From positions 1 to 64,000 of the forward strand of contig JBFXJJ010000001.1 of the NCBI GenBank assembly GCA_050175015.1: DNA of 64,000 nt, in the 5' to 3' direction. The DNA is from Alphaproteobacteria bacterium. GTDB taxonomy: Bacteria; Pseudomonadota; Alphaproteobacteria; JBFXJJ01. Shown piece after piece: positions 1 through 64,000 of the stretch (position 1 is its first letter; every line of letters begins with the position of its first letter). Under the pieces are notes generated by a model. The model had not been told where the DNA came from, made no database searches, and worked only from the letters and a program-made list of their open reading frames with translations. A program made the translations under genes and the position numbers.

Positions 1-1
1 A

Positions 2-127
2 ACAGATGAAAATTTCTTATTGCACCTAAAAGAATGTGAGTGTAGATTTAATCACAGAAAAGATAATTTTTATCTATTTATGAACCGTATCTTTTTTGAA
101 AAAATAAAAAGATACTAGTCAAGAGCC
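2..127 (+). mobile_element. 3' end of IS1595-family (ISXO2-like) transposase gene and probable right terminal inverted repeat, truncated by window start
   Basis: Frame from base 2 reads TDENFLLHLKECECRFNHRKDNFYLFMNRIFFEKIKRY* (stop 116-118), matching the C-terminal HLKECEFRFN motif of IS1595-family transposases. It is followed by ...ctagtcaagagcc (reverse complement GGCTCTTGACTAG), resembling GGC-starting IS1595 ends. Not in the ORF track. Confidence 0.75.
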
Positions 128-198
128 AAAAAATAATATCAATCCTATTTTTAGTAATAATCTTGGAAAAAAGTTATACTTTTATCCCCTTTATTTTA

Positions 199-966
199 TT
201 ACGAAAGTTTTTTATCTCTAGCGCATTTGATTACAACTTTGGCTCCGTCTTCTTCAAAAATAGCTTTAACGCAATATGTAATTGCTATCCCGAGATAGGC
301 TCCCATAATAACATCGCTCACATAGTGAACTGTAGTAAAAGCTCTGCTGAATGCAACTAAAACCGCAATTACCATATATGCGGCATCATATCTTGGAAAA
401 ATTATCTTAAGCGCGGTCATCGCTGTAAAGATGCTGATAGCGTGTCCAGAAGGAAAGGAATTCATTCCAAAATTAAAATTAAAGGGAGAAAAACCATATA
501 AATCATCATTGAAAAGATATCTAGGGCGATATCTGCCAATAAAAATTTTAAAGCCTGTAACGGTAAACGCAGAGGCGGTTAAGCTTGAGATCATAAAAAG
601 AAACGATCTTGCTTTCTGCATATTTTTTTCAAAATCTTCAGTTGAAACTGACACCCCAGCAAGCGATACGAAAACCAGCCATAAAATAATAGCAAAACCA
701 AACCACCAGCCCATTAAACCAATATTGGTTATTGTTTTATAAAAACCTTCTGTATGGGCGCTTAGATTTTCCTTAAAATAAAGTGCGAAAGGTTTATCAA
801 CAAAAATCATACAAAATACACAAATAAAAACAGTTATAACAAAGGAAAAAAGCCATCTTTCCTTTCGCATCATTTTGATAAAACTTTTTAAAAATCTAAC
901 TATTTTCGGCAACAAAAAGTTTTTAATTTTATGAACGTATTTTTTCAATTTTTCTTTAATATCCAT
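199..966 (-). CDS. PAP2-family membrane phosphatase (lipid A / undecaprenyl-PP phosphatase-like)
   Basis: Tripartite PAP2 motif KIFIGRYRP / SFPSGH / SRAFTTVHYVSD; several hydrophobic helices. Confidence 0.9.
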   Translation of the reverse strand: MDIKEKLKKYVHKIKNFLLPKIVRFLKSFIKMMRKERWLFSFVITVFICVFCMIFVDKPFALYFKENLSAHTEGFYKTITNIGLMGWWFGFAIILWLVFVSLAGVSVSTEDFEKNMQKARSFLFMISSLTASAFTVTGFKIFIGRYRPRYLFNDDLYGFSPFNFNFGMNSFPSGHAISIFTAMTALKIIFPRYDAAYMVIAVLVAFSRAFTTVHYVSDVIMGAYLGIAITYCVKAIFEEDGAKVVIKCARDKKLS

Positions 967-970
967 AACC

Positions 971-2650
971 TTAATGCTCCATATTGTAATTAGAATATAT
1001 TCTCAAGGTTAAGTCTTTGCCTCGAGAATAGTTAAGTCCTTTAACTTCGCCTTTTAAAAACAGTTTCAGTTTTTTCTTCTTGATTTTAGAAGTGAAATCC
1101 TTGTCATAGCCATCGGCAATAACCGCTATCACAGGTTTTTTATTTTTGAACAGCGCCACGGCCTCGTCTAACGTTACTAGTTTGGTTTTGGTACCGACTA
1201 AAAAAACCAAACTTGGTTCGTGGTAGCCCACAGCAAAAATTTCTGCATCTTGCGCTCGGTTCATTACCTCAATCTTATGAGCAACTTCTCGGCTTAGCCA
1301 CAATTTATCCAGCGAGGGCATAAGCTTACAAAAAACTATTAAAAACATCAAAGAAGCTAAAGATGCCGCCCATATTCCTGAAGAAAAATAAGAATATCTT
1401 TTCTGCTCATAGCGAGCCATATAGGTTACAGCAAGAGCCAGCGCTGCGGCAATTAAAGCCCAAGGATAAAAAGCTCCTTGTCCCAATTCTTTTGATAGAT
1501 ATATAAAACCACCAGCTAAAATAACCCCAATAAAGCTCCAAACAACCGACCATATTTTGTTAAATTTATGTAAAAACAAAATATCGGTATTCCTCCACGT
1601 AATAATCAAACTACGAGCAATTATTAAGACTAATGCTGGGTAAAGAGGCAGAACATAGTGTGGAAGCTTAGTTGGAACAAGCTCAAACATAATCCAAGAA
1701 GGATATGCCCAAGCCATACAGAATTTAGTACTAGGATTGTCTTTATCGCGCTTTGCACCAATAATTGCCGGCCACAAATATAAAGAAGCAGGCCATAGAG
1801 TAAGACTAACTAACAGTAAATAGTAGCCAGGAGGGGCGCCGTGGGACTCTGAGCCGCCAATAATTTTGGGAAGCATATCTTCTAAAAAAGCATTTTTCAT
1901 AAAATTGCTGCCTGTGGCTTGATTTATGAGATAAAACCAAGGTGCAACTATTGCTATAAAAAGCAAAATGCCCCAAATAGGATATAAAGACTTCAGCCAC
2001 CAAGCTCTTTTTTCAACGGCAAACAATGCTCCGATTGTTAAGATAACAATAACTGGAATTAAGGGACCTTTAATTAAAACGGAACACCCGAGACCGAACC
2101 AAAAAAGAAAAGCGAGAAAGTATCTGTGACACCAAGGACAGTTTATTTCGTAGATATGTCTTTCTTTAAAATAAACGACTCCAAGAGAGCCAAGAGTCAA
2201 AACAGTTGTTGCTAAAAGCATAGCATCGGTTTTGGCAAGATGCGATTCAACAGAAAGCAAAACACTTGATGCCAGAAAAAATGACGCGAGAAACGCCGTG
2301 CGCCTATCAAATAATATCTGCCCAAACATAAAAGTTAAGATAACGGCAAGCCAAGCACCTATAGCTGAAGGCACACGGTATGCCCAAACTTTATTAGTAT
2401 CCGAAGAGCTGAAAGCTGAAACTGAAAGTGCCTGAAGCCAGTATATTCCAACGGGTTTTTTGTTACGGGCAGTATCTTGATAGCGAATTTGAACAAAATC
2501 ATTTGTTTCTAACATCTGCTTAGTTGCCTGAGCAAATCTCGCCTCATCTCTATCCATAACAGGAACAGATGAAATCCCTGAAAAAAACATCACAAAGCAA
2601 AGCAAACTTAACCAAATATACGGCCGAAATCCTTGAAGATACTTGTTCAT
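971..2650 (-). CDS. ArnT/PMT-family (GT-C) membrane glycosyltransferase
   Basis: DRDEARFAQATKQM, KKPVGIYWLQA, LIKGP and TKLPHYVLP motifs; many transmembrane segments. Confidence 0.9.
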   Translation of the reverse strand: MNKYLQGFRPYIWLSLLCFVMFFSGISSVPVMDRDEARFAQATKQMLETNDFVQIRYQDTARNKKPVGIYWLQALSVSAFSSSDTNKVWAYRVPSAIGAWLAVILTFMFGQILFDRRTAFLASFFLASSVLLSVESHLAKTDAMLLATTVLTLGSLGVVYFKERHIYEINCPWCHRYFLAFLFWFGLGCSVLIKGPLIPVIVILTIGALFAVEKRAWWLKSLYPIWGILLFIAIVAPWFYLINQATGSNFMKNAFLEDMLPKIIGGSESHGAPPGYYLLLVSLTLWPASLYLWPAIIGAKRDKDNPSTKFCMAWAYPSWIMFELVPTKLPHYVLPLYPALVLIIARSLIITWRNTDILFLHKFNKIWSVVWSFIGVILAGGFIYLSKELGQGAFYPWALIAAALALAVTYMARYEQKRYSYFSSGIWAASLASLMFLIVFCKLMPSLDKLWLSREVAHKIEVMNRAQDAEIFAVGYHEPSLVFLVGTKTKLVTLDEAVALFKNKKPVIAVIADGYDKDFTSKIKKKKLKLFLKGEVKGLNYSRGKDLTLRIYSNYNMEH

Positions 2651-2665
2651 TTTTTTAATACTCCA

Positions 2666-3214
2666 TCAGAAGTTTTTATTTTGCCATAAAATATCGCCGC
2701 CGCAATCTTTGTTTTCATATCTTGCTAAAACAAAAAGCAAATCAGATGTTCGATTGATAAAAGCCAAAACATTAGGGTTTATTTCTTCTATTTCAGCAAG
2801 AGCCACAACTTTGGTTTCTGCCCGCCGTGCAATACTTCGAGCTTGATGCAGAAAAACCGCGCCTTTTGAGCCCCTTGGCAAAATAAAATTAGTAAGCTTT
2901 GGCAAGTCTTTTTCGCAATCATCTATCATCTGTTCTAATAATAGAACATCGTCTAAATTAATTTCAAAATCTTTAACATCAGAAGAATTATATTTTTTAT
3001 TTATACTAGAACCTAGATTAAACATTAAATGGGCAAGATGTAACAAAATCTTTTGAACTTTTTCGTGTTTAACGTAAAGTGAGGCAACAGCTAAAGCCGA
3101 ATTGGTTTCATCTACCGCCCCTCCAGCCTCAATTTTAGCGTGATGTTTGCTTAATATTTCGCCAGAAATTGTGCTTGTATTTCCAGTATCACCCTTTTTT
3201 GTGTAGATTTTCAT
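2666..3214 (-). CDS. ATP:cob(I)alamin adenosyltransferase, PduO type
   Basis: MKIYTKKGDTGNT, GAVDETNS, FILPRG, ARSIARRAE and INRTSDLLFVLAR motifs. Confidence 0.92.
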   Translation of the reverse strand: MKIYTKKGDTGNTSTISGEILSKHHAKIEAGGAVDETNSALAVASLYVKHEKVQKILLHLAHLMFNLGSSINKKYNSSDVKDFEINLDDVLLLEQMIDDCEKDLPKLTNFILPRGSKGAVFLHQARSIARRAETKVVALAEIEEINPNVLAFINRTSDLLFVLARYENKDCGGDILWQNKNF

Positions 3215-3282
3215 TTTTTTAAGCCTTGCTTCAACAAATTATTCACAATATAAATTATAAAAAGATTTTTTAAAGGGTAAAA

Positions 3283-4389
3283 ATGATAAAACCAACTCCA
3301 ATTTTAAGCCGTTATATGATAAGGCAATTCATTTTTTCTTTTTTTGCCATACTTTTCATTATTATGGGTTTTGTGCTTTTATTCGATATTATCGAGCTTT
3401 TACGCCGAACCGCAACCAAAGAAGATGTTTCGATTGGAACTATCTTTGCTATGGGCATTATGAAACTGCCTAATATGATTTATGTCCTGCTGCCTTTTGC
3501 CGTGATGCTTGGGTCTATGGTTACGTTCTGGAGGCTTACTAAAAGCCGAGAATTAGTTATTATTCGTTCGGCAGGCGTTTCGGTCTGGGAGTTCTTGTTT
3601 CCTATCATATTTATCACCCTTGCCATCGGCATTTTAAATGTTACACTCTTTAATCCTCTTGCTGCTGTAATGTATAAAAAATACGAAAATTATGAAGATA
3701 AACTGATGCTGCGGCACGCCAGCCCTTTTGTTCTGTCGCATCAAGGTCTATGGCTCAGAGAAGCAAGAGACGATGGCTATAGTTTAGTTCATGCCCGCTC
3801 GGTAAGGCAAGATGGACATATTCTTTTAATGCGCGATATATCTATTATGGCGATGCAAGACAATGGCGAATTACTCTATCGTATTGATGCTGACTTAGGA
3901 AAACTTTTTCAACAAAAATTAGAACTTGAAAAAGGCACTGTTGTTGAAGTTGGAAAACCTAACAAAAGGTTTGAAAACAAAACAATTGCAACAACCCTAA
4001 CCATAGAAAGAATACAGGAAAATTTTGCATCGCCTGAAACCATGTCTTTTTGGGAAATTCCTGCCTTTATAAAATTTTTTGAAGCTGCGGGCTTTTCAAC
4101 TGCGAGGCACAAGCTCTATTTCTATAGTCTTATAGCCTCACCTTTACTTTTATGCGCGATGGTTTTAATTGCCTCTGTCTTTTCTCTCAATCCTAATATC
4201 AGAAGAGGTAAGATTTTATTTAAAATCACCGCTGGTATCGCCACAGGGTTTGCTTTTTACTTTTTTTCTAGGCTAACTTTTGCTCTTGGCATTTCTGGCA
4301 CAATCCCTATTCAAATGGCCGCATGGAGCCCAGCTGCAATATCTATTTTATTTGCAATTTCATTCTTACTTCATTTTGAAGACGGCTAA
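3283..4389 (+). CDS. lptG: LPS export ABC transporter permease LptG (YjgP/YjgQ family)
   Basis: LSRYM..., SRELVIIRSAGVSVW, 3 TM + periplasmic domain + 3 TM, C-terminal LLHFEDG typical of alphaproteobacterial LptG. Confidence 0.85.
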   Translation: MIKPTPILSRYMIRQFIFSFFAILFIIMGFVLLFDIIELLRRTATKEDVSIGTIFAMGIMKLPNMIYVLLPFAVMLGSMVTFWRLTKSRELVIIRSAGVSVWEFLFPIIFITLAIGILNVTLFNPLAAVMYKKYENYEDKLMLRHASPFVLSHQGLWLREARDDGYSLVHARSVRQDGHILLMRDISIMAMQDNGELLYRIDADLGKLFQQKLELEKGTVVEVGKPNKRFENKTIATTLTIERIQENFASPETMSFWEIPAFIKFFEAAGFSTARHKLYFYSLIASPLLLCAMVLIASVFSLNPNIRRGKILFKITAGIATGFAFYFFSRLTFALGISGTIPIQMAAWSPAAISILFAISFLLHFEDG

Positions 4390-4407
4390 ATTTTTTAAGG
4401 TTATATT

Positions 4408-5877
4408 ATGAAAAAACTTCTGCTTTGGACTTTAGCAATAACTCTTTTTCGTGTTATAATATTAGTCCTATCTCCGTTAGAACTTTCTTTTGATGAGGCT
4501 CAATATTGGCACTGGTCTAAAGATTTAAGCTTTGGTTATTTTTCTAAACCACCTGTTATTGCTTATTTAATCTATTTAACAACCTCTATCTGCGGCAACG
4601 GCGAGGCTTGTGTTAGACTAGCATCGCCTTTAATGCACGGCGCAACCTCTTTAATGGTTTATCTTGCCGCCTCAAAACTGTTTGATAAAAAAACAGGTTA
4701 TTTTTCAGCCTTAACCTATTTAACTCTAACTGGGGTCTCTTTTGGCTCTAACTTAATCTCAACAGATGTTCCCCTGCTTTTCTGTTATGCTGCCGCTATC
4801 TATTTTTTGAGCTGTGCTTTGACAGCCAATCATTGGAAATGGTGGCTTGCTTTAGGCGCTGTTACAGGTATCGGGCTGCTCTCAAAATATTCTATGGCTA
4901 TATTTCCAGCGGTTGTTTTAATTTATATGCTTTTGAATTATAAACTTTATAATCCGAAGCATTATCTTAATTTTTTTCTTATGCTTTTGTTAGCTATCGC
5001 CATATATTCGCCCAATTTTTACTGGAATTACACGCACCATTTTGCAAGCTATGCTCATACTAAAGCCAATACTAACCTTGGCAGTGGTATGAAATTTAAT
5101 CCTTTAAAAGCTTTAGAATTTCTTGGCAGCCAAATTGCCGTTTTTGGCATTATTCTCTTTCCCTGCTTTTTATTTTTTATTGCCAAACCGTTTCAAAATA
5201 TGAGCCGTCTACAAGATAAAGAATTAAAGATTAACCGTTTCGGTCTGCTGTTCTTGTTATCGGCACCCTTAATCATAGCGATGACTATTCTTGGGCTTAT
5301 CTCCAGGGCTAATGCAAACTGGGCAGCTCCGTCTTACGTTGCGGGCGTTATCCTTGTGACAGCTCTTCTTATACATTATGAAAAGCTAAAGCTTGTTAAA
5401 TTTTCTATTTATTTAAACTGCGGTTTGATGATTATGGTTTCTTTGCTTCTAATCACAGGGAGCTTAACAAATAAGCACAAATTATCGGGCTGGAAAGATG
5501 CGGGAAAAACAATTTCACAAATAGCAAAAAACAATTCGGATAAAAAACTATTATTTGATGAACGAAAAATATTAACTCCCTTCCTTTACTATTTAGAACC
5601 ACAACAATTTGACCATCTTGTTAAGTGGAATCCTAATCAGGAATTAAATGATCATTATGATCTTACCGCGTCCATAAATAATCACGATATAGGCAATAGT
5701 TTTATATATATTTCCAGATGGGACAATGCCGATAGTCTTATGCCTTATTTCTCTTCAATGGCGCCAATGACACCCGTTATAGTAAAGCACGGCAGCAAAA
5801 AACAGACCAAACTATATATAACAATTTTAAAAGGCTTTAATGGCTTGGGGAGCTTAAATGGTGATGATAAAAGCTAA
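4408..5877 (+). CDS. GT-C glycosyltransferase (ArnT/RgtA-D-like, family 39/83)
   Basis: DEAQYWHWSKDLSFGYFSKPP, STDVPL, LLSKY and ANANWAAP motifs; polytopic membrane protein. Confidence 0.88.
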   Translation: MKKLLLWTLAITLFRVIILVLSPLELSFDEAQYWHWSKDLSFGYFSKPPVIAYLIYLTTSICGNGEACVRLASPLMHGATSLMVYLAASKLFDKKTGYFSALTYLTLTGVSFGSNLISTDVPLLFCYAAAIYFLSCALTANHWKWWLALGAVTGIGLLSKYSMAIFPAVVLIYMLLNYKLYNPKHYLNFFLMLLLAIAIYSPNFYWNYTHHFASYAHTKANTNLGSGMKFNPLKALEFLGSQIAVFGIILFPCFLFFIAKPFQNMSRLQDKELKINRFGLLFLLSAPLIIAMTILGLISRANANWAAPSYVAGVILVTALLIHYEKLKLVKFSIYLNCGLMIMVSLLLITGSLTNKHKLSGWKDAGKTISQIAKNNSDKKLLFDERKILTPFLYYLEPQQFDHLVKWNPNQELNDHYDLTASINNHDIGNSFIYISRWDNADSLMPYFSSMAPMTPVIVKHGSKKQTKLYITILKGFNGLGSLNGDDKS

Positions 5878-6529
5878 GGTTTTTTATCCAACTGTTTTTA
5901 TCTTAACAGTTTTAATATTAATTTTATCTCCTATGATTGACCTGCCCATTGCTGCTTATTTTTATAATGCGGAAAGTGGCTTTTATTTAAAAGATTGCCT
6001 TATTTTCAAATTACTGCGCAAAGGTTTTCCTGAAACCATCGGAGCTATAGCCGGCGTTATTACTCTTTTAGGAATTGCAAATTATTTCTTTAAAAAAAAC
6101 ATTTTAAAAATATCAATAAAAGAAAGTCTTTTCTTAATTATATCGGTTGTTATCGGCCCTGGCTTAATCGTTAATTCGATTTTAAAAAATCATTCGGGGC
6201 GAGCAAGACCTTCTCAAATTGAACTTTTTGGCGGCGATAAAACCTTTACTCCCGCATATAGTTTTGCTGATGAATGCTTAAAAAACTGTTCTCTTGCCTC
6301 AGGACACGCGGCTTTTGCTTTTTGGCTAACCGCTCTTGCTATGATAGCACCAATAAAATACCGCAAGCCTTTAATGCTGTGCTTCTTTTCTATCGGCGTG
6401 CTTATAAGCTTTACACGAATTGTTCAAGGTGGACATTTCATCTCTGATGTCTTTCTAGGCGGTCTTATAGCTATTACGTGTAACTTCGCCGTTTATCGCA
6501 TTATATACCACAAGAATTTTGAGCTGTAA
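5858..6529 (+). CDS. PAP2-family phosphatase (LpxF-like lipid A phosphatase candidate)
   Basis: KNHSGRARP / SLASGH / TRIVQGGHFISD motifs; overlaps the upstream glycosyltransferase stop. Confidence 0.85.
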   Translation: MVMIKAKVFYPTVFILTVLILILSPMIDLPIAAYFYNAESGFYLKDCLIFKLLRKGFPETIGAIAGVITLLGIANYFFKKNILKISIKESLFLIISVVIGPGLIVNSILKNHSGRARPSQIELFGGDKTFTPAYSFADECLKNCSLASGHAAFAFWLTALAMIAPIKYRKPLMLCFFSIGVLISFTRIVQGGHFISDVFLGGLIAITCNFAVYRIIYHKNFEL

Positions 6530-6580
6530 TTTTAGAGTGTATTTTTTAATTCGTTTTGTTAAAACAAAATAATCTGCTTT

Positions 6581-6616
6581 AAAAAATTAAGGCTGCCTAA
6601 GAAAGACAGCCTTAAT
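6581..6616 (-). terminator. Intrinsic terminator between converging genes
   Basis: attaaggctg...cagccttaat stem with adjacent A-run (U-tail on the minus strand). Confidence 0.7.
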
Positions 6617-6640
6617 AAACTAAAACTTATTTTTGTTTTT

Positions 6641-8449
6641 TTAATCTCTATCACGCCAGAACTTTTTAGCAAAGATTTGTTTTAACTGACGGCTCTTGCG
6701 ATAATGATCTCTATTAGCTTTTAAAATATCTTTTTTAGTGACTTTGTCTCTTACAAGACTTTCCACTTTTTTATATTTACTATCAATCTTATCATAATCA
6801 TAAAATGGTTTTAACCAGTCCTTAGATTTTCTTTTTAATCCAATCCAAGTTACTTCTTGAGGAACATTTTCTTTCTGTGGTTCAATTTCAAGTCCTTTTT
6901 CACCAATCTTTAAAGCGACAGGTTTAACGCCCTCATCAGAAATCTCAAGACCTTCAAAATTCTGGTGTTTACTTGACTTGAGCCCCAAAGACTCTGCAAA
7001 CTTAGCATTTTCATCAATATGATCTTTAGAACCGTGTACAGGCACGACAACAAGGTCTTTCTTCTCACTGTTTTCTATAAGAGCCTTATATAAAACTTCT
7101 AAGTCTCCTTTACCGCCATGACCTGAAGCGTGAATTTCTTTACAACTAAATAATTTAGACTGCTCTTCATTGTCAGGAAGTTTTGGAACATAAACTTTCG
7201 CTCCTAAGTCTTTAGCAACAACTTCTAAAAGATTATAGTAAGATTCTTCATTGCCTGGAATAGCCGTTTGAGCCATTACGATACAGTCATCTTTACTAAT
7301 CGTAAATGGATTAGGTCTTTTCTCATTTACACTATTAGCTTTTTCTTCTTCAGACAAAAAGTTGCGATGAACCGCCTTGTAAAATGATGAAACTTCTTCA
7401 CCCTGAGTTCCAGTGCAAACTACAATTTTATCGCTATCATCAAGACTGCGCTCATAAGCACTGCCACCTTTAACAACAAGTTTACAATTGGTTGCTCTGC
7501 CGTTAACTTCAGTCATCTGGCTTTCATCAAAACCTGCAATTTTAGCTAAACTAATATCAGCATTTTTAAGCGCTCTTTCACTATTAATTAATGATGCGCC
7601 TTCTAAAACTATTGTCTTTCCTGTTGCGGCAGCCACTTTAGCAATACTGGCAAGTCTTTGGGTTGAAGAACTTATAACCGGAATAACGATTCTTTTATCT
7701 TGATTTTCTTCAACTATATCTAAGATATTTTTATAAATCTGTTCTTCTTCCGTAACCTTTCCGCTTTTGAAAACCGAAGTTGAATCAACCATTACGGCGT
7801 TGATTTCTTCTTTACTTATTTCTTCAACTCTTGCTTTATCAAAAGGTTTTCCAACAGGAACTGTTTGATCAGATTTAAAATCGCCAGAATGGAAAATCTT
7901 CGCATCTGGCGTCTTGATATAGAATCCTAAAGAATTGGGCATAGAATGAGTAACGGCTACAGGCTCAATTTCAAAGTTACCTAGTTTTAGTTTCTGGTTA
8001 GGTTCAACAACTTTAAGCTCTGGCCATTCTTCTTTTTTAACCCATTGTGACTGCAAAATTTGTTTTACATATTCGAGCGTAAGTTTTGAACCCATAATGG
8101 GAGGAAGTTTATATCCCATTTTAATAAGATGAGGCAACCCACCTATATGATCTTGATGCCCATGAGTTATTAAAATTGCGCTAGCTGGAAGCTCTGCTTT
8201 TTCAGATCCATCAGCTTTATCGAAATGGACTCGAGCATCTGGAATTACACTGCTGTATCCTGTTTTTTCTTCATCACAAAACAAACTTCCGAAATCAATA
8301 ACTATGGATTCTGTTTTTCCATTATTGTCCGTATACATGTATGAGTGACTGTTTCCGCCTATTGTATCTGGGTTATTGCCCCCCAGTGATTTCCATACTG
8401 TATGTCCTTTGTTTGTTTGTTTTTGTTCTACCATCATTACACCTAACAT
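6641..8449 (-). CDS. Ribonuclease J-like metallo-beta-lactamase/beta-CASP nuclease, paralogue 2
   Basis: THGHQDHIG, THS, HSGDFK, CTGTQGE, IHASGH and PVHG motifs; true start may be the MMVEQ Met after AGGTG. Confidence 0.85.
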   Translation of the reverse strand: MLGVMMVEQKQTNKGHTVWKSLGGNNPDTIGGNSHSYMYTDNNGKTESIVIDFGSLFCDEEKTGYSSVIPDARVHFDKADGSEKAELPASAILITHGHQDHIGGLPHLIKMGYKLPPIMGSKLTLEYVKQILQSQWVKKEEWPELKVVEPNQKLKLGNFEIEPVAVTHSMPNSLGFYIKTPDAKIFHSGDFKSDQTVPVGKPFDKARVEEISKEEINAVMVDSTSVFKSGKVTEEEQIYKNILDIVEENQDKRIVIPVISSSTQRLASIAKVAAATGKTIVLEGASLINSERALKNADISLAKIAGFDESQMTEVNGRATNCKLVVKGGSAYERSLDDSDKIVVCTGTQGEEVSSFYKAVHRNFLSEEEKANSVNEKRPNPFTISKDDCIVMAQTAIPGNEESYYNLLEVVAKDLGAKVYVPKLPDNEEQSKLFSCKEIHASGHGGKGDLEVLYKALIENSEKKDLVVVPVHGSKDHIDENAKFAESLGLKSSKHQNFEGLEISDEGVKPVALKIGEKGLEIEPQKENVPQEVTWIGLKRKSKDWLKPFYDYDKIDSKYKKVESLVRDKVTKKDILKANRDHYRKSRQLKQIFAKKFWRDRD

Positions 8450-8551
8450 ATGAAATCTAAATTATATAATACCATTCTTATAATAGCGCAGCCGTTCTAA
8501 AATGCAAAGACTTTTTTGTAAAATTTGTCAAAAAATTTTGTGTCTATCGGC

Positions 8552-8594
8552 AAAAAAATAAGCCCTGAAAAAATCTATTTTCCAAGGCTTATTT
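8552..8594 (-). terminator. Intrinsic terminator after RNase J-like paralogue 1
   Basis: aataagcc...ggcttatt stem with an extended imperfect arm and A-run. Confidence 0.65.
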
Positions 8595-8622
8595 GTTTAA
8601 CTTTAAAGACTAAAGTAAGGGC

Positions 8623-10275
8623 TTATCTACCGCCGCGACCACCACGTCTTGGGTCGAAACCACCTTTACCTTTTCCTTTCTGGCTGCCGCCTCTACTCAT
8701 AGCATCAGCACAGAAGAACGCTTTTTCTTTATTGTATTCAATCTCAGAAATTTTCTTAAATTTACCATCAACAACATGATAATCAAATTTAGGATTTCTA
8801 AAATCTTCACTCTTATCAAGAACACCAATCCAAGTTTCTTTAGAAACTTCGTTGTTAACAACTTTAATGCCTTCTTTACCAGAAATTTCCATTGTAACAG
8901 CATTAGGGTGAATAAGAGAATTAGAACCACATTCATGAGCAACTTCAGCGCCACGACGAAGGTGATGCATACCGCCATGAACAGGAATACCTGTCATTTT
9001 GTGACCTTCTGGAGCATGTGCTGTAAGTGTTTTGAACATTAACTTAATGTCTTCTTCAGCACCATGACCTGAAGCGTGGGTTTTACGACCAGAACCATCA
9101 GTTTTACGATGGCTTGGTTCAATAACGGTAATACCCATATCTCTAATTCTGCCAAACATAGCATCAACGTTTTCTTGGTTTTTGCTTACAGGAATAACAG
9201 ACTGAGCCATAACAACGATATCTTGACCGCCTTGGAATTTCAAGCCTCTATGAATACCTAAAGATGCCATATTTAAAACAGCATTTTCTTCTGCCTGTGT
9301 TCCAGTACAGATAACCATTGTTTTTCTTGGATCAAGTTTTTTAACTTCTGGAGCTCTACCATCATAAACTTCTGCATGTTTACCTGTGATTTTTCCTAAG
9401 TCATAACCTGCATTTTGCAAAGCGGTGTAAGCTGTTGTAAGAGAACCGCCCTGAAGAACGATAGCTCTACCTGAATCAGCTGCTGCTTCATAAAGACTTG
9501 CAAAGCGTTCAACTGAACGTGCAATCAAAGGCACGACCATTCTTAAACCTTCGCATTCCTTGGTAATTTTCTTGAATTCATCTTTAATATCAGATTCTGG
9601 AGGTGTCATTCCAGGAGTTGTAACAGATGTTGCGTCAAACATAAACGCATCAACACCTTCTTTACTGATTTCTTCAATACGTTTTAAGTCTGTTTTTGGA
9701 CCAAGTGGAACAGATTGGTCGGTCTTGAAGTCGCCAGAATGGAAAATTTTAGCATCTGGAGTTTTGATATAGAAACCAAATGAACCAGGAGCTGAGTGAG
9801 AAACTGCAACAGCTTCAACACTAATATCACCAACTTTTGTAACATCACCCGGCTGAATGCGTTTAATTGTTGGTTTTAAATTTTTCTGAACTCTTTGTTT
9901 GAAGAAAATTGCATCTACCATTTCTGCTGCGAATGGAGAAGCTTTAATTTCTGGGAATTTAAAGCCCATAGCGCAAAGATGAGGAATTGCTCCGATATGA
10001 TCATCATGGCAGTGAGTTAAGAAAACAGCATCAACAGGTTCTTCTGCTTTAATAAGATTGCCTTTTTCATCTACACGATCGAGATACTTAGAAGGGTTTG
10101 CCAAAAATCTATCATAACCACTATCTTCTTTATCTGAAAACATACCACCTAGATCTACTAGAATACGTTTTGTTTTGCCGCTTTCATCTGTATAGGTATA
10201 GACGTGTGCGTTACCACCGATTCTTTCGTCATTGTTACCGCCAACTGATGTCCACGTTGTTTTTTCTTGTGCCAT
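8623..10275 (-). CDS. Ribonuclease J-like metallo-beta-lactamase/beta-CASP nuclease, paralogue 1
   Basis: THCHDDHIG, SHS, HSGDFK, CTGTQAE, THASGH and PVHG motifs; Gly/Arg-rich C-terminal tail. Confidence 0.87.
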   Translation of the reverse strand: MAQEKTTWTSVGGNNDERIGGNAHVYTYTDESGKTKRILVDLGGMFSDKEDSGYDRFLANPSKYLDRVDEKGNLIKAEEPVDAVFLTHCHDDHIGAIPHLCAMGFKFPEIKASPFAAEMVDAIFFKQRVQKNLKPTIKRIQPGDVTKVGDISVEAVAVSHSAPGSFGFYIKTPDAKIFHSGDFKTDQSVPLGPKTDLKRIEEISKEGVDAFMFDATSVTTPGMTPPESDIKDEFKKITKECEGLRMVVPLIARSVERFASLYEAAADSGRAIVLQGGSLTTAYTALQNAGYDLGKITGKHAEVYDGRAPEVKKLDPRKTMVICTGTQAEENAVLNMASLGIHRGLKFQGGQDIVVMAQSVIPVSKNQENVDAMFGRIRDMGITVIEPSHRKTDGSGRKTHASGHGAEEDIKLMFKTLTAHAPEGHKMTGIPVHGGMHHLRRGAEVAHECGSNSLIHPNAVTMEISGKEGIKVVNNEVSKETWIGVLDKSEDFRNPKFDYHVVDGKFKKISEIEYNKEKAFFCADAMSRGGSQKGKGKGGFDPRRGGRGGR

Positions 10276-10342
10276 TTTTTATTCCTTTTTTATTAGGTAA
10301 AATTTTTACTTTTTAAAACTCAAATTAAATTGACTCTAAACA

Positions 10343-10543
10343 CTATTCTTCTAAATTAATCCAAGCATAATGTACTGCTTTGACTAATTCGCGATCTCTT
10401 GGAACGGTTTCGTCTTCAAAGTCTTCAAGACTACTTACAAGCTCGATAATTCGCTCCTGTTTAATGTGTATCAGATCCTCTTCAGGATATTTTTCCTCTA
10501 GAGCATCAGCGATAGCACCATAGTTTTCCCATTTTAATTTCAT
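10343..10543 (-). CDS. iscX: Fe-S cluster assembly protein IscX
   Basis: MKLKW...IADALEEKYP...LEDFED...AW pattern in a 66 aa acidic protein matches IscX/YfhJ; AAGGAG Shine-Dalgarno upstream. Confidence 0.8.
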   Translation of the reverse strand: MKLKWENYGAIADALEEKYPEEDLIHIKQERIIELVSSLEDFEDETVPRDRELVKAVHYAWINLEE

Positions 10544-10567
10544 GTTTTTACTCCTTTAACATTAAAT

Positions 10568-10595
10568 ACGATAGCACGGCTAAATAATTTGTCAA
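10568..10595 (-). promoter_or_regulatory. Putative sigma70 promoter of iscX
   Basis: Minus strand TTGACA-16 nt-TATCGT with an extended -10 TG. Confidence 0.55.
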
Positions 10596-10672
10596 CAAAA
10601 ATCTGAAAATTGGACAAAGAATAAAAATTCATTGGAAATACAACAAACTTTTACCTTTCGCTTGTTAAAAAG

Positions 10673-11569
10673 CTACTGGATAGGCGGAATATTTATTTGA
10701 GCAAAATGGCCAGGTCTAATTCTGGTATTAGCATAGCGCATATTGCCCGTTTTGATAAGAAACTCTTGAACGCCAGTAAGTTGAGCAGCTAGAGAATAGA
10801 ACTCTCTTGCCTCTAACTCTCTTCTTTCTGGATTAACTATATATAAAATGCAACCTTGACCTTTTTCGGCAATACCACAACGGAGTCTTCCTCTAGGCAC
10901 TTCTGGATTCTCAACCACTCCCTGCAAGCCTTGAGCAACAACAGTCCCTTTTGTTTGTCCAAAAAACTTCCCTGCAAAAATACCTGAACCCAAAATTATT
11001 AAAAACAAAAAGAAGATAACCTTTGTTTTTAAGAAAAATGGAGGCAAGTTCAAATCAGCTGCAAAGTTATTATCATAACGCCCTTTTTCTTCAGATGCGG
11101 AACCTATCTCTTCTTCTTGAGATATTGGCGCATCATTAGATATTGTAAAAGGGCTAGCGGGCACGACCGCGTTTTCTGCTGCCGAGGCATTAAAGTCATT
11201 TTTTTCAACCTGAGGCATAGGCTCTGGAGGCATTATTGGTGATTTTAATGGCGGAGGTGGTGCGATTGGTGATTTTAATGGCGGCGGCGGCGCAATCGGC
11301 GATTTCATTGGTGGCGGCGGCGCAATCGGTGACTTCATTGAACCAGCATGAGGCGCTTGAGGATTTCCATGAGGTCTATTTTCAACTTGGTTTACGGCAG
11401 CTGGTGATATTGGTCTTTTTACAGGTGCGCCTTTCATTGGTGGCTTTTTAGCAAGAGGAGGCTGCCCCAATGGCTTTTTAGCATGAGCCATATTTGCGTT
11501 AGGAGGTCTTACCGCACCTTGAGGTGCTGCTCCTACGGGGCGTTTATTCAAATCTTGCGGCATAGCCAT
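10673..11569 (-). CDS. Hypothetical bitopic membrane protein: Pro-rich N-terminus, one TM helix, C-terminal LysM-like domain
   Basis: KSPIAPPPP repeats; TM VIFFLFLIILGSGIFAG; C-terminal FYSLAAQLTGV...IRPG...INIP. Confidence 0.75.
   Translation of the reverse strand: MAMPQDLNKRPVGAAPQGAVRPPNANMAHAKKPLGQPPLAKKPPMKGAPVKRPISPAAVNQVENRPHGNPQAPHAGSMKSPIAPPPPMKSPIAPPPPLKSPIAPPPPLKSPIMPPEPMPQVEKNDFNASAAENAVVPASPFTISNDAPISQEEEIGSASEEKGRYDNNFAADLNLPPFFLKTKVIFFLFLIILGSGIFAGKFFGQTKGTVVAQGLQGVVENPEVPRGRLRCGIAEKGQGCILYIVNPERRELEAREFYSLAAQLTGVQEFLIKTGNMRYANTRIRPGHFAQINIPPIQ
11216..11338 (-). repeat. Four imperfect 30-bp tandem repeats encoding (M/L)KSPIAPPPP
   Basis: Visible in both DNA and translation. 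Confidence 0.9.
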
Positions 11570-11677
11570 TATTCATCTCACCTAATCTAAAACAACTTAA
11601 ATAAAATATTATTACGAATATAAATTATACTGCTAAACACTATACTTCAAGGAGTAAAAGTAATTTTCTTCAAAAAG

Positions 11678-12985
11678 TTATTTATTCATAAGATTCATAA
11701 GCCAATCACCAGACCAATCTTCTTGTTTTTCTTCTGGTAAAGCTATTGGTTCTTTTTTGACTAACTTTATTAAACGAGGAGTCATTAAAATAACAATTTC
11801 TGCGTGATAGTCATCAGGGTCAACCAGCTTTGTTGGAATGCCTATAATCAAATAGTTTTCTCCCAAACGATGTTTAGGATTAAACCTTGTAATTTCTCCC
11901 CCAGAAGTATCAAGTGTAATATTAGTTTCTATTCTTTTATCAGGAGAAATCTTGCTTTCAGCAAGAATAGAAAGATCTGCTTCACCGGTGTCTACTCTGC
12001 CGCATCTGCCAACATCAAATCGTGATTTCCATTGATCAGGAACAACAAAAACACCCTCAGACAACTTTGTTGCTATACCATAACTGTTCATAAAGTTAAG
12101 AAGTGTCCTATGGTTAATTTCAGGAGATGTAACCAGCATTTTTCCCATAACGCCTTCTATTGTCATCTTTATATCTTTGCGATCAAAAACCCTGAGCATT
12201 TCCTGCCAAGCAACCTCTTTAGGTCCCCAGTTAGGATAAAAACGATAAACTGAGGTATCGAGTGCCAGCATCAAGGGTTCTCCCTCAAAAGAATTGATGA
12301 TCTTTTCAACTTTTCTCATCATCTTTTTATCAGCATCAAATAAAATAGCCTTATCTTCCCAATCAACGGTAATGTTCTGCATTCCTGCGCCTCTCATAGC
12401 ATCAAGAATCGCTAATATTACGTAATCATTGTGAGGAATTTGCAGATTAAACGGCGCAACTTTTTTAAGTTCCAAGACTTTATGTTTATCATCATAAACA
12501 TAAAAAATATCAGCGGCATCTGTTATCGTATTAACAATATCTGGCAACTCGCCTTTAAGACCTTCTGCCGACATTTCAAGGTAAGGATCATCTTTTGCTA
12601 TAACTCTTATATTAAGCTCTTTAACCAAAATAGATAATGCCTTTGAAGCCTCTGCTTTTTCAAAAGAAAATCCTGTAACTTCATAGCGTGGAATGTTGTC
12701 TTTTTCGTCTGTTCTCTTTAGAACAAACAAATTATCTTCATAGGAAACTGATTTTATTAACTGGATTTTATCGGTATCAATATTACACCTTAGAGGAGCC
12801 TCTAAACTAAGCATTGCCGTAGAATTATGCGTTTTTAATGGGATATCATCTAAGGTATCAACGGTTGATACTGGTATTCTTGGCTGAGGATATACCGCAA
12901 CCCTGCTACAAGAAAGAGACAAAGAACAAAGATATCCAAGGCAACTTAGCCTTAAAATTTTTACCAAAATATTTTTGCTCTTCAT
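11678..12985 (-). CDS. Hypothetical lipoprotein, possibly a divergent secretin
   Basis: N-terminal signal ending ...SLSLSC; C-terminal EIVILMTPRLI resembles the terminal secretin strand. The CDS is well supported, the function call is tentative. Confidence 0.6.
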   Translation of the reverse strand: MKSKNILVKILRLSCLGYLCSLSLSCSRVAVYPQPRIPVSTVDTLDDIPLKTHNSTAMLSLEAPLRCNIDTDKIQLIKSVSYEDNLFVLKRTDEKDNIPRYEVTGFSFEKAEASKALSILVKELNIRVIAKDDPYLEMSAEGLKGELPDIVNTITDAADIFYVYDDKHKVLELKKVAPFNLQIPHNDYVILAILDAMRGAGMQNITVDWEDKAILFDADKKMMRKVEKIINSFEGEPLMLALDTSVYRFYPNWGPKEVAWQEMLRVFDRKDIKMTIEGVMGKMLVTSPEINHRTLLNFMNSYGIATKLSEGVFVVPDQWKSRFDVGRCGRVDTGEADLSILAESKISPDKRIETNITLDTSGGEITRFNPKHRLGENYLIIGIPTKLVDPDDYHAEIVILMTPRLIKLVKKEPIALPEEKQEDWSGDWLMNLMNK

Positions 12986-13065
12986 AGATGTCTTTTCCTA
13001 AGTGTTTTTGTCTTATCGAACTAAAATAATATACTTTTAAAAAATTTTTTAGCTTTTTTTTATTT

Positions 13066-14340
13066 TTACGATGGATTATTTGGCTTTACCTTTGGAGGAG
13101 GATTGCCTTGAGCTGGTCTTGCCATTGGTTGTTTTACCATAATTTTTTTAACCATTGGCTGTTTAGCCCCTGCTATTGGTTGTTTATTCATTGGCTGTTT
13201 TACTGGCGGCTGTTTCGTTGGTGGACGCTTACCAAAGTAACGTTTTATTTTTTTCTCTTCTGGAGGAGGTGGCGGCGGTGGCAAATCATCTTCAGTATCA
13301 TAATTCGCCGTTGAGGAAATACCTGTCTCTGAAGACAGCTTATTGATTAGTTCATCTATCCCCATTCCTGCGTTGTCTTCTTCAGGAGCAAGCGCACCAA
13401 GCTTCTCCATAATCTCGCTCATATCCTCTTCTTCTTTAATCATATCTGGAGTTTCGTTCTTTTCTAACTCACTCTTATAGTCTGATAAATCTCTTTTAAA
13501 TTTTATTACCCCGCCTTGTATTCTTGCTTCTATTAAAGGTTCCAACTCTCTATGCTGTAATATAATATCTCCGACCTCACATATTTCTTCCAGCAAATCT
13601 AAAATATATCTAAAATGAGGATATTGCTCGAGGGTTATTCCACCCATTCTAATACATCTTGCTCCAATTCTGGCTATAGTTCTCTCATAATAATCCATAA
13701 GAAGAATGTAATTGTTCATATACCACAGAACGTCATCGGCAATACCATTTTCTAAATACGAATAATCGGCATCAGGAGGCGGAAGATGTTCATAAACATT
13801 AATGCTATAATGACTTTCACTTCTATCGCGGTAAACTGGCGGGGGAGTTTCTAGGTTCTGCTCTGATAAAGCCAATTCATTGTTATCAGCACCATAATCT
13901 TCAATCGGGACAACATCAAAATTTGGTGCTAACATCTCATTATAGAAATTATTGCAAATATTATTTAATGAATCAAAAAGCTTGCTGCCCTCATCTCCGA
14001 AAAATGACAGCCAGTATTTAAAATCATCTAATCTATTCGCAACAGCATCAAGATCCTGCGCTTCAGGATTTTCTATAATTTTAGAAGCTTCTTCCCAAGT
14101 AATTCTAGCCGATTCAAAATTTATAATATCTTCAAGTTTTTCTCGAGCAACTTTAATAGTATCAGGATCATAAACATTAAGGCGCTCATAAATATCTTCA
14201 CGCCAATTGCTGCCTAAAACACTTTCAACAAGAGCTATAAACTGTTCTAAGCTTTCAATATCATTATTATAAGCAAAAAGAGCCTCCAACACGGGAGAAA
14301 AATCATCTTGATCTTGATTTGCTTCGTTTTGATCGTTCAT
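13066..14340 (-). CDS. Hypothetical acidic protein with poly-Pro and KQP-repeat basic C-terminal tail
   Basis: 424 aa ORF, no signal peptide; PPPPPPP followed by repeated KQP. Confidence 0.8.
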   Translation of the reverse strand: MNDQNEANQDQDDFSPVLEALFAYNNDIESLEQFIALVESVLGSNWREDIYERLNVYDPDTIKVAREKLEDIINFESARITWEEASKIIENPEAQDLDAVANRLDDFKYWLSFFGDEGSKLFDSLNNICNNFYNEMLAPNFDVVPIEDYGADNNELALSEQNLETPPPVYRDRSESHYSINVYEHLPPPDADYSYLENGIADDVLWYMNNYILLMDYYERTIARIGARCIRMGGITLEQYPHFRYILDLLEEICEVGDIILQHRELEPLIEARIQGGVIKFKRDLSDYKSELEKNETPDMIKEEEDMSEIMEKLGALAPEEDNAGMGIDELINKLSSETGISSTANYDTEDDLPPPPPPPEEKKIKRYFGKRPPTKQPPVKQPMNKQPIAGAKQPMVKKIMVKQPMARPAQGNPPPKVKPNNPS

Positions 14341-14447
14341 TTTTAATATCTGATCCTAATTTTTAAACCGTCTTATTATGACTATAAAATCATTATAAAT
14401 TCAAGATAGCAAAATTTTAATTTTATTATCTTGTTTTTTGTTAAATC

Positions 14448-17400
14448 CTATGCTTGTTTTTTATCCATTATGAGATATGGCTCTTCAGTATCACCATCAC
14501 TATCAAAATCTAAAATTGATGGTTCCTCTAAAGATGAAACCTTTTTCTCTATCTTTTTATTTTTAATTTGATAAACCTTTTTATCTAAACTAACAATATT
14601 AGGATTAACAGCTATATATATAGTGTTGTCATCAACAGGGTCATTATTATCTCTTGATGAATAAGGATCTAAAGTATTTGTCTCCAAATTATTTTTATCC
14701 TTCTTAGTTAAATTCATTAATAATATATTTGATGAATATGGGTCTTGCTCATCTTCATCAACAACCTTAGTTTTTCTAAGCTTTTCGCCTAAAGCATTAA
14801 GTTTCACTGATGCAATTTTTGGTACCGAAAATTTAGTATGCTTTTCAGGAGTACTTTCTATAACTTCTTCTTTTGCCACAGAATAGGGATTAAGATAGGT
14901 TTCATCTTCCCAGAAAATGTTATCTATAGAAATCACTGGTTCTTCTTCATAAGAATATTCTTCCTCAACCAAAGCGTCTGACGTCTCTTCTGAATATTCC
15001 TCTTCTATAGAACCATTAGAACTTGTTTCCTCAACTTCTTCGTAATAATAGCCTTCCTCTTCAGAATTCTCGGCACTAACTTCTTCACCTTCTTCGTAAT
15101 AGTATTCTTCTGCGGGATATTCGGAATCTGCCTCACCTGCTTCTTCGTAGTAGTATCCTTCCTCTTCAGAATTCTCAGCTACGGCTTCCTCTCCTTCTTC
15201 GTAATAATACTCTTCTTCCTCTGGATATTCAGAATCTGTTGCCTCGGCTTCTTCGTAATAATAGCCTTCCTCTTCGGGATATTCCTCTTCAATGTTTATA
15301 GCGTTTTCAAATTTTTGCTTAAGTTTTTCATAAAGCATTCTTTCGGCGGTTTCCCTATCATATCCCGCCGTTTCAGTTTGTTCGCCAATATATTCGTTAA
15401 TTAAGTCATCTTCCGAATATTCTTCATATTCTGGATACTCCTCATAACCCTCTTCGGCATAAACACCTTCTTCACTGGCTACTTCTTCATAATCTTCAAC
15501 TGGAGTTTCTTCTGCGTAGCCTTCTTCGCTGTACGTCTCTTCTTCGGTATAACCTTCTTCCGTATAGCCTTCGGCATATCCGCCCTCTGTTGCGGGATAA
15601 TCTTCATAACCCTCAGCGGGATATTCCTCAGTATATTCTTCCCCGCCGTATTCCTCAGTATAGTCTTCGCTATATTCGGCGGTAGCCTCTGGTGCGGTCT
15701 CTTCAGTATATTCCCCTGTTTCCTCTACATATTCTGGAGTTTCTCCTTCAGCATATTCTTCCGCATACTCTTCATATTCTGGATACTCCTCATAACCCTC
15801 TTCGGCATAAACACCTTCTTCACTGGCTGCTTCTTCATAATCTTCAACTGGGGTTTCTTCTGTGTAGCCTTCTTCGCTGTACGCATCTTCTTCGGTATAA
15901 CCTTCTTCCGAATATTCTTCATATTCTGGATACTCCTCATAACCCTCTTCGGCATAAACACCTTCTTCACTGGCTGCTTCTTCATAATCTTCAACTGGGG
16001 TTTCTTCTGTGTAGCCTTCTTCGCTGTACGTCTCTTCTTCGGTATAACCTTCTTCCGTATAGCCTTCGGCATATCCGCCCTCTGTTGCGGGATAATCTTC
16101 ATAACCCTCAGCGGGATATTCCTCAGTATATTCTTCCCCGCCGTATTCCTCAGTATAGTCTTCGCTATATTCGGCGGTAGCCTCTGGGGCTAGCTCTTCA
16201 GTATATTCTCCTGTTTCCTCTACATATTCTGGAGTTTCTCCTTCAGCGTATTCTTCCGAATATTCTTCATATTCTGGATACTCCTCATAACCCTCTTCGG
16301 CATAAACACCTTCTTCACTGGCTGCTTCTTCATAATCTTCAACTGGAGTTTCTTCTGCGTAGCCTTCTTCGCTGTACGCATCTTCTTCGGTATAACCTTC
16401 TTCTGTTGCTGGATATTCCTCAGTATACTCTTCCCCGCCATATTCCTCGGCATAGTCTCCGCTATATTCCTCTAACGATGTTTCGGGAGCATCTTGGAGC
16501 AGCTCTTTTGCCCGCCCTATAATATACTGCTCATCAAACTCTATAGGTACTTCTAGCTGTTGATCATTATATTCTTCATTAAAATCAACAATTCCATCTT
16601 CATATGCTATATTATCAGCACTGGTATTTTCATCTTGAGAATATAATGCTTTGCTAGTTTTTTCCTCTGGTTTTATTCCTGAAAGTTCAATTGCTTTAGC
16701 AATAATAGATGCTTGTTCTTCTAAGCTTACTTCGGAATTCTCTTTGCCCTTAAAAGCGCTTGCTAATGCCTGAATTTGGGCTTCTACTGATTTTCCTTGA
16801 TTCTCCAGAGCGCTAGCCATAGCATGGGCTTGCGCTTCAGCATTCATACCTGACGTTTTTTCTAAAGCATCCGCCAATGCTTTTGCCTGCATCTCTGCCG
16901 TTTTTTGCTGCGCTTCTAAAGCCTTTTCTTGCGTCAGCGCTAAAGCGTCAGCTAAAGCTTTTGCTTGTACCTCTGCTGTTTTATCCGTCTTTTCTAAAAC
17001 ACTCGATAAAGCTTTAGCTTGAGTTTCAGAAAGTTTTTCCTGACTCAAACTCATTGCTTCCGTAATAGCTTTTATTTGAGCATCAGCGGTTTTAGTTGAT
17101 GACTGCTCTAAGGCTCCAGCTAAAATTTTAGCTTGATTCTCTGCTGTTTTCTCTTGCGTTAAAGCTAAGGCATCAGCTAATGCTCTGGTTTGGATTTCGC
17201 CTGATTTTATTTGTGTTTTTTCTAATGCTGCCGAAAGAGCTGCTGCCTGAGCTTCTGCCGTTTGTTCTTGTGTTATTTTTAAAGCTTCAGCCAAAGCCAT
17301 ATTTTGATTTTTAGAATTTTGCTCATACGATTTATTCAGCGCTTCAGCCATTGCAACCGACAAAGCTTCCGCCTGTGTCTGCGCTGTTAAATCCTGCGTT

Positions 17401-18641
17401 TGAGCCAATGCCATAGCCAAAGCTTTTGCTTGAGACTGCAGTGATTTATTTTGAGATTCAGCCAAGGCATCAGCTAAAGATCTTGATGATCTTTCTTGAG
17501 AATCAGCCAAAGCTTTAGCAAGCATCTCAGCTTGAGCCTGAGCCGCATCTTGCTGAGCTTTTGCCGTTTGAATTTGGGTTTCTTTCAAAGCATTTGCAAG
17601 AGCTTTGGCCTGCGCTTCTGCCTGCAAAATAGCTGTATCTTTTTGCGCCGAAGCTAAAGCATCAGCTACAACCCTTGCCATTTGCTCTTGAGTTGTACGC
17701 ATAGCATCAGCTAGCGCTTGAGCTTGAGCCCTAGCGCTAATTTCTGCGGTCTGGGTTTGCGCATCAACCAAAGATCGAACTAAAACTTGATAATCTAAAT
17801 TGCCTCCTGAAGATGCCGGTGCAGCAACAGCTGCTTGAGGTGCTGAGGCAGGTGCAGCTTGAACAGGAGCGGGAGGCAAAGCTTGAGTTGGAGGAGGTGC
17901 TGTCGCTGGCGGAGGAGAATAATATTGCGGAAAAGGAGATTGAATAATCGGCTGCATAATGGTCGGCATTTGCAGCATAGGCATTTTCGAAAACATCGCT
18001 TTTTGATATTCTGCCAAAGAACCTTCGTCCAAAGATTGCACCTCAGCTAAAGCACTTGTCTGTGTTTTTAACATCTCCTGCTGAGCTTTTTGGAGCTGTG
18101 TATTTAATGCCGAAATATCTTTTTGATTGCTGTTGGTTTGTTGAGCGCTGTTTAAGGCTCTCATCAAACTTTCAACCTGCTGCCTTGCAGCTTCTTGTGA
18201 CTGCCGATGAGCCATAGCCAACACTTCAGCCTGCTCTCTAGCTAATGTTCGAGCCTGTTCATATGATTTTTCAGCATTAAGTTCTTGAGCCTTAGTCATA
18301 GCATCAGCAATTACCCTTGCTTGGGCCTTTTCTGCTGCTGTTATTTCTACCTCTTCTTCTTCTTCGCCATTAATCATACCTTTTAAATCGTCAAGATATG
18401 ATTGAACCTCACTGCCTCCTGGAAGCTGGCTAAAGAACTCCCTTACCTCAGGAGAAGCCGCAATCAGCATATCATCATACGCCAACTGCTTCTCTTCACT
18501 GAAGACGTGCATCTGTCTAAAAATATTGATGAATCTTTGGGCTATGACAACAGGTTCTTCTGGCCCGCCTTTATCTCTTTTTGTCGGGTCCCTTATTTTT
18601 TTCTTTTTAATATTGTCACTAGGAGCTAAATTTCCGCTCAT
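14448..18641 (-). CDS. Large repetitive hypothetical protein (Ala/Gln helical repeats and Glu/Tyr acidic repeats)
   Basis: 1397 aa ORF; GGAG SD upstream; no signal peptide or TM segment seen. Confidence 0.85.
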   Translation of the reverse strand: MSGNLAPSDNIKKKKIRDPTKRDKGGPEEPVVIAQRFINIFRQMHVFSEEKQLAYDDMLIAASPEVREFFSQLPGGSEVQSYLDDLKGMINGEEEEEVEITAAEKAQARVIADAMTKAQELNAEKSYEQARTLAREQAEVLAMAHRQSQEAARQQVESLMRALNSAQQTNSNQKDISALNTQLQKAQQEMLKTQTSALAEVQSLDEGSLAEYQKAMFSKMPMLQMPTIMQPIIQSPFPQYYSPPPATAPPPTQALPPAPVQAAPASAPQAAVAAPASSGGNLDYQVLVRSLVDAQTQTAEISARAQAQALADAMRTTQEQMARVVADALASAQKDTAILQAEAQAKALANALKETQIQTAKAQQDAAQAQAEMLAKALADSQERSSRSLADALAESQNKSLQSQAKALAMALAQTQDLTAQTQAEALSVAMAEALNKSYEQNSKNQNMALAEALKITQEQTAEAQAAALSAALEKTQIKSGEIQTRALADALALTQEKTAENQAKILAGALEQSSTKTADAQIKAITEAMSLSQEKLSETQAKALSSVLEKTDKTAEVQAKALADALALTQEKALEAQQKTAEMQAKALADALEKTSGMNAEAQAHAMASALENQGKSVEAQIQALASAFKGKENSEVSLEEQASIIAKAIELSGIKPEEKTSKALYSQDENTSADNIAYEDGIVDFNEEYNDQQLEVPIEFDEQYIIGRAKELLQDAPETSLEEYSGDYAEEYGGEEYTEEYPATEEGYTEEDAYSEEGYAEETPVEDYEEAASEEGVYAEEGYEEYPEYEEYSEEYAEGETPEYVEETGEYTEELAPEATAEYSEDYTEEYGGEEYTEEYPAEGYEDYPATEGGYAEGYTEEGYTEEETYSEEGYTEETPVEDYEEAASEEGVYAEEGYEEYPEYEEYSEEGYTEEDAYSEEGYTEETPVEDYEEAASEEGVYAEEGYEEYPEYEEYAEEYAEGETPEYVEETGEYTEETAPEATAEYSEDYTEEYGGEEYTEEYPAEGYEDYPATEGGYAEGYTEEGYTEEETYSEEGYAEETPVEDYEEVASEEGVYAEEGYEEYPEYEEYSEDDLINEYIGEQTETAGYDRETAERMLYEKLKQKFENAINIEEEYPEEEGYYYEEAEATDSEYPEEEEYYYEEGEEAVAENSEEEGYYYEEAGEADSEYPAEEYYYEEGEEVSAENSEEEGYYYEEVEETSSNGSIEEEYSEETSDALVEEEYSYEEEPVISIDNIFWEDETYLNPYSVAKEEVIESTPEKHTKFSVPKIASVKLNALGEKLRKTKVVDEDEQDPYSSNILLMNLTKKDKNNLETNTLDPYSSRDNNDPVDDNTIYIAVNPNIVSLDKKVYQIKNKKIEKKVSSLEEPSILDFDSDGDTEEPYLIMDKKQA
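15410..16400. repeat. Near-perfect 495-bp tandem duplication containing nested ~147-bp units
   Basis: ttccgaatat recurs at 15411 and 15906; protein architecture (X-Y-X)x2. Confidence 0.92.
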
Positions 18642-18776
18642 TCAAACTCCATATTATAAACCTTTAAACATAGCAAAATATCCACACACACTTATCTATT
18701 AAACCATTAACAAATAAGGTTATAAAGTAATATATTGGAAATTAGTTAAACAAAGATTGTTTTTTAAAAATAATTT

Positions 18777-18815
18777 AAAAAAAAGCTCGGATATTTTGTT
18801 TTTTATCCGAGCTTT
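18777..18815 (-). terminator. Intrinsic terminator downstream of XRE regulator
   Basis: aaagctcggata...tatccgagcttt perfect stem plus A-run. Confidence 0.8.
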
Positions 18816-18836
18816 CGATTTTTCTAAAAGATTTTG

Positions 18837-19841
18837 TTAGCCAAGAGAAATCATAACAACTTTATGCAATGATGAAATTTTATTTTCATCAATAATAACT
18901 TTTTCGTCAGGATTCCACAATAAGCCATATAAAGAACCATCGGTTTCTTCTCTAACACTGATAACTTTGGCTTTATTCGGCTCAAAATAGTAAAGAGCGA
19001 TATCACCTAAAGAAACCATTTGAGTTGGATCAACATGTAGAATTGATCTTGTTGGCAAAATATTGCCTAAACGTCTTGTGCAAAGGTTAACACAATAAGC
19101 ACCCGCTTTTTTAGCAAGTTCTGGAAGCGTTTTTTGCTCGCCAATATTAGCTTCTTTATCAATTAAAATAGCTCCGTTCTCAATTGGCTTGCCATATACT
19201 TTTAAAAGATATTCTTTTTTATCTGTATGCAAGAAGCCCCTGCCAGCCAAAAGTTCAGCATAACTGCCTCTTGGAGCTGAAACTGGACGATATCTGGCAT
19301 CTGTTCTTTGAATAAGCTCTTTTAAAACTCCAGACTCATCAAGGCGTTTAATTTCCCTTTTAAGTTCATCAACCGACATTTCAAGAGCAACAGCCATATT
19401 GTCAAATTCTTCATCGGTAACTTCACGTTGCCCCATTTCAATACGGTGGTAAACAGAAAGCGTCATATTTGACTTTTCAGCAACATCTACCAAGGTCATT
19501 TCTTTTAAATTTCGAATCTGGCGAAGACCTGCTCCAAGAATTTTGAGACCGCCTTTTTCATTAATGCTGCAACGCCTCTCCTGCTCTTTTCTCCAAGCTT
19601 GGACAACATCAGGCTGTGAGCTTTCTTCATTAACAAAAATATCTTGTAAAGGACAATCAAGAAATTCTGCAACTTTCATAAGTTGTTCCTGATCCAGGCG
19701 TCTGTAGCCTTTTTCAATTTTACTGATAGCAGACAAACTAACATTCAAACAATCTGCTAGCTCTTGCATAGTGCGCCCTCTGATTCGGCGATACATTCTA
19801 ATTTGGTTAGGAAAGACTATCTCTTCCATGGCTAAATCCAC
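18837..19841 (-). CDS. XRE-family transcriptional regulator with two HTH domains and a C-terminal beta (S24-like) domain
   Basis: TMQELADCLNVSLSAISKIEKG and TLVDVAEKSNMTLSVYHRIEMG HTH_3 motifs. Confidence 0.85.
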   Translation of the reverse strand: MDLAMEEIVFPNQIRMYRRIRGRTMQELADCLNVSLSAISKIEKGYRRLDQEQLMKVAEFLDCPLQDIFVNEESSQPDVVQAWRKEQERRCSINEKGGLKILGAGLRQIRNLKEMTLVDVAEKSNMTLSVYHRIEMGQREVTDEEFDNMAVALEMSVDELKREIKRLDESGVLKELIQRTDARYRPVSAPRGSYAELLAGRGFLHTDKKEYLLKVYGKPIENGAILIDKEANIGEQKTLPELAKKAGAYCVNLCTRRLGNILPTRSILHVDPTQMVSLGDIALYYFEPNKAKVISVREETDGSLYGLLWNPDEKVIIDENKISSLHKVVMISLG

Positions 19842-19883
19842 TTTATAAATTTTAACAAAAACGTCATAATATTTTTATATAGT

Positions 19884-19911
19884 TTTTTTATATAGATTGC
19901 TATATAAAAAA
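19884..19911. promoter_or_regulatory. 12-bp inverted repeat, candidate operator
   Basis: ttttttatatag-attg-ctatataaaaaa in the divergent intergenic region next to the XRE gene. Confidence 0.45.
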
Positions 19912-20088
19912 TCAATATATAGTGTTTTAATTCTCTATTAATCAAAAAAATTAAGCACAAAATTGATTATATTTATAATACTAAAAGACCTTTAAGCAAG
20001 ATAAAAACTAATATGTCTTAGCTTTTTTAATAATTATTAACAGCATTAATATCTTCCTGTAAGATTTAACCTAAATAAAGTAACAACT

Positions 20089-20982
20089 ATGTTTTTTGAA
20101 ACTGCTCAAATTTATGCCAATCCCTATTTATTGTTTTTTACCGCTTTTATAATATCAACGTTTACCTCTATGGGTGGTGTTTCTGGCGCCTTTTTAATTC
20201 TTCCTTTTCAAATGTCAATTTTGGGATATACTGCACCTTCTGTAAGTGCGACTAACCAATTTTACAATGTTATAGCTATTCCCAGTGGCGTTTATCGTTA
20301 TTGGCGTGAAAAAAGAATGATATGGTCTTTAGCCTTTTTCATTAGTTTAGCAACTCTGCCTGGGATTTTCATTGGAGCCTATATTAGGGTTAGTTTTTTG
20401 CCAGATCCTACTTTGTTTAAATTTTTTGCAGGATTAGTCCTTTTTTACATTGGCTCAAAATTATCAAAAGATATCTGGCAAACTAAGGGACAACCTCTTA
20501 AAAGCGGCAATAAAAATGCTGTAACCGTTGTAAAAACAGTGTCTTTTAAAGAAATTTCATACGATTATGATGCAACCGTTTATCATATTTCAACAATGGC
20601 TCTGTCTTTAGTCTGTTTTACTGTGGGCATTGTTGGGGGAACTTATGGCATTGGAGGCGGAGCTATAATTGCACCTATTCTTGTTTCTTTTTTTAAACTT
20701 CCTGTTCACTCAATTGCCAGCTCAGCATTATTTGCAACATTTACAACTTCTGTTTTTGGTGTAGCTTTTTATCAAAGCTTGGCATCTTTTTATAATCTAC
20801 CTAATGTAGCCCCTGACTTTAAACTCGGTTTCTTTTTGGGTTTAGGAGGAATAGCTGGTATGTATCTTGGCGCAAGATTACAAAAATTCTTTCCTGCTCA
20901 TATAATCAAAATAATGTTAGCAAGTTTTATTACTTTTATTGCTTTAAGTTATATTTGGAATTTTATAAAAGCTTTTTTATAA
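20089..20982 (+). CDS. TauE/SafE (TSUP) family sulfite exporter-like membrane protein
   Basis: GGVSGAFLILP and GGTYGIGGGAIIAP duplicated TSUP motifs. Confidence 0.88.
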   Translation: MFFETAQIYANPYLLFFTAFIISTFTSMGGVSGAFLILPFQMSILGYTAPSVSATNQFYNVIAIPSGVYRYWREKRMIWSLAFFISLATLPGIFIGAYIRVSFLPDPTLFKFFAGLVLFYIGSKLSKDIWQTKGQPLKSGNKNAVTVVKTVSFKEISYDYDATVYHISTMALSLVCFTVGIVGGTYGIGGGAIIAPILVSFFKLPVHSIASSALFATFTTSVFGVAFYQSLASFYNLPNVAPDFKLGFFLGLGGIAGMYLGARLQKFFPAHIIKIMLASFITFIALSYIWNFIKAFL

Positions 20983-21702
20983 AAACTGCTCGGTTTCTTT
21001 GCGGAGTTTGTTGCTGTTTGTTTCAATTTCTTCTTCCAGCTTTTTCATAAAATTTCTTTTATCCATTCCAACATCAATTGGTTTTAAAAACTCAATAATA
21101 ATTTTGCCTTTCTTTTTGATAAAAGAACGCTTTGGCCAAAACAACCCAGAATTAAGAGCAACAGGAACAACGGGAACATTACAAGCCGAATAAATTAAAG
21201 CTATTCCTGGTTGGTAATCAGGGGAAGCATCAGGCATACGTCTTGTCCCTTCTGGAAAAATAATAACTTGATTGTTTTTTCCTAACGCTTTTTTACAACC
21301 ATTAAGCATCTTTTTCATAGCTTTGCCGCCAGCTTTTCTATCAATACCAATACAGCCTGATTTAGCCAAGCTCCAACCAAAAAGAGGAACCATCAAAAGT
21401 TCTCTTTTTAAAACATAAACACAGCGCTTTAATATCGTATGAAAAAAGAATGTTTCCATTGCTGACTGATGTTTGCTCGCAATTATAGCTCCTGTTTGCG
21501 GAATATTTTCCACGCCTCTAATTTCTAAATCAATTCCTGCCACCTTACGCATACAAAACAGGATTATTTTGCAGCAAAAATAAGTTGCTTTAATGGTAAA
21601 ATATGGCGGCATAATATAAAGAATTATGAAAGTAACCGATGCTATAGCCAAACAGCAATAGTAACAAAAATTAAAAGCTAAAGACCGAATAATATTTATC
21701 AT
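20977..21702 (-). CDS. plsC: 1-acyl-sn-glycerol-3-phosphate acyltransferase
   Basis: KHQSAMET and IIFPEGTR acyltransferase motifs. Confidence 0.9.
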   Translation of the reverse strand: MINIIRSLAFNFCYYCCLAIASVTFIILYIMPPYFTIKATYFCCKIILFCMRKVAGIDLEIRGVENIPQTGAIIASKHQSAMETFFFHTILKRCVYVLKRELLMVPLFGWSLAKSGCIGIDRKAGGKAMKKMLNGCKKALGKNNQVIIFPEGTRRMPDASPDYQPGIALIYSACNVPVVPVALNSGLFWPKRSFIKKKGKIIIEFLKPIDVGMDKRNFMKKLEEEIETNSNKLRKETEQFL

Positions 21703-21708
21703 TTAAAC

Positions 21709-22296
21709 TCACTTAAACAAAAAATACTTTATTTTTACTGCTGTAAATTTTAAGTATTCCATTATAACCAATGTTGTTGCTCCAGACCAAGTCCACCATT
21801 TATTACGGTTCATATTCTCTGAAAAAACAGGATATTCATAAATTGTTATTTGCGGCATAACTTCTTTTAGCTCTAAATAACTTCTAGGCATATGGTAAGA
21901 TGATGTAACTAAAATAATCTTATTAAAATTATGGCTTAAAACCCAAGATGCTGTTTCTTTTGCATTTTCTTTGGTGTTAGTTGCCTCATAACCAACCTCG
22001 ATTTTATTATAAATCTTAGTGTCAGGTTTATCTATCTGCTTTAAAACTTCATCCAAACTTACGTTTTTATTAACCCCTGAAATAAAAAGTTTTCCAGCAT
22101 ATCCTTGTTCTAAAAGATTAACTGCGGTTTTAATCCTATCACTTCCGCCAGTAAATGTTATGATTGCATCAACTTTGTTTATATTAGCAGCATCTCCTGT
22201 TTTAGAAACAAGCATTGAAAACTTGCCAAAATCGAAAGCTAAAATCGCCGTTAATATTAAAAAAACCCAAAAATGACTTCTAAAAAACTTTTTCAT
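21709..22296 (-). CDS. YdcF/DUF218 family protein
   Basis: TGGSDRI, TNTKENA, LVTSSYHMPRS and EYLK motifs; start moved to the ATG at 22296, which overlaps the ftsX stop (TAATG). Confidence 0.88.
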   Translation of the reverse strand: MKKFFRSHFWVFLILTAILAFDFGKFSMLVSKTGDAANINKVDAIITFTGGSDRIKTAVNLLEQGYAGKLFISGVNKNVSLDEVLKQIDKPDTKIYNKIEVGYEATNTKENAKETASWVLSHNFNKIILVTSSYHMPRSYLELKEVMPQITIYEYPVFSENMNRNKWWTWSGATTLVIMEYLKFTAVKIKYFLFK

Positions 22297-23216
22297 TAAA
22301 GCATCCTTAAAAGATCTCTCTGAACTGTAAAATATGCTGTAAGCATTGAAAGTATAGCTGTTGAAACTGGAACAGCTATAATAACAAACCATTCATCTCT
22401 CTCCAAATTAAGAGCAGAAAGTGCTCCTCCTCCAAGATTAAAGGCCAAAGAGCCAATAAACATCAATGCTGGCGCAGCTATTACAAAACCAAAAAAACCA
22501 CCAATAACCGCTAAAAAAAACGTTCTTTTAGCATACTGCATAGAGACATAAGAATCCTTTGCTCCAATAAGATGTAAAAGATTTATAACAGGTTTATGGA
22601 CAACTAAGCTTGTCCTAGTTGCATAAACCACGGTAAAAACGGTAGCTCCTATAATTAAATAAAGTGCAATAAACGATAAAATTTTAAGGCTCCCAACCAA
22701 CTTGGTTAAACGTTTAGTCCATATTCTGTGGTCGTCCAATACGGCTTCTGGAAGGTGTTTTTTTAAATTTTTATCAATTTCTTCTATCGTTTCAGGACTG
22801 TTATTCTTTATTTTAACATCTATAAGCTTTGGCATTGGAATATCTTCCATTATATCAGCAGAACCAAGCCAAGGCTCTAATAATTTTTTAATTTCTTCGT
22901 TATCAAGAGCTCTTGCATTTATCACATTTTTATTTTCACGTAGAACAATCAGAGCCGTGTCCACTTTAGTTTCCATGGTATCAACATTATCACGTATGTT
23001 ATCCGTCTTTTTATCAAGAGACGGCACTATCTGTACCGTTATAGAACCTGATATGCTTTTGTTCCAATGGCTTGTCATAGAATTTATTGCCATTACGACC
23101 CCTAAAGAAAGAGTTGCCATAAAAACCATAAAAACCATCATAAGTGGCAAAAACATTGTTGATGTATCTTTAGCAAACGGCGAGTTGCTTTTTTTAGTTA
23201 AGAACTTAACAATCAT
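22296..23216 (-). CDS. ftsX: Cell division permease FtsX
   Basis: 1 TM + periplasmic domain + 3 TM; LLHLIGAKDSYV; directly downstream of ftsE. Confidence 0.88.
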   Translation of the reverse strand: MIVKFLTKKSNSPFAKDTSTMFLPLMMVFMVFMATLSLGVVMAINSMTSHWNKSISGSITVQIVPSLDKKTDNIRDNVDTMETKVDTALIVLRENKNVINARALDNEEIKKLLEPWLGSADIMEDIPMPKLIDVKIKNNSPETIEEIDKNLKKHLPEAVLDDHRIWTKRLTKLVGSLKILSFIALYLIIGATVFTVVYATRTSLVVHKPVINLLHLIGAKDSYVSMQYAKRTFFLAVIGGFFGFVIAAPALMFIGSLAFNLGGGALSALNLERDEWFVIIAVPVSTAILSMLTAYFTVQRDLLRML

Positions 23217-23932
23217 AAAGTTTCTCCAAAATCAGCCGTCATTGGCGGCAGAATTTTTAGCCTGCCCGAAGATAAATGCAGTCTTGGAAAATTAAATTTT
23301 CTAATAATTTCTTCACTATGGGTTGCAATAACTATTGTCGTTCCAAGTCTGTTTAACTCTACAAAAAAACGCATCAACCTAGTTGCCATTTTAGAATCAA
23401 CGTTACCTGTAGGCTCGTCGGCCAGCAGAATATCAGGACGATTAATTACAGCCCTTGCAATAGCCACTCTTTGCTGCTGTCCACCTGCCATCGTTGGCGG
23501 TTTAGCATTAAGATGATTTTCCAGCCCTACCCAAGATAAAAGTTCCGTTACCTGATTGTTGATTTCTTCTTCCCTCATACCAGCAACCCTCAACGGCAAA
23601 GCAACATTTTCTACCGCCGTCAAATGGTCAAGCAATCTAAAATCCTGAAACACGACTCCTATCCGCCGCCTTATTTCAAAAAGCTCTTTTCTTTTGGCGG
23701 CACTGGTATTGGTGCCAAAAACGTTGATTTGCCCTCTTGTTGGCTTTAATGCGAGATACATAAGGCTTAAAAGTGAACTTTTTCCTGCACCGCTTTCTCC
23801 TGTCAGAAAATAGAAAGAACCCTTTTCAAGTGAAAACCTGATTTCTTTAAGGATCTCAGGTCCCTGCCCATAACGCAGACCAACACCTAAAAACTCCATT
23901 ATATTTTGTGAAAGATGATGGTTTGTACCCAC
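23213..23932 (-). CDS. ftsE: Cell division ATP-binding protein FtsE
   Basis: Walker A GESGAGKS, RRRIGVVFQDFRLL, LLADEPTGNVD. Confidence 0.92.
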   Translation of the reverse strand: MGTNHHLSQNIMEFLGVGLRYGQGPEILKEIRFSLEKGSFYFLTGESGAGKSSLLSLMYLALKPTRGQINVFGTNTSAAKRKELFEIRRRIGVVFQDFRLLDHLTAVENVALPLRVAGMREEEINNQVTELLSWVGLENHLNAKPPTMAGGQQQRVAIARAVINRPDILLADEPTGNVDSKMATRLMRFFVELNRLGTTIVIATHSEEIIRKFNFPRLHLSSGRLKILPPMTADFGETL

Positions 23933-24108
23933 GTTTTTTTACCCTAAAATAATCTTTTCAAATTTTAATTAACATATATATCATTTATAATTTAATTATG
24001 ATTATAACTTTAAAATTTTAAATGTTTATTGTTTAGTATAACTTGTTTTGTTTGGCATAAAACTTTATAAACGGTATTTATAATAATTTCTATAATAAAG
24101 CGTAAAAT

Positions 24109-25137
24109 ATGATTATTAGCTGTCCCAAATGTAAAACGACCTACAAACTTGACAAGGCTCTTCTTGATGAAGATGGCCGTAAAGTTAAGTGTTCTAAATG
24201 TGGTCATATTTGGATTCAAGACTTATTTTCCGCAGAACTTACGACACAAAAATTTTCAAAAAAAACTAAGCTGGTAAATAATTTTTTTAAGAATGCTCCT
24301 AAAAAAACACCAAAACCAAAACCTATCACTATTCCTTCTTATGAACCTGAGCCTTCTTATAAACCAGATTTTGACAACATTAAAAAATTAGCTTCAGATA
24401 ATAATGATTCCGTTATTTTGAAAGATAAACCAGAACTCAAGCCAAAATCCAAAGGCTTAGATTGGATTGTAACAGAATCTACTATTAAAGAAGAAAAACA
24501 CGTTAAAGAAAACAAAGCGGAACGAGAATCAAGACCAATTATAGCTATTAATAATTTTGAACCCGATGTCGAAGAAAACAAGAATATTGCCGATGTTGCC
24601 GAAGAATTGGAGTTAAAACTAAGCTTTATTAAAGAAGAGCCTGAAGTCTATACTATTCCTGAAGTGCCTAAAGATGATTTAGCCATTCTAATTAACAAAA
24701 ACAAACGAGCTTTTAAACGGCATCTTTTGACTATTTTTACTATTTTTACGGTAAGCTTTTTATGGTTCTCACGTTTTCAAATTGTCGAACTTTACCCTCA
24801 AGCAAGGACTTTTTATAATTTGCTAAATATCAAATCAGTAAAAATTGGGGAAGGGCTTGATTTTAAAAATATTACTAGAAGAAAAATTCAAGAAAATGAT
24901 GCTGTCTTTTTAGATATAAGAGGATATGTTTTCAACGTATCCCTAGAAAAACGCAAAGTTCCTAATGTCGAAGTCCAGCTTTATGATGAAAATGGCAAAT
25001 TTCTAGCTCGGAATTTTAACAAACCAGATGCTGCCGAATTAGAACCAACTTACTCAACAGCCTTTGTCGTAAGGGTTAGCAATCCTCCAAAAGAATCTGC
25101 TTTTCTTATCGTTACTTTCAGAGAAAGAGGAACTTAA
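24109..25137 (+). CDS. MJ0042-type zinc-ribbon / DUF3426 membrane protein
   Basis: CPKC...VKCSKCGHIW N-terminus, single TM, C-terminal beta domain; divergent from ftsE as in many alphaproteobacteria. Confidence 0.85.
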   Translation: MIISCPKCKTTYKLDKALLDEDGRKVKCSKCGHIWIQDLFSAELTTQKFSKKTKLVNNFFKNAPKKTPKPKPITIPSYEPEPSYKPDFDNIKKLASDNNDSVILKDKPELKPKSKGLDWIVTESTIKEEKHVKENKAERESRPIIAINNFEPDVEENKNIADVAEELELKLSFIKEEPEVYTIPEVPKDDLAILINKNKRAFKRHLLTIFTIFTVSFLWFSRFQIVELYPQARTFYNLLNIKSVKIGEGLDFKNITRRKIQENDAVFLDIRGYVFNVSLEKRKVPNVEVQLYDENGKFLARNFNKPDAAELEPTYSTAFVVRVSNPPKESAFLIVTFRERGT

Positions 25138-25256
25138 AAAAGCTCTAGCTTTTTACCCTAAATTTTCAATTATTCGAGCTGCTCCTTGCGTATTGCCTAG
25201 CCAAATGAGCAACTGAAGTGGACACGTTTAAACGCCAGATATTCTAAACAAAAAAA

Positions 25257-26414
25257 CTAATCTTTAAGTTTCTCAAAACCCTTTTTGATATCATCAATTA
25301 AATCATCAGGATCATCTAGCCCAACGTGAATTCTGACGACAGCTCCATCATACCGCCACGTGGTTGCTGTTCTTGGAGGTTTGCCAACAGCTAAAGCTAA
25401 GCTTTCATAACCACCCCAGCTAAAACCTATGCCAAAATGTGTTAAGCTGTTAATAAAATCGGCTGTCTTTTCCTTATCATCGGTTTTAAGCACAAAAGAA
25501 AACAAACCACTAGCACCTGTAAAATCTCTCTGCCATATTTTATGACCTTCATTAGATGCTAAAGCAGGATACAAAACTTTTGAAACCTCAGGACAAGCCT
25601 CCAACCAAGTTGCAACTTTAAGCGCATTTTCTTGATGCTGCTGCAATCTTATTTTAAGCGTTCTAAGTCCTCTAAGTCCAAGCCAAGCTTCTTCTGAACC
25701 AATGGTTTCTCCAAAAGCAAAAACTGTTTCCTGCATTTTGGCTGCGGCCTTTTCTGTGGCAGAAGCAACGCCAAGCATTGCATCGGAGTGTCCTATAATA
25801 TACTTGGTTCCAGCTTGAATTGTAACATCGACCCCGTGTTTCAAAGAGTTAAAATATAACGGTGATGCCCAAGTATTATCCATAATTACCCAAGCTCCTT
25901 TTTTATGAGCTTCGTTCGCAATCGCTGGAATATCCTGCATCTCAAAGGTTTGAGAACAAGGAGATTCTACAAAAACCACCTTAGTTTTATTAGTCATTAA
26001 ACTAGAAATATCCCGACCAATAAGAGGATCATAATAAATCGTCTTTATTCCCATTTTAGTTAAGAATTTGTCGCAAAACAATCGAGTTGGAACATAGACA
26101 CTATCAACCATCAAAAGTTCATCTCCAGGTTCCAAAAAAGCCATAAGACTATGAGAAATAGCTGATAAACCAGAAGAAAAAGCAAACGATTTACAAGCCC
26201 CTTCAATTTCAGCAATAGCCTCTTCAAACGCTCTAACTGTAGGATTACCGTGTCTTCCATAAATTCTAGCATCTGCCCCCTTAGTCATTTCCTGTTCTAA
26301 CTCTGCCGTATTTTTAAACAACAATGTAGAACAGCGATAAGGAGGAACATTTACAACTCCCTTATGCGCAAAAGGATTACGACCAGCGGAGATTAAAATA
26401 CTATCAGTTTTCAT
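25257..26414 (-). CDS. metC: Cystathionine beta-lyase
   Basis: YGRHGNP, DNTWA, AGTKYIIGHSD (PLP Lys), FSWGGYESL. Confidence 0.92.
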   Translation of the reverse strand: MKTDSILISAGRNPFAHKGVVNVPPYRCSTLLFKNTAELEQEMTKGADARIYGRHGNPTVRAFEEAIAEIEGACKSFAFSSGLSAISHSLMAFLEPGDELLMVDSVYVPTRLFCDKFLTKMGIKTIYYDPLIGRDISSLMTNKTKVVFVESPCSQTFEMQDIPAIANEAHKKGAWVIMDNTWASPLYFNSLKHGVDVTIQAGTKYIIGHSDAMLGVASATEKAAAKMQETVFAFGETIGSEEAWLGLRGLRTLKIRLQQHQENALKVATWLEACPEVSKVLYPALASNEGHKIWQRDFTGASGLFSFVLKTDDKEKTADFINSLTHFGIGFSWGGYESLALAVGKPPRTATTWRYDGAVVRIHVGLDDPDDLIDDIKKGFEKLKD

Positions 26415-26500
26415 AATTGCTTTCTCTTTAAAAATTTTGATGGTTTTCTATGATATGAATAAAAAAAGAAACTAGCCCAAAGAACTTTGAACTAGCTTCT

Positions 26501-26530
26501 ATTATTATGAGCATATGCTTATAATGTCAA
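26501..26530 (-). promoter_or_regulatory. Putative metC promoter with a palindromic operator in the spacer
   Basis: Minus strand TTGACA followed by -10-like CATAAT/AATAAT; 22-bp palindrome attatgagcatatgcttataat at 26504-26525. Confidence 0.55.
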
Positions 26531-26569
26531 CTATAAACCCTAGAAAAATAGGGGAACATTTCTTAACGA

Positions 26570-27559
26570 TTAAATTCCTAGTTTCTTTTGAACTTCCCAA
26601 ATAATCTTTAAAGCCTGAAGGGCTTCTTCTCCGCTGACTAAAGGTTTTTTGTTATTGATAACACAATCAACAAAGTGCTTAATCTCAATAGCTAAGGGCT
26701 GAGCAAAAGGCACAAAAAGCTGTTCTGTAGTAACACCAACATTAAGCTTTGCCCATTCTGGTAAATCACTAGCCAGAAACGGGGTGCGACCTTGGTAGTT
26801 AACTGAAAGTTTTTGAGTGATAAAATCAAGGTCAAAGTAGCATTCTTCGGCAGTTAATGCCAAAGTACGAATACGGTTTGTCGTTATACGGCTGGCAACA
26901 GCGTTTGCAGTAACTCCATTTTCAAATTCTATCATTGCCGTAATGTGATCTTTGCCCGCAGTTTTTCCTTTTTTGACCGATGAAGCCTCAACTGTTCTTA
27001 CTTTGCTGCCTGCAAGCGCTAAAATTATTTCCATATCGTGAATCATTAAATCCATCGCAACATCAACGTCAGTAATTCTGCCGCTAGCCGCTGACATTCT
27101 TCTAGTTTCAATCGATAATGGACTTACCCCTTTGCCAACAATTTCAAATAACTTTGTTATCGCTGGGTTAAAATGCTCAATATGACCAACCATAAGAGTA
27201 GCATTATTTTTTGCCGCAGTTTCAATCAGTTTTTCGCATTCTTTTTCGGTTGCTGCAAGCGGCTTTTCAATTAAACAGGATATCCCTTTTTCTAAAAGAG
27301 GAAGAGCGGCTTCGGCGTGATAAACCGATGTAGTTGCAACGATGGCACAATCAATTTTTGATGCCAAATCATCTTTATCTGAAAAATATTCACAGCCAAA
27401 GTCTTTAGCCGCTTTTTGTGCGGAATCATTAATAACATCATAAACTCCGACAACGTCAATATCACTGATACCTTTACAGGTAGCAATATGATTTCTTCCC
27501 ATAATTCCTGTACCGAAAACACCGAATTTCAAGGGTTTCTGCTTTTGTTGATTAATCAT
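26570..27559 (-). CDS. Gfo/Idh/MocA NAD-dependent oxidoreductase (GnnA-like)
   Basis: GTGIMG, IEKP, VGHIEHFNPA and DVAMDLMIHD motifs. Confidence 0.88.
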   Translation of the reverse strand: MINQQKQKPLKFGVFGTGIMGRNHIATCKGISDIDVVGVYDVINDSAQKAAKDFGCEYFSDKDDLASKIDCAIVATTSVYHAEAALPLLEKGISCLIEKPLAATEKECEKLIETAAKNNATLMVGHIEHFNPAITKLFEIVGKGVSPLSIETRRMSAASGRITDVDVAMDLMIHDMEIILALAGSKVRTVEASSVKKGKTAGKDHITAMIEFENGVTANAVASRITTNRIRTLALTAEECYFDLDFITQKLSVNYQGRTPFLASDLPEWAKLNVGVTTEQLFVPFAQPLAIEIKHFVDCVINNKKPLVSGEEALQALKIIWEVQKKLGI

Positions 27560-27764
27560 TTTGGAATCGTGCCTTTTCTAAATTTTTTTTAAAAATCTTA
27601 TGTTTTTTATTAAAAAAATAACTTTTTATCAATATTTATATCCTAATATTGATAGCAGTTTTTTAGCATAGTTAAAACAATATCTTGTGTGTTGCTATAA
27701 AAAATTATACTAATAAAAGTTGGGATATTAATTTAGTTTAGAATTTTTATAAAAAAAATAAAAT

Positions 27765-30068
27765 ATGAAAGCCGTATTGACTAAAAACAAACATATTTTT
27801 AAACACAAAAGAAAAGCCTTCTCTTTTGCGTTATTATTAGTCCTATTCGGCTGTGCCGTTAACGTTAAGCCTATAACATCAGATCAAAGAGCCGATCGCA
27901 CCAATTCTGATTTACAGCAAATTTTCTCTCGTCAAGAACCCATAATCGGGAAATTGTCTATCTATGAAGCGATGGCTAGAGCTATTAAATATAATCTTGA
28001 TCATAGAATAAAACTCATAGAAGAAGTTATTGCGCAAGGGGTCGTTGACGTTTCAAGTTATGATATGCTGCCCAAACTTGCGGCTTCAAGCGGTTTTAGC
28101 TTACGCTCCAATGATGCGGGCAGTTCAAGTGATTCCCTCTATACAGGAAGTCAAACATTAGAACCATCGACTTCTGAAGAAAAACACCGCAAATTATTTG
28201 ACCTTTCTATGAGCTGGAACGTTCTTGATTTTGGCGTAAGTTATGTTAATGCTCTTCAGCAAGCCGATAGAGTGTTTATTGCCAAAGAACTAAGAAGAAA
28301 GGCCATTCAGAATATTGTTCGTGATGTTAGAGCTTCTTTCTGGAAAGCTGTAGGCGCTCAAAAATTAAAACCTGAATTAGATGCCATAATTGCTGATATT
28401 GAAGCCGCTCTTAATAATACGGTTAAAGACGAAAGTGGTGATGTTGAACGTCTTAATAACCAAAAAGAACTCCTTTCAATTTTAAAAAATTTATTAGATC
28501 TCAGAAAAGAAGCCGCTTTTGCTAAGTTAGAACTTGCCTCTTTAATGAATTTAGATCCGCAGCAGGATTTTGTTCTTGATGAAACATCAAAGCCTGAATT
28601 TGATGACGAAGATCTTGATATTAATGTTCCGATTCGAAATATGGAACAGCAAGCCTTGATGAACCGCCCCGAACTTAGGGCAAAAGATTATGAAGAGCGG
28701 ATTAGCGCTGCTGAAGTTAGAAAAGAACTTTTGCGCTACCTCCCTGGTATTGAAGTTTCATCTTCACTGCATCACGACAGCAATGAATATCTTTACAACA
28801 AAACTTGGGCAGAAACTGGCATAAAAGTAACTTGGAATCTTCTCAATTTTTTCAGTGGCGATAAAAGAATAGCCAATGCTGAAAACAAGTTAGAATTAAC
28901 TAAACTTAAAAGATTAGCTTTAAATGTTGCAATTTTAACGCAGGTTCACGTAGCATATAAACGTTTAGGACAAGCCAAAGAAGAATATCAAGTTGCCAAA
29001 GCCTTGAATAATGTTAATGAAAAAATATATTCCCATTCTATTGATGATAACAACTCTTTTGCGTTATCACATATTGACGTTATAAAAAAAGCTGCCGATA
29101 TGCTGATATCTGGTTTAAAACAAGACTTTGCTTTTGCTGAACTGCAAGATGCCGAAGGAAGCCTTCATTTAACTCTTGGGGTTGACCCCGTCCCTCAAAT
29201 TATGGTCAATTCTCAAGTCGCATCTATTGCTGAAACCATTGAAAATCAAAGAAATGACTTTGATGAAAATAAATATTCATATAATCGTTTTGGAGACAGC
29301 CGCTATCCTAGCCGCTGGCTAGCCGAAGAAAGCCGTGATGATGATGACAGCGAAGAACCTGACAACAACTATGCCAACAGTTATCAACCGCCGCAAGTCC
29401 CCGAAGAAATCGGCCGCTGGGCTGTAGGAAACTGGCTTGATGATGTTGTTAATGAACTTGCAGAAAAACGCTCGAGAGAGTTTGATTCATCTTTAAATCA
29501 AAAGAAAACAAAGCCAATTGTTCCCCAAGAAACTTTAAAATTTTTTACCAAACAGCGTGACGCTAAGCAACAAAAGGGGTTTGACTTCAAATTTAATGAA
29601 AAGCCTAAAAATACTGGCAGATACCAAAGTCTAAATGAAGATGACCTACTTATACCTAACAGTAATTCAAACTCTGGTTCATCTTATGATAATTATCTGG
29701 AATCTAAAATTAGTTCATCAGAAAGAGAACGTTCTATTTCCCAAGAAAACCCTAAGGTTATAATTCCTCAGACAACTAAAGCTTTGCCTATTGAAGCAAA
29801 AACATCTTCAAATAACAGCCTTTCCATTAAAAGCAATGGAAGCAAATTGCAGCTTGGAGCTTATGGCAGTTTAGAGGTTGCTAAAAAAGAATGGCTGAAC
29901 TTAAAATCAAAATTTTCAGAACTTAATAAATACGAACCTAGTTTTGAAAATATAAATATTACCGGCAAGGGCATACTCTACCGTATGCTGGTTTCTGATA
30001 GTCCTGACAACATCAAATCTTTACATAACAACCTAAAAAATAAAGGGCAAGACAGCATAATACGCTGA
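27765..30068 (+). CDS. TolC-family outer membrane lipoprotein with C-terminal SPOR domain
   Basis: Lipobox LFGC; AMARAIKYNLD, SWNVLDFG and ALMNRPEL OEP motifs; C-terminal LQLGAY...GILYRM SPOR-like domain after a low-complexity linker. Confidence 0.82.
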   Translation: MKAVLTKNKHIFKHKRKAFSFALLLVLFGCAVNVKPITSDQRADRTNSDLQQIFSRQEPIIGKLSIYEAMARAIKYNLDHRIKLIEEVIAQGVVDVSSYDMLPKLAASSGFSLRSNDAGSSSDSLYTGSQTLEPSTSEEKHRKLFDLSMSWNVLDFGVSYVNALQQADRVFIAKELRRKAIQNIVRDVRASFWKAVGAQKLKPELDAIIADIEAALNNTVKDESGDVERLNNQKELLSILKNLLDLRKEAAFAKLELASLMNLDPQQDFVLDETSKPEFDDEDLDINVPIRNMEQQALMNRPELRAKDYEERISAAEVRKELLRYLPGIEVSSSLHHDSNEYLYNKTWAETGIKVTWNLLNFFSGDKRIANAENKLELTKLKRLALNVAILTQVHVAYKRLGQAKEEYQVAKALNNVNEKIYSHSIDDNNSFALSHIDVIKKAADMLISGLKQDFAFAELQDAEGSLHLTLGVDPVPQIMVNSQVASIAETIENQRNDFDENKYSYNRFGDSRYPSRWLAEESRDDDDSEEPDNNYANSYQPPQVPEEIGRWAVGNWLDDVVNELAEKRSREFDSSLNQKKTKPIVPQETLKFFTKQRDAKQQKGFDFKFNEKPKNTGRYQSLNEDDLLIPNSNSNSGSSYDNYLESKISSSERERSISQENPKVIIPQTTKALPIEAKTSSNNSLSIKSNGSKLQLGAYGSLEVAKKEWLNLKSKFSELNKYEPSFENINITGKGILYRMLVSDSPDNIKSLHNNLKNKGQDSIIR

Positions 30069-30249
30069 TTGTCATAGATAATTTATTCTTATTTTATGTT
30101 CTAAATATTCATATTCTGTTTTTTAACAACGTTAAATAAATTTTAATATTTATTAATGTCATCATTAAAATTTTATTGTTAATTCAAATATTTTCCCATA
30201 AAATAAATTTAAAATTGTTTTGATAAATACTCAGGGTATAAAATTAATT

Positions 30250-30855
30250 ATGGAAGCTCAAACCTGGACGCCCGTTGATAAAAAAAATGCTCGTCTCATT
30301 ATTGAAAAAATCAACGCTCTTCACGATATAACATTGTTTGATTCAGAAAGCACAAGACTTCAAGAAACCAAACTTTCTTTTTATGATGATTATATCCTTT
30401 TAAAAGCTACTGAACTTGCTGCTATTCCACCTCTTAATATGCGCTTTTTATTCCGAAGCGGTGAAATTGTAAAATTAGATGGAACTATTGATGCTTTTAA
30501 TACCGTTAACCGTAAAGCTAAAATCAATTTAAACCAAGACAATGTTTATGCCTATGCTAAATTCTTCTTGGGATCGCTAGTATCTCAAGATGGCGCTTTC
30601 CGTATTGTAGAAAGCATTGATGACGTTGAATTTTCTTTGGATCCTACAGATGAAGAGTTAGAGAAAATAACAAGCGCTATAAACTCTCCCATTATCAAAG
30701 AAGATGATAATGGTTTTAACATTGAAACCAATATGATTTATTCCGATTGCGTTTACAAAGTTAATATTTTTGTTAATAAAAATGGTGATTTAGATATTCT
30801 CAACGAAGAAGTCTTGTTATCTGAAATGCCAGTTAGAGCTATAATGCTTAGATAA
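30250..30855 (+). CDS. Hypothetical protein
   Basis: ORF 30220-30855; the ATG at 30250 is the more plausible start; no motif recognised. Confidence 0.7.
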   Translation: MEAQTWTPVDKKNARLIIEKINALHDITLFDSESTRLQETKLSFYDDYILLKATELAAIPPLNMRFLFRSGEIVKLDGTIDAFNTVNRKAKINLNQDNVYAYAKFFLGSLVSQDGAFRIVESIDDVEFSLDPTDEELEKITSAINSPIIKEDDNGFNIETNMIYSDCVYKVNIFVNKNGDLDILNEEVLLSEMPVRAIMLR

Positions 30856-30870
30856 AATTTGGAGCTTTTT

Positions 30871-31842
30871 ATGAAAAAAATAACCCTACTATTTTTGCTT
30901 TTAACTCCTTTATGGTTTGTTAGCGGTTGTAAAGAAGAGAAACCTAAGGAAGTCCCTGTTGTTTTAAGCGCTGAACAAATAAAATTTAATGCTACTTTAG
31001 AGAAAGCAAATGGCGGTGATGTTGCTGCTATGGTTGAGCTTTCAGATTTATACACTAAAGGTTCAGGAACAAAAGCCGATGGAGCGGCAAGTCTTGAATG
31101 GCTTACCAAAGCTGGTGAAGCTGGCGATCCTGCCACAATGTATAAGTTATTTGATATGTACTTTAATGGTACTGGCGGCGTAGAAAAAAACATTGAAACT
31201 TCTTTCGTTTGGTTAGAAAAAGCAACAAATGCGGGTTCAATCGATGCTCAATACAAGCTGGCGACGCTCTACGATAACGGCGATATAATTGCTCAAGACA
31301 AACAAAAAGCCTTAGAATTCTATGAAATTGCTGCTAATGCTGGCAAACCTGACGCAATGTCTGCTATTGGTGATATTTATGCTCAAGGAACTGAAAGCAT
31401 AGCTCCTGATATTGCTACTGCCGCAGCTTGGTGGGAAAAAGCTGGTGAACTTGGCAATGAAAGTGCGATGGTAAATCTTGGCTATTTATATAACGCAGGC
31501 CAAGACAGCATTGAAAAAGATGAAACAAAATCTTTATATTGGTATGAAAAAGCTGCCGATTTAGGAAATGCTGAAGCTCAGTATTTTACAGCGCTTTTAT
31601 ACCTTAATGGCGGTCAAACTTTCCAGCCAGACCCAGTAAAAGCCTACAAACTTCTTATCCTTGCTGATAAGGGTGGCAATAGAAATGCTAAAAATGTTTT
31701 GCCTATGATTGAAAACCAAATTTCTGCCGAAGACAAAGCTAGAATTTTAGAAGAAACAACCGACAAGAAAGAAGAAGAACCTGCTCCTTCAGCAAGGACT
31801 AGAGCTCCAGCCAAAAAGGCAGCAAAGAAAAAATTTAATTAG
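30871..31842 (+). CDS. Sel1-like repeat lipoprotein
   Basis: GGAG SD, lipobox VSGC, several A..LG.LY..G......D...A..W..KAA..G repeats. Confidence 0.9.
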   Translation: MKKITLLFLLLTPLWFVSGCKEEKPKEVPVVLSAEQIKFNATLEKANGGDVAAMVELSDLYTKGSGTKADGAASLEWLTKAGEAGDPATMYKLFDMYFNGTGGVEKNIETSFVWLEKATNAGSIDAQYKLATLYDNGDIIAQDKQKALEFYEIAANAGKPDAMSAIGDIYAQGTESIAPDIATAAAWWEKAGELGNESAMVNLGYLYNAGQDSIEKDETKSLYWYEKAADLGNAEAQYFTALLYLNGGQTFQPDPVKAYKLLILADKGGNRNAKNVLPMIENQISAEDKARILEETTDKKEEEPAPSARTRAPAKKAAKKKFN

Positions 31843-31953
31843 CCTACAAAAAAAGCTATAATTAAAACAGGTTAAAATTATTATATTAAAAAATATGGTG
31901 ATTTGTTTTTTAAACCCTTTTTAAGAAAAAATGCTTTAATTAGGCAAAAACCC

Positions 31954-31982
31954 AAAAAAGCCAGAAAAAATCTGGCTTTTTT
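31954..31982. terminator. Bidirectional-type intrinsic terminator
   Basis: aaaaaagccaga-aaaaa-tctggctttttt. Confidence 0.75.
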
Positions 31983-32064
31983 ATTTTTATAGAGCTTGCC
32001 CCTTGATAGTAAAAACAAACAAAACCTATATAAATTTTATAACTAACATTAGGGGGGCATAACT

Positions 32065-32547
32065 GTGCCGACAACAGCAGTAAGTTTATCAGACCTGCGA
32101 GATATTCATCTGCCAGAGGAAATAAGCATTTTTCCCTTAGCATACGGCTGGTGGCTGGTTTTAGGGATTGTTATCCTTTTAATTCTCTCCCCTTGGTTTA
32201 TCAAAAGTTTCAATAAAATCTATGCCCTAACCCTTAGAAAAAAAGCTTTGAGAGAACTCTTGGAACTTGAAAAAAGGTATAACCAAAATAATGATTTTCA
32301 AGCTTTAGCCTCTGCGGTATCAAGGTTAATAAAAAGAATTGCTCTGCTCAATTATGATAAAGAATATATTGCCAAGTTATATGATAAATCTTGGGCGGAT
32401 TTTTTAGTAAAAACAGGCTTTAATAATCCTGATTTAGCACAAACCATAAGCTGTGCAGCGTATCTTAATAAAGACAATTTTAGTTGTAAAACTAATAATA
32501 TTGTTTTGCTGGAACTAACTAAGAAATGGATAAGGCAGAACACATGA
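32065..32547 (+). CDS. DUF4381 family protein (Bat/MoxR operon associated)
   Basis: LRDIHLPEEISIFPLAYGWW N-terminal motif plus TM; W..FL motif. Confidence 0.85.
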   Translation: MPTTAVSLSDLRDIHLPEEISIFPLAYGWWLVLGIVILLILSPWFIKSFNKIYALTLRKKALRELLELEKRYNQNNDFQALASAVSRLIKRIALLNYDKEYIAKLYDKSWADFLVKTGFNNPDLAQTISCAAYLNKDNFSCKTNNIVLLELTKKWIRQNT

Positions 32548-33554
32548 TAGATTTAGCAAATCCTCTTATTCTCATAGTGCTTCCGCTGCCATTTATTATA
32601 AGGTTTTTTTCAAAATATCCTAACAATATCAATGGGGAACCATTAATTACACCGTTTTTTGACGACGTTAAAAAAATTACGCCGTCTCTTCGCCTATCAT
32701 TTTTAAATACACGTAAAATTATCCGCTTCTTAGCTTTTATTGCTTGGATATTTCTAGTTATCGCAGCAGCACGCCCCCGCTGGGTTGGGGAACCAGTTCC
32801 CGTTGAGATTAAACGCCGTGAATTATTACTGGCTATAGACGTGTCTGGAAGTATGCGGATTGCCGACTTCACTTTTAATCGCACTCCTGTAAGCCGAATG
32901 ACTGCGGTTAGAGAAATTGCATCTGATTTTATCAAAAAACGCTGCGGGGATAAACTCGGTCTTATCTTTTTTGGAACCAAGGCTTATCTTCGCTCTCCTC
33001 CGAGCTTTGATTGCCAAACCGTATATGATTTTATGAAAGATGCCGAAATCGGCGTAGCTGGAACTAATACCGCCATTGGAGATGCCGTCGCTATGGCGGT
33101 TAAATACACGAAAGACAATGAAAATAATAAAGTTTTGATTCTGCTAACAGACGGCGCCAACAACTCTGGTTATGCCACACCTGATGAAGCTTTAAATCTT
33201 GCCATAAGTGAAGGGCTTAAAATTTATACCATCGGTATCGGTTCAAAGCAGGAATGGCAGGAAAACTTATTTGGATTTCAATTTAGAGATAACACCAATG
33301 ATATTGATATCGACTTTCTAACCAACTTAGCTAAAAAAACTGGCGGCAAATTTTATCTTGCTCAAAACTTAAATGAACTAAGCCGCATTTATAATGAAAT
33401 TGATAAACTAGAGCCTATCTCTAACAGCAAAAACACTATTAAACCTATTAAAGAACTTTTCTATTTGCCTTTGGCTGTAACTCTTACCTTGAGTTTCATT
33501 ATCCTTGCCTTTCTTTGCTCTCAATCTTTTTCTAAAACTGGGAGGAAAGACTAG
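32544..33554 (+). CDS. batA: BatA-like vWA domain protein
   Basis: AAARP, MIDAS DVSGSM, TAIGDA, LLTDGANNSG; ATGA overlap with the upstream gene. Confidence 0.85.
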   Translation: MIDLANPLILIVLPLPFIIRFFSKYPNNINGEPLITPFFDDVKKITPSLRLSFLNTRKIIRFLAFIAWIFLVIAAARPRWVGEPVPVEIKRRELLLAIDVSGSMRIADFTFNRTPVSRMTAVREIASDFIKKRCGDKLGLIFFGTKAYLRSPPSFDCQTVYDFMKDAEIGVAGTNTAIGDAVAMAVKYTKDNENNKVLILLTDGANNSGYATPDEALNLAISEGLKIYTIGIGSKQEWQENLFGFQFRDNTNDIDIDFLTNLAKKTGGKFYLAQNLNELSRIYNEIDKLEPISNSKNTIKPIKELFYLPLAVTLTLSFIILAFLCSQSFSKTGRKD

Positions 33555-35405
33555 ATGCTTGAAAATCTGCATTTTATCAGACCACAATGGCTTTGGTTGT
33601 TATTGGTTAATATCCTTCCCTTATTATTATGGCTAAAAAGCAAGCAGGGATTTTCTCCTTGGCGTAGAATCTGCCACAATCACCTTTTAAAATACATTTT
33701 AGGCGAAGGTTCCAATATTTCATTTGCGCCGTTCTTTTTATTCTTTATAACGTGGAGCTTAGCTGTCTTTGCGGGATCTAGTCCCAGCACAGAAAAATAT
33801 CCTATGCCGACGTATCGTGTAACGACCCCGATTGTTATTTTGCTTGATGCGTCTTTAGATATGAATGTTAAAGATTTAGCTCCTAGTAGGTTTGACCGTG
33901 CTAAATTTAAAATTATGGACTTCATCAAAACGATTCAAGGTGAAAAAGTTGCTTTGACCGTTTTCTCTGACTATCCATATACGATTGTTCCTTTTAGTGA
34001 TGATAAAACTGTTTTAGAAAATGCCCTAAAAACTTTGAGTCTTTCTATTATGCCGTCTTATGGTCATAACCTGACTAAAGCCCTAGTTGAGGCTGAAAAT
34101 ATGCTCAAAGCAATCAATGAAAAAGGAAACATCATTATTTTTACAGCAAGTGCGGGTTCTAATATTAGCGAGACCATAGACGAAGCAAGAAAAATCGCTT
34201 CTCAAAAGCATCAGATATCTATTGTCGGCGTTGGAACTTCAAAAGGTGATATTCTTTACAATCAATCGGGCGGATTTGCTAAAGACAACCAAGGCAAACC
34301 CTTATTCAGTAAACTTGACAGCCGTGGTTTGGATATTATTGCAACCGCTGGCGGCGGAACTTACAGTGAAATATCTCTTAATGATAGCGACTTGAAAAAA
34401 ATATATACCCCTAAAAACATCGATAGCTTTAATATTAGTTATAAAAAAACTGAAATTAAAGCTGATGAATGGCAGGATTTAGGAGCAAAGTTTTTAATTA
34501 TCGTGCTTATCCTTGCAAGTTTTGCCTTTCGCAAAGGCTGGCTCGGCTGTATTGCCCTCTTTATAATAATGACGCCGATAGAAGCAAAGGCTTTTTCCTT
34601 ATCTGACTGGTTTTTAAACGACAATCAAAAAGCCAAGATTATGCTGGAAGACAATAACTTTGAAGAAGCCGCTAAACTTTTTAAAGATAAAAATTGGCAG
34701 GCGGTTTCTAAATATCGGGCAGGCGATTATAAAGGTGCCCAAGAAATATGGCAAAAGCAAAAAGATGAGACCAATCTTTATAATCAAGGCAATGCTTCTG
34801 CTTTAGCTGGTGATTACCAGAAAGCTATTGATTACTATAATCAGGTTTTAGCCCTAAATAAAAATCATAAAGATGCAGAATTTAACAAAAATTTGGTAGA
34901 AAAACTGCTTCAAAAACAACAGTCATCTTCTGATAATCAAAATAAAGACGACAACAAACAAAACCAGCCGCAAAATAACCAGAGTGCGGACAATAAACAA
35001 CAGCAAAACCAAAACAATAATCAACAGCAACAAGAAAATCAGGACAAGAAGCAAGAACAAAACCAAAAGCAATTAGAGAAAAACAACCAATCTCAAAAAA
35101 ATGAAAACCAGCCGCAAAATGCTTCGGAACAATCCAAGCAGCAACCATCACCGCAGCAAGAAGAAGCACAAAAAAAGCAAGAACAGCAAGAAGCTCGCAA
35201 GGCTCTAGCTGAACAAAAAATAAACAAAGATAAAAATCAAGAAGAACCCCAAAACAGTTCTGAAAACACCCCAATACCCAAAAAACTTAATGAGAAAGAG
35301 CAAGCTGCCAAACAGCTTATGGATCGCATTGAAGACGATCCTGGTGAACTTTTAAAAAACATCTTATCTTTACGTTACCAAGCTTTGGAGAGTAAACGAA
35401 AATGA
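33555..35405 (+). CDS. BatB/BatC-like vWA + TPR protein with Gln/Asn-rich linker
   Basis: HFIRPQWLW, degenerate MIDAS DASLDM, DLAPSR, TPR YNQGNA...A.FN, IEDDPG. Confidence 0.87.
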   Translation: MLENLHFIRPQWLWLLLVNILPLLLWLKSKQGFSPWRRICHNHLLKYILGEGSNISFAPFFLFFITWSLAVFAGSSPSTEKYPMPTYRVTTPIVILLDASLDMNVKDLAPSRFDRAKFKIMDFIKTIQGEKVALTVFSDYPYTIVPFSDDKTVLENALKTLSLSIMPSYGHNLTKALVEAENMLKAINEKGNIIIFTASAGSNISETIDEARKIASQKHQISIVGVGTSKGDILYNQSGGFAKDNQGKPLFSKLDSRGLDIIATAGGGTYSEISLNDSDLKKIYTPKNIDSFNISYKKTEIKADEWQDLGAKFLIIVLILASFAFRKGWLGCIALFIIMTPIEAKAFSLSDWFLNDNQKAKIMLEDNNFEEAAKLFKDKNWQAVSKYRAGDYKGAQEIWQKQKDETNLYNQGNASALAGDYQKAIDYYNQVLALNKNHKDAEFNKNLVEKLLQKQQSSSDNQNKDDNKQNQPQNNQSADNKQQQNQNNNQQQQENQDKKQEQNQKQLEKNNQSQKNENQPQNASEQSKQQPSPQQEEAQKKQEQQEARKALAEQKINKDKNQEEPQNSSENTPIPKKLNEKEQAAKQLMDRIEDDPGELLKNILSLRYQALESKRK

Positions 35406-37216
35406 AAACTTTTTTAAAAATATTTTTATGCATTATTTTCTATACTAACAGCGTTTGTGCTTTAGAAGTCTACACGGACAGAAACGCCTTAAATCTTGGC
35501 GAGACTTTAAATTTGACGATTAAAGCTGACAGCTCTGATGACAGACCTAATCTTTCTGTTCTACAAGAAGACTTTAAAGTCGTTGGCACAAGCTCTTCAT
35601 CTCAAACCAACATAATTAATGGCAAAATAAGCTCTTCTAAATCTTGGGAAATAGCCTTGTCTCCTAAAAGAGAAGGCTCGCTCACAATTCCGTCATTTAA
35701 AGTCGGCAGCAAAACATCTCAACCTATAACTATTCAAGTTTATGATAATGCGGTACCCGCTAATAACACCAAAAATGACGCTTTTTTTATGACTGCCGAA
35801 GTCGATAATAATGAACCCTTTGTTCAGCAGCAAATTATCTACACGTTTAAAATCTATGATGGAATCGGACTTAGCAAAATCTCTCCTGAAGAACCTGTGG
35901 GAGATAATCTACAGTTTATCAAGCTTGGTGATTACGATAAAACTTCTGAGTACATACACAATAGAAGATATGATGTTTACAGCTTTAAATATGCCGTTTT
36001 TCCTCAAAAAAGTGGCGAACTAAAAATATCGCCTATTGGTGCCGATGTTATTACTGGTGAAAATCTTGGCTCCAGCTTATTTGATTTTTTCAATAATGGC
36101 TTTAACAACAAAGCTATGCAGGTTCCTGACATTTTTGCAATGACCAAAAGCACTAGAGTTGCGGCAGGAAGCGTCAAGCTTCAAGTCAAAAGTAAACCCA
36201 GCAACATTGACAGTTTTTGGCGTCCCGCCAAAAAAATTAACTTGCGAGATGCGTGGAAACCAAACCCGCCTGTTTTCAAAGTGGGAGAGCCTATTTCTCG
36301 AGTAATTGCGATTGAAGGTAAAGCTGTTCTTCCTGAACAATTACCAGATATTACCGCGGAACAAACCGATGGCATCAAGATTTATCAAGATAAAGCAAGC
36401 AATGAAACCTTTACTGACGGTGATGATGCCGCAGCATTAAAGCAGCAAACCTTAGTTTATATTCCAGAAAAAGCAGGGCAAGCCTCTCTTCCTGAAATCT
36501 CGGTTTTATGGTGGGATACCATAAATAACGAACTTAAAAAATCCTCTCTGCCCGCTATGAGGATTCAAGTTATGCCCGCATCTGACAGCCAAGATGGCTC
36601 ACAACAACTTAAGCAAATTACCCCTGATGAAAATCAAGAAGAAAATCATCAAGAAAAAGATGAACAAGACAACAAGGAAAATCAGCTTAACACCAACCAG
36701 CAAGAACCATCAGCAAGCGCAACAGAAAATATGCCATCAGAAAACAGTAGCGTTAATTCCAATCAAGTATTTTATTCACCATATTTTATAGCCGCTGCAA
36801 TAATTGGGGGAATTTTATTTGGATTTCTTGCCGCTTTTCTGATTTTTAATAAAAAGACTTTGGCCATTTCTGAAAAAAGCAATCAAGAAAAAAGCGCGAA
36901 TAAAAACTCAGAAATTCTGTCCGCATTTAATAAATCTTGCCAAGACAACAATCCCAAGCAGACCAGAGACTTATTATTAGAATGGGGTAAAGCTAAGTGG
37001 CCCGAAAATCCACCCTTTAATGTTGAAACCATAGCGCAAATGCTAAATGATGATGCTCTCTTAGATGAAGTAAAGCAACTAGAGCGTGCGCTTTATATCG
37101 GAGGGGACTTTGACGGCTCCTCTTTATATAAAACCTTCAATAATGCTATTAAAAACTATCAAAAAAACAAAAATAGCCAAGAAGAAGCCGCACCAATACC
37201 TGACCTTTATCCTTAA
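35402..37216 (+). CDS. batD: BatD family protein
   Basis: Signal peptide, SSSQTNIING, WWDT, TM segment and C-terminal LYP; fourth gene of the Bat cluster. Confidence 0.85.
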   Translation: MKTFLKIFLCIIFYTNSVCALEVYTDRNALNLGETLNLTIKADSSDDRPNLSVLQEDFKVVGTSSSSQTNIINGKISSSKSWEIALSPKREGSLTIPSFKVGSKTSQPITIQVYDNAVPANNTKNDAFFMTAEVDNNEPFVQQQIIYTFKIYDGIGLSKISPEEPVGDNLQFIKLGDYDKTSEYIHNRRYDVYSFKYAVFPQKSGELKISPIGADVITGENLGSSLFDFFNNGFNNKAMQVPDIFAMTKSTRVAAGSVKLQVKSKPSNIDSFWRPAKKINLRDAWKPNPPVFKVGEPISRVIAIEGKAVLPEQLPDITAEQTDGIKIYQDKASNETFTDGDDAAALKQQTLVYIPEKAGQASLPEISVLWWDTINNELKKSSLPAMRIQVMPASDSQDGSQQLKQITPDENQEENHQEKDEQDNKENQLNTNQQEPSASATENMPSENSSVNSNQVFYSPYFIAAAIIGGILFGFLAAFLIFNKKTLAISEKSNQEKSANKNSEILSAFNKSCQDNNPKQTRDLLLEWGKAKWPENPPFNVETIAQMLNDDALLDEVKQLERALYIGGDFDGSSLYKTFNNAIKNYQKNKNSQEEAAPIPDLYP

Positions 37217-37322
37217 AAAAGCAAGATAAAAAGCTGTTGATGCTTTAAGTATTTATCTACAGACTTAAAAAAACTTGTGCTACCTTTTTTAGGTTAAATT
37301 TTTTATTGTAAAGGAGAAATAA

Positions 37323-38435
37323 ATGCTTATTGGTGTACCAAAAGAGATTAAAACTCACGAATATCGTGTTGGACTAACCCCTAATAGTGTTCGTGAATTG
37401 ATTGATAATGGTCATAGCGTTATTGTTGAAACCAATGCTGGAGCAGGCATTAATGCTAGCGATGAAGCATATATCAGTGCTGGAGCAAAAATTGCTGCTG
37501 ATGCAAAAGAAGTTTTTGCATCCGCTGATATGATTGTCAAAGTAAAAGAACCTCAGGCTGCTGAATGTCATATGTTAAGAAAAGACCAACTTCTCTTTAC
37601 ATATCTTCACCTTGCAGCTGACCCTAAACAAGCAGAACTTTTAAAAGAATCCAAATGTGTTGCTATTGCTTACGAAACCGTTACCGATGCTAAAGGCGGT
37701 CTCCCTCTGCTCGCTCCTATGAGTGAAGTTGCTGGACGTATGTCAATTCAAGCCGGCGCTCACTGTTTAGAAAAAAATCAAGGTGGCTGTGGCGTTCTTC
37801 TAGGTGGTGTTCCTGGCGTAAAAGCTGCTAAAGTTGTTATCTTAGGTGGCGGTGTTGTCGGAACCAATGCGGCAAGAATGGCAATGGGCTTAGAAGCAAA
37901 TGTAACCATTTTTGATAAATCTTTACCAAGACTTAGAGAGCTCGATGCTCAATTTGGTTCACGTATTACGACCCTATACTCAACTAATGCTGCGATTGAA
38001 AATGAAGTTTATGAAGCTGACTTAGTAATAGGTGCCGTTCTTATCCCTGGAGATTCAGCTCCTAAACTTGTAAATCGTAATATGCTTAAAAAAATGAAAA
38101 AAGGAGCGGTTGTAGTTGATGTTGCTATCGACCAAGGCGGCTGCTTTGAAACAAGCCGTCCTACAACACACGATAACCCAACTTTCGTTGTTGATGATGT
38201 TGTCCACTACTGCGTTGCTAATATGCCTGGAGCAGTTGCTAGAACATCTACTTATGCTCTTAACAATGCAACCCTGCCTTTTGTTGTTGAGCTTGCCAAC
38301 AAAGGCTATGAGAAAGCTTTAAAAGATAATAAACATCTTTTAAATGGTCTCAATGTTTACAAAGGCAAGATTACTTATGAAGGCGTCGCTCGTGCCTTAA
38401 ATGATACTTATACCGATCCTTCTAAATTACTTTAA
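37323..38435 (+). CDS. ald: Alanine dehydrogenase
   Basis: GVPKEIK.HEYRV, LLAPMSEVAGR, GGGVVG, DVAIDQGGC, YCVANMPG; AAGGAG SD. Confidence 0.96.
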   Translation: MLIGVPKEIKTHEYRVGLTPNSVRELIDNGHSVIVETNAGAGINASDEAYISAGAKIAADAKEVFASADMIVKVKEPQAAECHMLRKDQLLFTYLHLAADPKQAELLKESKCVAIAYETVTDAKGGLPLLAPMSEVAGRMSIQAGAHCLEKNQGGCGVLLGGVPGVKAAKVVILGGGVVGTNAARMAMGLEANVTIFDKSLPRLRELDAQFGSRITTLYSTNAAIENEVYEADLVIGAVLIPGDSAPKLVNRNMLKKMKKGAVVVDVAIDQGGCFETSRPTTHDNPTFVVDDVVHYCVANMPGAVARTSTYALNNATLPFVVELANKGYEKALKDNKHLLNGLNVYKGKITYEGVARALNDTYTDPSKLL

Positions 38436-38443
38436 AGCAAAAC

Positions 38444-38528
38444 AAAGCCATAATTCCAACTGTCCCAAAAGAGATTGCAGTAACAAATTGCAGTTTGAAG
38501 AAACGAACAAGAGGAGTTATGGCTTTTT
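38444..38528. other. 14-bp inverted repeat enclosing a 55-nt insert (terminator or structured RNA candidate)
   Basis: aaagccataattcc (38444-38457) pairs with ggagttatggcttt (38513-38526). Confidence 0.5.
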
Positions 38529-38583
38529 CTAAAGTGACTACTTAAAAAATAAAACTTTAAAGTCTAACTAAAAGAAATATGCT

Positions 38584-40461
38584 CTAAGGCTTATTTTTTT
38601 TAACGATGATTGGTTGGGTGTTTCTAATTCGCCCAACTAAAACATCAATTAGGCGACGTATAACAGGATCATTTTGCTCTAATTTTATCAGCCTGTTTTT
38701 AAATTCAATATCTGGGATAACAGTTATTTCTGTTTTGCCAATAGCTTTGGCTGAAGCCATTCTTGGCTTATCATCAATAATAGCCATTTCTCCAAAAATA
38801 TCACCTCTTTTTAAAACCGCTATGCGTCTTGCTTTTTTATAAATTTCCACATTACCATAAACAATTAAAAAAGCCTCTATTCCGATATCTCCTTCATTAA
38901 AAATAACATCGCCATTTTCAAAAATTCTTCTTTCGAAAGATGAAACTCTTGGTGTTTGATTAGTTTCAAAATGATTAATTTGAGATACCTTTTCGTCAGC
39001 TGTCTTTTTAGATTTAGAATTAAGTAATTCGTCAAAATGCTGAAGATGCTTTTGTTTCTTAGAACTTGGTATTTTTAAACTTGGCAAAAGATTAGTTAGG
39101 TTCATTAATGCTCTGACGGCATTAATTTTTAGAACATCCCCTTTTATCATATCATCTATGGTTTGCCATTTTTGTGTAATTTCTTGAATACCAGAATTAA
39201 TTATATCTGCATTCTTTTCATAAATAGAGCCATCTGTTAAGTTAAATAGATAAAAAATACGAGCTATCTCTGATGGCAGAAGATTCAATATTGTCTTAAT
39301 TGCATTACTAAAATCGTTGTCATCCGAAAAATTAATATGTTGAATCCTTCTTGTTAAGGATTCCGCAATCATGCCGCCACCAATCAAATTATCCAGATAA
39401 ACAAGCTCTTTAATAATCAGAGAAATAAAAGATATTTCTGAAGCCTTAGTTTCCTGAGTTATGGAATCTGTTTTTCTAATAATATTATTAATCTTTTTTA
39501 TAATGGCTTTTTTTAAAAGCTCCGGCTCTTTACTAGCAATAAAGGCATTGATATCAGCAAGATGTGACGGATCTTTTTCTTGAGGAACATAATTGCCCTT
39601 ATAAAGATTAATTAAGGCCAAAAGATAAGATCCTCTGTCTTCTTTTTTATCTATTATCTCAAAACAAGCCTTATCGCTTTCAAAAATTTCATTTAATAAC
39701 TCATCTATGTAATGAATATCTAATTCATCAACATCTGGTTTTACAAGATTGAGCAATAAAATTGTTTTTTCAGTCCATGAATTAGCATAGCTTAGATACG
39801 ATGCTAAAGAGTTATATATTGCAAATTCCTGAGCCTTAGGATTAACACTTTTTCTGATTTCAATAAGCGTTTTAGCAAATCCAAGTTTAGCAAGATACGG
39901 ATAATAATCTTTTATCTTCTTTATTTTTTCTTGCAAAACAGGAATATTGTCTAAGATATTGATAAAGTTTGCTTTTATTTTTTCTTGGGGCGTTTTATGG
40001 GTTTTGCTGTAAAGGTAGGAAATATCATCTAACCCCTGTTCTACCAAATTATTATTACTCATCAACTGCCTAAATCTAGAATTTAGAAACAAGATTTCAG
40101 TTACGGTAATTTTGTAATCATCAAGATAATCTCTTAAGATTTTAGATAAAAATAATTTGGCTTCAAGTTGATAGAAATCATTTACAGATTCACAGTAAGT
40201 GTGAAGTTCAGAACTATAGTCAGATAAATGCTTTGCCGCATCTTGTTCTGGTCGGCACTCAAAAATAATTCTTTCTTTTTTAGCATTGCCCCCTAATAGC
40301 TGCGTTTCAATAACTCTCAAAGCTTTTGGCTTTTTTTCTACGTCTTTAGCTAATTGAACTGCAACGTTTAAGGCATCATCCTGAGTTCCAAAACTTTTAC
40401 GTTTTTCCCATTTAGCATCAACATTTATAAATAAGTCATAACTAATGTTTCCTGTAGACAC
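38584..40461 (-). CDS. Protein with C-terminal cyclic-nucleotide-binding domain
   Basis: IFNEGDIG...GDIFGEMAII...PRMASA cNMP motif; large helical N-terminal part unassigned; GTG start with AGGGG SD. Confidence 0.85.
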   Translation of the reverse strand: MSTGNISYDLFINVDAKWEKRKSFGTQDDALNVAVQLAKDVEKKPKALRVIETQLLGGNAKKERIIFECRPEQDAAKHLSDYSSELHTYCESVNDFYQLEAKLFLSKILRDYLDDYKITVTEILFLNSRFRQLMSNNNLVEQGLDDISYLYSKTHKTPQEKIKANFINILDNIPVLQEKIKKIKDYYPYLAKLGFAKTLIEIRKSVNPKAQEFAIYNSLASYLSYANSWTEKTILLLNLVKPDVDELDIHYIDELLNEIFESDKACFEIIDKKEDRGSYLLALINLYKGNYVPQEKDPSHLADINAFIASKEPELLKKAIIKKINNIIRKTDSITQETKASEISFISLIIKELVYLDNLIGGGMIAESLTRRIQHINFSDDNDFSNAIKTILNLLPSEIARIFYLFNLTDGSIYEKNADIINSGIQEITQKWQTIDDMIKGDVLKINAVRALMNLTNLLPSLKIPSSKKQKHLQHFDELLNSKSKKTADEKVSQINHFETNQTPRVSSFERRIFENGDVIFNEGDIGIEAFLIVYGNVEIYKKARRIAVLKRGDIFGEMAIIDDKPRMASAKAIGKTEITVIPDIEFKNRLIKLEQNDPVIRRLIDVLVGRIRNTQPIIVKKNKP

Positions 40462-40542
40462 TATATAATCCCCTCTTTATTATTTTTTGCTTATATAATC
40501 CACACTTTTCCATTACTTTACGTTATGAACCTAAAGATATGC

Positions 40543-43431
40543 TTAATTTTTTAAAAAATTTTTGTATATCTTAACAATTTCCTCGGATAGTGTCTTTATT
40601 TGGCTTCTCAGGTCCTCAAATGTTGCTTTTTTAGAAACAATTAGACTTAGTTTTTCTTTTAATCCTTTTGAGAAATTATTTTCATCAGTGTCGCCATCAA
40701 CTGTCAGACTAAGAATTCCTTGTATTGATAGCCAAAAACTATAGGCATCATTTAAAAGCACAGATGTTTCATTACTGATTATACTTGACTTAGACATTGC
40801 TATTAATGCTTCTGATGTTTTGGGAATAAGAATTTCTGGGTAATCTGCACCATAAGCTAACTTTAAATATTGAACGATAAATTCGATATCTACCATACCG
40901 CCTGGCATATATTTAATTCCAAAAGGCGGATTTGGTTTGTGTGTTTCTGCTATTTTTAAGCGCATACCATCAATTTTTGATACCAATTCAGTCTTATCTC
41001 TTGGCTGCGATAAAATTGTTTTAATACTCTGGTTTATCTTATCGATGAGCTCTTGATCGCCGCATATAACACGAGCCCTAGTTAAGGCTTGATGCTCCCA
41101 AATCCAAGCATCATTGGTTTGATATTTCACAAAAGCCTCTAAACTCGTAGCCAAAGGCCCAGCATTACCAGAAGGTCTAAGCCTCATATCAATATCCCAA
41201 AGCTTGCCTTCTGCGGTCATAACATTAAGCGCATTAGTAAAACGCATTGTCCATTTAGTAAAATAATTTGACGCCGCAAGAGAGATGTTTCCCCCTTCGG
41301 AAGCAGAATTAATATCATCTGTTTCATAGATTACAATTAAATCTAAATCGGATTTAGGACCCATTTCCTCAGAACCTGCTTTGCCTAAGGCTAAAATAGC
41401 AAGTTTAGAATTAGTAATCTTTCCAAATTTTGCAACAAATTCTTTTAGAACCTGTGGCATCAACTCTGAAACAATAACATCGGCTAATTTAGAGCATTCT
41501 CTGCCGAAAGTCTCACCGTCAATAATATTTTCAAACAACTGAACTTGGAGCTGAAACAAACGATATTTTTTAAACCTGCGAAAAACATCTAATGTCTGTT
41601 CAAAACTATCTACTACATTTAAAAGGCGCTTAACTTCCGTCATTAAAACATCTTTATCAGGAAGTGGTGCAAAAAAATCAGGTTCAATAATGTTATCTAA
41701 AAGCTCGGGCTTCTTCTGCAGTTCTTTTGAAATGCTCGGGGCATCACCCATAATTTTTGCTACCAGATTAAATAAACTTGGGTTCGCCTTAAATAAATAA
41801 AACAACTGAACACCAGCAGGCTGGGCATATAAAAATTCATCAAATCTCATAAATGCCGTATCAGGATTAGATGTATCACTTAGGGCATTTAAGAGGCTTG
41901 GCAAACACTCTAAAAGCAGCTCTTTGGCTTTAGCGGTTCTTGTCGCCCTTGGGTGCCCCGCAAGCCAATCACTAATACGGTTGAATATAACCGTATTATT
42001 GCTAAAGCCCATTTCTGCTAACTTTTCTATTGTTTCGGAATTAACAAAATTTCCTTCAAAAACAAGTTTAGAAACATCTTTTTTCTCAGACGTTTCGTTA
42101 AAAAGATTAGTAAAATAGTTTTCAACTGTCATTAGGTTGTTTTTAACTTCATTACAAAAATCTTCTTTATCGTTAAAGCCGCAAAAAAGAGCCATTTTAT
42201 GAAAATCTTCTTCATTCTTAGGCAGCTCGTGCGTCTGTCTGTCTTCAACCATTTGAATCCGATGCTCAACCATTCTTAAAAACCGATAACACGCTTTTAA
42301 TTCTTCACTAGCTTCAGAAGCAACGTGTCCCGTTTCGCTAAGAATATCTAAAGATTTACAGGTTTCACGATTTTGTAAAACAGGATTTCTACCACCCCAT
42401 ATTAACTGTTGCGATTGCGCATAAAACTCTATTTCCCGAATGCCGCCTCGCCCTAATTTGACATTGTAGCCCAAAAGGCTTTCTTTATAATTTTTACTAT
42501 GAAGGTTTAGAATCTGCCCCTTAATCGTATGAATATCTTGAATTGCTTTAAAATCTAAACTTTTACGCCAAACAAATGGTTTGATATGTTTTAAAAATAA
42601 ATTGCCTGCTTCAATATCACCGGCAACAGGACGAGCTTTAATCATTGCCGCTCTTTCCCAGTTTTGACCAAAACTTTCATAATACGTTTCAGCCGCAGAT
42701 ACCGACATTGCAACAGGTGTCGAATTAGGGTCTGGCCGGAGCCTTAGATCTGTTCTGAAGACATAACCATTAGGTGTTCTTTCCTGCATTATTGCTATTA
42801 AACTTTTGGTTAAGTTATTATAAAAAGCTTTAGCATCAAGATTGCCTTTATAAATTATTTTTTTATCATCAAATAAGATTATCAAATCTATATCAGAAGA
42901 ATAATTTAGCTCATATGCCCCTAGTTTTCCCATTCCAATAATGATATAGCCTGAATTCTCTAAAGCAATCTCTTCTATTTTTCCTTCTTTAAAGCTCGTA
43001 TAAAACAAAAAACGACAAGCTGTATCTAACGTCTTTTCGGCTGTTATAGTAAGCGCTTTGGTAACATTTTCTAATTCCCAAAAGCCCGAAATATCTGCCA
43101 ATGCTATAACTAAAGATAACTTTTTCTTAAAAATTCTTAGATCCTGCTTAATCTTATTCAGATCTATTTTAGAAACATCATAATTTGATAGTGCCAAAAT
43201 CTCTTCTTCAAAAACAATTTCGGGAGTTTTTGTAATTATGTTTTGGAAAAAATCAGGATAATCACATATTATCTGAGACAAGTATGAGCTATTGCCAAAA
43301 ATAGATTTTAAGAAATCTCTAGCTTCATTATCAAGACTAGAAATAAAATCTGAGTTTAGTTTTGCCCAATACAATTCACAAAGGCTGTCATTAAACACTT
43401 TAGGAAATTGTTTTATATTGTGATTAAACAT
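40543..43431 (-). CDS. glnE: Glutamine synthetase adenylyltransferase GlnE
   Basis: MGKLGAYELNYSSDIDL, DLRLRP, WERAAMIKAR, VKLGRGGIREIEF; second NT domain SDLDL...DMRLRPSG. Confidence 0.95.
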   Translation of the reverse strand: MFNHNIKQFPKVFNDSLCELYWAKLNSDFISSLDNEARDFLKSIFGNSSYLSQIICDYPDFFQNIITKTPEIVFEEEILALSNYDVSKIDLNKIKQDLRIFKKKLSLVIALADISGFWELENVTKALTITAEKTLDTACRFLFYTSFKEGKIEEIALENSGYIIIGMGKLGAYELNYSSDIDLIILFDDKKIIYKGNLDAKAFYNNLTKSLIAIMQERTPNGYVFRTDLRLRPDPNSTPVAMSVSAAETYYESFGQNWERAAMIKARPVAGDIEAGNLFLKHIKPFVWRKSLDFKAIQDIHTIKGQILNLHSKNYKESLLGYNVKLGRGGIREIEFYAQSQQLIWGGRNPVLQNRETCKSLDILSETGHVASEASEELKACYRFLRMVEHRIQMVEDRQTHELPKNEEDFHKMALFCGFNDKEDFCNEVKNNLMTVENYFTNLFNETSEKKDVSKLVFEGNFVNSETIEKLAEMGFSNNTVIFNRISDWLAGHPRATRTAKAKELLLECLPSLLNALSDTSNPDTAFMRFDEFLYAQPAGVQLFYLFKANPSLFNLVAKIMGDAPSISKELQKKPELLDNIIEPDFFAPLPDKDVLMTEVKRLLNVVDSFEQTLDVFRRFKKYRLFQLQVQLFENIIDGETFGRECSKLADVIVSELMPQVLKEFVAKFGKITNSKLAILALGKAGSEEMGPKSDLDLIVIYETDDINSASEGGNISLAASNYFTKWTMRFTNALNVMTAEGKLWDIDMRLRPSGNAGPLATSLEAFVKYQTNDAWIWEHQALTRARVICGDQELIDKINQSIKTILSQPRDKTELVSKIDGMRLKIAETHKPNPPFGIKYMPGGMVDIEFIVQYLKLAYGADYPEILIPKTSEALIAMSKSSIISNETSVLLNDAYSFWLSIQGILSLTVDGDTDENNFSKGLKEKLSLIVSKKATFEDLRSQIKTLSEEIVKIYKNFLKN

Positions 43432-43484
43432 TTTTTATCTCATTTTTAAGTATATTTTTTTAGCCAAGGCTATACAATAACGAT

Positions 43485-46400
43485 ATGCTGATATTAAATC
43501 AAAAAATAAAAAAGTCTTTATTATTTACAGTAGATACCATTGGTATTTTGGTAGTCTTTACTGTGGCTTTCTTTTTTTGGAGATTGTATCAAGGATCGAT
43601 TAATGCTGATTTTCTAAAGCCTTATATTATCCACTCAATATCATCAGATAAAATTCCTTTTAACTTTGACATTGCAAATGTTGAGCTGGAATGGGGAAAA
43701 GATAAAAGACTGATTGATATTACGGCAACCGAGTTAACCATAACTGATAAAGAGGATAATACCTGGGTTGTACTTCCGAAAATTGCTATAGCTCTTAGCT
43801 TAAAAAATATTTTTAACGGAGAAATAACGCCTCATCTAATTGATATTATCTCCCCGCTCGTTAGAATTTATCACGAAAATGATAATAGCTTTAGTTTTAC
43901 AATTGGTGAAAAAACCTCTTCAAATCAATCTAAAAAAATGACATTACAAGAGATATCTGCCTTATTTGGTGGATTTCTTGATAAGAGCAGCTCAGAACAA
44001 TTCAAGCAAAAAAATTTGGACTTTATTAAGATTTCTCACGCTGAGCTTGATTTTATTGACTTGGCTAAGAATAGAAATATTAATTTTAAGGATTTTTCTT
44101 TTGATTTTTCAAAAGACTATAATGTTTTTGCTCTCACATTGAATTTTAACACTGAGTTTTTGGGACAAAATAGCTTCGCTCAAACTAAAATCTTCTTAGA
44201 TACCAAAAAAGAAGACACCTCTTTTATTTTTAATTTTAACAACTTTAACCCATCTTATTTCTCAGAATTTTTTCCTGAATTTAAACGAGTAGCTTTTCCT
44301 ATAAACGGTTCGATCTCTCTTGATGCCAAAACAGCTTTTCTTGAAAATATCTTTACTAATAATGACAACAATATTCCTTACTTAAGTTTTTTCAAAGAAG
44401 ATACTATTAAAAATGTTAAATTCGATATCAAAGGAAAAACAGGAATTTTAAACCTTCCTGCTCCCATATCTAATCAATATATGATTTATTCCTTAAATGC
44501 TAAAGGTTCAGCCTTTAATTTAAATAAAATATCATTTAACACTATTGATGTTAAATCTGGAGAAACCAAAGCTTCAATATCTGGTGATGTTACTAATCTT
44601 GCACATAAAATCCTAAATAAAAATAGCAACATCGAACTTAATCTTAATGCTAAATTAGAAAAACTGGCTCTTGATAATTTAAAACAATACTGGCCTAAAA
44701 CAATTGGAACTAACGCTTGGCACTGGGTAACAACTAATTTAACAGATGGCATTATCAATTCGGCAGACTATAAAATATCTTTTGTTTTTACCCCAGAAAA
44801 AGCAGAAGTTAAAAAACTTGAAGGAATTGCCAATGTAAAAAAAGCTACCGTTAATTATCTAGATGGTATGCCTAAAATATCAAATGTTAACGGCGTGGTC
44901 TATTTTGCCGAAGATAAGATAAAAATTGATATCTCCCAAGGCAAAACCTATAGCCTAAATATAACCAAAGGCGATTTGTCTTTTTTCAATTTTAATGAGC
45001 CTATTCCTCAAGCCAAAATAGATTTAGATATAAAAGGCTCTTTAACTGATGCCTTAAAAGTTTCTGATAGTGAGCCATTAAATTTGATTTCAAAAATGGG
45101 ATTTAAAAATGAACAAGCAGGAACAGGCGATACTATTCTAAATTTAAAATTAGATTTCCCATTAAAGCACCATCTTAAGGGTGAAGAAGTAACTGTTAAC
45201 GTTGACGCTGATATTACTAATGCCTTTTTTCCTAAAGCCTTTGGCAAAAGTGATCTATCAAATGGCAGTCTACATCTTGCTATAGATAATAATGCTCTGA
45301 AAATAGATGGTACAGCTGAAATTTGGGACAAACTTAATGCTAGAATAAGCTGCACTGAAAACTTTTTTCCTGATAAAAACGGAATAAAGAGTTATAAAAC
45401 TGCGGGTTTTAATCTTACGGAAAACGACCGCAAAAGATTAAATCTTAATATTGTGCCTTTTGTTAAACCCTACTTTACTGGTGATTTTGGTGTTGAAATA
45501 GCATTAACAAATAAAAATAACGGCGAAAACTTTATTGGTTTAAAAGCTGATTTAGCAAATACAACAATATCGCTTCCTATGATTGGTTGGAATAAAAAAG
45601 CTCAAGATGTAGCTTCAGCTACCGTGTCTGGCCGCATTCTTGACAATGAAGACTTAGATATTTCAAGATTTACAATAACTTCTGGCAATGACTTTAACAT
45701 TCAGGGACGTTTTATTATTAAAGCTAAAGATAAAACCTTTAATAAAATCAATTTTTCCAAATTCATTGTTGGAAGAACTGATGCTAAAATTATTTTAGAA
45801 AAAACCAAAAATCTTATGAATATTAGTATTGCTGGCAATGCTTTTGACTTTAATCCTATCTTTAAAGATGCTATTGGATTTGGGGAAAAAGAAGCTATAA
45901 AACTGCCTGATATGAATATAAATGTTGCCGTAGAAAAAATGTGGGGCAGCTCCAAAGGCTTTATAAAAAACGTAGGAGCAATATTGAAACGCCAAAATGC
46001 AAAATGGCAGCATATAGAAGTAGCCGGAGATTTTGAAACGACGGAAAAAGTTTTAATAACTCTTCTTCCCGACAGCCAAAACGGGCTTAATCTCTCGATT
46101 GAAACCAATGATGCAGGATCCTTATTCAAGACCTTTGGTCTTTCTGAAAACATTAAATCAGGTTACTTAAGGCTTGAAGGCTATGCCGATAGTGATAACA
46201 AAATGCAAGGGTCTTTAAAAATGAAAGACTATCGACTTTTAGAAACGCCTCTTCTTGCTCGAATTTTAACTATGGCATCTTTAACAGGTTTTGCTGATTT
46301 ACTAAGCGGCGGCGGAATAACTTTTTCTCAGTTAGATTTTCCTTTTGTTTATGATAACGGTCTTCTAGAAATTAATGATGCCAAAACTTCAGGCAATTCC

Positions 46401-46670
46401 TTAGGAATAACAATCAACGGCATGGTAGATTTCAAAAAGAATGATATCAATTTAAAAGGCCTAATAGCTCCAGCATATGTTATCAGTAAAATAATCGGAA
46501 ATATCCCATGGATTGGAAAATTTCTAGTTGGTAAAGATAATGGCGGCGTTTTTGCTGTCAGCTACGATGTCAAAGGTGTCAAAAATAACCCAGAAATAAC
46601 CGTAAATCCTCTATCTGCCTTAGCTCCTGGATTTTTGAGAGATCTTTTTGGTAACATAATACCAAAATAA
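43485..46670 (+). CDS. YhdP/AsmA-like (DUF3971 + AsmA_2) envelope protein
   Basis: N-terminal TM WRLYQG, long beta-rich body, C-terminal G.IAPAY...IP.IG...VNPLSALAPGFLR. Confidence 0.85.
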   Translation: MLILNQKIKKSLLFTVDTIGILVVFTVAFFFWRLYQGSINADFLKPYIIHSISSDKIPFNFDIANVELEWGKDKRLIDITATELTITDKEDNTWVVLPKIAIALSLKNIFNGEITPHLIDIISPLVRIYHENDNSFSFTIGEKTSSNQSKKMTLQEISALFGGFLDKSSSEQFKQKNLDFIKISHAELDFIDLAKNRNINFKDFSFDFSKDYNVFALTLNFNTEFLGQNSFAQTKIFLDTKKEDTSFIFNFNNFNPSYFSEFFPEFKRVAFPINGSISLDAKTAFLENIFTNNDNNIPYLSFFKEDTIKNVKFDIKGKTGILNLPAPISNQYMIYSLNAKGSAFNLNKISFNTIDVKSGETKASISGDVTNLAHKILNKNSNIELNLNAKLEKLALDNLKQYWPKTIGTNAWHWVTTNLTDGIINSADYKISFVFTPEKAEVKKLEGIANVKKATVNYLDGMPKISNVNGVVYFAEDKIKIDISQGKTYSLNITKGDLSFFNFNEPIPQAKIDLDIKGSLTDALKVSDSEPLNLISKMGFKNEQAGTGDTILNLKLDFPLKHHLKGEEVTVNVDADITNAFFPKAFGKSDLSNGSLHLAIDNNALKIDGTAEIWDKLNARISCTENFFPDKNGIKSYKTAGFNLTENDRKRLNLNIVPFVKPYFTGDFGVEIALTNKNNGENFIGLKADLANTTISLPMIGWNKKAQDVASATVSGRILDNEDLDISRFTITSGNDFNIQGRFIIKAKDKTFNKINFSKFIVGRTDAKIILEKTKNLMNISIAGNAFDFNPIFKDAIGFGEKEAIKLPDMNINVAVEKMWGSSKGFIKNVGAILKRQNAKWQHIEVAGDFETTEKVLITLLPDSQNGLNLSIETNDAGSLFKTFGLSENIKSGYLRLEGYADSDNKMQGSLKMKDYRLLETPLLARILTMASLTGFADLLSGGGITFSQLDFPFVYDNGLLEINDAKTSGNSLGITINGMVDFKKNDINLKGLIAPAYVISKIIGNIPWIGKFLVGKDNGGVFAVSYDVKGVKNNPEITVNPLSALAPGFLRDLFGNIIPK

Positions 46671-46742
46671 AGTAAAAATGGCTCAAAACCTTTAATTATT
46701 CAACTATATTATTAATTTTTTATTAAATACATTAAAAAAATG

Positions 46743-46751
46743 TGGTATAAT
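46743..46751 (+). promoter_or_regulatory. Extended -10 promoter element
   Basis: TGgTATAAT ~60 nt upstream of the small ORF at 46810. Confidence 0.55.
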
Positions 46752-46809
46752 AAATAATTGTTAGAGAAAAGCATAGTTTTTTATTTTATGCTTTTAAGGA
46801 GTACTTATT

Positions 46810-47052
46810 ATGGTGATGTGTTGTTCAGTTTTTGCTTCTGGAGAAAGTTCCATTCTTGAACCTTCCCCAGTAGAAAGAGCACCTTTGGATATTCCACCAT
46901 ATAAACTACCATTCGACCCTCCCCCTAGAAAAAGGGACGAAAAGGCACCAGAATTGCCCAGTGCTGTTAGATTACCCCCTAACAGGGTTCCTTTGGAAGG
47001 TGTATATCCAATAATCTTTCCAACTGTTAAGATTCCTAATGGTATTAATTAG
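46810..47052 (+). CDS. Small Pro-rich hypothetical protein
   Basis: AAGGAG SD 8 nt before the ATG, upstream extended -10, downstream terminator. Confidence 0.55.
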   Translation: MVMCCSVFASGESSILEPSPVERAPLDIPPYKLPFDPPPRKRDEKAPELPSAVRLPPNRVPLEGVYPIIFPTVKIPNGIN

Positions 47053-47071
47053 TTTTAAAGATTGTAAATTT

Positions 47072-47104
47072 AAAGCCGCAAGTCTTTTATGATTTGCGGC
47101 TTTT
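47072..47104 (+). terminator. Intrinsic terminator
   Basis: aaagccgcaagtc...gatttgcggctttt. Confidence 0.8.
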
Positions 47105-47377
47105 CTCTATGCCTTATTTCATCTCAAAAACAATCTCATTAATTAAAGCAATATAAAATAATGCATAACCTCAGAGCTTACGTTATTTGATTGTAAGCAA
47201 ATTAGATTTTATATTTTTCCTGACAGCGAATAGACTGGCTAGTATGCCTTTAGTAAAAGTAATGCTTTTTATAAATAACGATATTATGAGAATTTCCTGC
47301 TTTAAAAAAACTCTATTTGCGAAACAACTTTCTAAATAAAGTCTTAAAAAAACAATTCTATGTTAACAGCCCAAAAA

Positions 47378-47414
47378 ACAAAAAGTGAGAAAGCAAAACC
47401 TTCTCACTTTTTGT
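47378..47414 (-). terminator. Terminator of the giant Cys-rich gene
   Basis: acaaaaagtgagaa...ttctcactttttgt stem 20 nt after the stop. Confidence 0.75.
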
Positions 47415-47433
47415 CATTATAGAAGCTTATGTT

Positions 47434-50400
47434 CTATTCTCTAAGAGTATCAATAATACGAGTCATCTTAGATTTAATGCGATTGTATCTTTCCTCAGAG
47501 AGATCATCAATAGCCACAGGCTGCAGCCTATCAGTATCGATGGTTCCGTCTGATGTTGATACACCATCACGATCGATTGAATCTACACAGGTATTAGTGT
47601 AAGGATTCCAAATCTTATCGTTAGAACATACACAAGTTCCACTGCTGTAGCTTGCTCCACTTGGACAATCTTTACATTCACCATTGTACCAAATTTGGTT
47701 CATACCACAGTCTACTGTATCAGCTGTCTTACATTCGCCATTTTGGCAAATATTAGATGAACAATGTCTGTTTTCTAAACATTCAAGACATTCAGAACCA
47801 CTCCAATAAGGCGTCTCTGAAGGACAGCACTTATTATCGCTACGACATTGCCTAATACCTGAGCAGTGACTGTTTGTGTAACATTCAATACAACCAGCCT
47901 GATCGCCAGTACATTCTACACACTCATAGTTAGAATTACACATCATTCCCGGAGTATCACAAGTTCCAGTATGTCCGCTAGTACCTGTACAAGGTTTACA
48001 TGCATTATTCTTCCAATAAGGTGTATATGATCCACAGCAAGAACCAGCATTAGTACCTGAAGTTTGGCACTGTTGGACACCAGAGCAAGCCGCATCACTA
48101 TATGAGCAAGAATTAGCTCCAGTAGCTAGATTACATGAGCCTGTACAGCATGAGTTAGTATTAACACAAGCGCCATTTCCATCTGGTTTCTGACTAGATC
48201 CACAGTTACAAGAACCACAAGCTGACGATGTAGAACATTCTGCACAATACTTAGGATCACCGGTACACTTGAAACCAGCTCCGCAATCACTATCGAAAGT
48301 ACATAAATCAGGGATTTCAACATCTCCGCCATAATTACATTCGTAATTTTCATCGCAGATAACACCTGTTGAAGGACATCCATTCTGACCGCCTGGAGTA
48401 TGGCATTCTGCACAGAAATATTCTCCACTCTGTTTAATACGATAGTATGGTTTATGCGATGGACAAGTGTTGCATGTATTTTGAGCACCATCAGCTGTTG
48501 AACAAATTTGATTACACCTAGTCCAAGCTGTTGTTCTGCTGTCAACCATACCTATTGGGCATCTATATTCTTTAGCACCCTGCGTTGACTGCATACACTG
48601 CCAGCTTGTTCCTATACCTGTACCCCATGTATAACCACAAAGGCCACGACATCCAGGAAGATCATCAGCGCTCTTATTCAAAACAGTATAATTAAACGGA
48701 TAATAATGCCATGAATAAGACGTTCCAACATCTCTAGGAGCAGAACAAGGAACACAACCAGCAAATTTAGGCCAAGTTGTTCCTGTTGGTGTACCCTCTG
48801 TTGCTTCATGATTATGACTATCATGACGCCAGAATGGAGCGTGCGGAGGACATGTACCACAAGTTTTTTCTCCAAAGTGGTCAATAATACCTGCATTAGT
48901 CATATTAATCGTCCATGAAGTATCACACTCAACACATTGACCATTAACGCATTCCAAACCACTTCCGGCACCACAATCATAATTTTCTTTACAGGTTGGT
49001 CCAATCCATTCAAAGTCAACACATTCACCACCGTCAGGGCAGTTACTAAATTCTGTTGAATTTGCTTTGTTACAACAAGTACAGAAATATTGATCTATAG
49101 GACCGGTTGATTTTGATTCCGCCTTCTTACGATAATATGGCTTATAGGAAGGACATGTTTGACATTCTGCCGTTCCTTCTTCGGTAGGACAGAGGTTAAC
49201 ACAGCTTCTCCAAGAATTATCAAAAGGTGTCGGAGGAATAAACCCAATTGGGCAGCGGTACATAATACCATGAGCATTTCTGTCATGAGCATTTCTCTGG
49301 CACTGCCAAGCAACGGTTGCACCACAATATCCGCGACATCCCGGAGTATCATATCTAGAAACATCATTAGGATAGAACGTTGCATGATGCGAACCTCCTG
49401 CTTCACAAGGAGTACAACCACCAGCCGCTGTTCTATAGTAAGGTGAATGAGTTGGACATGATCCACAAACAGATGCCCTAACTGCCGCATTTGTTTCTTC
49501 TGAATAGTGTGCACCAGAAATTGGGACAGATGGACAAGCTACGCATTCTCCAGTATTTGCATCACATTGCTTGCCGCTACCTTCGCCGCAGGCATGGTGA
49601 TTAGCACAAATACATCCACCCTCACCATCTTCTTTAAAGTTTTCTGGACACTTGCCGCAAACGTAGTTTTCATCACATTCTGAACAATATTCACTTGGCT
49701 GACTTGCCGTATGACAAGATGTACAGAAATATTCGCCATTCTGTTTTACGCGGTAGTAAGGTTTTGTTGAAGGACATGTGTTACATATATATTCTTCACC
49801 ATCAGAGATAGGACATATTGTAGCGCACTTGGTCCAAGCACCGGTTCTATTATCAACCATACCAACTGGACACATAGCAATATTAGCACCAGAAGTTATT
49901 TGGTTACATTGCCATTTATCAGAAGGAGAGCTACTTCCCCACGTGTATCCACAAAGACCACGACACCCAGGATAACCATCTGGAGTTTTATAAGGAGAAA
50001 CATCCCATTTGAATGTATGATAATACCAACTATACGCTGTTCCAGTGTTCTTTGGAGCCGAACATGGTACACAGCCTGAGAATTTATCTCTTCCACCGCC
50101 TGTATGATCATCATAACGCCAGAATGGGGCATGAGGAGGACATGTTCCGCAAGTTTTATCTAGAGACTGGTCTATAAATGCACCATTAGTGAAACTAACT
50201 GTCCAAGATGTGCTGCATTCTACACAAGTTCCATCAACACACTCGTAGCCATTTTGAGCACCACAATCATAGTTTTCTGAACAACTCTTTCCTGTGTATT
50301 CAAAATCTTTACAAGTTCCACCATCAGGACAAGTACCACCTTCTGTAGAATCAGACTGCTTACAACAAGTACAGAAGTACTTATCTATTGGTCCCGTTGA

Positions 50401-53400
50401 CCTTTCATCAGTTTTCTTTCTGTAGAATGGTTTATATGAAGGACACGTTGGACATTCGGCACTGCCGTTTGAAAGCGGACATACAGCACCACAATTACGA
50501 CGAACAGTATCAAATGTCGTATCTGGAACGATACCTACAGGACAACGTTCAATTACATCATGGGTTGGTAAACCATAATTATATCTTGAGCAAAGCCAAA
50601 CACCAGTTGCTCCACAATAACCACGGCAACCCATCGGAGTATCTAAACTTGAGAATGAATTAGCGTGGAACCCTGCATAGTAAGAACCACTGGAATCACA
50701 AGCTGTACATCCTATTGCCGAACGGAAGTAAGGTGCATGAGGTGGACACGTTGGACAAATTGACGCTCTAACACCAGCAACAATGTCATGACTATGATGC
50801 GCACCTGATACTATTGTATTAGGACAATCTACACATTCGCCACTAACACACATTTTACCACTACCTTCAATACAAGCATGGTGATTCAAGCAGTAACAAC
50901 CGCCTTCGCCATCATCTCCAAAGTTCTTTGGACAAGACTGACAAACATAATCCTCATCACAATCATCACAGAAAGAGCTTGTTTGATTTGGTGTATGACA
51001 TGACGAACAGAAATATTCACCATTTCTCTTTATTCTGTAATACGGTTTTGTATAAGGACAAGAGTTACAAGTATTAACAGCCCCATCAGATGTCGGACAA
51101 AGAGTATCACATCTTTTCCAAGCGGTTGTTCTAGTATCAACCATACCTATTGGACAACGGTATTCTTTAACTCCAGAATTTAACTGATTACACTGCCAAT
51201 TACTGGTATTTGTAGAACCTCCCCATGTATAGCCACAAAGACCTCTACAACCCTTGGTCTCTTCATAGCTCTTGTTTACATTGTTATAATTAAACGTGTA
51301 ATAATGCCAAGAATATGAGGCCCCTGTATTTTTTGGAGCCGAACAAGGGACACAGCCCGAGAACTTAGTCCAAGGAACGGAAGCTACAGGACTGCCCTGT
51401 CCAACTACATGGAAGTGGTCATCATACCTCCAGAATGGGGCATGAATAGGGCAAGTACCGCAAGTTTGCTCATAGCGTTGATCTATAATTGCAGCATTTG
51501 TGCTATAGACTGTCCAAGTTGTATCACATTCTGTACAGGTACCACTAACACATTCATAGCCACTTTGAGCACCACAATCATAATCCTCAGAACAACTCTT
51601 TCCAATATATTCAAAATCAACACATTCTCCACCATCTGGACAAGTACTTCCAATCGTTGAATTTGCCTGTTTACAACAAGTGCAGAAATATTGATCTACT
51701 GGACCTTTTGAATTTTCTGCTGTTTTTTTACGGAAGAACGGCTTGTATGACGGACAAGTATCACATTCCCCACCAGTTTCTGTAGTATCACATAATGTTG
51801 TACAACTTCTCCAAACAGCATCGAACGGTATTGGGTTCATATAACCAACAGGACAACGTGCCATAATACTATATGAAGTATTTGGATAAGCATAACGTTG
51901 ACACTGCCAATTATTACAATAACCACGACACCCTAAAATTGCACTACCAGGAAAACCATTATAGTAGAAATTGGCCCAATAGGCTCCAGCTGTTGAACAA
52001 GGAGAACATGCTCCTATAGCTGCACGATAGAACGGAGCATATGTTGGACAACTTCCACAGGTAGATGCTCTAACTGTAGCAAGGAGTTCTTGAGAACCTT
52101 CTGAACCTCCAACGTTAGCTGAAGGACAAGCTTCACATTCTCCTGTTGAGAAGTTACATTGCCTACCACTACCTTCACCACAAGCATGATGGCTTATACA
52201 ACGACATTTGCCTGTCCCATCGTCTTCGGTATAATCTGGACAGCCCAAACATACATAGTTTTCATCACAAATACCACAGTAACTACTTGGTGTGCTTGGT
52301 GTATGACACGCTGTACATAAATATTCACCACTTGGCTTCTTACGGTAATATGGCTTGTTATATGGACACGAGTTACAAGTATTACTTTCACCATCAGATG
52401 TTGAACATACCGCACCGCATTTAGTCCAAGCTCCTGTTCTTGCATCAACAATACCAACTGGACAACGAGCTTGCCAAGAACCCTGATTTGATTGCATACA
52501 CTGCCATTTATCAGAAAGTGATGTACTTCCAGAGTAATAGCCGCAAAGACCTCGGCATCCAGGATAGTCATCGGCTGTTTTATATGGGCTTATACCATTG
52601 CTAAATGTCCAAGAATGCCAGTAATATGCCGTTCCTGTGTTCTTTGGAGCCGAACAAGGCACACAACCTGCGAATTTAGACCAACCTCCACCAGTATGGT
52701 CATCATAACGCCAGAATGGAGCATGTATTGGACAAGTTCCACAAGTCTTATCTTGTGATTGATCTATAACAGCACCGTTGTTAAAATTAATAGTCCAAGT
52801 TGTATCACATTCTGTACACTTACCATCAACACATTCATAACCACTTTCAGCACCGCAATCGTAATTTTCTGAACAATCCTTACCGGTATATTCAAAATCC
52901 GTACAAGTACCGCCGTCTGGACAAGTTCCTCCATTAGTACTATTTGCTCGCTTACAACACGTACAGAAATATTGATCTAATGGGCCAGTTGATCTTGCTG
53001 TAGTTTTCTTACGGAAATATGGTTTATGTGGCGGACAAGTATCACATGTACTTGTGTTATCATTTGTTGGACATAAATTAGTACAATTACGTCTTGTAGT
53101 ATCAAACAATAATGGAACATCGTACCCTACTGGACAACGCTCAATTATTCCATGAGTAGATAAACCATGATTATATCTTGAACATACCCAACTACTACAA
53201 TAACCACGGCACCCCACAGGCGTATTTAAAAGCGGGAAAGGATTGCCATGATGAACAGCATAATAAGCTGCACTAGAGTCACAAGGTTGACAACCACCAG
53301 ATCTATAATAAGGAGCATAAGGTGGGCACGTTGGACAAACTGATGCCCTAACTGCAGCAACAGTATCATGCGAATGATTAGCTCCTGATATAACTGTAGA

Positions 53401-56400
53401 TGGACAAGCTACACAAGCACCGTTCACACACATTTTTCCGCTGCCTTCACCACAAGCATGGTGATTAGCACAAAGACAACGACCATTACCATCATCTATG
53501 AAGTTTTCTGGACAACCCAAACACGTATAATCAGCATCACACTCACCACAGAAAGAACTTGGCTGGCTTGGTGTATGACATGACGAACAGAAGTATTCAC
53601 CATTTGGTTTCATACGATAATAGGGAGTTGTAACAGGACAAGAATTACAAGTGTTAGCCTCACCATCATTAGTATCACAAAGAGGACCACACACAGTCCA
53701 AGCTGCTGTTCTCTGATCAACAATGCCTACTGGACAACGATACTCTTTCGCTCCACTATTAAGCTGCATACAAGCCCAGTTACTTCCAGGATATTGACCA
53801 GACTGATAACCACAAATACCACGACAGCCCGGAGAATCATCAGCACTCTTATTTAAAGCAGAGTTATTAAATGGATAATAATGCCAATAAGATGCAGATG
53901 AACCTGTACTCTTAGATGCCGAACATGGGACACAACCAGCAAATTGAGGCCAAGCAGTCCCTGTAGGATTGCCTTCTACAGAAGTATGAGAGTGATCATC
54001 ATAACGCCAGAATGGAGCGTGCGGTGGACATGTTCCACATGTTTTTTCACCAGCATGATCTATGATAGAACCAGTAACCGCGGTTAATGTCCAAGAAGTA
54101 TCACACTCTGTACATTTACCATTAACACATTCGTAGCCACTTTGGGCACCACAATCATAGTTATCTGAGCAATCTTTGCCAGTATATTCAAAGTCTGTAC
54201 AAGTACCACCAGATGGGCAAGTGCCTCCATCTGTAGTATTAGCTTGTTTACAACACGTACAGAAGTACTGATTTATAGGACCTGATGATCTATGATCTGT
54301 TTTCTTACGGAAATATGGTTTATATGACGGACAAGTTCCACAAGATGTAGTATTATCTCCTGTTGGACAAAGTGTTGAACATGCTCTATAAGTCGCGTCA
54401 TATGGATATGGAGGCTGATAACCTACAGGACAACGAGCAATAATATGATGTTGGTTATAGTTCCAAGCATATATAGAACAAATCCAAGCCCCAGCACCAC
54501 CACAGTAACCACGACAACCTAAGATACCTTTAGATGGCATAGCATTCTGCCAAACATTGCCATGATAAGCCGCGCTTGATTCACAAGGTGTACACCCGCC
54601 TGCTCCAGTTCTAAAGAAAGGAGCATATGTTGGGCATGTTCCACAGGTTGAGGCGGCTACACTAGCATTTGTTTCATGAGAACCTGAAGCTCCAGAAACT
54701 GGTACAGATGGACAAGCAACACACTTGCCACTTATACACTGCATACCACTGCCTTCTGAACCACAAGCAAAGTGATCAGTACATGCACAACTACCATCTC
54801 CTGGGTCTTCAAAGTGATCTGGACATGCTGTACACATATAGTTTTCATCACAAGCTCCACAGAACGAGCTTGGTTGATTTGGTGTATGACATGATGAACA
54901 GAAATATTCACCATTTGGTTTTTTACGATAATATGGAGAAACAGCTGGGCACGTATTACATGTATTAGCAGCACCATCTGCAATAGGACATAAAGTATTA
55001 CATACTGTCCAGGCCCCAGTTCTATTATCAACCATACCAACAGGACACATAGCAACATTAGAACCAGATGTTACCTGTAAACACATCCAAGCGCTTTGAG
55101 CTGACTGCCCAACTTGCGCTCCTGCCTGATAGCCGCAAAGACCTCGGCAACCTGGATACCCTTCTGGAGTCTTATAAGGAGAAACGTTCCATGCAAATGT
55201 ATGATAATACCAATAATAACTAGAACCTGTGTTCTTAGGTATGGCACATGGTACGCATCCAGAAAATTTAGTCCAAGGTGTTGCCGCTAAAGGATATCCT
55301 TGACCAACAGCATGGTTATGATCATCATAACGCCAGAATGGGGCATGCGGAGGGCAGGTTCCACAAGTTTTAATGCCAGATTGATCAAGATATGCGCCAT
55401 TAGTAGTAGATACAGTCCAAGAAGTATCACATTCTGTACACTTACCATTAACACACTCATAACCACTTTCTGCACCACATTCATAATTTTCTGTACAATC
55501 CTTAGACCATTCAAAATCTGTACACGTGCCTCCAGACGGACATGCGCCGCCATCGGTAGTATCTGCTTGTCTACAACAAGTACAGAAATATTGTTCAATA
55601 GGACCATTCACGTTTTCTTGAGGTTTTCTACGATAAAAAGGTTTGTATGATGGACACGTTGAACATGTTGCATCATTGTCTCCAAATGGACAAACGGTAT
55701 CACAGTCACGCCAAGTCTGATCAAACGGAGTTGGAGCAATCATACCAACTGGGCAACGAGTCATAATGTAATTAGTATTGATATTATAGGCATATCTACG
55801 ACAAGACCAAGCATTACAATATCCACGGCATCCAGGAATCTTAACATTAGGAAAACCATTTGGATAAATATTTGCCCAATATACTCCAGCCGCAGAACAA
55901 GGTGTACACCCTCCTGCGTCTTTTCTATAGAATGGAGCGTGAGGAGGACAACTTGGACAAGTAGAAGCTATAACTGTTGCATTAGTTTCATGAGAATAGT
56001 CACCACCACTGACAGCAGCAGAAGGACAAGCAACACAATCACCACTTACACACTGCATACCACTGCCTTCAGCACCACATGCAAAATGGTTTATACAACG
56101 GCAGCCACCTTTTCCATCGCTCTCAAAATTTGTAGGACATGTTTGGCATACATATTTTTCATCGCAATCATCACAATATGGGCTACTTGTACTTGGAGTG
56201 TGGCAAGACGTACAGAAATATTCACCACTAGGTTTCTTACGATAATATGGCTTTGTTGCGGGACAAGAATTACAAGTATTGCTTGATCCATCTGTAATTG
56301 GGCAAACTTGACAAGCTGTCCAAGCACTAGTTCTCTTATCAATCATACCTATCGGACAACGAGCCTGCCAAGAGCCTTGATTAGACTGCATACAACTCCA

Positions 56401-57516
56401 ATCACCTCCAGGATAAACTCCTCCTGTATAACCACAAAGACCACGACAACCTGGCAAGTCATCTGCGGCTTTATATGGGCTCACTGTATAATTAAACGTC
56501 CAATAGTGATTATAATATTGATAACCTGTATTTTTTGGTGCAGAACAAGGCACACAGCCTGAAAACTTAGTCCAATTTGTACCTGTTGGATTTCCTGTGG
56601 TTGAGGCATGATTATGATCATCATAACGCCAGAATGGAGCATGAACAGGACAAGTGCCGCAGGTTTTCTGCGTTGTATGGTCAATAATAGAAGCAACACC
56701 ACCTGTAGTAACAGTATTAATTGTCCATGTTGTATCGCATTCTACACATTTATTATCCACACATTCATAGCCTAAACTGTTTTTATCTACACTCATACAA
56801 TCAAAATTGTTGTTACAAGTTTTCGTCCATTCAAAATCTTTACAAATTCCTCCTTCTGGACAAGCTCCATCATCCGTAGAATCAGCTTGACGACAACAAG
56901 TGCAGAAATATTGGTCGACAGGACCTGTAGATTTGGCCTCTGTCTTTTTACGGTAATAAGGTTTATGAGCAGGGCACGTATCACACTCATTACTATTATC
57001 ATCTGTAGGACAAAGCTCTGTACAACTACGCCAAGTAGCATCAAGTAAAGACGGATTCATATAACCAACAGGACAACGGTACATGATGTTATATTGAGGT
57101 CTATAATGTCCATACCTCTGGCATTGCCAAGCAGCCGAAGCACCACAATATCCTCGGCAACCAGGAATTTTATAAGGAGGAACATCATGATAATAATATG
57201 TTGCGTGATAAGAATTTCCAGCTTCACAGGGAGTACAACCACCAGCTCCAGATCTAAAAAACGGGGCATACGTTGGACAGGTTCCACAAACAGATGCTGC
57301 AACAGCTGAGTTTAATTCATGACAATAATGCGCCCCAGAAACAGCCGCCGTTGCACAATTGGTACAAACTCCATCAACACATTCTCTACCACTGCCTTCA
57401 ATACCACAGTCAAAATGGCTAGTGCAGTACGTAGCGTATGAGACATTAGGAGAGCTGACTAAAATGGCACAAAATGTGATACCAAAAGATACTAATATAC
57501 TGATTTTATTGAACAT
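47434..57516 (-). CDS. Giant secreted cysteine-rich tandem-repeat protein (~3360 aa)
   Basis: Uninterrupted 10 kb ORF. An AGGAGA SD precedes the ATG at 57516 (MFNKISILVSFGITFCAILVSSPNVSYA signal peptide). Seven ~430 aa Cys-rich units are followed by a Cys-rich tail. Confidence 0.93.
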   Translation of the reverse strand: MFNKISILVSFGITFCAILVSSPNVSYATYCTSHFDCGIEGSGRECVDGVCTNCATAAVSGAHYCHELNSAVAASVCGTCPTYAPFFRSGAGGCTPCEAGNSYHATYYYHDVPPYKIPGCRGYCGASAAWQCQRYGHYRPQYNIMYRCPVGYMNPSLLDATWRSCTELCPTDDNSNECDTCPAHKPYYRKKTEAKSTGPVDQYFCTCCRQADSTDDGACPEGGICKDFEWTKTCNNNFDCMSVDKNSLGYECVDNKCVECDTTWTINTVTTGGVASIIDHTTQKTCGTCPVHAPFWRYDDHNHASTTGNPTGTNWTKFSGCVPCSAPKNTGYQYYNHYWTFNYTVSPYKAADDLPGCRGLCGYTGGVYPGGDWSCMQSNQGSWQARCPIGMIDKRTSAWTACQVCPITDGSSNTCNSCPATKPYYRKKPSGEYFCTSCHTPSTSSPYCDDCDEKYVCQTCPTNFESDGKGGCRCINHFACGAEGSGMQCVSGDCVACPSAAVSGGDYSHETNATVIASTCPSCPPHAPFYRKDAGGCTPCSAAGVYWANIYPNGFPNVKIPGCRGYCNAWSCRRYAYNINTNYIMTRCPVGMIAPTPFDQTWRDCDTVCPFGDNDATCSTCPSYKPFYRRKPQENVNGPIEQYFCTCCRQADTTDGGACPSGGTCTDFEWSKDCTENYECGAESGYECVNGKCTECDTSWTVSTTNGAYLDQSGIKTCGTCPPHAPFWRYDDHNHAVGQGYPLAATPWTKFSGCVPCAIPKNTGSSYYWYYHTFAWNVSPYKTPEGYPGCRGLCGYQAGAQVGQSAQSAWMCLQVTSGSNVAMCPVGMVDNRTGAWTVCNTLCPIADGAANTCNTCPAVSPYYRKKPNGEYFCSSCHTPNQPSSFCGACDENYMCTACPDHFEDPGDGSCACTDHFACGSEGSGMQCISGKCVACPSVPVSGASGSHETNASVAASTCGTCPTYAPFFRTGAGGCTPCESSAAYHGNVWQNAMPSKGILGCRGYCGGAGAWICSIYAWNYNQHHIIARCPVGYQPPYPYDATYRACSTLCPTGDNTTSCGTCPSYKPYFRKKTDHRSSGPINQYFCTCCKQANTTDGGTCPSGGTCTDFEYTGKDCSDNYDCGAQSGYECVNGKCTECDTSWTLTAVTGSIIDHAGEKTCGTCPPHAPFWRYDDHSHTSVEGNPTGTAWPQFAGCVPCSASKSTGSSASYWHYYPFNNSALNKSADDSPGCRGICGYQSGQYPGSNWACMQLNSGAKEYRCPVGIVDQRTAAWTVCGPLCDTNDGEANTCNSCPVTTPYYRMKPNGEYFCSSCHTPSQPSSFCGECDADYTCLGCPENFIDDGNGRCLCANHHACGEGSGKMCVNGACVACPSTVISGANHSHDTVAAVRASVCPTCPPYAPYYRSGGCQPCDSSAAYYAVHHGNPFPLLNTPVGCRGYCSSWVCSRYNHGLSTHGIIERCPVGYDVPLLFDTTRRNCTNLCPTNDNTSTCDTCPPHKPYFRKKTTARSTGPLDQYFCTCCKRANSTNGGTCPDGGTCTDFEYTGKDCSENYDCGAESGYECVDGKCTECDTTWTINFNNGAVIDQSQDKTCGTCPIHAPFWRYDDHTGGGWSKFAGCVPCSAPKNTGTAYYWHSWTFSNGISPYKTADDYPGCRGLCGYYSGSTSLSDKWQCMQSNQGSWQARCPVGIVDARTGAWTKCGAVCSTSDGESNTCNSCPYNKPYYRKKPSGEYLCTACHTPSTPSSYCGICDENYVCLGCPDYTEDDGTGKCRCISHHACGEGSGRQCNFSTGECEACPSANVGGSEGSQELLATVRASTCGSCPTYAPFYRAAIGACSPCSTAGAYWANFYYNGFPGSAILGCRGYCNNWQCQRYAYPNTSYSIMARCPVGYMNPIPFDAVWRSCTTLCDTTETGGECDTCPSYKPFFRKKTAENSKGPVDQYFCTCCKQANSTIGSTCPDGGECVDFEYIGKSCSEDYDCGAQSGYECVSGTCTECDTTWTVYSTNAAIIDQRYEQTCGTCPIHAPFWRYDDHFHVVGQGSPVASVPWTKFSGCVPCSAPKNTGASYSWHYYTFNYNNVNKSYEETKGCRGLCGYTWGGSTNTSNWQCNQLNSGVKEYRCPIGMVDTRTTAWKRCDTLCPTSDGAVNTCNSCPYTKPYYRIKRNGEYFCSSCHTPNQTSSFCDDCDEDYVCQSCPKNFGDDGEGGCYCLNHHACIEGSGKMCVSGECVDCPNTIVSGAHHSHDIVAGVRASICPTCPPHAPYFRSAIGCTACDSSGSYYAGFHANSFSSLDTPMGCRGYCGATGVWLCSRYNYGLPTHDVIERCPVGIVPDTTFDTVRRNCGAVCPLSNGSAECPTCPSYKPFYRKKTDERSTGPIDKYFCTCCKQSDSTEGGTCPDGGTCKDFEYTGKSCSENYDCGAQNGYECVDGTCVECSTSWTVSFTNGAFIDQSLDKTCGTCPPHAPFWRYDDHTGGGRDKFSGCVPCSAPKNTGTAYSWYYHTFKWDVSPYKTPDGYPGCRGLCGYTWGSSSPSDKWQCNQITSGANIAMCPVGMVDNRTGAWTKCATICPISDGEEYICNTCPSTKPYYRVKQNGEYFCTSCHTASQPSEYCSECDENYVCGKCPENFKEDGEGGCICANHHACGEGSGKQCDANTGECVACPSVPISGAHYSEETNAAVRASVCGSCPTHSPYYRTAAGGCTPCEAGGSHHATFYPNDVSRYDTPGCRGYCGATVAWQCQRNAHDRNAHGIMYRCPIGFIPPTPFDNSWRSCVNLCPTEEGTAECQTCPSYKPYYRKKAESKSTGPIDQYFCTCCNKANSTEFSNCPDGGECVDFEWIGPTCKENYDCGAGSGLECVNGQCVECDTSWTINMTNAGIIDHFGEKTCGTCPPHAPFWRHDSHNHEATEGTPTGTTWPKFAGCVPCSAPRDVGTSYSWHYYPFNYTVLNKSADDLPGCRGLCGYTWGTGIGTSWQCMQSTQGAKEYRCPIGMVDSRTTAWTRCNQICSTADGAQNTCNTCPSHKPYYRIKQSGEYFCAECHTPGGQNGCPSTGVICDENYECNYGGDVEIPDLCTFDSDCGAGFKCTGDPKYCAECSTSSACGSCNCGSSQKPDGNGACVNTNSCCTGSCNLATGANSCSYSDAACSGVQQCQTSGTNAGSCCGSYTPYWKNNACKPCTGTSGHTGTCDTPGMMCNSNYECVECTGDQAGCIECYTNSHCSGIRQCRSDNKCCPSETPYWSGSECLECLENRHCSSNICQNGECKTADTVDCGMNQIWYNGECKDCPSGASYSSGTCVCSNDKIWNPYTNTCVDSIDRDGVSTSDGTIDTDRLQPVAIDDLSEERYNRIKSKMTRIIDTLRE
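48325..57426 (-). repeat. Seven diverged tandem units of ~1.27-1.33 kb
   Basis: Unit starts (minus strand) at 57426, 56097, 54783, 53472, 52200, 50892 and 49608; the DNA motif acgccagaatgg or close variants recurs in each unit. Confidence 0.92.
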
Positions 57517-57758
57517 GTTCTGTTCTCCTAATGCAAGATGTAAAAAACCCATTAAGCTCTTTACACATGGAAACCCTTATCTGTATTTTGCCTTAAAATT
57601 TATCCCAATGCAATTAAAAAAAATGCGCTATTTTTATGAAAATTCTATATTTTTTTTATTTTTATTTAATACAATTTTTTAATTCTGTTTTGTTTCAATC
57701 TGTCTTTTTTTAAAAAATATTCCTTTTTTATAAGACTGCTTTTTTAGAATCTTATGAC

Positions 57759-59174
57759 TTAAATAAAAACCTTTATGTAATCTCTTTCTATTTCTTCATC
57801 ACACAAATCCTCGCCATCTTTAGCAAGCATAAAATCATAAAGACCAAGACCATTAAGCACTCTGAAATAAGCATTGTTATATTTGCCATAAGGCATATTT
57901 TCTGCTAGTTCTGATACAGTTTTATTACTTACATTTTTTAGAACATGGATAGAAGATGGTTCTATTTTTTTGGCTTCTTCCTCTGAATAACGCTTAAAAG
58001 ACTTAGATATAATTTCTTCCCAATCATCAAAATTATCTCCATTATTTTTAGTATCAATAAATCTAAAATAATAGCTCTGCTCATCTTTATCTTTTTTTAC
58101 GTAATCTTTCATCGTTGCTTTCTTAATTTCATACATTATTTCGTTTTTAGAAACGATAAAAAACTCCTCTTTTTTTTCATCTACAAAAACTAATCCTTCT
58201 TGGATATCGTCAAAATTACTTGCAGGTCTTAAATTTTCGGGCAAATTAAATGAAATTCGCAATTCTGGATTCGTGTAAGATTTTCCCTTTAAAAAACCTT
58301 TACCTATTTTATTGCCACAAACCAATCCCTCAATCGCCTCAAAAAACGGTTTTTTGTTCAATTTGAAATCCTCACTCAAAGCGTTAGAACTTTCAATGAT
58401 TGCTTTTTGTATTCTTTCTTTTGTTCTGGGGTGCGTTTCCATAATATCAATTTTATCGGCATCTTTAACTTTGCCGCCGTTCATAACTGCTGCTAATTTG
58501 CTATAAGCATAGAATGTTTCGAAACCTGCAACACTTGCCTCTGGATCATAGCCTGCTTTCGACATATATCTTATTCCCAATTTATCGGCTTCAAACTCTT
58601 GTTTCCTAGTAAATCCTCTTAACAAAACAGATGTTAACGTATCAAGACCATTATCAAACATATCGTTTGTTGTTTGACCATTTCCTGACATCAAAGCCTT
58701 AATGGCAAGTTTAGTGAATTTAGCCCAATAGTATTGAGCGATTGCTTCTGATATATGCCTTGCATTAACATGACCTAGCTCGTGTCCCAAAATACTAGCT
58801 AACTCAGCCTCACTGTTAAGATACGATAAAAGTCCCCGATAAATATAAATATATCCACCAGAAACAGCAAAAGCATTTACATCTGGAGCATCTAAAACAA
58901 AAAAACGATATTTATATTCTTGATTTTCAACGTGTTTTGCTAATTCGTTTCCTATTTTAGTAACATAATTTTGAACTTTTATATTCTCATATTCGCCACC
59001 ATTCTCTTTTAAAACTTGGGCATGATTTTTTTTAGTATCCTCAATGTCATATTTGACGCTTGTTCCGATAAGTGACATTCTACCTGTGGCTATATTTCGA
59101 GCACAACCTGATAAACCCAAAGTTGCACAAGATGCCAGAAACCCTTTACCAAAATTGCGACGGTTTATTTTCAT
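57759..59174 (-). CDS. M48-family zinc metalloprotease, Tat lipoprotein
   Basis: RRNF twin-arginine motif, LSGC lipobox, NAFA, HELGH, QEFEAD, THP. Confidence 0.9.
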   Translation of the reverse strand: MKINRRNFGKGFLASCATLGLSGCARNIATGRMSLIGTSVKYDIEDTKKNHAQVLKENGGEYENIKVQNYVTKIGNELAKHVENQEYKYRFFVLDAPDVNAFAVSGGYIYIYRGLLSYLNSEAELASILGHELGHVNARHISEAIAQYYWAKFTKLAIKALMSGNGQTTNDMFDNGLDTLTSVLLRGFTRKQEFEADKLGIRYMSKAGYDPEASVAGFETFYAYSKLAAVMNGGKVKDADKIDIMETHPRTKERIQKAIIESSNALSEDFKLNKKPFFEAIEGLVCGNKIGKGFLKGKSYTNPELRISFNLPENLRPASNFDDIQEGLVFVDEKKEEFFIVSKNEIMYEIKKATMKDYVKKDKDEQSYYFRFIDTKNNGDNFDDWEEIISKSFKRYSEEEAKKIEPSSIHVLKNVSNKTVSELAENMPYGKYNNAYFRVLNGLGLYDFMLAKDGEDLCDEEIERDYIKVFI

Positions 59175-59226
59175 ATTTCAAAAAACTCCAAACTATGCCA
59201 TAGTTATAAAAATGAATTTACCTTTT

Positions 59227-59922
59227 ATGAAATTAAAAAAATTTTTATTTTTTATCTTCTGTTTTTATTCAACACCACTAAAAGCTGAGGCGTTGATTTT
59301 AAACCGAATAGATGAAAATGGAATCTTTTTTTTTGAAAATAATCAAAGAGCTTTTTTGAAAAACCTCTGGCTGCAAGATCGCGCTGTAGATTACTTGGTT
59401 AGCAATATTACTCCTGCCTCAGAATTGACATTGTCTTATAAAAACTTGAAAAACGATAGATATGGCAACTTAGCTGCTGATATTTATTTTAATGGTACCT
59501 GGCTGCAAAAAGAACTTTTAGAAAAAGGGCTTGCCATATTCTACGATACTAGCGGTGACGATGAAGCTTCTTTGCTTTTAAACTTTGAGAAAACGGCTAG
59601 AGAAAACCGCCAGGGCTTTTGGGAAGATTTAAGCAAAATTCAAAAAGCAGAAAGCATAAATCCATACTTTAATGATAAAGCTTTAGTAATTGGAAAAGTA
59701 GATCATATCAAAACTACAAAAAATAATATTTTCATTAATTTTGGTAAGGATTTTAAAAAGTCTTTTGCTGTTCAAACAGATACTAAAATTGCCCTGCCCC
59801 AATTAGAAGGGCAGATGGTGCTTGTCAGAGGCTTTATACAAAAATATCATAGTGCTTTTATCTCACTAAAAAGCCCTTTTCATATTGAAATTATTGATGA
59901 AAAAGATTGGTCTCTGCCATAA
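59227..59922 (+). CDS. Thermonuclease (SNase)-like secreted protein
   Basis: DRYGNL.A...WLQKELLEKGLA...E..AR....GFW; start moved to the ATG at 59227 (signal peptide) to avoid overlap with the M48 gene. Confidence 0.75.
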   Translation: MKLKKFLFFIFCFYSTPLKAEALILNRIDENGIFFFENNQRAFLKNLWLQDRAVDYLVSNITPASELTLSYKNLKNDRYGNLAADIYFNGTWLQKELLEKGLAIFYDTSGDDEASLLLNFEKTARENRQGFWEDLSKIQKAESINPYFNDKALVIGKVDHIKTTKNNIFINFGKDFKKSFAVQTDTKIALPQLEGQMVLVRGFIQKYHSAFISLKSPFHIEIIDEKDWSLP

Positions 59923-59992
59923 CTACATTAGGAAATAATCCAATTAAAAGCTACAAACTATAAGTAGCCCGCTTAGATGGTTTTGGCTATAT

Positions 59993-60066
59993 TGGAGCGG
60001 GTGAGGGGAATCGAACCCCCGTATTCAGCTTGGGAAGCTGATGTTCTACCATTGAACTACACCCGC
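59993..60066 (-). tRNA. tRNA-Gly (CCC)
   Basis: Reverse complement GCGGGTGTAGTTCAATGGTAGAACATCAGCTTCCCAAGCTGAATACGGGGGTTCGATTCCCCTCACCCGCTCCA folds as a cloverleaf with anticodon CCC and encoded CCA. Confidence 0.97.
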
Positions 60067-60087
60067 ATAACCTAGAGCTATTATAGA

Positions 60088-60447
60088 TTATTTTTCTTTA
60101 ATAACAATAGGCGTTCTTTCTGGAGGATTAATTATATAACTTCCAGAAGTTGCGGTTAGAACTGTCCAACCTCTATTTTTTGCTTCATAGGCAAGAACTT
60201 TGGGTGGAGGAGCATCAAAACCGTTAAGATGTTTCTCAAAACTGCCATCATTTGCCCAGAAATCGAGCTCTGATACCAGTTCATTATCCGTAAATTTTGC
60301 AACTATGTGCTTTTGCCAATAATCGAGAACATCTAAAAGCTGATTTGCCGAAAGCTCAATTTTTTCATCTTTAAGCTTTTTTCTAGCATCACGCCAAGAC
60401 GCTGTTTCCATCACTATATTTTGGGCTTTAACAATAATATCGCTCAA
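60088..60447 (-). CDS. Hypothetical protein
   Basis: 119 aa ORF, TTG start with AGGAGA SD, immediately downstream of gyrB. Confidence 0.75.
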   Translation of the reverse strand: MSDIIVKAQNIVMETASWRDARKKLKDEKIELSANQLLDVLDYWQKHIVAKFTDNELVSELDFWANDGSFEKHLNGFDAPPPKVLAYEAKNRGWTVLTATSGSYIINPPERTPIVIKEK

Positions 60448-60478
60448 AAAATTTCTCCTAAAAATTTCTCTAACTTTA

Positions 60479-64000
<3,522 letters not shown>

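Follow-up and report, generated by a model that had tools for sequence, protein, structure and literature searches.

A giant cysteine-rich repeat protein of an uncultured alphaproteobacterium and its predicted inverton-linked gene family

The stretch of DNA analysed here (the window: 64,000 nucleotides of contig JBFXJJ010000001.1, assembly GCA_050175015.1) comes from a deep-branching, uncultured alphaproteobacterium and encodes a giant protein in which seven A+B units, or 14 homologous cysteine-rich domains, lie between a signal peptide and a separate Cys-rich C-terminal module. The gene is real and maintained, and its codon usage is native. The reading that we favour, and to which we would give an even chance, is that the product leaves the cytoplasm through Sec, forms a disulfide-rich fibre or adhesin at the surface and would represent the non-switched member of an inverton family. 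All results were obtained from one metagenome-assembled genome.

Gene, export signal and domain architecture

The giant gene forms a single uninterrupted frame on the reverse strand (47434..57552, 3372 codons, zero stops). Its likely true start is the second ATG of this frame (M13, at 57516), which is preceded by an AGGAG sequence and yields a 3360-aa product. The database form of the protein (P0003, 3360 aa) also begins at M13, and the gene end of 57516 given in a preliminary description of this DNA corresponds to the same codon. Around the start lies an imperfect inverted repeat in which the Shine-Dalgarno sequence and the S-P-N codons pair; between its arms are the start codon and the core of the signal peptide. 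This repeat is contained in the minimum-free-energy fold of the RNA (z -2.3), and 4 of 200 shuffled sequences were equally stable. The downstream neighbour is convergent. Together with a promoter-like block of its own, this arrangement agrees with the earlier proposal of a separate transcription unit. The block probably acts as a promoter, judging by its alignment to the family elements described below.

Table 1 Positions of features of the giant gene within the window
Feature	Coordinates	Strand	Observation
Promoter-like block (TTGCAT ... GCAAAATACAGATAAG)	57576..57615	-	Aligns with the conserved block 5' of the signal-peptide exons of 11 invertible elements
Shine-Dalgarno (AGGAG) and ATG of M13	57514..57530	-	Direct sequence reading; AGGAG spacing 8 nt
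Imperfect inverted repeat	57444..57533	-	Repeat search; 15 nt, 87%, arms 60 nt apart
Predicted signal peptide MFNKISILVSFGITFCAILVSSPNVSYA	57433..57516	-	Sole hydrophobic window of the protein; small residues at -3 and -1
Unit 1	56098..57426	-	A1 56818-57426 (23 Cys), B1 56098-56817 (24 Cys)
Unit 2	54784..56097	-	A2 55498-56097, B2 54784-55497; folded as A+B model
Unit 3	53473..54783	-	A3 54172-54783, B3 53473-54171
Unit 4	52201..53472	-	A4 52876-53472, B4 52201-52875; B4 folded as single-domain model
Unit 5	50893..52200	-	A5 51595-52200, B5 50893-51594
Unit 6	49609..50892	-	A6 50284-50892, B6 49609-50283
Unit 7	48301..49608	-	A7 48994-49608, B7 48301-48993
C-terminal Cys-rich module	47437..48219	-	261 aa; also present in the paralogue and in at least six GLUG-type proteins encoded by this genome
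Basic C-terminal tail (EERYNRIKSKMTRIIDTLRE)	47437..47496	-	Motif RYxRIKxKxxRI, conserved in the module alignment

That the frame is not a functional bacterial gene at all, but stems from misassembly, from eukaryotic contamination or from a pseudogene in decay, is extremely improbable. Such a reading could draw on the G+C content of the giant gene (0.41-0.42, above its flanks, in host DNA of 35% G+C) and on the absence of homologues elsewhere in a profile search. The raised G+C, however, is due to amino-acid composition, as GC2 was 0.577 and GC3 (0.224) resembled that of seven neighbouring genes (0.227-0.279). The gene is also embedded in a 312-kb contig, with glnE and yhdP-like genes on one side and M48, gyrB and recF genes on the other, and no stop interrupts its long frame. 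The units share only 60-70% nucleotide identity among themselves (dS about 1.5), which makes repeat collapse in the assembly unlikely, and dN/dS of the scaffold was 0.19-0.22. These results indicated that the units are old and that their scaffold is under purifying selection.

The N-terminus consists of MFNK, a 17-residue core (Kyte-Doolittle mean up to 2.27) and S-Y-A, and it has the basic n-region, hydrophobic core and small -3/-1 residues of a Sec (signal peptidase I) substrate. The signal peptide first proposed for this protein was recovered as its only hydrophobic segment, and whole-protein hydropathy gave no further window that could serve as a transmembrane anchor. It is of the MF[SN]K... 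type found in the family signal-peptide exons, which serve 11 relatives. The genome encodes a DsbA-family gene and two secretin genes. We infer that the protein is exported by Sec, forms disulfides and is located at the surface. A Pfam search of the whole protein gave no outer-membrane route or anchor (no autotransporter, TPS, RTX or sortase-type signal), and an autotransporter beta-barrel or TPS domain was matched neither in Pfam nor in NCBIfam. Because Pfam shows no such signal, the giant protein may alternatively reside in the periplasm.

The giant protein contains 362 cysteines (10.7% of residues), 361 of them in the mature part. Exactly 14 copies are present of each of three motifs: C.xCPx[YH][AS]P..R, GCRG[YLI]C and CP[VI]G. 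The A domains are 199-205 aa and the B domains 225-240 aa long, and they combine into units of 424-443 aa. Identity was 51-67% among A domains and 55-69% among B domains, and A and B were homologous to one another (hhalign probability 99.8%, E 1e-30, 39% identity over 180 columns). Cysteine counts were nearly invariant over the 14 domains, at 22 in A and 24 in B, the exception being A1 with 23. The preliminary description, which had proposed seven homologous A+B pairs on a fixed cysteine scaffold and counted about 46 Cys per unit, was therefore accurate on each of these points, apart from A1.

The PYWR module of P0014, a 48-aa module specific to this lineage (CxxCPxxxP[YF][YWF]R...CxxC), matched every A/B domain at two places (probability 95.8% and 95.5%) and the C-terminal module at one (98.1%). 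An A/B domain is an elaborated pair of PYWR modules, with two loops inserted between the copies.

The CxxC-x11-17-CxxC arrangement in each PYWR module would also suit a metal-binding array in which zinc-ribbon-like CxxC...CxxC sites sequester or buffer metal. The zinc ribbon/GATA spacing CxxC-x(11-18)-CxxC occurs twice per domain, and B4 gave a weak GATA zinc-finger match (11.9 bits vs a cut-off of 26.8, E 0.17). On the strength of this spacing and this match, metal sites could stand in place of disulfides. The predicted structures set beta-hairpins between CxxC pairs, and the sample label of the source run is a landfill metagenome. We nevertheless consider a metal array very unlikely: the signal peptide directs the protein to the oxidising periplasm and a DsbA-family protein is encoded, the 22 cysteines of an A domain are not a multiple of 4, many conserved cysteines lie outside CxxC pairs, and the zinc-finger families all scored below cut-off. 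The even counts of 22 and 24 per domain (23 in A1) were taken to favour disulfide formation upon export.

Searches for relatives and comparison with known systems

A profile search of 1.84 billion representatives with the A/B domain returned only the giant protein itself and one paralogue from the same genome, each of which forms a single-member cluster. Pfam gave two unrelated matches below cut-off for the whole protein (16.6 and 13.8 bits) and, for five pieces at E up to 10, only GATA (E 0.17) and a TFIIIA zinc finger (E 0.59). Neither the whole protein nor the five pieces matched the Pfam HMMs of Giardia VSP, furin-like, GCC2_GCC3 or TNFR families. An NCBIfam match, TIGR04201 (E 0.065), was confined to the C-terminal piece and provided no usable family, and the one match in a PDB sequence search (E 0.086) was attributed to chance. 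Pattern scans yielded 13 matches in genome_contigs and 254 in metagenome_contigs, with zero confirmed relatives among them. The sole match among 60 relatives, restricted to the same class (G031, E 1.6e-4), was dismissed as spurious because the G031 protein is not Cys-rich. In a protein language-model search, the best score of a unit was 0.84, under the 0.9 level, and the C-terminal piece had no usable match.

Two structure models of middling confidence were obtained (A2+B2 and B4, pLDDT 66 and 75, with loops below 50 in both). With these models, Foldseek searches of the PDB reached E 0.62 (4-1BB) and 0.40 at best; rows for R-spondin, TNFR and EGF lay at E >2. VIA-align found none of 48,161 chains at Z >=2 for either model. 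The repeat had initially been recognised as no known bacterial family, and that assessment stands: Pfam, NCBIfam, profile and PDB sequence searches gave no family, and fold searches with the middling-confidence models gave no match at E 0.001 or better. Literature searches brought up no description of a protein of this kind. On sequence comparison, the A/B domain is new to public data. With 361 mature cysteines and no relative but the same-genome paralogue among about 15 billion predicted proteins, the giant protein would establish a new domain family, perhaps also a new fold. To our knowledge, bacterial surface proteins are almost always cysteine-poor.

In composition the giant protein resembles Giardia VSPs and ciliate furin-like and immobilisation-antigen proteins (PF03302, PF15913), with which it shares about 10% Cys, many CxxC pairs and a periodic framework. 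Giardia VSPs form a multigene family with switchable expression, and the giant protein likewise appears to belong to a multigene family in which expression can be switched. A Giardia VSP ends in a C-terminal transmembrane helix and a short conserved cytoplasmic tail; in the giant protein the hydropathy profile shows no transmembrane tail. Unlike the VSP and furin-like proteins, it is bacterial with native codon usage, matches none of their HMMs and, with models of middling confidence, has no fold match at E 0.001 or better.

An alternative reading is a non-adhesive protective coat or structural fibre which, as in the Cys-rich variant coats of protists, would give mechanical or protease resistance and mask the cell from phages or grazers. 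The very dense cysteine framework and the old units under purifying selection are consistent with a coat, as are the weak language-model leads to VSP and furin-like clusters (0.77-0.82) and the apparent phase variation of relatives with different N-terminal parts, which is common among surface coats. A mere coat, however, has no need of conserved aromatic-rich loops, a membrane anchor is absent, and neither HMM nor fold searches linked the protein to VSP, furin-like or TNFR families. We therefore regard a purely protective role as unlikely.

Like the giant adhesins of the RTX, Bap and LapA types, the giant protein exceeds 3000 aa, carries tandem copies of one domain and has no membrane anchor. 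Those adhesins are Cys-poor, have Ig-like repeats, lack an N-terminal signal peptide and leave the cell by type I secretion; RTX adhesins carry RTX nonapeptide repeats and a C-terminal signal. The giant protein differs from them in its Sec signal peptide, its 10.7% Cys and the lack of RTX/HemolysinCabind or Ig-like Pfam matches. Hevein/CBM18 and peritrophin/CBM14, carbohydrate-binding modules that are small and Cys-rich and expose aromatic residues, offer a further comparison, in that an A/B domain may likewise be a small disulfide-rich scaffold bearing Tyr/Trp-rich segments. This comparison is an analogy only; the domain has no sequence match in Pfam. The giant protein may be of practical interest as a robust, disulfide-stapled binding scaffold.

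Aromatic loops and predicted function

Per-column entropy, window ranking, Y/W/H/F content and dN/dS were determined over the A and B domains. In A, no window varied more than the loop from GCxPC to GCRG (rank 1 of 190; entropy 1.43 vs 0.82 for the rest), which contained 23.5% Y/W/H/F vs 11.4%. The aromatic segment of B, with 26.5% Y/W/H/F, ranked 76 of 224 and had an entropy of 0.83 vs 0.79 in the scaffold; its pattern Y-[YS]-W-[HY]-Y-x-[TP]-F was kept. Outside the loops, Y/W/H/F content was 11-13%. The B segment from WxC to CP is non-aromatic (6.5%) and occurs in three types, B1/B4, B2/B6 and B3/B5/B7. Values of dN/dS were 0.51 for the A loops and 0.25 for the B loops, and none exceeded 1. 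The aromatic loops said to differ strongly between units were thus found in the A domains, but the aromatic loop of B is conserved like the scaffold and the WxC-CP segment of B is not aromatic.

From such loops, the preliminary description had proposed a multivalent adhesin or receptor array: loops hypervariable from unit to unit would confer different specificities in the manner of antibody CDRs. The A loop offers some support for this, as it tops the variability ranking and its dN/dS of 0.51 compares with 0.22 for the scaffold, and A and B loop types form a mosaic across units. One B-loop pattern, however, runs through all seven units and three units of the paralogue, the same loop types recur among units, and dN/dS stays below 1 in all loops. 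Different specificities within one chain were not borne out, and an array of this kind is unlikely.

In the favoured reading, that of a surface fibre or adhesin, an intact native 3,360-aa protein would be exported by Sec without a membrane anchor. Its 14 disulfide-rich domains (seven A+B pairs), followed by the family-specific C-terminal module and basic tail, would form a long, protease-resistant extracellular or surface fibre or coat. The aromatic-rich loops would contact a ligand, most plausibly polysaccharide, with the conserved B loops presenting one binding site many times over and the A loops adding some diversity.

The C-terminal module family and candidate invertible elements

The C-terminal module was 66% identical to that of the paralogue and 44-48% identical to those of GLUG-type proteins. 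A tblastn search found 8 module-bearing loci, with E 1e-44 to 1e-50 to six GLUG-type loci; four relatives come from other sources. The giant protein carries both signatures of this unnamed family, CG.C.CG[ST]SQ...PYW...GMMCNS.Y.C over about 250 aa and the RYxRIKxKxxRI tail. Eighty columns of the module alignment were invariant, among them R244, Y245, R247, I248, K249, K251, R254 and I255 of the tail. The tail may serve as a sorting or anchoring signal. At least 14 genes of this single genome make up the family: the giant gene, its paralogue and 12 GLUG-type genes. Neither the C-terminal module nor the paralogue, nor an apparently phase-variable family, had featured in the preliminary description.

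The GLUG-motif / M26-N-type proteins (PF07581, PF05342; in the same genome P0005-P0011 among others, and P0010, P0012 and P0013 from metagenomes) have the C-terminal Cys module with its RYxRIKxKMxRI tail, the signal-peptide type and the promoter-like block in common with the giant protein. They differ in their N-terminal part, which is a GLUG repeat region where the giant protein has A/B domains. Of 7 further Cys-rich ORFs that were scanned, 5 matched Glug, and Pfam found no GLUG motif (PF07581) in the giant protein.

In the assembly, a start codon is missing from 11 of the 12 GLUG-type genes. The same number have a perfect inverted repeat of 12-22 nt where signal peptide and mature part meet, and its second copy lies 544-585 nt upstream; the twelfth gene (on C4) has no such repeat. 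Each element is private to its gene, is about 560-600 bp long and holds a predicted promoter and an outward-facing signal-peptide exon. For the paralogue (L011), both orientations of an element of this kind were compatible with contigs assembled from run X1; no contig aligned to its bases 168-900. Assembly contig sizes and end matches suggest that 11 of the GLUG-type genes are switched by inversion. Starts at an [I/L] codon or at an out-of-frame ATG were considered for the GLUG-type genes and rejected, as neither was conserved. An arrangement of the Mycoplasma vsa type, with a single expression site and silent cassettes, was also rejected in favour of private invertons because each locus owns a signal-peptide exon. 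The genome contains 17 tyrosine-recombinase matches and no resolvase-family match; none of the former was among 10 flanking ORFs scanned, so no recombinase was assigned to the elements.

In contrast to 11 of the 12 GLUG-type genes, where start and signal peptide lie on an invertible element, those of the giant gene are fixed in place. The best inversion repeat at its 5' end was 10 nt at -77, or the imperfect 15-nt pair, and no 560-bp element was found there; the upstream neighbour ends 206 nt from the giant gene. Lacking the element but having the same signal peptide and promoter-like block, the giant gene appears to be fixed ON. With block and signal peptide fused in place, the protein would be produced without an inversion switch.

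Invertons in general are the subject of PMC10028968, and PMC3047005 describes the Ureaplasma mba / UU172 elements, where DNA inversion moves a promoter and N-terminal exon. The relatives of the giant gene likewise have inverted repeats within the 5' coding region that would exchange the promoter/N-terminal fusion partner. Unlike in the Ureaplasma system, the ON/OFF elements of about 560-600 bp are private to single genes, the host is an alphaproteobacterium, inversion is deduced from the assembly, and the giant gene itself has no element.

A more far-reaching reading, which we offer only tentatively, is that the A/B domain is a new disulfide-rich extracellular fold derived from the 48-aa module and repeated 14 times in a fibre, with a repeated aromatic strip for binding polysaccharide or cell surfaces. 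The giant protein would then be the constitutive member of a bacterial variant-surface system with at least 11 inverton-switched genes, a counterpart of the Cys-rich coats of protists. The family would offer a compact, testable case of phase variation by signal-peptide exon flipping, with 11 parallel switches and one relative apparently locked ON.

Gene structure and age of the repeats

The giant Cys-rich repeat protein (P0003) is encoded by a single open frame. Its second ATG (57516, M13) is preceded at 8 nt by AGGAG and is the start of the 3360-aa database form, so the coordinates taken in the preliminary description were correct. Cys accounts for 362 residues (10.7%), with G, T, S, P and Y abundant too, and the sole hydrophobic stretch is the N-terminal MFNKISILVSFGITFCAILVSSPNVSYA. 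Three skeleton motifs occurred 14 times each. Domain borders set at the recurrent C..[NHD][FHY].C motif yielded 14 domains of two alternating types, A (199-205 aa, 22 Cys each, 23 in A1) and B (225-240 aa, 24 Cys each), which pair into seven units of 424-443 aa with 46 Cys per unit. Motif counts and domain cutting thus bore out the 14 paralogous domains and seven units of about 46 Cys described previously, and that observation of the giant was essentially right. Identity among copies was 51-67% for A and 55-69% for B, and A proved homologous to B (hhalign probability 99.8%, E 1e-30). Giant repeat surface proteins are a known kind; to our knowledge, a Cys framework this dense is highly unusual in bacteria.

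The G+C content of the gene is 0.41-0.42 versus 0.31-0.38 in its surroundings, an excess due to amino-acid composition, since GC2 is high (0.577) and GC3 (0.224) is close to that of seven adjoining genes (0.227-0.279). It lies among ordinary bacterial genes, with glnE and a YhdP-like gene to one side and gyrB, recF and an M48 peptidase gene to the other. Nucleotide identity between units is 60-70%, dS is about 1.5 (saturated) and scaffold dN/dS is 0.19-0.22. These values indicate that the repeats are old and kept by selection, and an assembly artefact is an unlikely source of them; that the giant is not real at all is highly improbable. The analysis of giant and family rests on a single metagenome-assembled genome (2.53 Mb, 49 contigs, 99.4% complete) and on structure models of middling confidence, and the 60 relative genomes compared are kin to the source at class level only.

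The A/B domain and its aromatic loops

Pfam searches returned two unrelated sub-cut-off matches for the whole giant and, for single domains, GATA at best (E 0.17); the units had no match in NCBIfam, and PDB sequences gave one chance match. A seven-unit profile run against 1.84 billion representative proteins retrieved two, the giant itself and P0004. The latter is a paralogue encoded where contig C11 of the source genome begins; it has three units and shares the C-terminus of the giant. Both proteins form single-member clusters. Pattern scans of genome and metagenome contig collections confirmed no relatives. AlphaFold2 models of an A+B unit (10-row alignment, mean pLDDT 66.4, pTM 0.69) and a B domain (20-row alignment, mean pLDDT 75.3, pTM 0.74) were dominated by short beta-hairpins, with the aromatic loops below pLDDT 50. 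With these models of middling confidence, Foldseek found no PDB match at E 0.001 or better; its best rows (E 0.4-0.6 and above) were TNF-receptor, complement factor I, R-spondin and EGF-type modules. For neither model did VIA-align score any of the 48,161 chains at Z 2 or above, and a language-model search gave leads below 0.9 only, to VSP, furin-like and ELAPOR TNFR-like clusters. As all of these results are sub-threshold, the likeness to eukaryotic disulfide-ladder modules is one of style only. At the level of Pfam HMMs, A/B did not match the VSP, furin-like or TNFR-like families. The repeat therefore remains without a recognisable family, as first described, and judged by sequence the A/B domain is a new family for which the databases searched yielded no relative.

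Within each A/B domain a short motif, CxxCPxxxP[FY][FYW]R...CxxC, is present twice. P0014, another protein of the source genome, starts with a lipoprotein-like leader and carries the corresponding 48-aa PYWR module five times in tandem; it shows the A/B building block in its simplest form. A PYWR profile matched twice in every A/B domain (probability 95.8% and 95.5%) and once in the C-terminal region of the giant (98.1%); outside the source genome, the module was found in P0016, the P0014 orthologue, only. A metal-binding zinc-ribbon array, to be set beside these CxxC pairs and the GATA match at E 0.17, is a quite improbable reading.

Loop variability was assessed as per-column entropy over the seven A or seven B copies. 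In A, the GCxPC to GCRG segment (entropy 1.43, rest 0.82; 23.5% Y/W/H/F) was the most variable window, rank 1 of 190, and the WxC to CPVG segment was similar (1.40, rest 0.82; 23.8%). In B, the GCxPC to GCRG segment (26.5% Y/W/H/F) ranked 76 of 224 with scaffold-like entropy (0.83, rest 0.79), and its pattern Y-[YS]-W-[HY]-Y-x-[TP]-F is kept in all seven giant copies and nearly so in the three of the paralogue; the WxC to CP segment (1.08, rest 0.79; 6.5%) comes in three recurring types. Loop dN/dS was 0.51 in A and 0.25 in B, none above 1, with dS saturated. The protein thus has a fixed scaffold with aromatic-rich insertions, of which only those in A evolve fast; neither entropy nor dN/dS gave any sign of CDR-like diversification in the A/B loops. 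The variable aromatic loops of the preliminary description hold for the A insertions but not for the B loop, and the multi-specific receptor or adhesin array built on them is unlikely. That interpretation stands in part; it overstated loop variability and missed the gene family.

Loop types are reassorted among units. For the B WxC to CP segment, B1 equals B4, B2 resembles B6, and B3, B5 and B7 are alike; in A the similar pairs are A1 and A7, A2 and A5, and A4 and A6. This pattern suggests exchange by recombination between repeats, not a simple series of duplications.

A gene family with putatively invertible 5' ends

A whole-genome scan for Cys-rich frames revealed the family. The last 261 aa of the giant form a Cys-rich module whose end is a basic tail, RYxRIKxKxxRI. 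This module recurs in the paralogue (66% identity) and, at 44-48%, in six proteins of 600-900 aa, five of which carry GLUG motifs and an M26 IgA1 peptidase N-terminal region in their N-terminal parts. Four relatives from other sources (P0010, P0012, P0013 and P0015) have the C-terminal module. As assembled, the 12 GLUG-type genes of the source genome lack an ATG and signal peptide and have stop codons just 5', and the paralogue frame, which opens at a contig end, likewise lacks both. Each begins with the peptide [LI]YPxxGY[SA]Q[TS], of which the C4 gene has a degenerate form.

For 11 of the 12 GLUG-type genes, the bases that open the coding region are repeated in inverted orientation 544-585 nt upstream, without a mismatch over 12-22 nt; a repeat search confirmed two loci (19 nt, 100%, 552 nt between arms; 18 nt, 100%, 567 nt). 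At the distal arm, on the opposite strand, all 11 have a Shine-Dalgarno sequence and an ATG that opens a short signal-peptide frame: MF[SN]K comes first, then some 13 hydrophobic residues, after which the frame enters the repeat and stops. The twelfth gene, on C4, has no repeat and has two stop codons at the place of the junction. The 330 nt upstream of the 12 genes have a common layout in which three TAACATATTGAT boxes alternate with two GGGTAAC-N4-GGGTAAC boxes, candidate regulator, enhancer or recombinase sites. The simplest reading is that each gene has a private invertible element carrying promoter and signal-peptide exon, with 11 of 11 OFF as assembled.

For the paralogue, a 607-nt assembly record from run X1 carries the first 30 nt of the gene, reverse-complemented, at one terminus and the first 19 nt of the gene at the opposite terminus. 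A 41-nt record, the length of eleven new 31-mers across the 19-nt repeat, joins the gene start. Contig C11 opens exactly at this repeat, and the start of C21 has the same 19-mer beside a distal-type flank. The X1 contigs and the C21 start fit an element present in both orientations in the sample. In Ureaplasma, DNA inversion is known to relocate a promoter together with an N-terminal part (PMC3047005), and invertons have also been described within genes (PMC10028968); the putatively inverton-switched relatives would add to this known type. The source genome encodes no serine invertase and has 17 tyrosine-recombinase matches, none among the 10 flanking ORFs scanned.

The 5' end of the giant is of the family type. 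Its signal peptide begins MFNK, SPNVSYATYC aligns with YPNKGYSQSC of the paralogue, and a 40-nt promoter-like block aligns with the block 5' of the family signal-peptide exons. At this 5' end, the upstream gene stops 206 nt away, and neither a 560-bp element nor a long inverted repeat was found. The giant is therefore a member with its promoter, start and signal peptide joined to the gene in a fixed position. Within the minimum-free-energy RNA fold (z -2.3), the Shine-Dalgarno sequence is paired with the S-P-N codons through an imperfect inverted repeat of 15 nt, which may be a translational brake, a relic or a chance occurrence.

Features and their coordinates
Feature	Location	Strand	Remark
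Giant frame	window 47434..57552	-	3372 codons
Reassorted loop types	window 48301-57426
15-nt inverted repeat	window 57444-57458 / 57519-57533
Promoter-like block	window 57576-57615
P0002 ORF	window 14448-18641	-	1397 aa
M48 peptidase gene	window 57759-59174	-	206 nt upstream of giant, same strand
tRNA-Gly (CCC)	window 59993-60066	-	only tRNA gene of the window
GLUG-type gene-start codons, source genome (G000)	C5:145471, C6:51258, C10:87572, C11:86934, C13:8872, C17:44314	+	loci L012-L016 hold five of the 11 element-bearing genes
GLUG-type gene-start codons, G000	C5:172136, C6:1645, C23:1849, C23:4992, C27:1567	-
Twelfth GLUG-type gene	C4:91913-93730
TAACATATTGAT/GGGTAAC boxes inside invertible elements	e.g. 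L013:2670-3000
19-nt repeat, start of C11	L011:1-30
19-mer, start of C21	G000:C21:1-130
P0014	L017:3001-4962 = G000:C13:24854-26815	-	631 aa

Possible function and neighbouring genes

The giant has a Sec-type N-terminus and no membrane anchor, and the source genome has a DsbA-family gene and encodes two secretins. The protein would be exported to the periplasm, oxidised by the Dsb system and passed to the surface by some route, and the shared C-terminal module and basic tail may guide or hold it. There, as a long fibre or coat stapled by disulfides, it might bind through its aromatic-rich loops. In the B loop, the alternation of aromatic residues is conserved and would suit a repeated polysaccharide-binding strip, by analogy with small Cys-rich carbohydrate-binding modules. 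We give about an even chance to the general reading of the giant as an exported surface or extracellular binding or coat protein of its family; a purely protective coat, weighed beside both the Cys-dense scaffold and the conserved B-loop pattern, is rather unlikely.

The M48 peptidase upstream, by its length, may resemble BepA-type periplasmic protease-chaperones. Elsewhere in the window, P0002 has an extended Ala/Gln-rich repeat region and, after it, highly acidic Glu/Tyr-rich repeats, with no Pfam match.

Follow-up and report, generated by a model that had tools for sequence, protein, structure and literature searches.

Introduction

Segmental gene conversion between stretches of conserved framework supports antigenic variation in Borrelia (vlsE/vls), Anaplasma (msp2) and Neisseria (pilE/pilS), systems that combine an expression site with silent donor cassettes and show near-identical tracts of recent origin as well as variants within the population. 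Cysteine-rich surface proteins with CXXC motifs are known from protists, including the Giardia VSPs and the immobilisation antigens of ciliates. Regarding longer arrays, domain repeats have been outlined as expanding mostly by duplications of several domains, often in mid-array (Björklund, Ekman and Elofsson 2006, PMC1553488), and the FLO/ALS adhesins of yeast as consisting of near-identical units whose copy number changes on laboratory time scales (Gemayel et al. 2012, PMC3899988).

Here, we analyze a gene located in a window of 64,000 nucleotides (the whole stretch of DNA analyzed) from an uncultured alphaproteobacterium. It shares with the vlsE, msp2 and pilE systems the idea of variable segments recombining between conserved framework DNA, but there are no donor cassettes in its own genome, no recent conversion tracts and no variants in the contigs of the one sequencing run that holds it. 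Like the Giardia and ciliate antigens and the family TIGR04201, its product has a high Cys content, many CxxC pairs and a long internal periodicity. With the domain-repeat arrays, as these are outlined in PMC1553488, it has in common head-to-tail units, kinship between non-neighbours, a probable duplication within the array rather than at its ends and, listed with these likenesses, neighbouring units that are never of the same type. It differs from them in being bacterial, in a unit of ~435 aa with 46 Cys from no described family, and in having two loop sets that reveal the phase of the duplicated piece; the portion of that account used here gives phase-shifted pieces no explicit treatment. 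In common with the FLO/ALS repeats, as summarized in PMC3899988, the protein is probably extracellular and has a long internal array that would have been shaped by unequal crossing-over or gene conversion; unlike theirs, its units are only 62-70% identical in DNA, with no variation seen in the single holder run.

An Orphan Protein With Seven Cysteine-Rich Units

The gene (47434-57552, minus strand) is an open reading frame for a 3372-aa cysteine-rich protein with 362 Cys (10.7%), the protein database entry being a 3360-aa form whose start lies 12 codons downstream. A probable Sec signal peptide (aa 13-40; 57433-57516, minus strand), judged by eye, displays a Lys-bearing start, a hydrophobic stretch and SYA at its end; the product is thus predicted to be a secreted, disulfide-rich orphan protein made of seven tandem units. 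Outside the array, a cysteine-rich C-terminal tail of 289 aa (47437-48303, minus strand) contains two xPYW modules resembling those of P0004, a 631-aa protein of a public protein library, and is 68% identical to the tail of a paralog encoded on contig C11.

In a search of 1.84 billion representative proteins of all lengths, this paralog is the sole relative, apart from a short module in P0004 (E 2.9e-4). P0004 carries five copies of the module CP-x2-(A/M/L)-PYWR-x-G-x-C-x-PC, of which each unit of our protein has four variant copies (APF[FYW]R, KPYYR); nothing else is in common, as P0004 has neither the A+B unit nor a large array. No relative was found in 40 genomes of the same class, in metagenome contigs or, by word index, among the long proteins and those of near and shorter length in a 5.8-billion-protein database (90% clusters below 743 and above 1853 aa). 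Against Pfam-A, the best matches (E 0.0055 and 0.054) were both under the gathering cut-offs, and a single unit and the tail had no match at E up to 10. NCBIfam gave no significant match to the protein, TIGR04201 (Myxo_Cys_RPT) reaching 15.1 bits against a cut-off of 25 over only the first 15 residues of the tail, and PDB sequences gave one chance-level match to the unit profile (E 0.35).

The array comprises seven homologous units (U1 to U7), head to tail in one reading frame. Each has 424-443 aa, with 46 Cys (44-47), and consists of subdomains A and B, which are homologous to each other. The units are 54-63% identical in protein and 61.7-69.7% in DNA. They were aligned with MAFFT (457 columns) using the borders of the initial annotation, whose span of 48325-57426 is this array; we refer to these borders as the original phase. 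Columns before ~310 form the front block of a unit (types a, b and c) and columns after ~310 its rear block (types x, y and z). All on the minus strand, U1 (aa 43-485) lies at 56098-57426, its front at 56515-57426 (type a) and its rear at 56098-56514 (type x); U2 (aa 486-923) at 54784-56097, front 55216-56097 (b), rear 54784-55215 (y); U3 (aa 924-1360) at 53473-54783, front 53890-54783 (a), rear 53473-53889 (z); U4 (aa 1361-1784) at 52201-53472, front 52624-53472 (c), rear 52201-52623 (x); U5 (aa 1785-2220) at 50893-52200, front 51313-52200 (b), rear 50893-51312 (z); U6 (aa 2221-2648) at 49609-50892, front 50032-50892 (c), rear 49609-50031 (y); and U7 (aa 2649-3083) at 48304-49608, front 48715-49608 (a), rear 48304-48714 (z), the final ~30 residues of U7 being unlike the other units and leading into the tail. 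Tandem Repeats Finder found nothing in the gene, because the ~1300-nt period is beyond its maximum of 500 and the copies have diverged too far.

Conflict Between Front and Rear Blocks

The initial annotation had noticed that different loops group the units differently, and our alignment reproduces these groupings exactly. Following APFWRYDDH, the loop is G[NT]PTGTxW in units {1,3,7}, VGQGxPxxxxPW in {2,5} and TGGG with a 10-codon gap in {4,6}. Before RCP/MCP, the loop is identical at 13/13 residues in {1,4}, reads TSGxNxAMCP with YKTPxGYPG upstream in {2,6}, and GxKEYRCP with NKS upstream in {3,5,7}. In U1, loop I is located at 56572-56613 and loop II at 56353-56394 (minus strand); loop I of U4, of front type c, is short.

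This incongruence exceeds chance. The maximum-likelihood (ML) tree is ((1,7),(2,5),(3,(4,6))) for columns 1-300 and ((1,4),(2,6),(3,(5,7))) for columns 301-457, and each block rejects the tree of the other, in protein (delta lnL 61 and 57, AU p 5e-4 and 1e-4) as well as in DNA (AU p 1e-7 and 3e-3). Among all 5040 pairings of front with rear blocks, the original one ranks only 4175th. Recombination of some form between units is most likely the source of the conflict, and to this extent the proposal of intragenic recombination or gene conversion stands; as a working mechanism that shuffles cassettes, it is not supported. Indeed, when each column is painted with a topology chosen among all 945 by site likelihood, every switch being penalized by 15 lnL, two segments remain, 1-310 and 311-457, and distant loops of the front block agree with each other: the subdomain A loops (columns 61-120) give the same groups, {46}, {25} and {17}, as the first subdomain B loop (columns 231-295; {46}, {25} and {17 or 137}). 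Instead of independent loop cassettes, we thus find loops that stay together within each block, the units having a single major breakpoint near column 310.

The block boundary (columns 290-313) includes the fifth best conserved 30-nt window of the unit (78% mean pairwise identity) and is ragged, U4 resembling U6 up to about column 354 and U6 being U2-like already at columns 313-329. Within the front block, U4-U6 is the sole clearly close pair (ML distance 0.48 vs a mean of 0.76); U2-U5 and U3-U7 (both 0.73) are near the mean, and their kinship therefore rests on loops. The seven units show six different front/rear combinations, which carry little weight because random assortment yields six or more in 69% of draws.

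Several other approaches were tried and set aside. The correlation of front with rear p-distance matrices was weak and noisy (original pairing r -0.12 to 0.26; shifted pairing, described below, no higher than r 0.48, which at breakpoint 340 ranks 49 of 5040), and likelihood tests were used instead. Scans for a single changepoint per unit scattered from 119 to 359, too noisy to place individual junctions. At codon positions 1+2, PHI and a Sawyer-type test gave highly significant results, which were not relied on because neighbouring positions of a codon depend on each other and matches cluster when constraint varies along the unit. The order of types was not used as evidence either (no same-type neighbours, 13% by chance; all six ordered neighbour pairs present, 3.6%, spotted post hoc).

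A Shifted Phase

The picture changes when the rear block of each unit i is read together with the front block of unit i+1, giving six rows, S1 to S6. At the same penalty of 15 lnL, this shifted phase is painted as one segment with the tree ((S1,S4),(S2,S6),(S3,S5)), the same as the ML tree obtained from the rear blocks. It is not rejected by the front blocks (protein, delta lnL 2.1, AU 0.27; DNA, 1.3, AU 0.26), the corresponding losses in the original phase being 57-61 lnL. Summed along the alignment, the site-lnL difference between the two three-cherry trees drops to -39.5 near column 300, and then climbs steadily through the unit border, where its slope is unchanged, reaching +37.7 in the following unit, at column 304. 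The initial annotation had reasoned that incongruent groupings could not arise from a single duplication history. This premise is not supported, because tandem duplication by unequal crossing-over at an internal point yields just such groupings, and the re-phased units give one tree acceptable to both blocks.

How exceptional the shifted pairing is can be judged against random ones. Forcing one tree on it costs 0-4.2 lnL relative to free separate trees, as compared with a mean of 17-24 lnL (sd 7-11) for random pairings. The links from rear type to next front type are one-to-one in 6/6 cases (x-b, y-a, z-c), for which free assortment gives 6.7%, and, given three cherries, 48 of 720 pairings fit as well. 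By permutation, p is 0.067 with the breakpoint at 320, 0.078 with it at 335 and 0.13 for 290-310; with seven rows and cyclic closure, the shifted pairing ranks 545 of 5040. Being among the best 7-13% of 720 random pairings, it is therefore suggestive and not proven. The shift was noticed only after the loop groups had been seen.

The agreement is also incomplete. The front blocks' own ML tree is without the {S2,S6} cherry (U3 with U7) and is rejected by the rear blocks (AU 0.012 protein, 0.029 DNA). PHI on residues is no better in the shifted phase (p 0.006-0.08) than in the original one (0.002-0.07). The common tree is accepted by 6/8 protein segments; columns 186-237 and 139-237 reject it in protein (AU 0.006) and do not reject it in DNA (AU 0.095 and 0.116).

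Silent Sites and Age of the Exchange

The units share no near-identical tracts, the longest identical DNA runs between them being 17-30 nt. Silent sites are saturated: NG86 dS between whole units is 1.09-1.95 or not computable, and in shared segments 0.81 or more, or likewise not computable. The dN between units is 0.25-0.38, against dS above 1. Segments of the same type have no excess of codon identity (747/1309, 57.1%, vs 2224/3868, 57.5%, elsewhere; p 0.80), and no conversion tracts were detected at third positions by the Sawyer-type test (p 0.28), where PHI gives p 0.89, 0.62 and 0.03 for windows of 50, 100 and 200 nt, respectively. Six-fold codon families, tried as slow markers of descent, are common to 41/62 same-type pairs vs 99/181 others and do not separate the types significantly (p 0.14); one such serine, at column 322, is AGC in U1/U4 and TCT in U2/U6. 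The 13-aa loop that is identical in U1 and U4 carries synonymous differences at 6 of its 13 codons.

The comparison of silent sites that the initial annotation had called for thus comes out neutral: it excludes recent exchange and, because of the saturation, leaves very old descent and convergence inseparable. The further idea of a working mechanism of combinatorial diversification is not supported, in view of the saturated dS, the synonymous differences in the loop of U1 and U4, third positions free of tracts and the lack of any alternative joint in the sole holder run. As for selection on loops, the 29 most variable columns have dN 1.12 vs dS of about 1.3, and the framework dN 0.31 vs dS of about 1.5, a comparison that is circular since the columns were picked for variability and dS is saturated, and hence allows no conclusion on positive selection.

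Paralog, Genome and Assembly

Within its own genome, the gene is accompanied only by the paralog on C11, which has its own C-terminal tail and whose contig ends inside its array. Two units of the paralog, V1 and V2, share a tract at columns of about 301-375 with dN 0-0.03 and dS 0.41-0.72, dS outside it being above 0.8 or saturated, and with codon identity of 45/64 vs 119/224 elsewhere (p 0.015). Partial-unit exchange therefore does occur in this protein family. The sole RVT_1 match of the genome, presumably resembling a retron-type reverse transcriptase, is located on contig C20 and not on the contig of the gene, and no repeat pair within the gene is more than 70% identical over a unit. On these two counts, the array does not look like the target of a diversity-generating retroelement, in which a reverse transcriptase and a template repeat lie near a variable repeat that differs mainly at adenines.

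The genome is a 49-contig assembly, and the single run that holds the gene is a landfill metagenome. At ~17-fold depth, its contigs, which hide rare variants, show no alternative joints or differences: three Logan contigs are colinear with the gene with 0 differences and break (k=31) only at a 30-nt run common to U2 and U6, lying within U2 at about 55317-55347. Two further runs of the same study, X2 and X3, contain next to no sampled words, which is no evidence of absence; the one piece of their contigs that falls on the stretch, at about 57658-57720, is short and unrelated.

Discussion

The conflict between loops looks like an old scar of tandem duplications running from mid-unit to mid-unit, and not like active shuffling. 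We consider it probable that the array grew long ago by out-of-register tandem duplication and then diverged under purifying selection. The junctions of these ancient duplications would lie inside subdomain B near column 310, just after the conserved GCVPCSAPKNTG, and thus away from the unit border chosen in the initial annotation; the likely route is misalignment of units, with unequal crossing-over or replication slippage between them. Each duplicated piece would run from the rear block of one unit through the front block of the next, so that a unit in the original phase would join the tail of one piece to the head of another and its front and rear loops would group differently even if no shuffling followed. 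With three types of pieces, the array in shifted phase may be written (Y-tail) X Y Z X Z Y (Z-head). After the duplications, the copies would have diverged up to saturation of silent sites, purifying selection keeping the type-specific loops. We thus read the seven-unit array as a fossil mosaic maintained by purifying selection. More generally, conflicting segment groupings among tandem units do not alone prove shuffling, and a test of the phase of the duplicated piece, in which every rear block is paired with the front block that follows it, needs to come first.

Other histories deserve consideration. Patchy gene conversion, i.e., several short and long extinct events that moved loop segments after the array had formed in its original phase, is rather unlikely, despite a number of observations in its favour. 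Indeed, the V1/V2 tract is an instance of partial-unit exchange, U6 alternates between U2-like and U4-like patches over columns 313-374, columns 121-170 weakly favour {14} and {26} (61-71% bootstrap), and the shifted phase leaves a PHI signal, a protein segment (columns 186-237) that rejects the common tree and a pairing supported only at p 0.07-0.13. However, local structural covariation and loop misalignment can, in our reasoning, also lower the residue PHI, and patchy events sit poorly with a single breakpoint at the stringent penalty, loops 170 columns apart that keep together, third positions devoid of tracts and six one-to-one links out of six. Convergence, for its part, would imply a near-instant star radiation followed by parallel gain or retention of loops, as few loop solutions work. 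Many loops would have had to converge in step, including the 13/13 residues of U1/U4, the 10-codon gap of U4/U6 and 36 columns exclusive to the latter pair (9 in their gap) spread over columns 15-381, and the two serine codons at column 322 also speak for descent. Even so, whole-block distances are nearly star-like, silent-site likeness is no higher in same-type than in other pairs, six-fold codon families do not separate the types significantly, and loop I is shortened in both U4/U6 and V1/V2, which do not group in the front-block tree; we nevertheless hold convergence to be improbable.

That recombination through framework DNA still reshuffles the loops today is very improbable. Shared runs of at most 30 nt, saturated dS in the shared loops, the absence of donor cassettes in a genome having only the gene and one paralog, an RVT_1 match confined to another contig, and holder-run contigs free of joints or variants (though contigs drop rare variants) all argue against it, six combinations in seven units being what most random draws would give. 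In its favour, the paralog contig breaks off inside its array, so that unresolved copies of higher similarity may exist. If true, shuffling without a recombinase would represent a new route to bacterial protein diversity; with the evidence against it, follow-up effort is saved. Finally, the idea that the metagenome assembler misjoined units and so created false mosaics is hardly credible, even for a 49-contig genome known from one landfill run and an assembly that breaks at the U2/U6 run. Shared runs between units of 62-70% identity are shorter than usual reads, a second assembler yields the same colinear order, a swap at the U2/U6 run would leave the type pattern unchanged because both rear blocks are of type y, and the frame stays open over 10 kb.

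It is conceivable, if distinctly unlikely, that the front loop sets (a, b, c) and rear loop sets (x, y, z) form two distinct half-sites for binding, both maintained by selection, and that old crossovers at the conserved hinge of subdomain B dealt six of the nine pairings as a fixed combinatorial panel. If so, the protein would be a germline-encoded, multi-specificity receptor or adhesin of bacteria, in a fold family so far undescribed. Whatever their arrangement, a binding role may be proposed for the type-specific loops from their conservation: having remained unchanged while silent sites became saturated, they are good candidates for ligand-binding sites.

A gene of seven cysteine-rich units

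The repeat gene (window 47434..57552, minus strand) encodes a protein of 3372 aa with 362 Cys (10.7%), comprising a probable N-terminal signal peptide recognised by eye, seven head-to-tail units (U1-U7; 424-443 aa and 44-47 Cys each) and a C-terminal tail of 289 aa that is Cys-rich and unlike the units. By eye, halves A and B of every unit are homologous, and each contains two copies of a CxxCP-x3-P-[FY]-[FYW]-R module. The G+C content of the gene (0.41-0.42 over window 48001-56000, versus 0.31-0.38 in the flanks) is raised, for which its Cys/Gly/Pro/Ala-rich composition may be a sufficient cause.

Loop types fall into two blocks

According to the initial annotation, loop I (after APFWR in subdomain B) and a second loop (before CP) group the units differently, and loop cassettes are shuffled between units as a means of combinatorial diversification. 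The loop groups themselves match the alignment exactly. When the 457-column unit alignment was cut into eight consecutive segments with one tree each, columns 1-120 and 231-295 gave {46}, {25} and {17} or {137}, columns 296-380 gave {26}, {357} and {14}, and columns 121-230 and 381-457 carried weaker, differing signals. Columns 1-300 and columns 301-457 each reject the other's ML tree, both for protein (AU p 5e-4 and 1e-4) and for DNA (1e-7 and 3e-3), and the nominal pairing of front and rear blocks, i.e., the unit portions before and after a breakpoint near column 310, ranks 4175th among 5040 possible pairings. The incongruence is therefore real, as had been claimed.

Painting of breakpoints, in which the site likelihoods of all 945 topologies were used to segment the alignment by dynamic programming, depended on the penalty per switch: 15 lnL left just the segments 1-310 and 311-457, 10 lnL gave six segments, and 6 lnL gave fourteen, with mostly small gains. 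One block holds the subdomain A loops and the first loop of B, the other the second loop and the YKTP/NKS stretch. Because the loops sort into one block or the other, they do not behave as independent cassettes.

Silent sites and the age of the exchange

DNA identity between units is 61.7-69.7%. For each of the 21 unit pairs the longest aligned stretch without a mismatch measures 17-30 nt, and in 8 of the pairs it ends in the APFWRYDDH codons. The longest exact repeat is a 30-nt APFWRYDDH-coding stretch of U6 (50113-50142) and U2 (55317-55347). NG86 dS is 1.09-1.95 for whole units (dN 0.25-0.38) and ranges from 0.81 up to not computable in same-type segments; even the 13-residue loop identical in U1 and U4 has 6 synonymous differences. 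Codon identity at identical residues is 747/1309 in same-type segments versus 2224/3868 in others (p 0.80), and 100/187 versus 166/315 (p 0.93) for residues common to at most three units. At third positions, matches are not clustered in a Sawyer-type test (SSCF p 0.28), and PHI gives no signal with a window of 50 nt (p 0.89) or 100 nt (p 0.62), the 200-nt window giving p 0.03. Silent sites have thus reached equilibrium; this excludes any recent exchange between units, but it also means that they cannot prove common descent of the matching loops, so that the proposed silent-site check favours neither descent nor convergence.

For loops alike between units, common descent is nonetheless a better reading than convergence, since U4 and U6 have a 10-codon gap in common, U1 and U4 agree at 13 of 13 residues of one loop and many loops co-segregate. 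The serine at column 322 is encoded by AGC in U1 and U4 and by TCT in U2 and U6; six-fold codon families overall give p 0.14. Convergence in loop length did occur, loop I having been shortened separately in U4/U6 and in V1/V2, two units of a paralog.

Pairing of blocks across unit borders

Along units 1-7, front-block types run a b a c b c a and rear-block types x y z x z y z, and each rear type is followed by one front type in the next unit (x by b, y by a, z by c) in 6 of 6 links, a relation noticed only after the groups had been seen. When each unit was joined to its successor, giving a doubled alignment with six rows, the cumulative site-lnL difference between ((1,4),(2,6),(3,5)) and ((1,3),(2,5),(4,6)) reached a minimum of -39.5 near column 300, then climbed unbroken across the unit border and levelled off at +37.7, at column 304 of the following unit; as both halves of this curve use common data, its new information is the one-to-one link only. 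When each rear block is paired with the following front block (shifted phase), painting needs one tree at penalty 15, which the front blocks do not reject (AU 0.27 and 0.26) and 6 of 8 protein segments accept. Forcing one tree costs 0-4.2 lnL for this pairing versus a mean of 17-24 for random pairings, and its permutation p is 0.13 at breakpoints 290-310; with three cherries, 48 of 720 pairings are equivalent, which sets a floor of 0.067 for this p.

A crossover at an internal point between misaligned units would duplicate everything between that point and its counterpart in a later unit, and unequal crossing-over of this kind would yield the observed shifted pattern. The initial annotation is therefore wrong to assume that incongruent groups could not arise from a single duplication history. 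According to published surveys, repeats usually grow by block duplication within arrays (PMC1553488), and unequal crossing-over and conversion are the routes named in the literature (PMC3899988). Old recombination between units is hence likely, and we lean towards out-of-phase tandem duplication as its simplest form.

The shifted pairing does not account for everything. PHI on residues still gives p 0.006-0.08 in the shifted phase, the block border is ragged (about columns 313-354), and the front blocks' own ML tree, in which U3 and U7 are not sisters, is rejected by the rear blocks (AU 0.012 and 0.029). Columns 186-237 prefer (U2,U3,(U4,((U5,U7),U6))); for them the common tree is rejected at the protein level (AU 0.006) but not at the DNA level (AU 0.095). 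Whole-block distances are near star-like, and in the front block U4-U6 alone stands out as close (0.48 vs a mean of 0.76). Some old conversion in addition to out-of-phase duplication is therefore quite possible, though we give it a low probability. The residual signal at columns 186-237 reflects the stretch linking subdomain A to subdomain B (FEYTGK.CS.NYDCGA, columns ~177-215), which is most alike in the four middle units U3-U6 and differs in U1, U2 and U7, a positional gradient matching neither block tree.

Present-day variation

The sole public run containing the window's DNA is a landfill metagenome, perhaps the source sample itself, whose Logan contigs carry the repeat gene in three colinear pieces at ~17-fold depth with 0 differences, no joints and no alternative arrangement, although rare variants could escape contigs; at k=31 they break only and exactly at the 30-nt run common to U2 and U6. 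These colinear pieces argue against the mosaic having been created by an assembly chimera. Donor cassettes were not found in the source genome either. With recent exchange excluded by silent sites, an active combinatorial mechanism appears highly improbable, and what survives of the interpretation in the initial annotation, whose observation is confirmed, is probably the old recombination. The genome's only reverse-transcriptase (RVT_1) match, a 586-aa ORF on another contig (C20:9763-11521, minus strand) with a YADD motif and a long extension at its C-terminus, which we take to be retron-like or defence-like, is unrelated to the mosaic.

An orphan family and its paralog

The repeat protein has no significant match in Pfam, NCBIfam or PDB sequences, and HMMER over 1.84 billion representative proteins returned 3: the gene itself, a same-genome paralog and, weakly (E 2.9e-4), protein P0004, with which only a short module is in common. 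No further relatives turned up in word-index searches, which covered long proteins, proteins of near length and shorter ones, in 40 same-class genomes or in metagenome contigs. In P0004 (631 aa), the module CP-x2-(A/M/L)-PYWR-x-G-x-C-x-PC occurs five times in tandem after a lipoprotein-like N-terminus; this small module, also a building block of the units and tail of the repeat protein, may define an undescribed Cys-rich module family. The protein family is new, the phenomenon itself of a known kind.

The paralog (contig C11:2-4782, plus strand; loci L008-L010), cut by the contig start, retains three units (V1-V3), and its tail has 68% identity to that of the window's gene (dS not computable); the contig end inside its array may conceal more similar, unresolved copies. 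In both block trees V1-V3 form a clade (bootstrap 88 front, 60 rear) that adjoins U3, so the loop types are older than the paralog's array. V1 and V2 have a tract in common (columns ~301-375 of the ten-unit alignment) with DNA identity of 85-92% versus ~55-60% elsewhere, dN 0-0.03, dS 0.41-0.72 and codon identity of 45/64 versus 119/224 (p 0.015). When the Sawyer-type test is applied to all sites, this tract is the sole fragment to reach significance (global p <0.001). Partial-unit exchange has therefore occurred in this family. In the paralog it is more recent than in the gene of the window, and the tract starts near the same unit position as the breakpoint of the latter.

Genome and neighbourhood

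The window is bacterial chromosome, with recF, gyrB, a BepA-like M48 protease gene, glnE, a YhdP-like gene and alanine dehydrogenase around the repeat gene. The genome (2.53 Mb, 49 contigs, 99.4% complete) encodes a GyrB whose identity to named records, exclusively from Alphaproteobacteria, does not exceed 68%, and the 40 nearest genomes compared are kin at class level only. Elsewhere in the window, a 1397-aa ORF (14448-18641, minus strand) without a match in Pfam or NCBIfam has a long Ala/Gln-rich part of AQAKALADAL-like repeats followed by acidic Glu/Tyr-rich tandem repeats (EEGYTEE...), and local G+C is raised within it (0.436 at 16001-18000). A tRNA-Gly(CCC) gene lies at 59993-60066 (minus strand). 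The M48 ORF (57759-59174, minus strand) and an SNase-like ORF (59044-59922, plus strand) overlap by ~130 nt on opposite strands, probably because the start codon of one was set too far upstream.
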